Source: Haliotis cracherodii
Lineage: Eukaryota
Assembly: GCF_022045235.1 (NCBI RefSeq)
Contig: NW_027266265.1
Coordinates: forward strand, 47,430,001 to 47,494,000
DNA: 64,000 nt
Direction of reading: 5' to 3'
In this document: positions 1 to 64,000 of the stretch, one piece after another
Layout: each line of letters opens with the position of its first letter
Position numbering within the stretch: position 1 is the stretch's first letter
Notes under the pieces: generated by a model
What the model saw: only the letters and a program-made list of their open reading frames with translations
Database searches by the model: none
Told to the model about the DNA's origin: nothing
Position numbers and translations under genes: made by a program

Positions 1-140
1 CATGTCATCGCATCCAAATTCCGTGGGTCCATGCGCATGAAATCAATCACTGGGTTGTCTGGTCCAGACAAGATTTTTTACAGACCGCCGTCATACAGCT
101 GGAATATTGCTGAGTGGGACGTTAAATAACAAACAAACAC
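1..140 (+). mobile_element. Family B SINE-like element (3' part; window edge)
   Basis: cagaccgccgtcatacagctggaatattgctgagt..gttaaa(AAAC)n tail. Confidence 0.85.
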
Positions 141-293
141 GCTAAATACATGTCCAAAAGACTAGGCTCGAACTAGTTTATACTCCTAGCAAGGTTGAGA
201 AGAGAACTCTCCTTTGGGAATTTCGGTTTAGAATTGATATCAGGCATCCTATGAAGGGATTTAATGGAACGGGTGGTCAGGCTCGGTAATTTG

Positions 294-452
294 GGGGAGG
301 CGGGTAGCCTTGTGGTTAAATCGTTCGCTCGTCACGCCGAAGATCCGTATTAAATTCTCCACATGGGTACAATGCGTGTAGCCCATTTCTGGTGTCCCTC
401 GCTGTGATATTGCTGGAATATTGAAAAAAGCGGCGGGAAACCTTACTCACTC
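294..452 (+). mobile_element. SINE family A (tRNA-Asp-like head, ~160 bp, (ACTC)n tail), inserted in an old family-B copy
   Basis: Matches family consensus; TSD ctcggtaaYttg at 282-293 and 450-461. Confidence 0.88.
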
Positions 453-749
453 GGTAACTTGATTTACTGCGTGTCACAGTACTCTGGCGTTGCTCATAAT
501 ACCAATCACTGGTGTGTCTTGTCCAGAAACGATAATTTACAGGCTGCCTTCATGAAGCTGAAATGGTGCTGAATGCGGCGATAAACATCATTCACTCATT
601 ATGTTTCAAGTTCAAATAACAGAGAAATAATACACTATTGCATAATCTAAAACACATCATGTAACATTTTAATATTCAAACCCAAAGCTGGGGCAAACAC
701 ACATAGATATACCATATGAAAATAATCACCTTATTTCTTTCAACGTTGA

Positions 750-994
750 GGGCGGTCGGGTAGCCAAGTGGATAAAGCGTTCGCTCGTCACGCCGAAGGC
801 CCGGGTTCGAATCCCGTCATATAGCTGGAGTGCGGCTTTAAACAACAAACGAACAAAAGGGTACAATGTGTGAAGCGAATTTCTGGTGTCCCCCGCCGTT
901 ATATTGCTGGAATATTTCTAAAAGCGGCGTAAAACCATACTCACTCACTCACTCATTCACTCAGTCACTCACTCACTCAGTCACTCACTCACTC
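750..994 (+). mobile_element. SINE family A carrying an inserted family-B tail fragment (815-858)
   Basis: A box tagccaagtgg, B box ggttcgaatcc, long (ACTC)n tail. Confidence 0.88.
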
Positions 995-1682
995 TACTTT
1001 GGGGAAACAGTAACCAAGATTCCCAAGATGTTCAAGATGTACACCGCCTCACCAACTGGTTCCCAGGACGAATTACATATCATACGCTTCGTTTGAACAC
1101 AAGTGCTACCTAGCTTGCACGTGCGCGTTATTTTTTTCAAATCAAGCCCCAATCTCGTTGTAATACATTCCTCCCAGCTCCTGATAACCGCGTGGTGGCG
1201 CCCTCTATTGAGTATGGCAAGCAGGTACAACTGTACTCTGTATGTGGCAGCGCTGAGTTTGTTTTTACATTCGCTCCCCGCTAACGATAGGGTAAACACT
1301 CAAACAAAATTGTGTGTCTATCACATTTGTTAAAAACTTTTATGTTTGGCATATGAGGATCGCATTGGGTGGGAGTCTCCTTTATATCGAGTGGGTGTCA
1401 GTAATGCCAAACACGTGTCTTTTATAGGGCGATGTTGCTGCTATACCATTTTATAGGGATTTCCAAAATGGCGAGAACGATTAAACCACACATTTACTGG
1501 GCTTAGATTTCAGCATGTATGAATGGTACAGTTAGACTGTGAAATCAGTCATTTCGGGAAATGACTAAAACTGTCAGTCATTTCGTGATTCGTAATTCAT
1601 TACTAGGCATTTCATGAATTGAGTAAACAGTTTCCATAGGGAATAATTAATTAAGAAAAGAGAAAAATCAGCATCCTCCTCC

Positions 1683-1794
1683 TCCTCATCATGATCATCA
1701 TGATCATGATCATGATCATGATCATCATCATCATCATCATCATCGTTGTTGTCCAGAATGGTTACTTGATTAATCTTATATATCAATGTTTTTT

Positions 1795-1839
<45 letters not shown>

Positions 1840-1970
1840 GTTGTTGTCCAGAATGGTTACTTGATTAATCTTATATATCAAATTTTTTTTATCATCATCA
1901 TCAGCATCATCATCATCGTTGTTGTTGTCCAGAATGGTTACTTGATTAATCTTATGTATCAATGTTTTTT

Positions 1971-2018
<48 letters not shown>

Positions 2019-2150
2019 GTTGTTGTTGTCCAGAATGGTTACTTGATTAATCATATATATCAATGTTTTTCATCTTCATCTCATAATCATCATCATCATC
2101 AACATCCTTGTCGTCGTCGTTGTTGTTACTTGATTAATCTTAAATATAAA
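1683..2150. repeat. Compound tandem repeat: ~48-bp constant unit alternating with variable (ATC)n
   Basis: gttgttgtccagaatggttacttgattaatcttatatatcaatgttttt x4 plus a partial fifth. Confidence 0.92.
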
Positions 2151-2548
2151 TTTTTCTTTGGTTTGAATACATGGTTCTCAATAGTTCTTAGGTGTTCGAA
2201 TTGTCTATCCTAGTTTAAATAGGTGCATGAAACAGATGTTTTCTCGGCAAATCATTTGAATCTATATATCTCACGTGATAATGCTGCCAAACTAGCTACG
2301 GCTTCGACACAGAACCGGTAGCGTTACTTATACCAGTAGTAGCAGCTGTAGGAGAAGACGTGGTCGACATTAAACTAGCAACGCCACAAGCAGCAGTCGA
2401 AGTGGAAGTAAAAGCAGAAACAGTAACAGCAACAACAACAGCCACGTCATATGCAAGCAGCAGCGATAGTGGCAGTGAATGTACCAGCATAGAATTCGTG
2501 TCAGGTCATGTGACTTGATGCTACAGCAGGCGGACATCGGAAGCTTTG

Positions 2549-2790
2549 TCTGTTTGTTGTTTATCGTCGAAGTCAGCAATAGTCCAGCTGCATGACGGCG
2601 GTCTGTCAATAATCGAGTCTGAACCAGTCAATCCAGTGATTGACTCCATGAGCATCGATCTACGCAATTGGGATAGATGACATGAATCAACGAAGTAAGC
2701 GAGCCTGACCACCCGATCCCGTTAGTCGCCTCTTACGACAAGCATAGTCGCATTTTACGGCGTGCATGGGTTGCTGAAGACCTATTCTAC
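2549..2790 (-). mobile_element. Family B SINE-like element
   Basis: Matches consensus including duplicated gcttgYcgtaaRaggcgact unit. Confidence 0.88.
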
Positions 2791-2802
2791 ATGGGAAGCT
2801 GG

Positions 2803-2952
2803 GTGAGTGAGGTTTCACAACGCTTTTAGAAGTAATCCCGTATATCACGAATTAAGGACATAAAAAATACTAATAGACTTCATGTATTGTACTCATGTAG
2901 GGAATCGAACCCGGGTCTACGCCGTGACGAGCCAAGGCTGCATCACCGCCCC
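2803..2952 (-). mobile_element. SINE family A, degraded
   Basis: gggaatcgaacccgggtc..cgtgacgagc core and gagtgag tail. Confidence 0.75.
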
Positions 2953-4194
2953 ATCATTTGTGCCTCGAATGGTCCTTTACATTGAAGTCGCATGTGAAGA
3001 AATCATTTTTATAATAGTTGAACACTATCTGAGTATAACATTCACTATTGCCCTGGTTACAGCAGCTGAGGTAGAAATAGCTGTTGTTAAGACATCAAGT
3101 AGGTGAAGAAAAGCAGGGAGAAAAGCAATATTTACTTCTGTCAGAAAACAGAACATTCCTACTTCGGCACCACATGATATAAAGTAGCTTAAACGCCAGA
3201 TAACTATTTAGAGTTACCTCCCTTAGACCAACACCCGTCCTGACAAGAGCGCCTCGCGCTTCCAGCCATATGGCATTGTTGCGGGCTTCGTTATTAGACA
3301 AACAAACTCGGGGCAGCTGTCAGAGATTCATCGTCGTATTTGAGATCAAAATAGCAAACAAGAGATCTAGCCAGCTGCTTATCTGAACTCGTAAACACGA
3401 CTTCTCTCCTCGCCTCCAGTTTGTACCAAATCGACATATAGGAAACGCCGATATTCTGAAGGTTAATTATCCTATTCGCTGCGACCTCCTGTTTTGCGGT
3501 GTAAACACTTTTAAGAAAGGTGTTTTACATATGGGTGATTTTCCCCTTATTTTTCTCCAATCGCGAGAAGGGAAACGTTTCACATGTGCGCGAGAACTCA
3601 CAAGAAAACAAACGATAGAGACGGCGATGGGTGGTGCTGGGGATGTTCGACACAAAATTCCCTCTGCCATTTCTGCCATTCTGGTGATAATAAGCCGCTA
3701 AACATGATATGATTGAAAGACAAACACCATATTGAAGACATCATGGGGGCATTGTACTCGGAGATTGCTCAGTCTATTCCCGATGAAGATTTCGTAACGC
3801 CCGATGATTACTGCGTACGGGTGTTAGACAACAACTCCAGGAATGAATGTCTACACAAAGTAAAATTTACTTACATCCGTTATACAATGAAACATTCTAC
3901 CTAATGATTAAACCCTATATGCCTGTTAATATCACCCCTTTTTAATGCAATTATTGGATGGATTCTATGGTCCTGAGCTATGACTGGAATTTTTATTTTT
4001 TTATATTATTTTTTACTGAAAGCCTAGGCAAGTCTAGATCAAAATAAACCAATTCTAGTTTCCTTGCAGAGATGGGAAGGTTCTTTTGGAAAGAATCAAA
4101 CAATTTTTTGAAGAAGTGTTTTCATACACTAAGTGTTAGTCTCCGTGCATTCTTACATACGGTGAATTGTTTAGAAAGCCTTCATGACGTCCGA

Positions 4195-4350
4195 TGCAAG
4201 TCACAGTTTTGGTGAACAATTTGTTCAGGTGAATACTTGACTTTCCTTTGCATGTGTTTGCGACGGCGCCACCGGTGGGGCACGATACGCTCATCATTTC
4301 GCAAACACCTGGAATCATCACTATTTGATGCTGATTTATAAACACGTGAT
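4195..4350 (-). repeat. Family E' dispersed repeat (other copies 16330-16465, 34930-35047)
   Basis: Shared tgcatgtgtttgcga..gccaccggtggggca.gatac.ctca plus the ccaggtgtt.gcgaaa core also found in family E. Confidence 0.7.
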
Positions 4351-5344
4351 AAGACATTGATATTAAACTGTAAAATATATAAATGTGAAATGTTTTTTCA
4401 GATAGTAAGAATATCATATGATATAGTCGGAATCGTACACGGGACTCTGCCATATTTCTTATGATTATAGAAATAAGGATGTTGCCGCTTTTGTTTTATT
4501 ACGAGGTATTCACAATGTGGTTCTGTCTAAAGCCAAAACAAAAAGCATATTCTTTCTTTGGGTAAAATCTGCTCATGTTTCGTTTTGTTTGCATCGTACA
4601 TGATACGTAGCTTGGCTCCCGTTCACAGATGGACTTTCAATGCCATTGAATGAATGAATACATGATATTTTTTTATTGGATAACAACACCTTTTTTCTGA
4701 AAGAATGAAATAGAATTAGGGCCGATCTTGTACCCCAAAAGGTCTAATTGCGCCAAACACTATAATTATACAAATCTTAAGTTTTACAAGAAAATGGTAC
4801 TTCTCAATGGTACCAAAATCACCAACATGATATAAAATATCATTCATAAACATCCATGTTCAGAAAAGAGGTTAAAACAATGAAAATGACCGTACTCGAA
4901 AATACACTGGAATACAGAATTTATTCACTAACAAGTAGATATGCATTTTGATAGTTAAAAACAGATTAAACGCAATCCACCTCGCAAGAATCTTTCAAAT
5001 ATCCGTATATGAACTAGATGAAGTATTTTACGTTATTTTGACAAAAATTAAAATCGATATTTGGGCAGATCCTTAGGATGAGATTTTGTCCTCAAACGGA
5101 CAAAAGAGATCAATTCATGCACATTCCTTCAAATATATTTTCAAATAATTTCTGGAGGGGGGAATTAAAATAGAAATATTGTCAATATTTGACCTTGAAA
5201 GTACTTGCAATCGGTCGGTATACATAGTCGTTCCGATAAAATATGATCTGTTGCAAGAGGAAAAAAGAGAGCGCAAAATACTTGTACTTGTATTCTTGCC
5301 ATGGCCGTGAACGTAACGTACAATGATGTAACAGAGACTGCATT

Positions 5345-5452
5345 TGGTGAGAATCTGGGATTCGAACCCGCCATAACTGGTTTCTGGCAGGCATGGGGAC
5401 ACAACTCTTCATAGCGAAATCCGGCACCCTAGACGACTGGGCCACCTGGCCA
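5345..5452 (-). mobile_element. Family D SINE head fragment
   Basis: Reverse complement reads ggtggcccagtcgtctagggtgcc..gccagaaacc..gcgggttcgaatccc. Confidence 0.75.
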
Positions 5453-6014
5453 CATGGACAAGAACTCTGAAAGCCTCATGGCAATATATACCCTGAGATA
5501 TAAACCCTCCGACCAGATCGTATAGCGTGTTTTGAGTATAATGCCAGAGACTTGCGTTATTGGAGAAGCGTATTAATTGATAGTCATTGTCGTTATTAAT
5601 CAGAGCTAGAGCCACTGTTAGTCCGCGCGGCAACCTCTGCGCTTTGATAGGAGACAGGGTCCCGGTCAATCATCAATGAACACTATCGTGTCGTATTGTA
5701 AAGGGAGATTGACTCTTCTTTGAACTGACATATATACCGACAAGCTTAACCTGACTGGGTTCTACTTTCCACTCCTACATTGGGGAATTGTTCCATTTCG
5801 CCCCGAGCTATATATGCAGACAGCTCGGAACGAAGAGCAGTGAACGTATCAAAAGGGTGAACTGAATTACTTTAGCGCATGTACCTCTGAGCCTATCCGA
5901 TAGAACACTATTGTAGCCCCGTCCAGCATTGAATGCGAGGCATACCAAAACACGGGGACTATACACCATGCATTATGCTTTTAACAGCGTAATTTATCAA
6001 TACTATGTAGTCCT

Positions 6015-6122
6015 GGGACCACTTGCACAAAGCGATCTTAGCGCTAAGATCATCGTAACTCCCATACTTTAGCATAGGCTTACAATAGTCTTACGGCTAA
6101 GATCGTTTGTGCAAGTGGGCCT
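6015..6122. mobile_element. Palindromic MITE (~108 bp)
   Basis: ccacttgcacaaagcgatcttagc pairs with gctaagatcgtttgtgcaagtgg. Confidence 0.8.
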
Positions 6123-6573
6123 TGAGGCTTGATATCTAAAGAAACATTTCTCATTTAAAGATTTTTCAGTTTAATGTGTCAATATTTTCACGACCGTTGC
6201 ATTTGAAATTTGGCCCACTATTAACGTAATGCTATTTTTAAGGAGGTTCCTGAGGGACATCTAGAGCCACAAAACGGATTGCTGCTTGCCTTAACCGCTG
6301 CTACCGTCTATGAAGCCAGACTTTGTGAATCCCACGTGCTTGTTCGTGTGTTACACGTTATTGAACACATACTGGGAAAAAGTTGTAAAATCCATATTTG
6401 ACCGGGAGATATAACATTTTAAAATTTAAAGAAAAAGCTAAATCCCTTACTTACTTTAAAAAGGGTTCCGGCGAACACATACTAGTTTTTGTGACCAAGG
6501 ACGTATTCTGGAATGGGATCTATTTGTGAAGGCTGGGTCATGCTGCGTATGAAGTTTCTACAGATTTTTGTGT

Positions 6574-6770
6574 TTATTGTTTATCGATGCACTCAGCAAT
6601 ATTCCAGCTATATGACGTCGGCCTGTAAATAATCATGTCTGAACCAGACAATCCAGTGAGCGATGTTATGAGCATCGTACCACGTCGTCTGGGTACAATG
6701 ACACACAATCAACCAGACCTGTTACGGCAAGCATAGGTAACTGAGGACCTCATCTAATTGGGATGTCATA
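6574..6770 (-). mobile_element. Family B element, degraded
   Basis: Tail and body match consensus with deletions. Confidence 0.78.
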
Positions 6771-6982
6771 GGGGTTTCGACAGAGCCGTGTTCAAGTTAT
6801 AAGACGTGACGCTGATCGTAGTCGAATATCACCTCGGTGAACACAGGGTTCACGAGAATGGACCAATGATCATAATTAGAGCTCATCTGGGATTCGAACC
6901 ACGACCAGCGGATTCAGTTGCATACATACGCTCTTTAATCCTGATACCCGAACAAAGCAAAACCATATTACTTCAATAAATC

Positions 6983-7234
6983 ACCCGTGAAGATCTGGGT
7001 TAGAATAGGTCTTCAGCAACCCAGACTTGTCATAAGAGACGGCGAACGGAATCGGGTGGTCAGGTGGCTGACTTGGTTGATGCATGTCAGGGTATCCCAA
7101 ATGCGTGGATCGATGCTCATGATATCAATCACTGGATGGTCTGGTCGAGACTCGAATATTTACAGACCGCCGTCATAGAGCTGAAATATTGCTGAGTGCG
7201 GAGTTAAATAAACAAACAAACAAACAAACAACAA
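6983..7234 (+). mobile_element. Family B element, full length
   Basis: Starts acccgtgaagat; (AAAC)n tail; TSD acttcaataa at 6970-6979 and 7235-7244. Confidence 0.9.
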
Positions 7235-7686
7235 ACTTCAATAACTAAAAACGACAAAACACTTTCCATATCCACAAGAAATCTCTCCAAGAGTCGGCTG
7301 TACTATTCTGACTACATCGTAAGCAGGTGTCTATGAATCAACGGTTTCTCTTCAAAATGCTCTTGAAATTGTATTGAGATTAATAATATATCCATTGAAA
7401 AACACATTTGATCCGTTTGTAATACCAAATTTCCAATAATATACAGTGAATCTAGGTAACCCGAACTTTCAAGTCATAAAACCCCGGCTTTCTACACTAC
7501 TACTGACGTAACAACTACAAGGACACTTTATTCTGAAACAATGATTCGTTAAACCGGACATTTCTTAATACAGACGATATCACCGAGAACTGCATCGTCC
7601 GGATTAGCGAGGTTCCAATCTATTCTCCAAAACTAAAATACCTTCACATGTATTGCACCGCTGTCAAAAAGACTCACAGTCCCATA

Positions 7687-7805
7687 TACTACTCAAAACA
7701 AGTTAAGGACCACCATATTCTTTCATATTATAGTTAATCGGCCATAGTTTGACAGATTATCTTTTATAATATGAAAGAATCGGGTGGTCCTTTATTTTTT
7801 TAGTA
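7687..7805. mobile_element. Tc1-like MITE with long TIRs
   Basis: aaggaccacc..attctttcatattata pairs with tataatatgaaagaat..ggtggtcctt. Confidence 0.75.
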
Positions 7806-9270
7806 ACTTCTGAGAGTGTTAATTTCTTCAAACATTCACGTCAGTTTCTGAAAGCACTCAAAGAAAAAACAACCTCTGAAACATGTACAGTAATTTCTCT
7901 TATTGCGCCGGTGTCCGGGTCAACGATTAGGGCGACTGCACAACTTCGTCTCCATGCTCCGTTCCGTGGGAAGGGGGAGCGAGCCCATAAAGATCCGTGA
8001 CGATGTTCCAATGTTCAATGATTTTATCAGACAATCGGACAGTTTAAGATTTGTCATACTTCCTAAGGATTGTGGGAAAGTTGCAGTGGTGGCTTTAATG
8101 CGCTAAGGTCGGCATATCTACGGGGGCAATGTAAACACTTCTTACAACTAATTAACAAAATAATTTCCCATGTAAAATTACAGCAACCGAAGAAATATCT
8201 CCACGACCTTTGCACATGTGTCAAAGATTCGGCCGTTTGTTCACAACACGTGTAAACGGCTCGACACCACAATATGATTTTACACTGCTTTGGTCGATCA
8301 TCTGAACAGCCAGGCTAAGGTTTCACGGGAAAAATACTCCATTGGGGCCCGTTGGTTAGACACCTAGGCCCTGAACGAGCGTATATATCATTCCGTAGAG
8401 CTGCGTTTCCAGTCCGATCCTAACGTGGGAATGGCAAGGCTAGGAAGTTCTCAGTTTCTGTGGAGGGGGGTTTCAGCAGCTTGTCTTACAAGTGTTCAAA
8501 TACACCCATGTAATATGGCGACTTGTTAGGGAGTAATTAAACTTGTAGAAGCAATTACGCGGATCTTATTTTAAACAAGTTCCACCCGAGTGGAACGATC
8601 CGTATCCTCGCGGTTGACTTCGGATTCTCGGTTGTCGGGGAAACTCGGTGTCGCCAGATCTGGGACGGGCTTGTCATAGAGAGACGTATCTTTGCCGTCT
8701 CCAAATGAACGTAAAAAATGTGCTTTTTAACCCATTTGTGCTTGAAATGTGTGCGAACAGAGCCCACGAAGAATTCACAGGTTGGTGTCGCTAAACGTTC
8801 AAAGAAATATTAAAAATACCATTTTGTCGTGATCAGGGATATAACAGGCAATTCTTCCATGGCAATAAAGATTCTGAGCATTAACATATTATCGAAGAAC
8901 GCTGTGGGATATGTGGAATGGTCTCAAACCACAAAAAAAGTCTACAGCTGCTTAAGAGAAATGGTTTGGGAACTGCATTCTTTTTCTGAGAGATAATTCT
9001 TTCAATTTCAAATAAATTAATATACAATACAGATGCAAATTCTCAATTATCCGATCACCTTTCAGATATCTGCAAGTAAATTTAAATTTTATTGAATTAT
9101 TACTGCACATAACTGTTTTTACTTTTCTTTTTTGAGTGTGGCATTTGATGTAAATCCATTCTCATAAAATGTGATATATCTGTATTAAAAAAACGACTGA
9201 AAACAACAACATTATCTTCAAATCGTTTGTTCATGTATAAGGTAGTGATTGTTGGTTTCCATTGTGTGAT

Positions 9271-9431
9271 GGGACGGTTGGGGTGTAGCCTCGTGGTTGA
9301 AGCGTTCGCTCGTCACGCTGAAGACCCGGGTTCGATGCCCACATGGGTACAATGTGTGAAGCCCGTCCCTGGTGTTCACGGTATGATATTGCTGGAATAT
9401 TGCTAAAACGGCGTCAAACATTTCTCACTCG
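9271..9431 (+). mobile_element. SINE family A
   Basis: Near-consensus head, body and tail. Confidence 0.88.
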
Positions 9432-10270
9432 GTTCGAACCATTATTCATATATCTGAACTACTGTACTGTTAGAGTTTAAGCAGCTTCACTCACTGACAG
9501 TGCCGAATAAACAATAAACGTACACCACTGATGTCAAAATCAACAATGATTCATATTTTGAAATCAGCTACGCAAATTGTTGGGGGTTGGGGGTGGTTTG
9601 GAGGGGGGAGCGTTCCTCGGTAGACTTGGCCTGTCAGCGCCATTGCCGAATATTATCACCACGCATAATTACCATGTGAAGTTGGGCAGAACGTAGAGGA
9701 CCCTGAGAAAGTCAAACGCCGCCGGTTGGGAACTCTTCCAGCTCTCAGGATATGTAAAAAGCGTTGCTTGGTATTTAGCTACGAAACGTACGCTAAATTA
9801 ACCGACATGTACCCAATTTCTTGCATTGCCGGTCTCAAACGTGATCAAAATTACGTTTGACAGTAAAATTACTCGTTGCTACGAGATGCAATGGCTCCCG
9901 TCCGCATGAGTAATGTGTCAATTATATTATAATTTTTGGTTCATTTTCCGGAGGAAAAAATAACAATCAAGTACTCATTTGCAGTTTCGCTCAAAATTTG
10001 ATTCAAATTGAACACTTAATCCGTATTTAAACAATTATTAGCCGATGAAAATCAAAAGCGACATCTGTTCCTTAAATCGTGTATGTGCGTGTTACAAGTT
10101 ACAACCACCACTGTGGGGTTCATCGTGTGTTGCCAAGTGGTAAACGTCAGAGACCCGCATCACTTAGGGGTTTCCTCCCACAAATGGAATACTGTTCAAA
10201 GCGGTCTGAAACCCACTCACTCACTCACTCACTCACTCATCGCGGGTTGCATCTTGACAAGGTAGTAGCT

Positions 10271-10534
10271 TGGTTGGTTTGTTGTTTAACGCCGCACTCT
10301 GCAATATTCCAGCTATATGACGGCGGTCTGTAAATAATCGTGTCTGGACCAGACAATCCAGTGATTAATGTCATGAGCATCGATCCACGCAATTGGGATC
10401 GATGACATGCATTAACCAAGTCAGCGAGCCTGACCACCCGATCCCGTTAGTCGCCTTTTACGACAAGCATAGTCACCTTTTACGGCAAGCATGGGTTGCT
10501 GAAGACCTATTCTACCCCGGAATCTTCACGGGTC
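10271..10534 (-). mobile_element. Family B element, full length (reference copy)
   Basis: Perfect 11-bp TSD aggtagtagct at 10260-10270 and 10535-10545 fixes the 5' end at GACCCGTGAAGAT. Confidence 0.93.
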
Positions 10535-10834
10535 AGGTAGTAGCTAGTCGTACCAAGCGTGTATACATTTTTGGGAACAACACGCATATAAAGTTTGCTT
10601 GTATCAATGAATGTTGTTTTACACCGCAATCAGCGATATATACTCCAGCGGTTATATACTCCAGTTGCAAATAATGGAGCCTCGAGGCGTATATCTGTAG
10701 CAACGCGGTACTTTCGCTGTACGATGACACGTAATAACTCATCTAACACATTGTAACCATGCTTTCATGTCAGTCTTTTTGACTAATGTTTAATCTCTGA
10801 GAATATATATTTGATTAAAAAAAACGCTTTTATA

Positions 10835-10910
10835 TTGAAAAGGAGCCCCAGCGAGACGGGAGATTCAGAATCTTGACCTTGGGAAAATCTAGACTTGCTT
10901 CATTTAGAGC
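10835..10910 (+). repeat. Family G dispersed repeat (second copy 36289-36356)
   Basis: ttgaaaaggagccccagNgagacgggagatt..gaaaatctagacttgcttcatttagag nearly identical in both. Confidence 0.75.
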
Positions 10911-11382
10911 TTCTGCATTACAGAAAGGGCTGGATGTTAATGAAATAATATGGTTCAGGGACTGTGAGACAGACAAGTCAGTCTTTAAATGGTACGGGGT
11001 GTTTAGGAGTTAATATTTTCCGTGAACCCTGACACAGTTGAGCGTCAAGGTTTCCCACTACAATGCAGTCTCGTACATGTAAATAAACTAAACATGTATA
11101 TAATGGAATCCTCGAGTGTCTTAAAGGGGGTGAATATAGGCTGCTGGAGCTGAGAAAGGGATGAGAGAGGAAGGGGGATGAATGTTTTATTAAATATATG
11201 CTCTGGGGTCTGAATGAGAGACAAGATTCCTCGGGGTTTGATGTAAACTATAGGTAATGACAAAACTATGTTTTTGTTGTCGACTTTAACACATTGTCTT
11301 TGACAAGTAAAGCGGGAGAGTGAATTAGGGTAATTTTACATGCTTACTTTTTATGCAAATATGTGTTAGCAAATTTTTTTTA

Positions 11383-13255
11383 TATTATTATTATTATGAT
11401 GATGATGATGATGATGATGTTCAGGTTGAAATAAAAAATGCAGTAAAGAGGGTTTGGGTGATCCTGGCACGGTCAGCCTGGTAAGGCATCATCAGCTCAG
11501 GGCCCTTGCCCCTTCTACACGCAGCCCAGACACCGAATGGGACTTCTCCCAGGAAGCGCTGCCTAGTTGAACCCTCCCAGAACTTTTCGGAGAATGTGAA
11601 GACACCCCAACACTGCAGCCTTCTGCATTACCGAGATTGTCAGAAGGGCTGTATTCCTGGCAGCAAACCCGGGTACTCTCCCAATGTCAGTCAACAGATT
11701 GGGAGGTACCAAACCTGAGGCACCGAGAACAATGGGGAGTAGGCCAACTTGGTACTTAGGATGCAAGCGTGACATTTCAAAAGCGAAGTCCGCATATTTG
11801 CCATGTTTTTCCTGAATCTTGTCAATCACATTAGTGTCAAATTCAATAATATAAATGTTTTCATTGGAATTATACAAAAGGACAAGGTCAGGCTTGTTGG
11901 CCTGGATACGTCTGAGGCTGTATACGGGACTATTTATCATTTTCCATGACACCGTCTTCATATTCTGGGTCGTACCATGGATTGACCTCTGCGTCAAAAC
12001 CACAAGCATGGCGAAGACGTCGCTTAAGATACTGTGTTTCAACGGTTAGAAAGCTGGGCATCCACTGACAATGTGTTGGACAGTCTCATTAAATTCATTA
12101 CATATTCTACATTTCATATTCACATTTTAATTCAAAATCACACATTGACGGTTTCGAGTGGGAAGTGACTGGTCCTGAGCAGCAAACAGAAAACCTTCCT
12201 GTTTCACTTTTCAGGCCAGCCGACCTCATTCAATGCCAAGGACATTTCAGGCTTGCAAACCTTTCTCAACACATTGCACATACACCCGATGCAGTGGTCG
12301 TTCAGATAGCCTCTCCTTGAAAGTCTGAGTCTGGGCCGATTTGATATGGCACTTCACTTGGTTGACACTCATTTCTGTACCGTCCAGCAGTACAGAATCA
12401 ACAACAAAATCAACACCGTCATTGAGATTATGTTCCACATCCTTGCCTCGTTTAAGAAAACTGGGGAATGCCTTGTTTTCATCATGAGTCTTGACATGCT
12501 TCACAAGAGGATCATCAGACAAATAAATATGTACAAAAGTGCACAAAACAATTCTATCATGAAGAGCCCCAACGTTAATCAAACCACGTCCTCCTATAAC
12601 GATTGGTAAATATAAGCGATTGAGGGAAGAGCGAGGGTGGTGCGATCTATTGTCTGACATGATTCTGCGTGTGTGGATGTCAATACCCTGAATTTCTTGA
12701 TTCGTCCAATCAACAACACCAAATCAATATGAAAGGACGGGTACAGCATAAGTATTTGTGGTTTTAACTTTATTGCGAGCATTTAGCTCAGAACTCCACA
12801 GATTTTCTTAAGTCTACATTTGTACTCTGCCCGAAGTGTTTCCTTGACATGGGCATTCTGGAGTTCGTCCCTAATCTGCATCCCTAAGTACGTATAGAAT
12901 TGACCTTCCACGAGATGGTCAATAACTCCTCCAACTGACTAAGCCTCTCTCTTCTACCTTGCCAAGTTTCAGGTGAAGAATGTTGCATTTGTCGAGTCCA
13001 AAGGACATGCTGATGTCATTAGAAAAGGTGAGTGAGTGAGTATGGTTTTACGCCGCTTTTAGCAATATTCCAGCAATATCACGGCGGGGGACACCAGATA
13101 TGGGCTTCACACATTGTACCTATTTCGGGAATCGAACCCGGGTCTTCGGTGTTACGAGCGAACGCTTTAACCACTAGGCTACCCAACCGCCATCATTAGA
13201 AAAGGACTCGACAAGGCAAATCTTTTTTGTTAGTGTGGATCCTCCATTGGCATTC
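11383..13255 (-). mobile_element. 5'-truncated, decayed R4/Dong-clade non-LTR retrotransposon (RT C-terminus, CCHC knuckle, restriction-like endonuclease)
   Basis: Minus-strand fragments: FSNDISMSFGLDKC and YTYLG (RT), RLYLPIVIGGRGL, GFLFAAQDQSLPTRN, CRICNEFNETVQHIVSGCP (~12055-12117), ANKPDLVL..YIIEF, PIVLGASG, MQKAAVLGCLHILRKVL; stop at 11563; (CAT)n(AAT)n tail at 11383-11419. Contains frameshifts and a SINE insertion. Confidence 0.9.
13029..13191 (-). mobile_element. SINE family A inserted in the Dong-like RT
   Basis: Perfect 13-bp TSD tcattagaaaagg at 13016-13028 and 13193-13205. Confidence 0.93.
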
Positions 13256-13275
13256 TTTTTCTTTTTCTTCTTCTT

Positions 13276-13276
13276 A

Positions 13277-13330
<54 letters not shown>
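13276..13330. repeat. (ATT)n microsatellite (others: (ATG)n 19916-19975, (GAGT)n 21551-21575, (ATT)n 36499-36551, (TG)n 40675-40704, poly-C 61483-61520, (CT)n 63950-64000)
   Basis: Direct inspection. Confidence 0.97.
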
Positions 13331-13334
<4 letters not shown>

Positions 13335-13475
13335 TGCAAGTTAAGAACCATGCAGAGACCAAGTGGGGCGCTTGTTGTGACAGCAAATTATATATTTCAT
13401 CTGCAGGCATTACCTATCAAAATTAATTTGAGGTACAATTTTCTTACACACCTGTGGGCGAGTAACCCATTGGAG
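13335..13475 (-). repeat. Family H repeat ending in an (AAT)n tract; second copy at 19250-19381 (+)
   Basis: ataatttgctgtcaca..cttggtctctg.atggt.cttaac shared in opposite orientations. Confidence 0.7.
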
Positions 13476-13539
13476 GTAACCGTTATCAAACATCATAGTG
13501 GAATTGTGTTAATTTTTTCATGCTAATACTTTTTTATGG

Positions 13540-13724
13540 AAATTGTGTGGGGTGGGTGATACCGGAAGGACACGCCTGCCCTTTTCGCGAACACCTGGTG
13601 TCATCTCTGATTTTTAGTGATTCATATTTGATATAATTTTCACCGTTATTTTGCCTTTTACACACAATGGAATCTATTTCGTCGGATAATCGAGACTGGT
13701 TATTCTCTGGCGTTGACGTTATAT
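13540..13724 (-). repeat. Family E unclassified dispersed repeat (other copies 31521-31668, 34147-34310, 57400-57760, 60448-60565, partial 24510-24600)
   Basis: Shared aacgtcaacgccagagaataaccagtctcgattatc...gatgacaccaggtgttcgcgaaaagg. Confidence 0.75.
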
Positions 13725-13917
13725 TTTTGTTTGTTTGTATGACAGTACCGACTGTCTATCACCTTAAACATATACAGATCAAGTGGTCCATTATTGGAAG
13801 CGCGTCATGGTGAATGTGCTCACGTGAGGCACTGTCTTCATCAGCTGATGAACGTCATCATGATCAGGTATGGGCATATCCGTACATTGGATGGACTGAT
13901 CAATAATACAGATGTTT

Positions 13918-14162
13918 TTTTGTTTTCGCACTCCGCGATTTTCCAGCTGTATGACGGTGGTCTGTAAATAATCGAGTCTGGACAAGACAATCCACTGATT
14001 GACATGAGCATCGACCCACGCAATGGGGATACGATGACATGCATCAACCAAGCCAGCGAGCCTGACCACACCATCCCGTTAGTCACCCCTTACGACAAGC
14101 ATAGTCTCTAATGACAAGCATGGGTTGCTGAAGACCTATTCTAACTCGGATCTTCACGGGTC
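13918..14162 (-). mobile_element. Family B element, full length
   Basis: 5' end GACCCGTGAAGATCC; consensus body. Confidence 0.9.
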
Positions 14163-14400
14163 ACGCCTCTGACGTGGTCATTTGGTATGGTCGTGAGGGA
14201 ACAATATATTATCATAAATAAAAATACAACACACCATAAAAATCTGCGTGGATAATTAATCTAGAAAGACATACACATATTATACCCCAGTCATAGCCGT
14301 GAATCCCGAAGATGTAGATATCTCCTGATCTGGTATACGCCTTTATTCATCTTTGTTGTTCCCGCTAATCCAAATATGCCTCACACGTGGGCAGGACACG

Positions 14401-14417
14401 AGGTCAATGTCAGGTCA
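14401..14417 (+). promoter_or_regulatory. Perfect DR5 nuclear-receptor element AGGTCA-atgtc-AGGTCA (candidate)
   Basis: Exact consensus, with extra half-sites at 14427 and 14450; function untested. Confidence 0.35.
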
Positions 14418-15507
14418 CGTGGGACGGGGTCATAGATAACCCGTATGTCAGGTCATTTCAGATCAGCAGTAAATGATTTACCTTCTGTGAGGTTCAAGAA
14501 AGAGAGTGGTTGTCGCAGCCCTCAACAAGGGCATCAAAGTGACATGAATTATTGAAATTTGAAAGGGAAGTAATTAATTTAGGGACAGAACTTGTCGTGA
14601 GGCTCAATCAGGAACAAAATAAGTTGAATGGCTGTTTTTAAATGTCCCGTGACAACCGAGCAGAAATGGCTATAGAAGAACCCTTTGAGTAATGGATAGT
14701 TGAATAGAAATATATTTCACGGATTTGGAAGCACCGACATTAATTCTAAACATATGGCTGTTAAGATATCAAGGGTGTTTGTATTTAATTGCCAAACCGC
14801 ATTAGACAAAGAAGCTGTAATATATCATTTGGCAATCAGGTGCTTGAGCAGATAATTAGGAGAATTATAACAAGCACCGGTGACAGGTTTGCAAGGCAAG
14901 GTGTGGGGTTCCGTAGACCGTAACGCTGTAAGGAGTTTTATTATGAATATGGCCACTGGTGCATATAAATAAAACCGACAAAACAGTAATTTTCCTTTTA
15001 ATTTATAACTTGGATTTGAATAATGTCTTTAGACAGGCCCTTTTCTCTGTGTATGGAAATAGTTTAATATGTATTTAAATTCCTGTAAATATCGTGTTCT
15101 TTGTTGTCATATTGTGTTTTTTTCAGAAGCGCATGACTAAGATCTGTACTTAACATGTACGTGTGTTTAATTGGGCTGAAGACCTAGACCATATGCTTTC
15201 TGGAGGATTTTAGTTTTATAAGCTTCCAATTCAAATTTTGTCCAGAAGTGTATGTGTCCTTTAAACAAGTTGTGATGAAGTGTCTGGTTGTTAAATCCGC
15301 ACTGGAGATGTAAAACAGACTGAGCTTTGTATCTGATCCAAATAGGCATTTATGGTTTGAGTCACAGATATTCTATAGAATCAGTGTACATTCATGCACT
15401 CTGGAATGAACATAAACCCCTCAGTCTAGCCAACGGAAATCTGGTTATATGCATTGTTCCGGACAAGAGGAGTACCAAAAATGTTGCCACTGTGCCGATA
15501 AAAATTC

Positions 15508-15822
15508 TCCTTGGACAATAAAATCATATCCTTGGACAATAAAGTCATATCCTTGGACAATAATGTCATATCCTTGGACAATATAGTCATATCCTTAGAC
15601 AATAAAGTGATATTCTTTGGGCAACAAAGGCATATCTTTGGACAATAAAGTGATATCCTTGGACAATAAAGTCATATCCTTGGACAATAAAGTCATACCC
15701 TTGGGCAACAAAGTCATATCCTTAGACAACAGAGTGATATCCTTGGGTAATATAGTCATATCCTTGGACAATAAAGTGATATCCTTGGACAACAGAGTCA
15801 TATCCTTGGGCAATAGAGTCAC
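15508..15822. repeat. 21-bp minisatellite (~15 copies)
   Basis: tccttggacaataaagtcata. Confidence 0.95.
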
Positions 15823-15879
15823 ATCTTCTTACACGTTGTATCAAATTTGATGGAGTTAACGAGGTTATATTGCATCTAA

Positions 15880-16107
15880 ACTGCCGGGCAATAAAAAGTA
15901 TTCATATGAAAATTAGATTACAAAAGATTACAAACGTTAACAAATGGTTACTAGGCTGAAAGCAGTCGCCGAAAGGCTGTAAACCTAGGGTCCAAAACAC
16001 AGCCCTGATTCCCGTATCAAATACACCACCCTCGAATAACCATTTCTTGCTTGTTTCATATATATCCACCATCAAACATGGCTGTATAATTTCTTTTGCT
16101 CGACAGT
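15880..16107 (+). mobile_element. Family F Tc1/mariner-like MITE (~230 bp)
   Basis: Imperfect TIRs actgccgggcaataaaag / cttttgctcgacagt followed by TA; homologous to the other F copies. Confidence 0.75.
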
Positions 16108-16669
16108 ATATATACAGATATGTCGGTATATGGTCTCTGGTTTGAATATGTCTATGTATTCTATGATGTATGTGCATCTACGAATATTTCATACGAAATC
16201 AGGGTTGCAGCATTCAAGGCCTGAGTCAAGCTTTAAGCGTAATGGTAGACGTGTGGAGGACAGTTCAATATCAAGGACCACAATGATGTCGGATGCAGTT
16301 CCCTACTTTGACTTACCATATTGGGTGCCATATTTTGCCGTGCTTTCTGGTGAACAATTGACTTGCCTGTGCATGTGTTTGCGATAGATGCCACCGGTGG
16401 GGCAGGATACACTCACCTTTTACACCTGGTATCATTACCTTTTGATAGTGATTCATAAACATTATTATGCTTATGATATATTGTACATTTATTTATTGTG
16501 ATTATTGAAAGGGCTTTATTTACGTGTAAATCACCATGACAACAGCTCGGTGGGACTATATAGATTCCCATTCTTTCCTCAGTTTCGATATATGTATAAA
16601 ACAGAACATTGACAGTTTAATCGAGTGTAATAATGTAATATCAGGTACCATTATTCCTGAAGGGCACGA

Positions 16670-16830
16670 GTGAGTGAGTATGGTTTTACGCCTCTTTTAG
16701 CAATATTCCAGCAAAATCACGGCGGGGGACACCAGAAATGGGCTTCACACATTGTACCCATGTCGGGAATCGAACCCGGGTCTTCGGCTAGACGAGCGAA
16801 TGCTTTAACCACTAGGCTACCCAACCGACC
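16670..16830 (-). mobile_element. SINE family A
   Basis: TSD ctgaaggRcacga at 16657-16669 and 16834-16846. Confidence 0.92.
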
Positions 16831-17224
16831 AAACTGAAGGACACGAAAGACTTCAACAAAATCAATGGTAATGAAAATATTCTTGTTACAATTGACCATA
16901 TAATACTACCAGAATTTGCATTGGTGATTTGAACAGCCTAAAGATTTCCCCATAGGGAATTTATCTCGTATTCCGTGTCACGTATTTTTTGTTCAGTAAC
17001 AAATGTCCATTTTTTTATTTCAACGTTTGACAGATTCTGAGAGGGTTTGCTTTTACAACACTTTAAACAGACAGGATAAACACATAATATACAGGTTATA
17101 GGTCCCACTTAATGTGTCCGCAAGGGGAACTAAACTCAGACTTTATGGATGATGATTAAACACGCCAATCACCGTGCCCCCTCATCGACTCGGGCCTTAA
17201 CTCAGAACAGATGAAGGTATTGTC

Positions 17225-17803
17225 TTGTGTCAATATACGTTTGGGTATTGGTGGTCAGTGGTATTGTTGCGTCAATATGTCCGTGGGTATTGGTGGCCAG
17301 CGGTATTGTGTCAATATGTCCGTAGGTATTGGTGGCCAGCGGTATTGTGTCAATATGTCTTTGGGTATTGGTGATCAGTGGTATTGTTGTGTGAATATGT
17401 CCGTGGGTATTGGTGGCCAGCGGTATTGTTGTGTGAATATGTCCGTGGGTATTGGTGGCCAGCGGTATTGTTGTGGGAATATGTCCGTGGGTATTGGTGG
17501 CCAGCGGTATTGTTGTGTGAATATGTCCGTGGGTATTGGTGGCCAGCGGTATTGTTGTGTCAATATGTCCGTGGGTATTGTTGGCCAGCGGTATTGTTGT
17601 GTCAATATGTCTGTGTGTATTGGTGATCAGTGGTATTGTGTCAATATGTCTGTGTATATTGGTGCCAAGTGGTATTGTGTCAATATGTCTGTGTGTATTG
17701 GTGATCAGTGGTATTATGTCAATATGTCCGTGGGTATTGGTGCAAAGTGGTATTATGTCAATATGTCCGTGGGTATTGGTGATCAGTGGTATTGTGTCAA
17801 TAT
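17225..17803. repeat. 33/36-bp minisatellite (~17 copies)
   Basis: tgtcaatatgtccgtgggtattggtggccagcggtat(tgt). Confidence 0.95.
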
Positions 17804-17970
17804 GCATGCGATATCCGATATGAGTCTCCCAATATGCGATATCCGGATCCGATATGAGATTCCCAACATGCGATATCCGATATGAGTCTCCCAACATGCG
17901 ATATCCGATATGAGTCTCCCAATATGCGATATCCGATATGAGTCTCCCAACATGCGATATCCGATATCCG
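17804..17970. repeat. 28-bp minisatellite (~5-6 copies) abutting the previous array
   Basis: catgcgatatccgatatgagtctcccaa. Confidence 0.93.
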
Positions 17971-19381
17971 ACAATGAGACATCAAACCTGAGTGAAATCA
18001 GCCCCACACTGTTACTGGTTTTGTTTGTTTGTTGTCCGGTGACAGGTCAACACCAGACGTATTCAAAGTGTACAGCAAATTGCTTAAAGCCCCTCCCTCA
18101 GCACAAATAGCCCGCAAGGTGACGGTGTTTCAGTTTCCAACAATAGCTAGCAACGTAAACGCTGTAACCAGAAGCTAAGGTGCGTCTTAATAAGAAAGAA
18201 TTAAGGTTTGAAAATACACAATTAACACGCTTTCTTTAAATATACGTTTATAGAAAGCAAATCTAAAATGTAAGTAAAACCCGCTCTAAATACCAATTAC
18301 ATACGTGAAGAGAGTTTTTTTTATCTGGGATTCTTTATCAGCTTGCACGTGCAGCACATTCACGCACATGCGCAGTAAATCAAACACGTGAGAATTCTAC
18401 AGCCGTATCTGACACTTATGACAAGTGATAGCACGCTGAACGAAAACAGTATTCTCCTGCCCCCCACTTTGATTTGATTGGATAATGCGCCCTCTTCCTG
18501 TCCACATTTACACTAGAAAGAAGAATCTCGTGTCTGTATGTTTTTCAGTTATCATTTGCCATGTTTTGTCCCCGGGCATATTGAGAGAATCGGTTCAGTT
18601 TACCGTTGCCTGCTTGGCCTCTTGTTGTCACTGTAAACAAGGACGGGAGGGGGCGGAGAGGGATGCAGGGGGACGCAGGGGGACCGAGGGGGGTGCTAAC
18701 GGCAGGTGGAATGTCAAGGAACCAACACGGATGTGGAATAATTATGCGTTGAATGAATTAAAAATTACATATTCTCGTTCGTGTAATAGAAGTAATAACT
18801 TTTACGGTTAAATCTTGTTAGCGCGAACTTCGGTCTATCTCCATTTAGGTTTTAAGTCTTAGATACTTTTTGAAACAACGAGTTGAAAGATAAATGGTAT
18901 GTAGAGACATGAGTGCAGCAATCTGTTTCTAAAATCACTCCAGTTTCGTATCGAATTGATGCATATTTTGTCTATTCTCGTGATCGCAGTGGCGCATTAA
19001 TACATAACACAAGGATAATGAATGACGTCACTCGGCTTACTGCTAACTACTTATACCTGGTGTGACCTTCCACAATAAAAGTCAACACTTTGTTTGATTA
19101 TAAAGCCGAGTTAAAACACAAGAAACTTATCATTGACTTACAATCAGGAAAGTAGTCCTGTCATCATCTGACCTCAGGCCATCAACGTGGAATAGCCAAT
19201 CACGGGCCTGGAATTCGATCTCACATATATGTTTGATACCAGTTATCTTAAATAGGTTACTCACCCACATGTGTGTAAGAAGATTGTATCTCAAATGAAT
19301 TTTAATTGGTATTGCCTGCATATGAAATACATAATTTGCTGTCACAGCACACGCGTCCCCTTGGTCTCTGTATGGTGCTTA

Positions 19382-19662
19382 GGGGGCACGGGTGGCCCAG
19401 TCGTCTAAGGCGCCGCGATTCGCTGTGCAGAGCTGCGTCCTTGGATACGCCAGAAACCTATGATTGCGGGTTCGAATCCCGGTTCGCCCCAATTATGTTT
19501 CTAGGTTTGTCAGCACCATACCCGTGTTCGTGGGTTTCACCGAAGTGGTAAACGCCTGAGACCTGCATCACTTCCGGCTTTCCTCCCACATTAAGCTGAC
19601 AGCCGCGATATAACTGGAATACTGTTAAAAGCGGCGTTAAACCCAACTCACTCACTCACTCA
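19382..19662 (+). mobile_element. Family D SINE: long tRNA-Leu-like head, V-domain-like core, shared tail
   Basis: tggcccagtcgtctaaggcgcc A-box region, gggttcgaatccc B box, tccggctttcctcccaca (V-SINE-like); perfect 14-bp TSD ctgtatggtgctta at 19368-19381 and 19663-19676. Confidence 0.88.
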
Positions 19663-19678
19663 CTGTATGGTGCTTAAC

Positions 19679-19907
19679 NNNNNNNNNNNNNNNNNNNNNN
19701 NNNNNNNNNNNNNNNNNNNNNNNNNNNNNNNNNNNNNNNNNNNNNNNNNNNNNNNNNNNNNNNNNNNNNNNNNNNNNNNNNNNNNNNNNNNNNNNNNNNN
19801 NNNNNNNNNNNNNNNNNNNNNNNNNNNNNNNNNNNNNNNNNNNNNNNNNNNNNNNNNNNNNNNNNNNNNNNNNNNNNNNNNNNNNNNNNNNNNNNNNNNN
19901 NNNNNNN
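19679..19907. other. Assembly gap (N run); further gaps at 55342-55505 and 56129-56343
   Basis: N characters. Confidence 1.
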
Positions 19908-19914
19908 CTACTAC

Positions 19915-19975
<61 letters not shown>

Positions 19976-21279
19976 CAATAAATAAATAAATAAATAGTTG
20001 CTGGTGTTATTGTATTGTATACACCCATATAAGTATTGAATTTATTTGCCCAATGTGGAAACGATTCTAGTGAAGTCCGCGAAGCCATCCGGCTGTGTTA
20101 ACTACCCTACATGTGTCAGGCCGTCTCTTGTTTACTTGCTAATTGTGTTATCATCTGAACTTCGTCTTTGATATCTAACACCCCGAGCTATCTACAAACG
20201 ATTCTGATTTCTTTATGTCAGTCGATTAACGTATAGCTTTCTTAATTCGCCGGAAGGGGGCGTTCATTAGCAAGTATTTTTGTGCGGAGCTGTCCTTTGT
20301 TCGCCCTACTTCCGGTAAGTTAGGATATAGTGTATGTCGCGAAACGTAATTGGGTTTGAAAAGATGATTTTTTTCTTGCCATATCTTAGACATCTTAGAG
20401 GCGATAGCGGGTTCTGAAATATCCTCTTGAAATTTAGATGTTTTCTGTCTATAGACAAATTTACTTACGGTGATAAAAAAGGCTTCGTGGGGGGTGTACG
20501 ACTGTATGGCTAACAGGTCTAGCTTTTTAGGAGCAGTGGGAGATAATTTATTTTTATGGTTTAGGGGAGGCTCTATCTGAAACTCGCGTGGAAACACTTT
20601 TCGTCATGTGTTATAGATTAACCCCTTTAGTGAAACATTGCTCCTAATGTCGACACTCCAACAGTATATTGAGTAACAAATAAAAGCACTTCCTTTCAAT
20701 TTAGCTGACGGGGAAAGAGTTGCGATAAGATCGCCCATCGCGCTAAAAGTATCGCAAATTTACTATCGTTATACAGGCTGATGGGGGGGAGATTTCTATG
20801 TATCGGAAATGACGGTAAAATATGAAAACAGATGCGTTTTCTCAGTATAGCAGTGGGAGTGAGGCCCGGATATGCTTTAGGTGAAACGATTTTCGCTTTT
20901 TTCCAAATGTTTGACTCTTGAAAGTGTTGAGATTTAAAATTAACTTTGTCAACACAAATAACGTCTGTATCCTGTGTTTCCACCTCTTCTAATTGATACC
21001 AAACAGTCTAAGCCCGGGAAGTGCTTAAGCAAACGTTCTACGGGTGGCATGCTGGCCAAACCTTCAACTGACAACTCAAATCTACATTGCAATTGGCAAT
21101 GAACAAAATCAAATGGTTCTTCGGTAGTAGCAGTGTCTGAGAGAAAGTTTTAAAAATTACACACTACTGATCGTGCATGACTACGTCACTTCAGAATCCC
21201 AGCTATTCAGTTAGTGTTGCTCAATATATACACACGTATTTTGAAATTAAGACTGTAACGTTTTGATAGTCGTTAAGTA

Positions 21280-21373
21280 ACACCTCGTTAATCCGGACAA
21301 CACCATTCACGGGTTTCGAGTAAGGGTTTGTGTTTGTAACAATGTAGTGCGGATTAACGGGGGTTGCACTGTA
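21280..21373. mobile_element. Tigger-like MITE remnant (related remnants near 7443-7620, 33703, 37925-38065, 61428-61451)
   Basis: cctcgttaatccg ... cggattaacggggttgcactgta. Confidence 0.55.
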
Positions 21374-21775
21374 GATAACACTTGTTGGTGCCTTGGTAGA
21401 TATTTACTTTCTATCACGGCGAAAATGTTGAACAAAAGTAAAAGGGACTTGCCAAATGGTGGTTTAAATATTAAGGGAGGAACCGAGATTGCAATTAAAT
21501 AATTTCATTTGTCCCTTAATGTAGCAAATGGTTCATACCATCATGTCTCGTGAGTGAGTGAGTGAGTGAGTGAGTGTAACTTCGCTGTGTACAGTTATAT
21601 CCCAATGCGTCAGCTTGATGTGCGAGGAAAGCCAGAAGTGTTGCAGGTCTCTGACTCACTTCTGAACAAATAACTGTTACTATATAATATTATATAGATC
21701 AATAGTACGACTCATATGCATTGTAAAACAATTCAGCTATGTGTTATAAACACAATATTGCCTCTAATCACTCTA

Positions 21776-22650
21776 GTCATGTAAATATCGTCGCTTGTCA
21801 AGTAAATAATATCGTCACTTGTCATGCAAACAATCTCATCACTTATCATGCAAACGATCTCATCAAGTGTCGTAAAAACAATCTCATCAAGTGTCGTGTA
21901 AACAATCTCATCAGGTGTAATGTAAACAATATCATCACGTGTCGTGTAAACAATATCATCACTTGTCATGCAAACAATTTCATCACGTGTCGTGAAAACA
22001 ATCTCATCAAGTGTCATGTAAACAATTTCATCACGTGTCGTGTAAACAATCTCATCAAGTGTCGTGTAAACAATCGCATCACGTGTCGTGTAAACAATCG
22101 CATCACGTGTCGTGTAAACAATCTCATCATGTGTCGTGTAAACAATCTCATCACGTGTCATGTAAACAATCTCATCAAGTGTCGTGTAAACAATCTCATC
22201 AAGTGTCGTGTAAACAATCTCATCACGTGTCATGTAAACAATCTCATCACGTGTAATGTAAACAATCTCATCATGTGTCGTGTAAACAATCTCATCAAGT
22301 GTCGTGTAAACAATCTCATCAAGTGTCGTGTAAACAATCTCTTCACGTGTCGTGTAAACAATCTCATCATGTGTCGTGTAAGCAATCTCATCATGTGTCA
22401 TGTAAACAATCTCATCACGTGTCGTGTAAACAATATCATCACTTGTCGTGCAAACAATCGCATCACGTGTCGTGTAAACAATCTCATCTCGTATAGTATA
22501 AACAATCTCATCACGTGTCATGTAAACAATCTCATCAAGTGTCATGTAAACAATCTCATCAAGTGTCATGTAAACAATCTCATCACGTGTCGTGTAAACA
22601 ATCTCATCACGTGTCATGTAAACAAGCTCGCTATGTATCACATAAACAGT
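21776..22650. repeat. 24-bp minisatellite (~36 copies)
   Basis: tgtaaacaatctcatcaMgtgtcR. Confidence 0.96.
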
Positions 22651-24276
22651 ATTCATCATTGTCAACACAGCACTTCGATCACCCAGAAAACTCTTTTGTT
22701 GAGATTCATTCCCAGCATATTCGTTACCACATCTGAAGTTTGTCGAAGGAACATGCGCTTGTCCAAAGTTCTGTTCAACAATACACAACAATACACACAA
22801 TCCCATGGAACATTTGTGTACCAAAACTATCCAAACCTTTAAAGAAATGTGCAAACAACGAAATACAATTGAACAACAAACAACAAATGTCGTCAATTGC
22901 TGAGCTTTAATGACCCGCGATTTTATTACGCGAAAATCGCACCATAGACGAAGCATGTTTTAAGGGTTTGGAGTGCGGAGGCTCCAGCACACTGGCCACG
23001 CACATAACAGGAGTCTGAGGGACACAATGCTAAAAAAGGTTTTATCGTTTCAACGACTTGACTCCACAAATGATTAATTGCCAACCAAGAGTCAATTTAT
23101 TCCCGACACAGAGCTTCAAGTACTCGCTACTATTATCCAACTTCTGCAAAAGAATGGATAGAAGAAGAGCGAAGTTTCCCCGCGACGACATGCCACGAAG
23201 ACCGTCTTCGGCTTCGCTTTCCATTGATCCATATGTAAACAGCGATCCCGAGCCTATATTTGCACACGTTAATCTTTCAATAGGCTTTATATCCAATTTA
23301 AATTATCCACGGAATTGGGTACTAAATTGGCCGGAAATAATGTACAAAAATTTGAAGACATATCGCTTTGATTTGCATGTGAACTAGTACAGAAAGCGCC
23401 GGCCAGATGGTTGAAGATGGGGAATAAAGGATGGCGCGAGGACACAAGATCCCCCTGGATGACGTGGACAGGGGGATATAGCAGCCAAATGTTACACAGT
23501 TTTGCGACTTAGTGTGATAATCGTCCAGACTCGCCCAATCTTCATATCAGTTTTCAAAGTCCAAACTGTTTTCTTTTCGTGTGATTTGAGATCGGGTGGC
23601 GATACGTGACATGCGATCGACAGCTCTTGAACGTTTTAACTTTCAGTGGTGTGATGCCTTCATTGGAGTCGGGTTTTCCATACATGTATGTGTTTGAACT
23701 TGTAATAAAGTATTTGGTGTTCAATCATATCTGGGTGTAATACATACGTCAGATGAAGCCGTAATGAAAATGACATTAATACAAACTGCAAATTAGTTTG
23801 ACATATGTACGTTTCATGATTATTTTGGATGATTTCGAAATAAAAAAATACCATACCCCATGATATACTGTTGAAAACTTCGTTAAACCCAGCTCTTTCG
23901 CTGACCTCAAATGTTATACATCACGTAAGTATTGCATGGTGTTGAAATTCGCCTTGTACTGTGTGTTTTACTCCAAGCAGTGACAGGGAAATCAACTCGT
24001 TCAAAGTGCAAACATCTGGGTCATGCAAATATACGTATTAATAGATGTGAGTCAAGTATTACTTTCAAATTACTGGTTAGGTACTTTTTAGTTGCTAACA
24101 AATCATCCCAAAAGATTATTTCAGATCATTGTGTATCGTGAATACAATAGCGGCGTAAAAAAACATACTCACCCCCTCACACTATTGTTCGAAGACCTAT
24201 AGGAACGCTGGTCACATCCTCAAGATCACTTCTACAAAATTACCCATGACACCTATTCAAGATCATTGTTATAGTT

Positions 24277-24490
24277 ACCCGTGAAGATCCGGGTAGAAAA
24301 GGTCTTCAGCAACCCATGCTTGTCGTAAGAGGCGACTAACGGGATTGGGTGGTCAGGCTCGCTAACTTGGTTGATGCATGTCATCGTATCCCAATTGCAT
24401 GGATCGATGCTCATGGTGTCAATCAATAGATTGTCTGGCCCAGACTCGATTATTTACAGACCGCACTGATATAACAAACAAACGAAAGAA
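24277..24490 (+). mobile_element. Family B element (single-hairpin variant, tail partly deleted)
   Basis: acccgtgaagatccgggtagaaaaggtcttcagcaacccatgcttgtcgtaagaggcgactaacggg. Confidence 0.9.
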
Positions 24491-24818
24491 CGAACATTGT
24501 TTTAGTATAAATAGAACGTCAACGCCAGAGAATAACTGGTGTCAGTTATTCACTGAAACAGATTCTAGTGGGCGTTACTCACCAAACGATTAGGCGTCAC
24601 TTTTTATTTTCCTTTTCATAGAATCGATCGACAGGAGACAAAAACATAGTTAGAGAAATAGAAACATAAGTCAGAAAAGCATTTCAGACTAAATCGACGA
24701 ACTAAAACAAAGTAACAAATAAAGAAATATTGAATTCCACAAATTCTTTTAAATCTTTTTGCAATCCAATGTGTATTTGGTTAGGCAAATTCTTAAATCA
24801 TAGATGTGTGGCCTTAGA

Positions 24819-25063
24819 GTTTGTTTGTTTGTTGTTGAACGGCGCACTCATCATTGTTCCATCTATGACGGCGGTCTGTCAATAATCGAGTCTGGACCTG
24901 ACAATCAAGAGACAGATATCATGAGCATCAATCCACGCAATTGGGATACAGTGACATCAACAAAGTCAGCGAGCTGACCACCCGATCCCATTAGTCGCCT
25001 CTTACGACAAGCATAGTCGCATGGCTTACTGAAGACCTATTCTAACCAGGATCTTCACGGGTC
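24819..25063 (-). mobile_element. Family B element, full length
   Basis: TSD tgtgRccttaga at 24807-24818 and 25064-25075. Confidence 0.9.
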
Positions 25064-25160
25064 TGTGACCTTAGAATCACGTGCGTAATGTTTTTCTACA
25101 TCACTTACATCACCTTATGGTACCTAACCGACAGTGACGGCATGGACGTACAATACCATA

Positions 25161-25382
25161 GAGGTCTTCAGCAAGCCATGCTTGCCGTAAAAGGCGACTA
25201 ACGGGATCGGGTGGTCAGGCTCGCTAACTTGGTTGATGCATGTCATCGATCCCAATTTCGTGGATCGATGCTCATGATATCAATCACTGGATTGTCTGGC
25301 CCAGACTCGATTATTTACAGACCGCCGTCATATAGCTGGAGTATTGCAGAATGCGGCGTTAAACAAACCAACATCAACAACA
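25161..25382 (+). mobile_element. Family B element, slightly 5'-truncated
   Basis: TSD acaataccata at 25150-25160 and 25383-25393. Confidence 0.9.
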
Positions 25383-26821
25383 ACAATACCATAATTCAAA
25401 AGTAAAGGTAATCAATCGTATTACTATGCTTTCAGTGTGCGACCGATAAAATTTATATGTAAAACCTATACCTTTTTACATTTCTATCACAATCATATTT
25501 AATATTACGAATACATGATTGTATTGATAATTTAAAACCACAGTATGCTGACAATTTGGGAACGATGAAAGTAACAAACGATTTTCCTATGAACCGTCCA
25601 CCGTTCATTAACAACTGTTATCTTTTCAAAGACAGATTGATGATTGCAATTTGTATTTCTCGTAGACTCAGTGATACATAAGAGTGTATTGATGAGACAT
25701 AATATATTAGATACATTCACTTTACAAACACCTCGGGTGATGAAGTACGAACAAACGCTGTGGGGTCTTGCAACGTTTAATCACTGACGACGGCTTAAAA
25801 TTGGCTTCGTGTTTGTCATTATTTTTTATCTTGGTTAAATTCGGTTTTAAGTGTAAATAAAAATGACAAAACATTTTCATAATCATAAAAAAATCTCTGC
25901 TTAAACAGGGACTGTAGTACTGAGTCCCTTTTCCACTTAGTAGACATGGTGCCTAAGTTAAACAAATGCTCTAGTGCAGTCAAGTGTCTTCTGGACATTT
26001 ACGATGTTATCAACCTTATCCTCTCGTGTCATAACAGGCGAGATGTCGCCTCGGAATATGTATATGTAGATGTCGACTCTATATCGGGGAAAGGGTCATG
26101 AAAAAATCAATTTAACTACCTTTTACAAAACACTTGTCATTTTCATCGCGTATCATGTCAATGTCTCAACGACAGAATGATTCATAGCAGTCTTAGGGAT
26201 CTTCGTACCTGGCACCGCCATCTTGGTCACATGACACAACTCTCGTCTCCGACGGGATCAACGCGTGACGTAAGGTCGCTGACCTTTCGACTAACCTCAT
26301 AATCGTTGGATCATCATTTTACCAGTCGTTTGCATATCACGTGGAAAGTTTACAAATTTGCATGACATTTAAGCTACCCTTTCTGTTAAGATTACTTCAG
26401 GTGAAAGCACTTAAAATATAAGACATTTTACAAAGAAAGATTGATTTGCATAAATCAAGATTCACTTAAACTGGCGACTGCCTAACCGCGTATTTGACAC
26501 CACGTTCGCCCCCCGTGTTATGCAACCCCGATGTCAAGTTTCCTCTTCATAGCTCGAGAGCAGACGAGGGGCATGAAGTGCTTGCAAATAATGCAAATCT
26601 TGTCGGCAAGAGCTTTGTCAATTTTATATAGATCTCGTTATGGCAGATATATGTTTTTTTTCTCAACTAAGTGAACCACTTGCACGAGTTATCAGCGGGA
26701 ACGAACGCCAGACAGCTCCGTCATGTTTCGGCGTGTAATAATTGATGGTGGTTGTATTTCTTAAATGGTGATTGATAGTTGAACTAAAATGGTATAAGAG
26801 AACATAAATGACTAATTATAT

Positions 26822-27050
26822 CAGTGACCAGGCAAAAGATATACACCCATGTTTGAGGTTGGCTACAAATGGAGCAAACAAGAAATGGTTATTCGATTGT
26901 GATATATTTAATACTGCTATCATATATGTATTTTGGACCTGATACGTTTGCAGTATTTCGGCGACTGTGTTCAGCCTAGTGACGTTTTAATAAAGTTTGT
27001 AATGTTTTTTGTTAAGACCAATTTTCATGTGTATACTTACGTTTTCTTTT
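26822..27050 (-). mobile_element. Family F MITE
   Basis: Reverse-complement match (tttcggcgactg..cagcctagt, aagaaatggttattcga). Confidence 0.72.
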
Positions 27051-27157
27051 TTAATCACTTTGCTATCCAGTCTCCCCTATTGTCACGTTTAAAAGACGGT
27101 GTGTCTAGTACTAGGTATTTCATTTTATATCCATGTCCTGCAGTAAAACAGTATATA

Positions 27158-27278
27158 AACTCCTGGGCAAAAGAAAGTATACACCAGAAAAATGGATTTG
27201 ACCCAAAATTTACAAACGTTATAAAAACGTTATTGGGGTAAAACAATGCAAAGAAGCGTTTTGTTTGCCAGGCAGTGT
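27158..27278 (+). mobile_element. Family F MITE, internally deleted
   Basis: ctcctgggcaaaagaaagtatac ... ttgtttgccaggcagtg. Confidence 0.65.
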
Positions 27279-28664
27279 GCATTGTACATGCATACACACA
27301 CCACATAAAGCCTTAACAAGAACAAAAATACGAAAACTTAACACAGACACGCACACAGTAAAAGAAAGAAACAGACAAACATAAACACAGAAGAAGAAAG
27401 AAACATAAACAAGAACAAAATTAGGAAAACATGAACCCACACACGCACACAAAAACTTGCACAAGACTCTTATAATTAATTATACGTTTACGTAATAATT
27501 TCTAGATTATGTAAATAATAAGAACAAGTTGTCCCTAAAGGAGACTGGAGTCCTTAGAGGTACTGTCCACATATCTAGACTTGCCCATTAGGAGGATAGA
27601 ATCACTACATATCCATGGACTTTTCTTTCTGTACAGCCTTGGAGCAAGGCTAACGCACACAGTAAAAGGAAGAAACAGACAAATATATACAGAGAGGAAG
27701 AAGAAGAAGAAGAAGAAGAAACACTATCCCATCTCTGAAATAAGTCAACAAAGAACAATAAAAAAAGACACACAATCAGACACTACGATATCAAAATCAG
27801 AAAATGTCTCACTCAACCGGTTATTTACAATGAGTACCGTGACCCTCACAATCAGGTATGTCCCTCGTGGAAGCCAACATTTGTTTCTGATGTGTCTAAT
27901 GGTCGTCGTTGCGGGTAGCGTCTGACAATGTTTCCCCACCCCCGGGGGAACTGGCGTCTAGGCTGGGGACCGGTCATGTTTGGGCCATCAGATAAAGAAT
28001 GAATTGTGGTTTTCAAAGACAAAAAAGTTTGGAATTGTTTACAATGACAGCTAAAATGTTTGTGTGAAAAGGTTAATGATAAAAGTAAAGTTTCATAGGC
28101 GATCTTCCAGGGTTACTGGAACTGCCAAACTCCATATGTCTTACATCTTTCATCTCGTTATTCTTTTTGAAAATAACCCAATTCTTTCAACACTAATAAC
28201 AACGAACGTTTTGAGTCCAAATTGTACAGTAAAGTTTTAAACGGACAATGCTAATTGCAAATAATCGGGACCCGTTCAATCACTCCTTTAATAAGTGTTC
28301 TTTAAAAGGAACGTTTAAGTTGATCAATTTTAATGATCCAAAAAGGACCCGCATCTACCTGATTTTTCGATAACTGAAAACTCAGACACAGTCGTTCACT
28401 TGAAGAGGACGATCTGTCGGGCTGACGGACACATGAATTCATTTATACACAATGGCTGCGTCTCTATATGTTTGTTTTTCTGACGCTGATTTCATCCGGC
28501 TAGCTAAACTTGTCTATTTTTATTTTATGTAGCTTGGTTATAATTATATCAAATGCAGATATTTATGTACATACATCAGTTAAGAGTTTCGCATAGTTTC
28601 TTCTCGAATACGTCCGAAAAAGCCATGAAACAAGAAACTCCACTTTCAGCTGCGTGTGAGTGAA

Positions 28665-29045
28665 GTGGATGTCAAAATAGCACCATTTTACAAGGATTGA
28701 TGTCAACACAGCACAACTTTACAAGGATGAATATCAATATAACGCAATTACACTGAGGGGAGTGTCAATATAGCACACTTTTAAAGAGAAGGAAGTCAAT
28801 ACAGCACCGTTTGACAAGGATGGATGTAATAAAAGCACAATTTTACAAAGAGGAATTTATATACATGTATAGCACAAATGTACAAGGGTAAATGTCAACA
28901 TGACACAACTGGATGTTACTACACTGCGATTATACAAGGATGGATATCAAGATGACGCAATTTTACAAAGAGGGTTGTAAATATTGCACACCTTTACAAG
29001 GACGAATGTAAAGATAGTACAATTGAAAAAGTTGATGTAAATAAA
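28665..29045. repeat. Old degenerate ~31-bp tandem repeat (~11 copies)
   Basis: gatgtcaaYaYagcacaattttacaagga variants. Confidence 0.75.
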
Positions 29046-29365
29046 ACGGATCTCAGTACGTCATTTTCACAAAATAAAGATGATTTTAGAAAGTGAGTGA
29101 ATGCTTTTATATTGACTTACGCCGCATACGAAATTGTTTAATAATCAGATTGAGTGTATATTTTAAAAATATGTCTATATTTCATCCATAAATTCTTTTC
29201 CTTACTTAGTACCCCAACTTCTAAATGCCTATCAAAGAAATGTATATTTTATGTTGCAAAAGGAGTTGATGGTCCTGGTCCTAGCTTCCATCAGGTTTCC
29301 ACATCAGAATGTTCAATACAGTACGTGGCATAGTGAATCTTAATCTCAGTATTGGAACATTTTTA

Positions 29366-29595
29366 CACTGTCGGGCAAAAGAAATTATATACTCGAAAAT
29401 TGGATTTCAAGAAAAACGTGTAACGTTACCAAAACTTTACTAGGCTGTAAACAGCCACCGAAACACTTCAAACGTAAGTCCGAAACTCAACTACCATACC
29501 GTATCAAATACATCACCATCAAATAACCTATTCTTGTTGGTTTGAAGTATAGCCACCACCAAACATGGATGTATCTTGCTTTGTTTAGTTACACT
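29366..29595 (+). mobile_element. Family F MITE
   Basis: cactgtcgggcaaaagaa..tactaggctg..ccgtatcaaatac..caaacatgg. Confidence 0.75.
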
Positions 29596-31282
29596 GAATA
29601 TAGAGTCCTTGTACAACCTTCACGGTTTTCATAACAAGGTTACCATTTTGGATTACTTGTTTATGTAAAACAATTATCAAAGTCTTTTGCATTTTTGTCA
29701 GCGTTCTGACACCACATGCCATCTCCATATGCCAGACATTTGTCACTGGGTGAGTTGCTGCTACACTACAAGGGAATACGTCACTGGTTTCTACAGTTGT
29801 GCCTGCTACTGTACCAGTGACGATGTCAACGTGTTGGATTTTCACAAGTGGGAAACGACAGGTTGAACCACCACATTTACACATTTATAAGAAATCTTTC
29901 TAGGTGTCACAAGTGTCAAAAGCTTCATTCCAACCCATTTCAGGCGTTCTTATTAAAAAAAATCAATTTCATCGTCATGCAGAACACACTTACTGCTGAC
30001 AAAAACACAACCACACATAGCTCATTACAGAAGCATGTTAATTTCTGACAGCTGGTCATGACTTGGCATTTCTGGTCACGTGAAGCTGTCAATCAGCCGC
30101 CATGTTGCAGGGCCGGGCCACACTTCCGATGGCGGATAACGTCTTACTCATGGGGCCAGTCTAACAGAAAGAGAGATGCTATCTGGTAATCCGTAAATCC
30201 CTTCTGATTTTATCTAGAAAGCAAATCATTGCCCCTTGTAAACACGTCCAGCTCTTCCTCCAGGCAGCTGTTCCTCCGCATGTGTCAATGGCTTGCTTAT
30301 CACAACATGGTAATTACGTTTTTTGAATGGGAAAATCTGATTATCGCGAAGTGGTCAAGATGGATGCTGTTTGGTGTACGGCGCCAGTTAATTCGTGGGT
30401 GAAATTGAATTTTTGAATTTGTCAAGGCTAAATTACCTCATTTGACTGAAATTAAGTTTTCAAAGTGACCGCCTTTCATCCAGACGTTTGTTTATGTTTG
30501 TTGGTTTTGAACAGGAAGGAGAATGCCAATCCCCGGTGAATCATGAATACCATCTAATGTATCACTCTGAGTCCAACTGCTCACGACTAAGTCCCAATGC
30601 ACTCTACTGATTCCAGACAACTACTTAACACCAATCTAAAAAGCATTGAGAAAAAGGGTGCGATTTGAAGTTAAAGTACTTTAAAAAAAATTTAAAAAAT
30701 ACCGTATGAAGGAATATTTTCCTTCACCATTATTTTTTGAATGTGGAATCTGCGTACCAAATATATTTGTGTCCCGGGTACCCCCTAAACTGAACCCGAA
30801 TCCTGCGGACCAAAAGGTGGTTGGCAACCTCAGGAAGCGCATGGTCGTGCTGCAAAGTTTAGAAATGTTAACAGTTTACCATCTTTTACCTACATGCCTT
30901 TATACTGAGGAGGAAAAGAAACTATACCTCTCAGTTGATTTTATCATTCGTTTGGTTTCATTGTAAAATATCTTATGTTTGCGAGATTTAATCCAAAATA
31001 TAAACTGTACTGGCGCATAGTCAGCACTCAATACTTCAACATTCACGGTTTTATTTCTAATTTGTTTATTTGATTTAAAACTTTAAAAAAATTGAATTTT
31101 TTTCGCATCATACACATAGACACCTTTTCTTTGAAAATCAATAAATTTGCTTTTATCGGCACAAATTTATATTTCAAACATGGAAGGGGCCACAGATAAC
31201 TTGTTACAAACTGTTGCAGGAATGAGTGATGGTCTGATAGACATAATGAAACTTAACTACAGTTCTTTCAATTTTCAGTTAC

Positions 31283-31513
31283 ATGAGTCGAGGTCAGGTG
31301 AAATGGAGTTTAATGTCGCGTTCAAGATTTATTGCGCACTTGCAGCACATGCATGCCGACTAGTCCTTGATTTAGTTCCTTGATGTCGAGCGCCAGCCAG
31401 GGTAACAACAAGTACCATCGTTTAACGTCTTTGGTATAACTGCACCCCAGGATCGAACACCCGACATTCTGCTCTCCGGGCGGACGCTCTGCCACTAGAC
31501 CACGGAAGCGGTC
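31283..31513 (-). mobile_element. Family C SINE, internally deleted
   Basis: Head, Meta-like domain and tail retained. Confidence 0.82.
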
Positions 31514-31790
31514 CTCAGTTTATAAAACGTCAACGCCAGAGAACAATAAATCTGGATTACCTTCTGAAATATATTCCATTATGGCGTGAGAGGCAATATA
31601 GCGGTGAAAATAATGTGAATGGATCAATGAAAATCAGTGATGACACCAGGTGTTCGCGAAAAAGTCATATCATTACTGATGGATCAGCCCGGTAGCAGGG
31701 TTGACAACGGGTGTCGCAGACTGAGTGGGTGTGTTCAGCTGTCGTACCTACAGCAATAACGAATGCATTCTGTGGGGTGTCCAAAAACAG

Positions 31791-32130
31791 GTGAGGTAAA
31801 ATGGGGTTTAATGTCGCGTCCAAGATTATATAGAAACGTACACGTAGGTGTGTGTTTGTGTGGCTGCTTGTACTAGTCCGGACTGATGCCGATTTATAGA
31901 ACTAGCTCACTGAGATACCATGCCGCAGTTTAGCATAAATACCCCACTCAGACACAGTATACTGTCTCCGAGGTGACCAGTCCTTGTTTAAGCCCCTTTA
32001 TGCCGAGCGCCAGACAGGATAACAACAAGTACCATATTTTAACGTCTTTTGGTATGACGCGGCCGGGGATCGAACCCCGGACCATCCGCTCTCCGGGCGG
32101 ACGTTCTACCACTAGACCACGGATGCGGTC
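31791..32130 (-). mobile_element. Family C (MetaSINE-type) full length
   Basis: Perfect TSD tccaaaaacag at 31780-31790 and 32131-32141. Confidence 0.9.
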
Positions 32131-32355
32131 TCCAAAAACAGATGCATAAATTCAGTCACATAGTTGTAATTCATTCTGAATAATTTGAGTGTCGATACAG
32201 TTCATATTGTTCCGTTGACGTGTTTTTTCAACAAATGTGGTCGCTGTAGATATCCAACAACAATATAATTTCAAGTTTCAGTCAAAGTCTTTGGTGTTGT
32301 AGCGCATGCTGAAGAGACATAAACGCCACTATTACAGGCCCATCCATATCCGTAG

Positions 32356-32624
32356 GACCTGTGAATATCTGGGATAGAATAGGGCTTCAGGAACCCATGC
32401 TTGTCGTAAGAGGCGACTAACGGGATCGGGTGGTCAGGCCCGCTGACTTGGTTGATGCATGTCCCCGTATCTCAGTTTCGTAGATCGATGCTCATGATAT
32501 CAATCACTTGATTGCCTGGTGAAAACTAGATTATTTATAGACCGCCGATATTATAGCTGGAATATTGCTGAGTGCGACGTTAAACAAACAAACAAACAAA
32601 CAAACAAACAAACAAACAAACAAA
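32356..32624 (+). mobile_element. Family B element, full length with (AAAC)n tail
   Basis: Starts gacctgtgaatat; consensus body. Confidence 0.9.
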
Positions 32625-33882
32625 CCACTGGGACGCAGAAAACATTTTCTAACTCCGGTCCCCGCGGAGAGCATCCAATTTAGCCATGAGAACAAAAGTT
32701 AAACATCTCGTAACTCCCTGGTCACCGGTTAGGAATAGACCATCATGACTAAATGATAAAACCTAGAATATAGAAGTCGTTAATTTTGAATGAAAACCCA
32801 AACCAACCAAAAAATAAGTCCATACTTTTTAAAATCCCCTTTTACGACTTTAGCACATGCGTAATGCCCTTGTTTTCCAGCACTCGCCGACCCCAACAAT
32901 AATCATGCAAATCCAAATGGACCACTGGTAGTATACATTACATCTTGTAGTAGCAAATCCTTTATGTAAGCATGCACTGACAAAGAATACAACCGCCATA
33001 CATAATACACCATCGTAATGAATGGATTCCAAGTGGACGATAGTATCAGGGCGAAGTCGTGTAGAGATGCATATTAACAAAGACAAGTGTAATCCCTCTG
33101 CGTTCTTTTCATCGTCTAGGTGGTGGTAATCTGTTGATTGGCGCGGGGGGTACGATTACATCAACCCGACCCCTGCAAGAAACGCTGTCTTCATTGGGAG
33201 ACTTATGCTTGAAGAACCTTCTTTGCGCAATGGCTTTTTCATACGTAATAACCTCTCCCAGGGCTTCGACAAAAAAGAGAACGCAATGCGCATCTGCTTA
33301 GGGGTTTAATTCCTCAGTATATGGTTGTGTACACGAGAAAGCTCTCAGAGAGGTTATTAGTATTGGAGACGGACCAAAAAAACAATCTGATCCTTGGAGA
33401 TAATGTGCTCGGTAGTGTTAGACGTGTATGAATCACAAGATATTTTATTCAGGGAATTTATAAGGGGATAAGGGTGTTACGACCCTTCTAGAGTGTTGTT
33501 GATATCTCTGACATGCATTTCACCACCTGTCACCTGATATGATATTGACAAGATATGAATCACGGAAAGGCTGAGATATGTGTACGTGTCACCTGGTACA
33601 GATGTGTAAATTTACATGTATAAGAACGGGCGTGATTTGAAATAAACAGCCTGAAGTGTGGTTTAAATGGTCATTATGTGCTCCTGGTGTGTTCTACTGT
33701 TTACAGCGGAACCTGGTTAATCCGGACCGTTAAATTAGGGTGTTCATCAGATTCACAAATTGATATTGAACTATTACAGAAATCACGCCTTCACTGTGAG
33801 CACACAACGAATGACCTATCAAATCTTTGGAACTAGGTTTCGCAAAGGGGTTATTATCAAAATGTATTTTTTTCTCGTATAT

Positions 33883-34038
33883 AGTGAGTATGGTTTAATG
33901 TCCGTTTTTGCAATATTCCAGTAATATCAAGGCCGGGGACACCAGGAATGGGCTTCACACATTGTACCCATATGGGGAATCGAACCCGGGCCTTTGGCGT
34001 GCCGAACGGCCACTTTAACTAAGGCTACCTAATTGCCT
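33883..34038 (-). mobile_element. SINE family A
   Basis: Diverged full-length match to consensus. Confidence 0.85.
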
Positions 34039-35189
34039 GTCTCAAATATAGAATTCCAGTAACACAAATCAGGTTTCACCTTATGGACAAATTTAGCTTG
34101 AGGACCTGGTCATGTTTGTTTGAACCTTAATATTCAGATTAAGTATTAAACGTCAGCGCAAGAGAATTATCAGTCTGTATTATCTACCATGACAGACGTA
34201 AAAGGTACATTACGGATGCAAATTATATGAATGAATCACCAAAAGTAAGTGATGACACCAGGTGTTCGCGAAAAAGGCAAGCACCCGCCACTCACAAAAT
34301 TTGCATAAACCTTTTAAATCGGTTTTCGATTAAACAAATCACGATTTACAAAGTATTCACAGATGTATGTTGAACAAAACATTCATCCAAATTCCACTCT
34401 TACCCCCTTTTCAACTCTAGGGTATGTCCCGATCTCCAAAATAACAGTTGAGAAATTCAGAGACTTGGGGTACATTTTAATACTCCTGGGTTTCCTTGTA
34501 GAATACCTTATGACTTGGCTTATACATAACCTTATTTCGGGGACTACCGTATATTCTTGAGTACAGTGCGCACCCATGTATAATGCGCACCCCCCTCTAG
34601 CGGATTCAATATTTGGGAAAAATATAATCGAAACTTGGTCAGTACAAATTCGAAATTTGAGATAAAAAATCACCAGACATGTTGATTTACAGTTGAAATT
34701 GTATTTTTTGTTCTGCTAGGCATTATTTTAAATCCAGGGATTAAGATTACCATGTATATTTTCTCGTAAACTAAGCCGGACACAGCAATCAGCTGTACAC
34801 ACGTTGCCTTGGAATCTACCGGTGATTCGGTATATGGCAGTCTACAATGTCTACAATGTCCAGCAGGTGAAGGGTTCGGTCACTGGAATAATGCTGAGTG
34901 CGGCGTTAAACAACAAACAAACAAAACAATGAGTGATGATAACTAGTGTTCGCGAAAAGGTGAGCATATCCTGGGCGAACGGTGAAGCCTATCAGACACA
35001 AACACATGCAAAAGCAAGTTAATTGTTCGCCTGACAAAATGCACGGGAACATATGCTACAAGGCTGATGCGAAATATTTGGTAATGTCCTCCACCATTAA
35101 ATCACGCCAGCCTCATAATAAAGTATGATACATGGTGGGGATGCTACAATGGACAGCTATGGCATTGTCAAATATCACAAACATAACTA

Positions 35190-35363
35190 CAGTAAACTAC
35201 ATTTATAACAAACACGCTTATAACGAACTGACGGATATAACGAACTTACTTTTTTGTCCCGACAATTTGCTGTAATTATGCTGTATATATGTTTTTAACG
35301 AACTACGGTTAAAACGAACTAAAATGATGGTCCCGTTGAGTTCGTTATAACCGTAGTTTACTG
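35190..35363. mobile_element. Tigger/pogo-type MITE
   Basis: TIRs cagtaaactac..ttataac / gttataaccgtagtttactg, TA on both sides, internal ataacgaac repeats. Confidence 0.85.
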
Positions 35364-35560
35364 TATCATAAACAGTTACCTGAGAAAGAAAAAAATCACG
35401 GCGTACTGCTCAAAATATTTAAAAAATGTGTTAATTCATAACGACCATTTGGCCTTAATGATTTATTCATGCAACCATGCTTAGAAGAATGTCCCGTCTT
35501 TCAGAACCAGCATCTCACACACACGCGCGCGTGTTACATTTATTATTCCTATTCAATAAG

Positions 35561-36030
35561 GGTTACGATTGGCCAAGTCACATAAGGCGTTGCTGTGCAG
35601 AGTTGTGTCCCTTAGGCGTGACCATCGGTTCGAATCCCTTTTCGACGTTTTTTGTTTGTTGTTTAACGCCGCACTCAGCAATATTACAGCTATATGACGG
35701 TGGTCTGTAAATAATCGAGTATGGTGATTGACGTCATGAGCATCGATCCACGCAATTGGGATACGATGACATGCATCAACCAAGTCAGCGAGCCTAACCA
35801 CCCGATCCCGTCAGTCGCCTTTTACGACAAGCATAGTCGCCTTTTACGGCAATCATGCCCTTTCGACGATTATTTTTCTTCGTTTGTCAGCTACATACCC
35901 TTGGTCGTTGGTTTCACCACTGAAGACCTGCATCATTTCGGGCTTTCCTCCAACGTGAAGCTGACACGCCGCGATATAACTGAAATACTGTTCAAAGCGA
36001 CGTTAAATCCGACTCACTCACTCACCCACT
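35561..36030 (+). mobile_element. Family D SINE split by a family-B insertion
   Basis: Head 35561-35640; body and tail 35869-36030 match the 19382 copy. Confidence 0.82.
35650..35857 (-). mobile_element. Family B element nested in a family-D SINE
   Basis: Flanking cccttt(t)cgacg TSD at ~35636-35647 and 35858-35868. Confidence 0.87.
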
Positions 36031-36505
36031 TATAAACAATAACTATGTGCAGAGCAACTGCACAGTCCACTGTACAACTAACTGTGGAGGATTGATAATA
36101 CAGAGAATATAACAATCGCTAAAGGGGACGTACGCTACTGATATATGTCAACGTATGTCACTCGACTCGAAACTTAAGAACGACAAATAAACATATACTT
36201 TTACATGTTCTCTTCATATTTGATCGTAGACCTCCGCTTGGTCTTTGATAATATATAATGTTGATAGAGACAAGCCATTCCATTTAAATTGAAAAGGAGC
36301 CCCAGGGAGACGGGAGATTAACCTGTGGAAAATCTAGACTTGCTTCATTTAGAGTTTTAGTTTTACAGCGAGGGCTTGGCGTCAAGGAAAATAATAAGGT
36401 TTGAGGCCTGTAAGACAGATTATGTTTCACCGCAAAAGTGCCGATTAGCTCGCATGTTATTAGAATGCAAAAGAAAAACAACTTTTGGACGAAAATATAT
36501 TATTC

Positions 36506-36551
<46 letters not shown>

Positions 36552-38126
36552 GGAGAGTAATGTCAAAGTCATCTGAACACACATTATTACGCCTAAAATG
36601 TACTTCAGTATCAGGTAACAAGAAGAGAATTTAACATTAGGTAAACATCTAACTCCTTGTAAGTAAACACAACATGAAGGTTAATCGTCGGAAAACCTCG
36701 AGTGTTTACAATCTGAAGCAAAATCACGAAAGTGAAGACGCAACGTCAGGTAAGGCACATTTATGATGAATATTTACCGTAATCATAATATATCCTCCCC
36801 TCCCCTCACAATAGCGGTATGTCTGATGTATCACTCAAACGCTGGCATCCAAGTCATGAACGTTATTTGTAGGCTTGATGACATTAATAATGATATTTGA
36901 ACTAGATGGTCGATATATCTGACGCCCAAAGCGAACCAACGATGTCACCGGATGTGTTCACCTTGTTTCGTGTCAGTCCGACGGAGGACGAACGCGCAAT
37001 CAATTATTTGTTCTAGTGCAGCCTTTTTGAAATTTACGAGTGCTCATACGGCGAGATCAATCACGCTTGACAGGTGGCCATTACGTATTGTGGTATGTAT
37101 TAGCGAGAGTACCTGGGTCACGTATCGAGGTCTATGACAGGTTTTACCGCTACATCTTGTCAGATACGGCTGCCATCATACGAAACATGGACTCGCTTTT
37201 TCTGTATGATATCTTGTTTTATTACATACTTCAGTGTGTAAGACTGAGTTGATGTTGAAAAAGTGGTATTTTCATAGCAGTGAACACAACACTTGATATT
37301 TCATTGCAGTGAACATAACGCTTTGACGGAACTATTGTATTAAAAGAGTTACCTCCCCGCAGATTATCTCCGCTTTATCGTAAGTGTCTCGCCCGTGCAC
37401 AAACTGATGACGTCCTTTTTACGTAAGTTCCACATTGACAAAGAAAAATAATGACAGATGGTCATTCATGGAGTTAATATCGCTTCTTGCCGTTTGTTAT
37501 TTCTCATTTAACTCGTCAGTTGAGTCTGTTCGTTTCTCAAAGTGCCATATACTTAACCAACTTGTATTCTTTCACTTCCTGCAAAGTTGATATTGTATAT
37601 AATCATATCCAAATGTATGGGAAGGAATTTTATTGACATCAAATATTTTCTGTTACTTTTGTTTATATTTCTAAAGACTTTGCAAACACGGAACTACTTT
37701 TTAAGTCGCAATTACAAGGGGTGGTCCCTGCCTGTTAGTTAGGGAGAATTTTCGTTTCAAGGTATTACATTTGTAATGAAATTATTTAATTTTCCGGTAG
37801 ACAACTACACAAAGTGTATATATAATAGATAGGATATTCCTATACCCTACTCGTGAAAACATTTCCTTTCCACCGTCTTTTGATGATATTTCACGAGACA
37901 CATGGAAAATCCTCTATATCACAGAGAAACTCCACTATCTCGATATGTGGTTTAAGGCGATTTAACTTCATGGTACTGACACGATGAACTTGCTCCGCTT
38001 ATCTCGAACTAGGGAAAATTTGACATATTTTCGATTGCCAGAGTACAGAGTTAACAAGGTTTTGATGAATGTGATTTCTACTACAATGTTGCTTTATATC
38101 CTACATACCTTGTTATAACGTGACAG

Positions 38127-38480
38127 GACCGCCTCCGTGGTCTAATGGTAGAGCGTCCGCCCGGAGAGCGGAAGGTCCGGGGTTCAATCCCCGACCGCGT
38201 CATACCAAAAGACGTTAAAAGTTGGTACTTGTTGTTACCCTGTCTGGCTCTCGGCATTAATGGGCTAAAACAAGGACTGGTCGGTTCGGAGTCAGTATAC
38301 TGTGTCTGAGTGGGGTAGTCATGTTAAACTGCGGGATGGTATCTCATTGAGCTAGCACTATAAATCGGCATCAGTCCGGACTAGTACAAGCAGCCACACA
38401 AACACACACACGTACATGCACGTCGCTATATAAGTGCAATGATCCTGACGTGACGTTAAACCCCATTTCACCTCGCGACC
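38127..38480 (+). mobile_element. Family C SINE: tRNA head plus Meta/MESC (RUDI-type) central domain
   Basis: A box tggtctaatgg, B box ggttcaatcc; gtcataccaaaagacgttaaaagttggtacttgttg..gactggtcggttcggagtcagtatactgtgtctgagtgg..gagctagcactataaa resembles mollusc MetaSINE/RUDI bodies (recalled, not searched); TSD tataaYgtKacag. Confidence 0.85.
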
Positions 38481-40671
38481 TATAATGTTACAGTGCCCTG
38501 TTATGCTCAAACACCAACATTGTACTATAAGACCTGTTCCGTTGTTCATCCCAAACTGGATTCAATGGGAGATATCGCTTGGATCAGATCGATCGTTATA
38601 TCCCAGGAGAAATCGCTACATTGAAACCGCATCACAATGCTTTGGAGACCAATCACAATGAAATGATTTCACAACTCTTTCTGCCACTGAATAAAGTCGG
38701 GTGTACTTTTTACACTAAAGACATTGGTTATTACTGTATTCACTGAAAAAGTTGGAGAATGATGTTGGATGATATATAGAATCTCACCCGCATGTCTTTG
38801 TTTAAAAAATATCAACACTAATCGATAAAAGTTTAAAACTGCTAGCCAAGCCTCGGAGTCTTAAACCTTTATCGACTCGTGTCGTTATATTTGATATCAA
38901 AAGACGTTCTATCTATAATCGGGGTGACTGTGTACGAACTTAGTCATGTCGGGTTTTCCTCCCATATTAAGCTTTCGTCGTATTTAACAGAACACTTTTC
39001 ATCCGTCTTTCTGTGTAATGTTATGATCCTCGAACCTGTTTATATAGCGAGCCCTCAAGTCGGCACCAACGTCTGCTGGTGTTGTGGAGCCTTCTGAATG
39101 GGAGTAATGTTATCGAATGGTATGCAAGATGGCGACAATCATCTGATTGTATTACTGATCTACAGCTGTAAAGACCACTGCAAGTTGACACAATAAATAA
39201 ATACATATTTTTTAATCGATATGTTTTGTATATAGGTAAACTTTCAAATAAAAGCGACAAACTCTTTCCATATGCATGAGAAATCTCTGCTAAAAGCAGA
39301 GTCGGTTGTACGATTCCGACTGTCATGATCATGTGTTTATGAACAAACGCTGACTGCCACGACTAGTAACCTTACGATACGACATTTCGCCGATTCATTG
39401 ATCACGTTGATAAATTCTTTGAACTGATGTACTCCATATTTGCAGCATGGATGAAATCTTAATATAAAGTAGTCTGATCCAACGTTTGAACCTATTCTAA
39501 ATGCCATGCAAGGAATAATGTCGTGACAGAATAAATCATGTGTTTAATTACGCAAATACAAACACAATCTCCAAGGCAATACGGGAAGGGGTCAGAAAAA
39601 TAGATCCCTTCTAGACTTGAAACATTGAAAGATCAATAACACAAGGGTCATGGTGATTGTGATAAACTGATGTTAACAACTAAAACAACATTAAACCCCA
39701 TGAGGGTAATTACGATTTTCAACAAGCGTTACACACCAAAATTCGCTGGCCCGAACAAAGCTTGTGGAATTCGAAATGTACAACTTTCGATCATGCAACC
39801 GACTCCTCCATCCTCCTTAAGTTATCTCCCTTGGGAGGTAGGCGCGCGTTAGCACTACCAATAGTGCGATAACAGTACCCAGCTTTCACATGAAGCAACC
39901 AATCGCGAAATTATCGCCCGTTAAAGACCTCAGAGGAATGATTCGCAATTTTACGCCGTCAATATACAGTTGTAGTAGAATATTAGGGCTGCAAATGTCC
40001 TCTAAAGTTTGCAGGCAAAATACCGAGTCTCTGCGCTTTGACCGTAGGCGGCCCATCTAATTTACATGCTCGGGTAACCATGACCCGGAAATGAACTTGA
40101 TGACATTGAATGTGCGTAATTAAGGTTTTATATGGACACTGTTACGTGACCCATGACCTTGGTAGGCCCCTTAAGTAAATGTTGGGTTAGACATGAATGC
40201 GAATTATTTCTTTTAAGATACATTGATTTATTGAGATAAATATTTTCTGTTGAACTCTATTTTATTTTTAATGGGTGTTCGCTTATCTCTCGATGGCGTA
40301 TATCACCGGTGTTGCTAACCGCGCTCGTAAATAACCAGACATAATCAGAGTTAATAATTACTGTGAAATTGCGATGTAAGGCGACTGAAGACAACATGTG
40401 GACTAATGTGATCGCTGAACGAAAGGACCGAGAACTTAAAACAAAACAATGCACGCAAGCACTGATGGATTATGGATGTAAAATGAACATTCTTTTCTGT
40501 CACTGTTATATCTGATAAGTGGCAGGAACTTTTATGGAAAAATAATGTTCATATTGGTAAAAAGAAATGCCTAGGATTTTTAGAGATTGATTTATGTCAA
40601 GGCCTGCATGACCATGTCTGCCTTGGCGAAATTTAGGTAGGTATTGCACCTTTAAGAATCGAAACATTCAG

Positions 40672-40707
<36 letters not shown>

Positions 40708-40922
40708 TTTATGGAGCTGGCCAACTGAGATATATCATGTCGCAAGTTAACATAGATACCCCACTCAGACACAGCATACTGACTCCGAGCCGACCAGTCT
40801 TTATATCCTTAATGCCGAGCGCCAGGCAGGGAAACAAGTACCATGTTTTGGCGTCGCAGGGATAGAACCACCGACGTTCCGCTCTATGGTCAAATGCTTT
40901 CTCCACTGGACCAAGAATGGGT
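40708..40922 (-). mobile_element. Family C SINE, partial, next to (TG)n
   Basis: ccccactcagacacagcatactgactccgagccgaccagtc match. Confidence 0.82.
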
Positions 40923-42349
40923 CGATCTTACGTCGGGTGTAGCCGGGTATATTATACTTGTATATTGCTCACACCTGGGCAGGTAAAGATATGTGAAAAC
41001 ATAATAATAGTTACTGATATAGGTTGTTGCCATCAAACCAATGATCAAATTTAGATCCAGCAGTTGCTAGTGGACTTGACCTTATATTATAGGTTTTTGT
41101 TTTATTTGCGTCTTGCACAGATGAGTTCTTGATCCGGGTTCCTTTGCTAGTATTAATAGTCTTGGGCAACTATCATTTTGAGATATTGTGTTTTAAAAAC
41201 GTCAAGGGATCAGCTGTCCACAACGCCTTCATTTATCGTGGTATATTATCTACTCAGAAATCTTTACTACCTATTAACTCATCTTGCAACTTGTCTTAAG
41301 GGCAATTAATTTGTTATCGGGGTAAATATATTGAAATATATTGCTCTGGAATAGCAAAACGGAAACTTCTCATTGGCAAAGCGAGGTTCCAAAATTCGTG
41401 ACAATCCCTGCAGACCGTTAAAGAAAAGGTGACGTGTGAAATCTGGCACATTGTAAAGCTTGTGATGAATCTGCTGTTTGACCGTTTCTAACCTTGCCTC
41501 CGCGGGGACTACTTTCACATCGTAGCAAACGTTACATGTGTTGTATACGTTATGCTGACACGGCTGCCGTCGGGGCACTGGTGACGTCGGCTTACGGCGT
41601 CCAAACATGCAATTTTACCATTAGCTTCCGCCAAGGACATTCCTGACGGGACCTGAGCATATTCCAGCGCGGCGTGGTGTTGAAAGCAGGAATGGATTTC
41701 ATCCTTGAAGTGTCAATAGCTGTCAGTTTGCAATACGCTGTAGACATTGTTTCAGTGTGGTAACATTCTTATCGTGGTCAATTGCTCTTTGTTGTGTTAG
41801 GGTCGTATGTTAGATGTCCCTTGGCGTTTTGCCTGCATCTCACACCGAATCTGAAATACGTATTTGGCGTTTATGGCTTTGCCGTGTACATTGGCAATAG
41901 ACGTTTTTTTCGCGAATGCTTGATTATTTTTGAGAGTGGGGTTGGTCTTAAGGAATATATCAGATACTATTTTTGAGAGGGTAATAATTTCACTTCGCAT
42001 CATTTCGCTATATAGTACTCTGTCTTTTTAAGAGAAGAGACAGGAGTTCAATAACAAAAAATATGTTTTTATTTCGTTTTAGGATTGTATCCCTTTCAAA
42101 AAAGACGTTTTTACGCGCATGGCATTGGGGCAGGATATGCAAAACGCTGTAGAGCATATGGAGCTGTGGACAATAATGGACACACCTTAGAGACATTATG
42201 TAATTGTCTTCTAAACCTAACAAAACAAATTTAAGAATGAAATGTCGACCATAGTGTATAATTATTAAATCATCTGTATGGTGTCAGGTGAAATTTGACA
42301 TCTTATCATGTTTTGTGTTGTTTTTTTTTACTTTGACATCCCCGATTAA

Positions 42350-42506
42350 TTTTCCAGGTTTGTCAGCACCATACCGGGGTTTCACAATAATCGTAAACTC
42401 CTGAGACCTGCATCACATCGGGCTTTCCTCCTGTGTCAAGCTGTCACGCTGTGATAAAACTGGAATACTGTTCAAAGCAGCGTTAAACCCAACTCGTTCA
42501 CTCACT
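42350..42506 (+). mobile_element. Family D SINE, 5'-truncated
   Basis: aggtttgtcagcaccatacc..cctgagacctgcatcac..ggctttcctcc..gcgttaaacccaactc. Confidence 0.85.
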
Positions 42507-42510
42507 TGAA

Positions 42511-43053
42511 ATAGAATCATGAAACGCCGCGAATATTAATTACAATAGCTGCATGTGTGCTAAAAGTGAAAGCAAGACTTTCAGGTTATAAGGAATATTA
42601 CTTAAGTAATGACAAAAGGTGCAAAGTGTGCTTTTTAAGAAATACACCTTTTTGCTCGAGATGAACGTCAACGAGTTTTCATCACGTGGTGATCAGGGCA
42701 GTCACGTGACTGTATTTAGGCTATATTCAGAAGCGTGTGCAACGTACGTACTTTATCAGCCCGAGCTGAATGAAAAAATGCGCAGTCGTAAAGTATTATT
42801 AGTATTTAAGGCCTTATTGGCCTCTTTCTAGATGCGGGCACTTCTAAAAATGACCGCTCGCAGTCACCTGACTGTGTATACTTGCCAAGGTTTGTAACCA
42901 CGTGATCAAAACTCAATGATGATGTTTATCGCATGCAAAGTTCTTACTGTCATTCAATGCTGTAAGTATTTCCTGAATGGCTTGTCACATTAAGTATAGG
43001 CACACACGCAGCTATCATCGTTAATTGTTAATCGCCATATTTCGTGATTCTAT
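42511..43053. mobile_element. Old ~540-bp foldback element/MITE
   Basis: Nested inverted matches: atagaatcatgaaa/tttcgtgattctat, atagctgcatgtgtgc/gcacacacgcagctat, gagttttcatcacgtggt/accacgtgatcaaaactc, cagtcacgtgactg/cagtcacctgactg. Confidence 0.8.
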
Positions 43054-43127
43054 ATTATTTGGCGAGGACTATAGAGCTTTTCATAAAATCATGTCCTAAA
43101 AGTTTTCCTATAACATGGATACCGACA

Positions 43128-43255
43128 TGGACCGACCAATCCTTGTTTTATCCTCGTAACGCCGAGCGTCTTTCGATATGACGCAGCCTGGAATCAAAAC
43201 ACCAATCTTCCGCTATCCCGACAGACTCTCTATCCACTAGACCAAGGATGTGATC
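43128..43255 (-). mobile_element. Family C SINE fragment
   Basis: gaccaatccttgtttta..gccgagcg..ccactagacca match. Confidence 0.65.
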
Positions 43256-43258
43256 TCT

Positions 43259-43410
43259 GGGCGGTGGTTAAAGCATTCGCTCGTCACGCTGAACATCCGG
43301 GTTCGATTCCCTACATAGATACAATGTATGAAGCCCATTTCTGGTGTCCTCCGCCGTGATGTTGCTGGAATATTGTTAAGATCGACGTAAAACCATGATC
43401 ACTCACTCAC
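43259..43410 (+). mobile_element. SINE family A
   Basis: Consensus match with cactcac tail. Confidence 0.88.
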
Positions 43411-43540
43411 AACAATTCTTATGAAACTATCATGTCTCAACAATGTTTAAATCAACGTAGCTAGAATCTTTCTCTGTTTCACGCGTAAGTTATTCTAGAG
43501 CTATCTAAAGAAAAGCTTCAGCTTAAATAATTTTTGAAGA

Positions 43541-43705
43541 GGGGCGGTCGGGTAGCCTCGTGGTTAAAGCGTTCGCTCGTCACGCCGAAGACCCGGGTTC
43601 GATTCCCGACATGGGTTCAATGTGTGAAGCCCATTTCTGGTATCCCCGGCCGTGTTATTGCTGGAATATTGCTAAAAGCTGCGTAACACCATACTCAGTC
43701 ACTCC
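43541..43705 (+). mobile_element. SINE family A
   Basis: Consensus match; TSD ttttgaaga at 43532-43540 and 43707-43715. Confidence 0.92.
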
Positions 43706-45049
43706 GTTTTGAAGATCAACACACCTCCTTCCCATTCCAATATCAGGAATCTTTATTTCCATCTTAAATAAATGACAAAATAATTCGCTCCAGATCCTCC
43801 CTCGTGTTGACCCCTTCCACCTATCAGATATACACAGGTTTTGAGAACAAACATGTCAGCACCATAAACCAATGTTATTTGTACGGGTGGTTTTAAATGT
43901 ATTTTATGTAGCAATTAAAATTCTTGACAGGTTCCAAAACTTAATCTTGTTGCAATTACCCGTCAATTAAATCTCCCATTCGTATACAAATGTACAAGGT
44001 CTGATGGGGACCTACATCTGGCAACGGTCACTGTACGCGTAATTGTAATGTTGACTAAGAAAAGCCAAGCACTTCCGCTCGAGAGACGTAAAAAAGCCTC
44101 GTTGCTAAACATCGTGGTATCGAATAAACATCTTTGCGTGGTGGCGGAAAACAATAATAAATATTTATCTGGTGCAGTGCGCAAGACACTAACTCGTCGC
44201 TTGTGTCCGATTCGAACCATTTACCACGGCACCTGTTCCCATCCGTCATGCGCACGCGTCGAATACGAAACTGTGGCAGAATTTGTTATGTGCAGGTGGG
44301 GCCGAGTATCCCATGCCCCTTACATCCTGTGCGATCTTATCTGGTCGCATAGACCAATCAAAAGAAGGGTGACGAGCAAGTATTCGCGGCATTTATTTAA
44401 AGCTTTCCTCTTGGGGCAATTAGGGCTTATTACGACCAGGCTTTGATGTGATTAAATAGACCATTCAGTCTAATTGCAGAGGATATACTGTCTCCCAGAA
44501 GACGATAGCCTTCCACTAGTAGGTCTCAGATGTTAATAAATCAATTTACATGGATAAAAAGTAGTTATAGCATGGTAACCACGTCGACAGCTTCCAGAAC
44601 ATATGTTCTCAACGTGAAATGTCTCTACTGCTATTACATTGCATGCTGACTCGCGGTGAACGATGTGGCGGAGATTTGAGACGAGAGTGAAAGCTCTTAA
44701 ATGAAACTTGGTATTCCTTAATCTACCCCCGAATCTGCCTATTTCTGTAGAATTAACTCCACATTTACCTGATCGGGTGTCTGGTATCGGGTGTCACGGA
44801 GTCGGTTTACCTGAGGAGGATTTAATACAAATTACTCCAGTCGTAATCTTGAGCAGCGTGTTATAATTGCATTTAAACGTAAAGCTACCATTATTAGTTT
44901 TGCCCCATCGTTGCTGATTTCAAGATATGTGTTTTTTTATATTTCCAGTTTAACTATTGCAATGTGAAAGAGTGAGAACCTTGATTTACGTTTGAAAAAA
45001 GGAAACATTCTGTAATATGTAGCAGTCAGCAAGTACTCCTATTCATCAT

Positions 45050-45478
45050 ATTTACGATAATGAAGTATTCGTATTTACAGTAACCATGTACTCGTATTCA
45101 TAAAAATCACGAGGGGGCGGTCGGGTAGCCCAGTGGTTAAAGCGTTCGCTCGTCACGCCGAAGACCCGGGTTCGATTCCCGACATGGGTACAATGTGTGA
45201 AGCCCATTCCTGGTGTCCCCCGCCGTGATATTGCTGGAATATTGCTAAAAGCGGCGTAAAACCATACTCACTCACCCACTATAAAAATCATGTAATCGTA
45301 TTTACAGTAGTCAAGAACTCGTATTTACAGTAAATCAATTAATCGTATTTACAGTAGTCAAGTACTCGTATTTACAGTAACCAATTACTCGTATTTACAG
45401 TAACCAAGTACTCGTATTTACAGTAACCAAGTACTCGTATTTACAGTAATCAATTACTCGTATTTACAGTAATCAAGC
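45050..45478. repeat. 22-bp minisatellite interrupted by SINE A
   Basis: tactcgtatttacagtaaccaa. Confidence 0.92.
45113..45280 (+). mobile_element. SINE family A (near consensus) inserted in a 22-bp minisatellite
   Basis: Head gggtagcccagtggttaaagcgttcgctcgtcacgccgaagacccgggttcgattcccgac resembles tRNA-Asp(GTC); TSD ataaaaatca at 45100-45109 and 45281-45290. Confidence 0.93.
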
Positions 45479-45709
45479 TATGATAAAACAAATCTTTGAA
45501 TCATTTGTTGTTACACTGCCTGCCGTTCGACATTTCGGGGACAAAACAAAGGCTGGTCGGCTCGCGAACGCGATGTTCAACTTCACCTCACAATACAGAA
45601 ATGATGAAGACGGCCAGTTGTTGCTACAGCCTAGGTATTGCTACAGTCGAGGTGTTGACATTGTAATAAGAGCCATGACACATAACAGCACAGCTAACAA
45701 CATGATATT

Positions 45710-46230
45710 GCCACCACCACCACCACCAGTGACACCACCACCACCAGTGACACCACCACCGCCACCAGTGACACCACCACCAGCAGTGACACCACCACGG
45801 CCACCACCGCCACCAGTGACATCAACATCACCACCAGTGACACCAACACCGCCACCAGTGACACCACCACCACCACTACCATCACCACCAGTGACACCAC
45901 CACCACCGCCACCAGTGACACCACCACCACCGCCACCAGTGACACCACCACCACCACTAGTGACACCACCACGGCCACCAGTGACACCACCACGGCCACC
46001 AGTGACACCACCACGGCCACCGCCACCAGTGACACCACCACGGCCACCGCCACCAGTGACATCAACATCACCACTACCACCACCGCCACCAGTGACACCA
46101 CCACCACCGCCACCAGTGACACCACCACCACCACCGCCGCCACCAGTGACATCAACATCACCACCAGTGACACCACCACCGCCACCAGTGACACCACCAC
46201 CACCACTACCACCACCACCAGTGACACCAA
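45710..46230. repeat. (CCA)n/GTGACA triplet-based minisatellite
   Basis: ccaccaccRccaccagtgaca repeats. Confidence 0.93.
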
Positions 46231-46334
46231 CAAAAATACCAAGAATTATATAGTCTTGGTCCACTTAGATACCATGCCGAAGTTAACATGGATATCCAAC
46301 ACAGACACATTCTACTTAAATATATTTATTTAAA

Positions 46335-46657
46335 TGAGATGGGGTTTAATGTTGCGTTCAAGATTATTGCTTTTATATAATGACGTGAATCCACGTGTGC
46401 ATGTGTACAGCTTGTGCTAATCCAGACCAATGCCGGTTTTATAGCGCTAGCCCACTGAGATACCATGCCGCAGTTAAACACAGATACCCCACTTAGACTC
46501 CAAGAACACCAGTCCTCGTTTTATCGAGTCGAGCCCAGGCAAGGTAACAACAAATACCACCTTTTAAGGTCTTTTGTATGACGCGGCCAGACGATCTAAT
46601 CACTGGTATTCCGCTCTCCAGTCAGATGCTATTTCCACTGGACCACAGAGGCGGCGG
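46335..46657 (-). mobile_element. Family C SINE, diverged full length
   Basis: Tail atggggtttaatgttgcg through head ccactggaccacagaggcg. Confidence 0.82.
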
Positions 46658-49600
46658 TTTCTGTCCTCTGCACAGAGAATTGCGGGCCTTTGACGACAGG
46701 GTCACCCGTGGACCCCATTATCACAAACCCATTATCTTCTATCCCATTCACACCAAAGCAGGCCCTGGTTGCATAGATATAAGTTAAAACTCGTTGTTTC
46801 GTCTCCATTTCTCTTGGTTTGGTGTTCAGTGAACATAATATATTTACAGCCTTTATTGCAACATGCGTTGACGCACTGTTTACTGTAGGCGTATATACTG
46901 TAACGTGTGATCTGAGTTATCTAAAATAATTACTTTTGGTTATCATTTACATTCATAAGCTATTTCAGATGCAGAAAGCGTAAACTAGTGTATCTTATCT
47001 GCCTTTTACTATTGCTGTTTTTAAGCAGGACACGGGTGAATCTAAAAAAATCTTAAAACCCGCGACATTTCAAGTTAATGTTCAATTAAGTTCAGCGAAG
47101 TTTTAAAAAGCCTATCCCTTGTCATATATCCTTCAAATGTGAAAAGTGTAGCATGTAAAAAAAGCGTTGTGTCAATATTACAATAGTTAGATGTATTCCC
47201 AACTCGCTGATTGCAGTAAATTATGCTGACAAAATGTCCTAACCTTTGAAACAAGAGAACAACAAAAATATTACAAGTTTCTCCAAGGGCTCCGAACTGT
47301 CGTTTCAATTGCCTCATTATCGCGCCTGCAATAAGAAGCTTCAATTAAACCCACCAATATCCAACGGAGAAGCGAGATACTGAAGGGCAGGCACTCTCCA
47401 GACAATACGTTTGCATGCTCATTACAAAAAGTGTCCACATCCCCTTTGTCAGTAAGCCCTTGTTTGCAGAATTACAAATAATTGCCAGGAACCGCCTTGA
47501 GAAGAACTTGGTCCGTCCTTTCGTGACCAGCACTCTGTCTTGATAGCACCACAAGAGCAGTTTCGGGTCACAATCGCGAGAAATTAATTTATATCTCAAT
47601 AAATGTAAGATTTATCAAATATTTGGTGCTAAGGGGCCAATTCTTCCCCAAGCTATTCATTATATGGTGCGTTGAACACAACTAAACCAATCCGACCCGC
47701 CACCGGATAATCCGTCTTTCTTACAAGGGTTTTTCACCAGTGTCAACAAATTGAGTTGGTGTGTAAATACGTGGTGCCCTTGGGAATTGGCCATAATTAA
47801 AGAAGAGGTGCCATACAGTAGCACAAGATTACTGCCTGACAGCACTCATCAAACTTTTAGACCTCATTACCTAGGAGCCAGTGTAACAAGGGGGTTGATT
47901 AAATTAAACAGCATACCGTTTCCCACTCGGGACTGGTATCAAGGATGGGGAATGAGGCTTTCAGTAAAGCTAATTTAACTACACTCTGTTGTACACTTAA
48001 ACATTTTGTAAACCATCCCCCGTTCCAAATGTCAAGATTTATAACATTTCAATCTACAAAGCTTCAGTCCACGTTCGATACGCTGTTAATTGAGCTTCCA
48101 GAGGGCCTTCCAATAGTGACAGAAGATCCTGAAAGATTCATGATTGTACATAAGCCGATACTGCCCCCGTTGAAACACCGCGACAGAATGTGTGAATAGC
48201 ATGTATTTAAATTCTGATTGTCTCAACGCTGAGTAATTAATTCTGTTGGAATATTATTCCAGAGGTGCCTCACCCTTTCTGGTGGGCAGGGAGATGAGGC
48301 ACTTAATGGAACTTGATTAAATATCTGATTGCAAGACTTGTTTTGTTAGATTGTCTCTGTAAATATTTGGCAACAGATTAAATGAAAGCGTGTTGTGTTT
48401 CTTAAATTCGTTACAATTGGACATGATCACACATTAGGGTTGTATACACACTTGGTAGTTGTCACAGAATATGTTTACTGATCAATTATATTTCTGTACC
48501 CTTCTGAAACCTTGTTCAGATTTGATCATTATTGGAAAACATTGAGTCAACAGGGAAGGTGACTTTCCTGACCTCCTCTCTCCATTGAAAAGCAATAAAC
48601 AATAAACGATAACAAACACCGATTTCTTTATGACAGGAATGCAGTGGGGCCGATGAAATGATTTTCAACACCCAAAGCAAAGCAAATAATATGTTAAACT
48701 GTTGTTCAGAGCTTGATCTTAAAGGAAATATATCCATTTATCATCATCCAGTTAGATAGAAAGCTAACACTCACTTTGTCGGGGCGCTTTCCTCCTAGTT
48801 TTCAATTTGTATCGCATTAAACTATATAAAACAAACATAAACATAAAATTACAAATAATAACTGAACGAAATTTAAAGGAAACTTTTAAAAGAGTTCACA
48901 CGTGCATGTCAAATCAAGCTGCACTCTCTTTCATATGTTGCTTCGCATCAACATGCATCGTTTTGGCAGCTGACACCTTTACAATACATGGCTACTATAA
49001 CAACAGCTAGTAACGACATGGCCAAATTGCTGTCGCCGATCAGAAACTTGTCATGAGAGTGTTCTGATTCCCCATGCTTCGTGTAACTAAAGATACGAGA
49101 TCGGGACAAACAAACCAACTTGATTAATGACCAAAATTGCCCTGAAACACAATCAGTTAACCACATTGATTGAGCCAGCATTGTACACATTTTCTAAACA
49201 AACAATCAACAATTACCATTAACAAAGACGGAGGTAAAACACAACCCTGTCTGACACACCATCCCTAGACATCTTTGTCACCCGCTGTGCTGAGTTGACA
49301 GCCGTGGACCCAATAAAAGGTTTCAAATAGACTGATAACCGGCAAATTACCTCCTTCAATCAACCTGATCATTTTGCGGGCTATATGAACATGTAATTAT
49401 CACAAGGCAGCCCGATGTCGGAAAACGGCATTGCTTATTTATCACTTGACTGCCTCTGTCATTAAACGTCGAGAACGGTGCATCAACTAAACGCAAAAAC
49501 GTCGTTGCAAAACCGCTCCGACAGTTGCCGTGTCTGTCAGAGGCGTGCAAAGCTCTCACAGGTTCAATGGAAGCTCCGTGCAGACCCACAATTCTATGAA

Positions 49601-50479
49601 ATATGATAGCGTAATAACGATTACTATAAGATGTCTGCGCTGAACAGAGTGATGAGCGTTTCCTGTAGTGTTTTCAAGCGTATCTATCAGTTGGTCGAAC
49701 TGGGACCATTTTCGCATCCTCTGGCGCTCAAGGTGTAATTGGTAATTAGCTAGCGAGAACAAATGTTAGCAAATTAAGAACACTCGGAGAACATGTCTAT
49801 ATTAACGAGAAAATGCTATCTGTATGTCGCCACGTTCAGTAACTCCTGCGGTTATAATTTCGAATAATTGCTCATAATTGCAAATTCGTATCATCTCAGT
49901 GGAACAAGTCCTTGGTATGTTCGGTCGCATTTCAGGATTGTTTTACATGCAATAAAGATAACTTTAATAGTAATTGAACAATTAATGGTAAAGTAGAACC
50001 AACCGTATAACATAATTGATGCAACAATACTACAAAATCAATTTATTGTATTTTATTGTCCCAAGACGAAAAAAACCCATCCACACTGCATGGAGCGATG
50101 TGATCTTTCCTAATCATTTTTCAAGTCAACAACACACCAGATGTTTGTTTTAGACACGCTATGTTTTGTACAGTTGTTTTTGTACCTCGTCGGTGCTAAC
50201 GGGGTTAAGGCAACACACACTCACTCACTACCCCACTCACTCAAATAGATTTATTGTTCATCATGTTTTTTCTCCAATAAATTTTTCGAAAATTTAGAAA
50301 TATCCGAGAGAGAAAAGAAATGTAAGTCAAACGAATAAAGACCACGCAGTAGGTAAAAACAGAAAGTACAGATAGCTAAAACAATAAAAAGTAACCAACA
50401 TTATTCGTGTATGAAGTGAAGACGTCGATGGCTACATTATATGTAACAAACAATAAACGAGAAAATAAGAGAGTGAGAA

Positions 50480-52240
50480 AACCATTCACACGTAGAGAAG
50501 ATGAACCATGTACGCGTGGAGAAGACAAAGCATGGGTTCGGTGAGAAGACAAACAATACACACACAGAGAGAAGGCCAACCATGCACACACAGAGAAGAC
50601 AAACCATGCAGACATAGAGAAGACAAACCATGCAGACATAGAGAAGACAAACCATGCAGACATAGAGAAGACAAACCATGCACACAAAGAGAGGAGACAA
50701 ACCATGCACACACAGAGAAGACAAACCATGCAGACATAGAGAAGACAAACCATGCACACAAAGAGAGGAGACAAACCATGCACACACAGAGAAGACAAAC
50801 CATGCAGACATAGAGAAGACAAACCATGCAGACATATATAAGACAAACCATGCACACAAAGAGAGGAGACAAACCATGCACACACAGAGAAGACAAACCA
50901 TGCACACAGGGAAGACAAACCATGCAGACATATATAAGACAAACCATGCACACAAAGAGAGGAGACAAACCATGCACACACAGAGAAGACAAACCATGCA
51001 CACAGGGAAGACAAACCATGCACACAGAGAATACAAACCATGCACACACACAGAAGACAAACCATGCAGACATAGAGAGAAGGCAAACCATGTACACACA
51101 TAGAAGACAAACCATGCACACACAGAAGACAAACCATGCAGACATAGATAAAACAAACCAGCACATACAGAGAGAAGACAAACCATGCACACACAGAGAA
51201 AAGATAAACCATGCACACAGAGAAAAGACAAACCATGCAGACAAATATAAGACAAACCATGCACACAAAGAGAGAAGACAAACCATGCACACACAGAGAA
51301 GACAAACCATGCACATAGGGAAGACGAACCATGCACCCAGAGAAGACAAACCATTCACACACAGAGAAAAGATAAACCATGCACACGCAGAGAAAAGACA
51401 AACCATGCACATAGAGAAGACAAACCATGAACTCACAGAGAGAAGACAAACCATGCACACACAGAGAAGACAAACCATGCACACACAGAGAAAAGACAAA
51501 CCATGCACATAGAGAAGACAAACCATGAACACACAGAGAGTAGACAAACCATGCACACACAGAAAAGACAAACCATGCAGACACATAGAAAAGACACACC
51601 ATTCACACATACAGAAGACAAACCATGCACACTTAGAGAAGACAAACCATGCACATACAGAGAAGACAAACCATGCACACACAGAGAAGACAAACCATGT
51701 ACATACAGAGTTGACAAACCATGCACACACAGAGAAGACAAACCATGCACATACAGAGTTGACAAACCATGCACATACAGAGAAGACAAACCATGTACAC
51801 ACACAGAGAAGACAAACCATGCAGACACAGAGGGAAAGATAAACCATGCACACACAGAGAAGACAAACCATGCAGACACAGAGGGAAAGATAAACCATGC
51901 ACACACAGAGAAGACAAACCATGCACACACAGAGAAGACAAACCATGCACACACAGAGAGAAGACAAACTATGCAGACATAGAGAAGACAAACCATGCAT
52001 ACATAGATAAGACAAACCATGCACACACAGAGAAGACAAACCATGTACACACAGAGAAGACAAACCATGCACACACACAGAGAAGACAAACCATGTACAT
52101 AGAGAGAAGACAAACCATGCACACACATAGAAGGCAAACCATGCAGACATAGATAAGACAAACCATGCACATACAGAGAAACGATAAACCATTCACACAC
52201 AGAGAAAAGATAAACCATCTACATTCAGAGAAACGATAAC
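50480..52240. repeat. 22-28-bp minisatellite (~70 copies)
   Basis: agagaagacaaaccatgcacacac variants. Confidence 0.96.
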
Positions 52241-52553
52241 AAAGCAACAAACTTATGTCAACAGGCGAGTGAACTAGTGATTCTTGTCCTTATAGGTTCG
52301 TTTGTTTTATTAAGAAAGCCATGATCAGGCCCCTTTAGGATGACCTGGCTTGCTCCTTATCAAAGAAGTCAGCAGACTTTATATACAAATGGTCACCCGA
52401 CAACTTTATCTATACTCTGCAAAATAAGAAACGCAAAAGTGATTTCAGATGACTGTGTATTTGATAGATGATATAAATAATCAACAGATTGTAATCGATT
52501 GTTCAAATTTGACACACATCATTGTCAATGACTCAGGTTCAATATGGCACACA

Positions 52554-52686
52554 GGGGGTGGACAAAGAGTTGCAGTGGTTAAAGCGATCACTCGTTACGC
52601 CGAAGACCTGGGTTCGATTCTCCACATGGGTAGAATGTGAAGCGTGTTTCTTGTGTCCCCCGCCGTGATATTAATGAAATATTGCC
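52554..52686 (+). mobile_element. SINE family A, 3'-truncated, within the Tc1 remnant
   Basis: Consensus match; flanking atgRcacaca direct repeat. Confidence 0.8.
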
Positions 52687-52835
52687 ATGACACACATGGA
52701 AGAGTAGATTTTCAATGTGAAGGCCATCTGTTTTCAATATCTTGTGTAGTCCATCTGAGTCCAAAACTGACGGTCATTGTCGTCCCATGGGAGCAGTCAG
52801 ATCCCGAATTGTGCCCAAATGTTCACTCACTCTGC

Positions 52836-52994
52836 TGGGTGGTCGGGTAGCCTAGTGGTTAAAGCGTTCGCTCGTCACCCCGAAGACCCGGGTTCGATTC
52901 CCGACATGGGTACAATGTGTGAAGCCCATTTCTGGTGTCCCCCGCCGTGATTTTGCTGAAATATTGCTAAAAGCGGCGTAAAACCATACTCACT
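52836..52994 (+). mobile_element. SINE family A inserted in the Tc1 transposase
   Basis: 13-bp TSD tcactcactctgc at 52823-52835 and 52994-53006. Confidence 0.93.
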
Positions 52995-53479
52995 CACTCA
53001 CTCTGCCTGCAGTGCTTGTGCCAACTGTCGGATGTTCTGTGTTTGTTGCTGACGTGCTCGCAGTCGTTGATCCAGAGCATCCCATAAATGTTCGATTGGA
53101 TTTAAATCTCGAATCCTTGATGGCCATGGCAGGACCTGGATGTTGTGATTCTTGAGAAAGGCTGTTGTCAGTCTTGCCGCGTGAGGTCGGGCGTTGTCTT
53201 GTGGGCAAATAACATTTACAACGTTACCAGACCTCCTCCTCAGGTACACACCTTTTCAGTATCCATATGTTTATCACCAGACTAACATCAAATCTCTGAA
53301 ATTAACATATTTTACAGAAAAAAAACATTTGTTGAATAGTTATAAAATGTAATAAAAAGGAGCTCAGATACTGCAGTAATCTAGACTGCCCAAACATTAT
53401 ATACTTGCATGGGCTGTATTGGTTATGGTAGTTTCAGGGTCTGTATGACAGACTAGGTTATCAGTAGCCAGCGTTATTA

Positions 53480-54290
53480 TCTATATAGTTGTCACACCTT
53501 AACTATATCTATATGTTGACGAGGCCTTCTCCTTATCTTTATAGTAAGAGATCTCCTTATCAAACAAATTACCTCCTTTTCTATAATGGTTACTGGAACT
53601 GCTCCTTATGTATAAGGTCATCAGATCTCCAACTACTCTTATCTGATAGTTATCTGTCAATATCAGACCTATATCCTTATGGTGCCGGACAGTCTCCTTT
53701 ATATAGTTATCTGATCTTCTCCTTATGTAAACGGTGACCAAACCTTGTCCTTATCTATATGTCACCTGACATTTTCATCTTTAATGAAACCAGACCTTAT
53801 AAATATTGTCTTGCCGAAGCGATGTAAAATCATAACTCACTCACTATGAATATTGTCTTATCCTTATCTATAAGCTTGTCATGGCTTCGCCTTCTGTCTA
53901 TCTGGTGACCAGATCCATACCTTATCGTTATAGCTACCTTATCTATATGTTAATCTAACTTATATTATAGATACCATCATAGATACCATGCCTCCTTATC
54001 TATAAGGTTAATATAAAATATTTAGGATATTAGACCTTCGCTCTGTGTACCTGGGTACAAGACCTAATCCTTATCTACTAGTTTATAGTTAGAGTTAAAC
54101 TAACAGTTAGTCTATGAAATCTTATTTTACATAATACCCTTCCCGACTCTAAAAATAATATTAAAAAAAATATTTAAGACTTGCTTGTATAAGTTTCTAG
54201 ATTGTTCTATTTCACAATCATGGTGCAGGACTAAGTTACAGTGTCTCGTCCTTATTTACATGGTTAGCAAATCTTTATCTTATATGAACA
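53480..54290. repeat. Degenerate ~25-28-bp satellite-like repeat, left of the SRCAP exon
   Basis: Recurrent ctccttatctata..accagacc. Confidence 0.7.
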
Positions 54291-54417
54291 TCTACATATA
54301 TATATACATACATACATACATACATACACGATCTATTAGGTTGCCTCTCACGACCACCACAGGATGCAGGGGACCTATTCTAACAGTGAACTTACTTTGT
54401 AACTCTGCCACGCTTAC

Positions 54418-54669
54418 CTTATGTAATCTCTTGACTAGACTCTCATTGTACTCCTGGCTGCCCTCCACCATCCCTGTAAGCGGGTTAGAGAACCATTCCT
54501 TGAACTCCTTGTGAGACTGGAACACGTGTGGCATGAGGAAGTGCATAAGAGACCACAGCTCCATCAAGTTGTTCTGTAGAGGGGTACCCGTCAGCAGCAG
54601 ACGTCGCTGGCTGGAAAAGTTCAACAGCATCTGCCATCGCTGAGACTTGAAGTTCTTGATGTTTTGAGC
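54418..54669 (-). CDS. SRCAP: Internal exon (84 codons, phase 0-0) of an SRCAP/Domino/p400 SWR1-family SNF2 helicase ATPase
   Basis: Translates AQNIKNFKSQRWQMLLNFSSQRRLLLTGTPLQNNLMELWSLMHFLMPHVFQSHKEFKEWFSNPLTGMVEGSQEYNESLVKRLHK, the region after the DEAQ box including helicase motif III (TGTPLQN). Canonical ttttcag acceptor ends at 54670 and gtaag donor starts at 54417. No stops. Confidence 0.93.
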
Positions 54670-54837
54670 CTGAAAATAACATTTAGTGTTATGTCTGGTC
54701 GAATGAAAGGTTCAGCTTCATCCGGCTTACCCCAGAAATACATCTGTATGCCTATGTCAACAATATCTCATCTGGATAATGGCACCAGAAGAAAATCTAC
54801 TCGGTCAATCAATACCATTCAGGTAAGACATGGTTAG

Positions 54838-54990
54838 TTTGTTTTTTTGTTTAACGCCGCACTCAGCAATATTCCAGCTATATGACGGCGGTCTGTAAAC
54901 AAGCGAGTCAGGACCAGACAATCAAGTGATTGACATCATGAGCATCGATCCACGCAATTGGGATATGATGACATGCTAGTCGCCTCTTAG
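54838..54990 (-). mobile_element. Family B element, internally deleted, in the intron upstream of the SRCAP exon
   Basis: Tail and body match; flanked by aggtaagacatgg direct repeats. Confidence 0.85.
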
Positions 54991-56074
54991 GTAAGACATG
55001 GGAGATTTTGTACATAATACTCAGTCATGTATGATATACATACCTTGAATCGGTTTCTAAAGGAGTTTCTGACACAAGCCTTGTCTTGGCTTGCCCCAAC
55101 GTCCCTACAGGGATACCCAACTTATTGGCTTATAGAATGTTAAAACATTTGACATTTGAAAACACAACAATATGTTCTCTTGACTTGTTCACATTTATTT
55201 CTGGCCAGGGCTACAGATCAGGTACAATCCTTGCAACTGTCTTTGGTATTGGCCATATTGCTATGAGGATCTCATTAAATGAACTAATTTTCACAAAAGC
55301 AATTTTGTTGGTTAGAAATTATGAGTGAAAGTCCAGTCCAGNNNNNNNNNNNNNNNNNNNNNNNNNNNNNNNNNNNNNNNNNNNNNNNNNNNNNNNNNNN
55401 NNNNNNNNNNNNNNNNNNNNNNNNNNNNNNNNNNNNNNNNNNNNNNNNNNNNNNNNNNNNNNNNNNNNNNNNNNNNNNNNNNNNNNNNNNNNNNNNNNNN
55501 NNNNNATGTTTAAGGTAACTAGTCTATCTATAGTCTTCCTTATCTATACGACTGAAAAACTTTCCCGTTTCTAATTTAATGCAATATTAAATTTTACAAT
55601 ACCCCATCCTTGCTCACGTTACTGGAAAATGGTATATATTTCATTTGAAATCAAAGATTAATATGAAAACTATTACCAGTAAACCAGCTGGTTATTATCT
55701 TAGCGATACGCTAAACGGAAATTAACCGCAATCGCCAACAACATCACCAATGGGTTTGCATGTTTTACAAATGTATGGACGCGCGATGATATAGAGCCCA
55801 AATAACCGTGTGTTTTATTTGATGTTACATGTTGCTGTAATTGGAATATGGTGCTGTAAATACAACCAGTTGTATATCAGTAGCAGAGTGTGGTTTATTG
55901 GACGTCTGATATGCCTAGAACTGACAGGGTCCATTTCTGACATTGCCTGTCGTGACGTTGCAAAAGGCGGCGTAAAACCATACGCCATCACGATAACTGA
56001 CAGGGCCCATTTCTGACATTCCCTGTCACTATAACTGACTGGGAAAGCTGATAAACACAAACTATGTTCATGTC

Positions 56075-56700
56075 ATCCTTATCTGTGGGATAACCAGACC
56101 TTCTCCATAGTGACCAGATCCCTACCTTNNNNNNNNNNNNNNNNNNNNNNNNNNNNNNNNNNNNNNNNNNNNNNNNNNNNNNNNNNNNNNNNNNNNNNNN
56201 NNNNNNNNNNNNNNNNNNNNNNNNNNNNNNNNNNNNNNNNNNNNNNNNNNNNNNNNNNNNNNNNNNNNNNNNNNNNNNNNNNNNNNNNNNNNNNNNNNNN
56301 NNNNNNNNNNNNNNNNNNNNNNNNNNNNNNNNNNNNNNNNNNNCCTCTCCTTATCGATACGGATGTCAAACCTTCTTATCTGTAAGGATATCAAACCATC
56401 TCCTTATTAATAAGGTTGCCAGGGAACCTTCTTACCTCTAATAATACCAGACCATCTCCTTATTGATAAGGTTGCCAGACCTTCTTATCTGTTAGGATGC
56501 CATAGCATCCATCTCCTTATTGATAAGATTGCCAGGGCACCTTCTTACCTCTAAGAATACCAGACGATCTCCTTATCAATAAGGTTGCCAGACCTTCTTA
56601 TCTGTCAGGATATCATGACATTATCTTATCGAAAAGGTATCCAGATCTCCTCCTTATGTATATGGATATCGTGACTTTGCCAATGTTATGCATATGTTTG
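56075..56700. repeat. Same degenerate satellite, with a ~113-bp higher-order duplication (56396-56508 / 56509-56615)
   Basis: ccatctccttattRataaggttgccag..accttcttac repeated. Confidence 0.8.
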
Positions 56701-57493
56701 ACAGACCGTGACATATTTGTCATTAGAGGCTCCATATTCAATAAAATATGTTATCAGGAAAATCAGACACGTGTTACCAAGCACACCCTCGATACTCTAA
56801 ATCGGAAGCTGAAATTAACTGCAATATTCCATATATCAAAACGTGAATGAGTTTGCTTGCTTTACATATGTATAAACTCGAGGATGTGTAACGCCCAAAT
56901 AATCTCGGAGATTATGTAACATGTTGCTTTAAATGGAAGATGGTGCTGTAAATACAATTATTTATGTGTTTTTTTAATTGGAAACAGGTGTTCCCGTTTT
57001 GTTGAGGATGAGAACAGATTGTTTTTGTATAATTGTACACAGTGTTGGTGGTCTTTCTGGATCGCGTCTAAAACTAATATAAAACATGCAGTTCATTTTG
57101 TAAACAATGATATCATATTTGATAAGCTGTTGGCTATATTACAATTATTTATCCACATGGGATGAGATAAGCGCGTTAATGAAAACGAAGTCCAACTACG
57201 ACAATCAAACGGTCTTTTTACAGGGGCAGATCGGCGGAGGTGTTTAAAACTTTAAAATATATTATTTACAATGTTGACGTTTAAAAACTTGTAAATGATT
57301 AGCATTTCTTATCTATTCCACAGACAGCCTCGGTGGCAACTTACACACTGACTGATGAGCGTTAGATAGAATCAGTATGACACATAGACTCATGCAAATA
57401 TATAACGTCAACGCCAGAGAATAACCAGTCTCGATTATCTGTCCAAATAGATTCCATTGGGTGTAAAAGGCAAAATGGTGGTGAAATATACGA

Positions 57494-57651
57494 GTGAGTG
57501 AGTATGGTTTTACGCCGCTTTTAGCAATATTCCAATATCACGGCGGGGTCACCAGAAATGGGCTTCACATATTGTACCCATATTGGGCATCGAACCAGGG
57601 TCTTCGGCATGACAAGCGACCGCTTTAACCACTAGGCTACCCGACCGCACC
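57494..57651 (-). mobile_element. SINE family A inserted in a family-E repeat
   Basis: TSD aatatacga at 57485-57493 and 57655-57663. Confidence 0.9.
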
Positions 57652-57946
57652 TGTAATATACGAAAAGATCACTGAAAATCAGTGATAGCACCAGGTGTCT
57701 ACGAAAAGGGTAAGCATGTTCGCTCTACTGCCAGCACCCGCCACTCATAATTTGCATTGAAATGTGAATGTCATTTACGGGAGGACCTTTTTCACATGTG
57801 CACACATTTAATACTGAAAATACATAAATATAATAATCAACGAAAGATTGGCGTGACGAGCGAACGCTTTAACCACTAGGCTACGCACCGCACCTGCGTG
57901 AAGCATTAACAATGTACTTTAGCCAAGTGTACATGCTTCTTAACAA

Positions 57947-58102
57947 GGTGCGGTGGGTAGCCTAGTGGTTAAAGCGTTCGCTCGTCACGCCAATGGCCCG
58001 GGTTCGATTCGCCACATGGGTACAATGCATGATGACCATTCTGGTGTCCGCAGTAATATTTCTGGAATATGGATACTAGCGACGTAAAACCATTCACTCA
58101 CT
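57947..58102 (+). mobile_element. SINE family A whose 5' 49 bp is duplicated in inverted orientation at 57847-57895
   Basis: Consensus match; inverted arm is 48/49 identical. Confidence 0.9.
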
Positions 58103-58239
58103 GAAAACATGCTATGTTAACATTGCATTAAGTTTTGCAACGCATTATTTGTTTCTCTCGTGATTTCATTGGATCAAAGAATCTATTTTAGTTATGTCAT
58201 TTTCAGAGCCCTTTGAAACTCATCTGTGGTACACGTTTG

Positions 58240-58479
58240 TTAGTTTGTTTGTTGTTTAACACCGTACTCAGCTAGGTTTCAGCTATATGACGGCGGTCTG
58301 TAAATAAACGAGTCTCGACCAGATAATCCAGTGATTGACATCATGAGCATCGATCCACGCAATGGCCTACGACGACATGCATCAACCAAGCCAACGAACC
58401 TGATCACCCGATCCCGTTAGTCGCCTCTTACGACAAGCACAGTTGCCTTTTACGGCAAGCATGGGTTGCTTCACGGGCC
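58240..58479 (-). mobile_element. Family B element lacking the first 5' hairpin
   Basis: Reads ggcccgtgaag|caacccatgcttg instead of gacccgtgaag-atccgggtagaataggtcttcag-caaccc. Confidence 0.88.
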
Positions 58480-61400
58480 GGCAAAGATGTTTAAATATCT
58501 AACAAATTAATTGAAACAATACATTTTATTATTGTTGTTTATCAAATGTTTGAAAAAGGAAACATGGTGAAAAATACTATTAATCAAACAAGGGGTGTAT
58601 ATTATGGTGGCCGAGAGGGGACATCGCTTTCTCGCTTTCTCGCTCCCCATAGTATATAGGTATATCTATAAGCTTAAGATATAATCTCCTCCTCCTCCAC
58701 GCACCCCCACCTCCCCAACACACACACGTACCCACACGCATATACACTTTGCAATTCCTCCCACTGCACAAAATATACCTATGTGTTGAAAAAAATAACA
58801 ATTTTAACCCCGCCCCATATTGCATAGTTCAGTTCTTGTTTATCAAATCCGCAAATCGTTGTAAATTTAAAACAAAGCTTATCAGTTCTCATTGTAATAA
58901 TTTCTGTCATATAGGATTTTCTGAATGTTCGAGGAAAAACATTACTCCAACCAAAGCATGTTTTAAAAAAAATGTAATGTTAAAACGAAAACATCGCATG
59001 GGCTTTGCAATTTCGTAGATATGCTACAATGCAAATTTGACCATCTGGGCTAGATTTCCCAAGAGAGTGATATCAGAGTTACCTCCCCTCGATTGACCAC
59101 CAATCAAATGAAACATTTTATGTATCTTTCCGTCAGAGACACTACCCTCTCCTGCGGCTGACGGCTCATGTTTCGCACGATGAGCTAAGAATAACCCTCC
59201 CCAGTACCGAAGACAGACAGGCGTATTACACACACGCGACTCCCCGACTTGGTGATTTGTAATTAGAGTTAATTTTTAATGTTTGTTGGGATTTGAAATT
59301 CGAATTAAATAGCGTGGAAGTACGCTTGTTGTTTTAGTATTGAAGTTTTAGGATGAATAACGATGTACGTTGAATGATAAGATACACTATTGCATTTATA
59401 TTCCGGTCAGGAAGAGTTGCAATGACATTTTTAATTCAACTGATATAAAAGTTCATTCTTAGTCGCGGCACGTGCAATATCCATGACTTGGGTTATAGGA
59501 ACACAGTGTTAATTTTGTGGACCGGCAATCGGTGAATAATATTCTTAGTCTAGCTATGTCACGCTGGCCTAAAAGCAACTAGGGCCTTGGAACAAAGAGC
59601 CCAGATGTTGACCCGAGATTCGACCCGTGCCATAAGGTGAGAATTGCTCTTTCTAGGTAGTATACCCATACAATCCACACTAGCCATGTATTGTGACCAT
59701 CTGATACTCAATAATTACTTCCCCCCACCCCCCACCCCCCCACACACCGACATACTGATACTAAGGACATATTTTATTCCACCATCATAATGTCATAACG
59801 AGATTAGAAAGTATAGGTATTATGTAAGAAATTTAAAAATTAGATCAAGTATTATATTTCAGTGTGGGCCCGATATCCTTGTTTATGATCATATATAATT
59901 TTAATATGCATTTTAAATATTTTTTATGAAATAAATAATGATGAATGAATTCCAGTGTTACGTTAATCGGTCATCAGAATCGAATCTTTGCTTCATGATT
60001 GTAAAGTGTAAATGCAGTAATATTTTCTTCTTCACTAAATCAAGGAGCAAAGTGGAGATTTATCATCACTTAAACACAGCTTCCACTTCTCTGATCAACA
60101 TCATCATCAAACTCTATCAGTCGATTATCATCAATTCATTATCCAGGTATTCTGTTTCTACGAATAAGGAAAACCACAGCTGTTTCGAGCTGATTGTTTG
60201 CCTTGAATCAAGATGCTCTGTGGAAATAATTGATGGCATGGTTATTCTTGCCACGAAAGGCTAGACAAGGGAGATAACCCAACCCATCTTATGACTAAGC
60301 TGTTCCCAATAGGCCTTGTGCAAAGTTGAGTCCAAACCTCAAACGCGGGTCTTTCAGCACGGCACGATGTTTCTAGGCAGAAAGGTGAGCTCGTTAAAAC
60401 CGTTATGTTACACATGATCGTACAGTTACATTTAAGACATTCTAACCATTACGCGAACACCTGGTGTCATTGATGTTCACAGTATTATTTTCATCGCTGT
60501 TGCCGTTTAGGATGAATCTGTTTCACCAGATTATCGAGACTGACTATTCACTAGCGTTGACGTTTTTTTCTGTGTATATTTATATTTCTTTTATATTTAC
60601 TGCCTCATAAAAACATTTGTATATAACTAACACACGCACACAGGAACATAGTCTTCACAATATATATGACTAAACAACAACCCGTTTTTTGTCATTTTTA
60701 ACAGTTCACTGGGTACTCAGTATCGAATTTTTTAGAAATAAACTGATTTATTCTCAAAAACATTGTTCAGCCGCTCTCAGCCCGTACCCTATGGGATTTC
60801 AATGGCATGTATTCAATACCCTGTGCTTATTCACAGATCTATCGTGGTATGAGGACATATATACTCTCACAGCGTCCGGGTTGTTGCTATGTGTATTCAA
60901 AATGTTTTTTATAATCTAGTCACTTAACTGACATATTAACACTTAATAAATACCAACAACACATGTCATGATGTGTTCTGAAACTGAAAGTATTTTATAA
61001 AGCAATTAGCCTTTACACACGTGTACATTGTAAAGATATATATGCGGACATAGGAAGCAATACTTAAATTTTAATGCAAAGGAAATCGATATGTCAAATA
61101 ACAAGTTTCATTTCTTTGTAGTTTATGTTTATTATATATTCTGTATGCACACGTGTTAAGAGATAATCAAAACTCAATGTAATTTCTCATATTTTCATGC
61201 AATTAGAATGTTATTTAATCCTATTCAGTTATCAGTAATGGATATATTTAAAAACATGCTATTATTTGCCACAGAGGTGATAGGGTAATTGATTAGAGAC
61301 AGCTTATTCAATTAAAACATTTTCTAAAATTTATTGAAGCTTAAAAGTCGTATGACTATTCTATTGCTACTTCGAAGGATTACTTTGAAATATGACATGA

Positions 61401-62114
61401 ATCATTGATTTTAGATTGTTAGTTTCACCCGGATTTTAGTATCTCCACTGTATGGTGGACATATTTGCTTGGAATCAGCAAGTCCCCCCCCCCCCCCCCC
61501 CTCCCCCTCCCCCATCCCCCCAAACCTCCTGAGGCTCAATCGTCCTTTTTAATCTACCACTGTACTGGTAGGGGATGACACCAATATACTTGAAAACTAT
61601 TCTACGATCACAGCATGGCGGTTGCGATGTTCTTTTATCTTGTTGGTGTAGAAATGTTTACACAAGCATAGCGACGTGCAATGTACATCGACAATAATGT
61701 ACTTATCAGTCAATCGTTATAATTGGCTTGTCATTGATATGTACATATCCATTTGATTAACAGCAATCTTGACATTTTCAAAAGTTTAACATATATATTT
61801 TTTATTGATGGCTTATTTAAACACGTACCTGTTGGTAACATGACAACATAGCTATGTATTATCTAAACAAGCGATTGGAGGGTCTTACTTGGGATGAATA
61901 TCAGTCAATATAGGACTGCGTGTGTGTACGTTGTTGGCATATTAAACGTGATCATATGGAAAATGAGTAAAGTGAGTGAGTCATTTGGGTTTAACTCCGC
62001 TTTGAACATTGTTTCAATTAAATATCGGTTCTAAAAGAAGAGGCAAAGCAGTATGAATCACTACCAGATATATATAATACCCAGAACAAATGAACATTCA
62101 CTTGAAAACAATAT

Positions 62115-62348
62115 AAACTGTCGGGGGAAAACAAGTATACACTTGAAAACTGAATTTGACCAAAATATTTCAAACGTTATCAAAACGTTACTAGGCCGAA
62201 AACAGTCGCCGAGACACTACAAACATAAGGTTCAAAACACAACAAGATGCCCGTATCAAATATATCACTATCAAATAAGCAGTTCTTGTTTGATTCAATT
62301 GTATCCACCATTCAACATCGGCGTATACTTTCTTCTACCAGGAACACT
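62115..62348 (+). mobile_element. Family F MITE
   Basis: actgtcggggg..aacgttactaggccgaaaacagtcgccga..cccgtatcaaata. Confidence 0.75.
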
Positions 62349-63951
62349 TTGAACATAGTTTATATATATAAAATAATTACAGTAATAACATAAAGATGGC
62401 ATGTGAGAAATTAAACATAGAATAACCAAAAACAATAAAGACAAAAAACACATACTTTTTTGAGAAATATTAAGTTATTAATATAGAAATAATTATTGTA
62501 AAAAGTATTGTTATTAACAGATGAACATACATCACATAAAGTATATGTCGCGTATAGATAATATAAATCAATATGACACAAAGTTAAATATGTCTTAAAT
62601 AGCCGCATTTATATGATGCGAAGGAGAAATATTACCTTTTATATAAACAAATATAGATGTGTAAAAACGATGAACGGAAAGTATGGATAATCTGTGTTTA
62701 GAATTATATATGTTGTCAATAAAAATACTCCAATGTGTTAACTATAACGGCAGCTGATGCTACGTCAGTTGGCTGATATATCAATGATAATCATCCATCT
62801 GATGAAGAACCTGGTGTCAAAACGTATAAATTGTAAAGCATGCTGAAATAGTTATTACATAGATATTTGCTACGAAAATATGAATGACGTACTTTTGACT
62901 CACTGAAGAGAACATATATATTCTTTTGAATACCCTCCATCGTATAATATTTATTATCAAAATGTATGTTCATTCGCCGAAAGCAAAATGTGCCGTTGAT
63001 CTATTGTTTAATGTAGAACACACATTTTGTTTCATGGGCAATCGATGAATACTAAACAATTTGACATTGGTATTTTGAAAGAGGCTTTGATACTAGTATT
63101 CATAGCACTGATGACAAATAACAGTAAAGATGTGCATATAGAATAACATGCATACATAACTTTAGTTGATCATGTTCCCGTGATTGTTAGTTAACATGAT
63201 GCATTGATAGAATGAGTTTCTTATTGATACTAAAATAAATAAATACATAAGTATATGAATGAAGCTCTGGAAGGATAAAGCAAATATGACAGAATCTATA
63301 AAAAGGAAGCCATAGTCATGGTCATCAAAATGTTGATATTAAAGACATTGCACCTCCTGACCCCTATGTTAATAACAGTGGGCAAATATGAAAATGACAA
63401 TTTACAAAGTAATAAATCTAACACCGAGTTGACCACACATTTATGACCCCGTGAGCTGGCCTCAGGCCATGCTCGGACATAGAATGGACACGGACTGTCA
63501 ACGGAGGTGTCGCTTTCACCTGTTTACTTATGTAGATTTCAGCTGGATATTTGATGGACAGAAATATACATCTACAAGTAGCATTGTGCGTGAGCCTTCG
63601 TGTTTCACAGGTGTGGAGGCATTCAAGTACGTATTGGTGAAGGTCAAAGGTCACATATACATCATAATGTATGCACGCGAGGGGAGGAGTCTTCATGTGA
63701 ACCTTTGATGTGTTGGCCTTTAAGAATTACAATGTCCAAAGTGTAGTTTATGAGTCGGAAAAAGTATTTAAAATTTAACGAGATCACCAATAAACGACAG
63801 TAAGAATCTATCTGGAACAATGAAAGTTATTGAAACAAATCTTTACAAGGCTGGAAATGAAATTAACAAAGCTCATGTGTCAGTGGATTAAAATTTGATG
63901 ATGTTCACCCACAAAACTGAAAATAGGTTGGTTCTAAATCTTGTCCTCACT

Positions 63952-64000
<49 letters not shown>

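Follow-up and report, generated by a model that had tools for sequence, protein, structure and literature searches.

Which process gives a precise 5′ end to short retroelements that appear to have neither a promoter nor a ribozyme of their own? This is what is at stake in a repeat that recurs along the 64,000-nucleotide stretch of Haliotis cracherodii DNA analysed here (hereafter, the window), the head of which was proposed in a preliminary description of the same DNA to be a functional RNA.

The repeat family of the window

The hairpin motif of the head is found 11 times in the window at up to two mismatches, for 0.03 expected, and a 12-nt start motif five times, for 0.17 expected (at 6983, 10533, 14161, 24277 and 25062); with the diverged copy at 32356, at least six copies share one start, as first described. 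BLAST delimits about 15 loci of the repeat, which is thus as real as the preliminary description had it with its approximately 14 copies, but target site duplications (TSDs) are less general than stated there: those of at least 10 nt were retrieved by script at seven of the 15 loci (2790, 6983, 10534, 24277, 25063, 25162 and 35857) and one more was recognised by eye at 54976. The search found none at 14162 and 32356.

The copy at 10271..10534 (minus strand), defined by its sequence, BLAST and the TSD script, is a full-length element of the LP-SINE type presented below. TSD mapping places its 5′ TSD at 10535..10545, directly abutting the first G, and its 3′ TSD at 10260..10270 (both on the minus strand); the same abutment holds at 25063, both cases having been correctly reported from the start. 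This copy belongs to a subfamily with a 22-nt duplication of the hairpin region, visible in its sequence at 10465..10486 (minus strand, read 10486-10465) and absent from the preliminary description. Its 3′ part (10271..10319, minus strand) consists of a LINE-type tail and (AAAC)n repeats, and aligns to the 3′ end of the LINE L324 (see below) with a score of 39, the maximum of 300 shuffles being 32. As a representative with a single-hairpin head (24277-24343), we used the plus-strand copy at 24277..24473, supported by BLAST, a TSD and a covariance model score of 72.9 bits, this copy being a training sequence of the model. BLAST, the covariance model and the TSD script further define full-length copies at 24820..25063 (minus strand, abutting TSD) and 6983..7224 (plus strand, with TSD), and full-head copies in which no TSD was found at 13927..14162 (minus strand) and, diverged, at 32356..32600 (plus strand). 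Three copies with TSDs are truncated at their 5′ end (2542..2790, minus strand; 25162..25372, plus strand; 35651..35857, minus strand; BLAST and TSD script), and one has an internal deletion in its head (58240..58480, minus strand; BLAST and covariance model).

A tRNA-derived SINE can be ruled out. Rfam gave no tRNA match at any copy of the repeat in the window, no exact A box is present in the repeat and its single B-box-like 9-mer, at +127, is isolated; on these points, a head unrelated to tRNA and the lack of Pol III A and B boxes, the preliminary description was right. The only tRNA-like match in the Rfam scan of the window lies elsewhere than the repeat (32064-32119, minus strand, 30.6 bits) and is probably the head of a separate tRNA-derived SINE. 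At about 54335-54385 (minus strand), a diverged head of a related family, with L3 and hairpin motifs, precedes a microsatellite and was missed by the covariance model. Finally, short matches to the tail only (400-935, 13045-13087, 16683-16725, 19598-19642, 45220-45262, 52942-52984 and 57507-57546) point to other repeat families with the same LINE-type 3′ end.

Most likely, the repeat is the published mollusc LP-SINE (PMC4758252). LP-SINEs are known from gastropods and bivalves, with Hdi_LP, Hmi_LP, Lsa_2 and Sgl_LP as members and including 255-bp Haliotis families, and have a head of ~70 bp in common with the 5′ ends of Nimb-17_LMi, I-3_DR and RTE-9_CPB (PMC4758252). The window repeat has the same ~70-bp LINE-derived, non-tRNA head, TSDs, a tandem-repeat tail and no coding capacity; its length to the tail start is 231 nt, or 253 nt with the duplication, close to the 255-bp consensus of Hdi_LP and Hmi_LP, with which it was compared by length only. 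The Chlamys SINE head printed as the 'Nimb-17 homology' block (supplementary Fig. S2 of PMC4758252) has the same hairpin-UAA motif and layout as the window repeat, and by eye it fits the helices S1, S2 and S3 described below; Nimb-17_LMi was compared through this Chlamys head only. The same paper proposes a promoter for the head, notes the analogy with Pr77 and calls for experiments; its accessible text reports neither an RNA structure nor a tested function, and neither viral copies nor an upstream ribozyme. The preliminary description had accepted that its proposal would fall if the head were simply a known LINE 5′ UTR, and this turns out to be half the case: the head is a known 5′ domain of Nimb, I and RTE LINEs and of LP-SINEs, but that text gives it no structure or function.

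A 5′ end fixed to about one base

Our genome sample covers 664 kb, of which 164 kb are the window and its neighbourhood. In this sample, of 119 alignments extending into the 3′ part, 61 begin within the first 10 nt, and extrapolation gives roughly 100,000 head-bearing copies in this genome. In 97 heads, the two bases before CCCG stand out, position -2 being G in 62 and position -1 being A in 78, and from -3 upstream the composition is near background. The gap between TSD and CCCG in the 38 heads with a TSD is 2 nt in 22 and 1 nt in 8 (30/38 at 1-2 nt), and 0, 3, 4, 5 or 8 nt in the remaining eight. Base composition and TSD gaps thus confine the SINE 5′ end to about one base, in line with the initial claim of a head with a fixed start.

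SINE families start 6 nt upstream of the U that forms loop L1 of the module. In three families from metagenomes this U-6 position is fixed in 20/27, 14/16 and 5/6 copies and U-7 is not; these starts rest on base composition, as TSD mapping there gave only eight candidate TSDs. All four SINE families whose start was mapped begin with a purine (G, A, G and G). A purine is the typical first base of transcription starts and is not predicted by nuclease trimming; this favours a promoter and counts against the exonuclease roadblock that we put forward below. The head could then be a dual element like trypanosome Pr77, in which an internal promoter acting at the DNA level starts at the first purine and the RNA fold is separately protective or binding. 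A +1 G in only 62 of the 97 heads of this genome is compatible with a copied cap, and the promoter already proposed for the head cites the Pr77 precedent (PMC4758252); against it, the head has no A box, and two further observations, from viruses and from LINEs, are weighed below.

Predicted fold of the head

Comparison of homologs predicts that the head is a conserved RNA structure made of a 5′-terminal H-type pseudoknot followed by a helix, S3, and an invariant hairpin. The module reads, in order, S1 (4-5 bp), a 1-nt L1, S2 (7 bp), L3 ending in AGAAUA, S3, one base, a 4-bp hairpin with a 7-nt loop (P5), UAA and an optional S4. In the copy at 10534, all on the minus strand, position 10534 is the first base; the 5′ strand of S1 (10529..10533) pairs with 10519-10515, its 3′ strand (10515..10519), which lies within the S2 loop. 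L1 is the U at 10528. The 7-bp S2 joins 10521..10527 to 10507-10501 (3′ strand, 10501..10507), and the conserved L3 end, which anchored some of the searches, occupies 10508..10513. The 3-bp S3 hairpin (10488..10500) holds the 5′ strand of S4 in its loop; P5 follows at 10450..10464, and the UAA joiner with the S4 3′ strand, which would form a second, optional pseudoknot drawn by eye, at 10443..10449.

This fold was evaluated by a sequence-anchored count over 15 representatives, one per family or virus; they are not fully independent, several annelid-like families being related. S2 is paired in 97/105 cells, compared with a mean of 62.7 when partners are swapped (0/5000 swaps as high) and with 38-50 in shifted registers; the L1-U anchor behind this count was set after sight of the sequences and is hence post hoc, a first, looser rule having given 68/105. 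For S3 the count is 44/45 (swap mean 27.0, 0/5000 as high) and for S1 57/60 (swap mean 50.7, 1/5000 as high), S1 pairs including G-C/C-G and C-G/G-C swaps across families. A structure-blind MAFFT alignment of 13 of the 15 homologs has S1-S3 paired in 92.7% of cells, a percentage that none of 500 shuffles attained, with 10 pairs changed on both sides; all seven S2 pairs show such changes. Among ten held-out copies examined in a fixed register, S3 is complete in eight and S1 and S2 fit fully in only five, the other five having an A as L1 (three, by eye), a bulge in S2 (one) or a truncation (one).

Evidence for the 3′ half is of another kind. P5 was located by the hairpin motif search and its invariance is imposed by the search patterns, so that it carries no information on P5 pairing; a looser pattern returned only already known matches among the matches listed (234 loci scored). 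Its loop variants in LINEs and viruses retain U at position 1, A at 5 and G at 7, which suggests a T-loop-like loop. S4 is non-significant in a fixed register (18/45 cells, 1740/5000 swaps as high), visible by eye in two registers and absent in the virus L038, and we therefore call it optional. The upstream part of L3 is expanded by ~60 nt of (TAAG)n-rich sequence in the L094 family and by pyrimidine-rich sequence in others, the helices being kept. Folding of single copies was uninformative (z from -0.25 to -2.2, with a different structure for each copy).

The preliminary description had anticipated a functional structured RNA with a pseudoknot, and its two named hairpins are correct; its other pairings are not supported. 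Its P1, joining the 5′ strand to the strand after CUAA, and its GGGU/ACCC pseudoknot are paired in 48.1% of cells of the MAFFT alignment of 13 homologs, compared with 46.1% after shuffling. With free registers, the anchored count gives 42/60 for P1 (12/5000 swaps as high) and 49/60 for the pseudoknot (10/5000), both below the 57/60 of S1. The element contains two C-runs and two G-runs that can exchange partners, which explains why these pairings stand modestly above swaps; by comparison of the homologs, the partner of the 5′ C-run is the G-run in the loop, the reverse of the first assignment.

On the corrected fold, the lead idea of the preliminary description becomes a new class of self-cleaving ribozyme cutting just upstream of S1. 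A compact, predicted pseudoknot with invariant unpaired bases and the nucleotide-precise SINE start speak for it; the supposed cut site, on the other hand, has no conserved bases, and the module matches no Rfam ribozyme. As the preliminary description had judged by eye, the module is unlike HDV, hammerhead, twister and pistol, for which our own mappings by eye failed as well. Rfam returned no hammerhead, twister, pistol or hatchet match at E<=10 or E<=5, and an HDV-like module was rejected for lack both of an Rfam match and of a P3/L3 between the supported helices. No Rfam family at all matches the module, E-value scans giving only chance miRNA and lncRNA matches.

The module outside mollusc genomes

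An exact 18-nt scan retrieved five viral contigs and at least 120 metagenome loci, and further scans added L177, L178, L456, L437/L458 and five loci in prokaryote assemblies. The initial guess that the motif may be widespread is therefore borne out, by metagenome families, LINEs, viruses and a phage-like contig. The metagenome loci make up several SINE-like families; inspection of the longest ORFs recognised no coding LINE downstream of the module among the 120 loci listed. Viral matches discarded as chance were 9/14 in one scan, and most of 25 + 44 and most of 96 + 9 in others. The loci in prokaryote assemblies (L496-L500) are animal-type repeats and likely host contamination. In one animal repeat, two complete modules stand in tandem at the head (L067:1370-1518), as in the viral tandems below, and in the present genome a tandem array of ~47-bp units derives from the first half of the head (L015, G000:C8:30657617-30658065).

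Six distinct RNA-virus-type genomes carry the module on the sense strand, 5 to ~120 nt past the last stop and near the 3′ end. Four of them encode an RdRp (L044, L047, L178 and L456) and two show capsid domains only (L036 and L038/L046); the module is in tandem in L036, where the contig end cuts the second copy, and in L456. In the record of a 212-kb DNA virus, it is intergenic between two ORFs of the same strand (L177:4980-5056). It is also intergenic in a phage-like contig (L437:3987-4063, minus strand; L458:352-428), where 18/18 positions are paired, 231 chance loci having reached at most 15. The intergenic region around this phage-like copy is long and hairpin-rich, and the nearby genes are almost devoid of PHROG or Pfam matches.

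Viral copies differ in sequence yet keep their pairing by compensatory change, which argues that the module is selected in viruses. This stands against a passive capture by viruses of a site bound by a LINE protein for integration, after the manner of the R2 5′ pseudoknot. R2 protein does bind a pseudoknotted RNA (PMC12222951), but the module accompanies Nimb, I and RTE proteins alike (PMC4758252), and we hold this explanation to be very improbable. All conserved bases of the module are common to the genomes of RNA viruses. Such genomes have no DNA stage, so that no DNA-only motif is left in the module, contrary to what a Pr77-like internal promoter would need.

An HDV-like ribozyme upstream of the module in LINEs

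A genome pattern search (262 matches; control, 0) led to L324 (G000:C2:21442006 onward), an autonomous I-group LINE with endonuclease, RT and RNase H and a 12-nt TSD. Its tail is related to that of the SINE, with a different repeat unit. Its first 57 nt (L324:507-563) match the HDV-like family RF02682 of Rfam with E=0.0044 and 27.5 bits, below the gathering score of 44, and show a 7-bp P1 with G1-U, a 3-bp P3, a 7-nt L3, GG for P1.1, the C of J4/2 and P2. By these features they are an HDV-like ribozyme and the candidate cleaver of the LINE RNA. Here and in related loci, it is a minimal form with almost no P4 at the head of I-group LINEs. The module begins where P2 of this ribozyme ends.

We picked 29 other copies of the LINE by the sequence that follows the module: 27 start at G1 of the ribozyme, one at S1 and one inside; the copy starting at S1 adjoins an inverted repeat copy and is thus ambiguous. 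Since nearly all of them start at the ribozyme, the module is unlikely to be an efficient cleaver or a start-fixing promoter. A search of 20 further sources, 19 of them LINE loci whose ORF1 identity goes as low as about 52%, found the ribozyme abutting the module in 17; in L538, a substituted ribozyme precedes the module, and L544 is truncated within the ribozyme. These heads are nearly identical and are therefore not independent events; as ORF1 is only 52-64% identical, they suggest that LINEs exchange 5′ UTRs. In one copy from a bivalve-symbiont assembly (L500), the module lies in this same LINE 5′ UTR but no ribozyme match precedes it.

Self-cleavage of the module is accordingly disfavoured: if efficient, it would remove the upstream ribozyme, and these 27 copies keep, ahead of an intact module, the 57 nt in question. 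Moreover, a cut at the start of the 3′ UTR would sever the genome end of a linear RNA virus. A spread that is independent of the host, phage-like contig included, would suit a ribozyme, and UTR ribozymes do occur in linear RNA viruses, mostly in 5′ and rarely in 3′ UTRs (PMC13725137); overall we find a new ribozyme class improbable. The same start 57 nt upstream of the module weighs on the Pr77-like dual element, which we likewise think has a small chance of being correct.

The HDV-like ribozymes of R2, RTE and L1Tc (Pr77) offer a parallel, each being a structured 5′ module of ~70 nt common to unrelated retroelements. The present module differs from them in lacking the P1-P3-L3-P1.1 order and in being a separate element placed directly after such a ribozyme in these LINEs, which, with ribozyme and module in tandem, constitute a natural control.

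A possible roadblock to exonucleases

The explanation that we favour, at a little under an even chance, is that the module is a roadblock to 5′-to-3′ exonucleases, comparable to xrRNAs. A passive barrier to decay explains the SINE start and the LINE start alike. In the proposed scheme, a SINE lacking a promoter and a ribozyme of its own would be part of a read-through host transcript, degraded from its 5′ end until the nuclease stops at the base of S1; such a stop would explain the near-identical start base of full-length copies. An I-group LINE, recognising the common tail, would then reverse-transcribe the protected RNA. In LINEs, the first end would come from ribozyme cleavage, with the module as a second barrier behind it. 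A ribozyme product with a 5′-hydroxyl is a poor substrate of Xrn1; read-through RNA without a ribozyme would, by contrast, be trimmed to the pseudoknot. RNAs trimmed in this way could seed new module-headed LINEs and SINEs, and in viruses the module would yield 3′-terminal subgenomic RNAs.

Known xrRNAs depend on a pseudoknot and are found in 3′ UTRs, where several often follow one another (PMC8374639); the viral 3′ UTR position and tandem copies of the module fit this picture, as does the predicted pseudoknot at its 5′ edge, which has comparative support. In class 3 xrRNAs, Xrn1 stops at the P1 base, and these RNAs also function outside their native context (PMC12397905). With those of Tombusviridae and Solemoviridae and with flaviviral xrRNAs, the module has in common a compact pseudoknot, location in viral 3′ UTRs, tandem copies and a boundary at the base of the first helix. 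It differs by the lack of a three-way junction and of a J1/2-L2B network, by its 1-nt L1 and its additional S3 and P5, and by its presence in animal retroelements, its resistance being putative. No sequence, topology or Rfam match was found with xrRNA classes 1-3 or coremin, whose architectures were compared by their descriptions; for coremin, the hp1-spacer-hp2 consensus (PMC10520033) is missing.

Besides the purine start, further points count against the roadblock. The HDV-like fold is itself thought to shield 5′ ends (PMC11331408), which would make a roadblock behind it seem superfluous. Blocking gives no role to the invariant P5 hairpin, which lies ~45 nt away from the module edge. Finally, the phage-like copy belongs to a host without Xrn1. 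Alternatively, the module may bind a host factor such as the ribosome or an initiation factor; it would then enhance translation without a cap, from within viral 3′ UTRs and on uncapped LINE RNA, and bring SINE RNA to the ribosomes that make the LINE protein. Its two invariant loops resemble a binding surface. The tombus-like group, in whose genomes the module is present, is known for 3′ translation enhancers; the module is also retained downstream of a ribozyme whose product is uncapped, and in L177 it lies 155 nt upstream of a long ORF. Such binding alone gives no physical RNA end at the S1 base in several SINE families, however, and the phage-like contig has the module with a Shine-Dalgarno site downstream; we consider it unlikely.

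Returning to the roadblock, it is possible, if short of probable, that a new class of nuclease-blocking RNA gives animal LINEs and SINEs a third route to a 5′ end, besides promoters and ribozymes, and has passed between these elements and RNA viruses, a large DNA virus and a phage. The corrected fold defines helix-by-helix mutants able to separate four mechanisms.

The SINE was already known, and the RNA motif of its head is undescribed in the searchable literature and in Rfam (Repbase being out of reach); the same literature, with paywalled work, figures and preprint supplements beyond its bounds, yielded no description of the fold, the viral copies or the ribozyme-module tandem, and a search with the motif string gave 0 matches. 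Precedents for RNA motifs common to viruses and to mobile or repetitive DNA are s2m, a plain stem-loop, and the ENE triple helix, which protects poly(A) 3′ ends; we claim no likeness of sequence or fold to either. Whatever the mechanism, the RNA motif is a new one: 70 nt long and without an Rfam family, it keeps its structure under compensatory selection both in animal retroelements and in unrelated viruses. Should the roadblock prove true, cellular genomes would have their first example of a working xrRNA, present in the genome studied here in roughly 100,000 copies.
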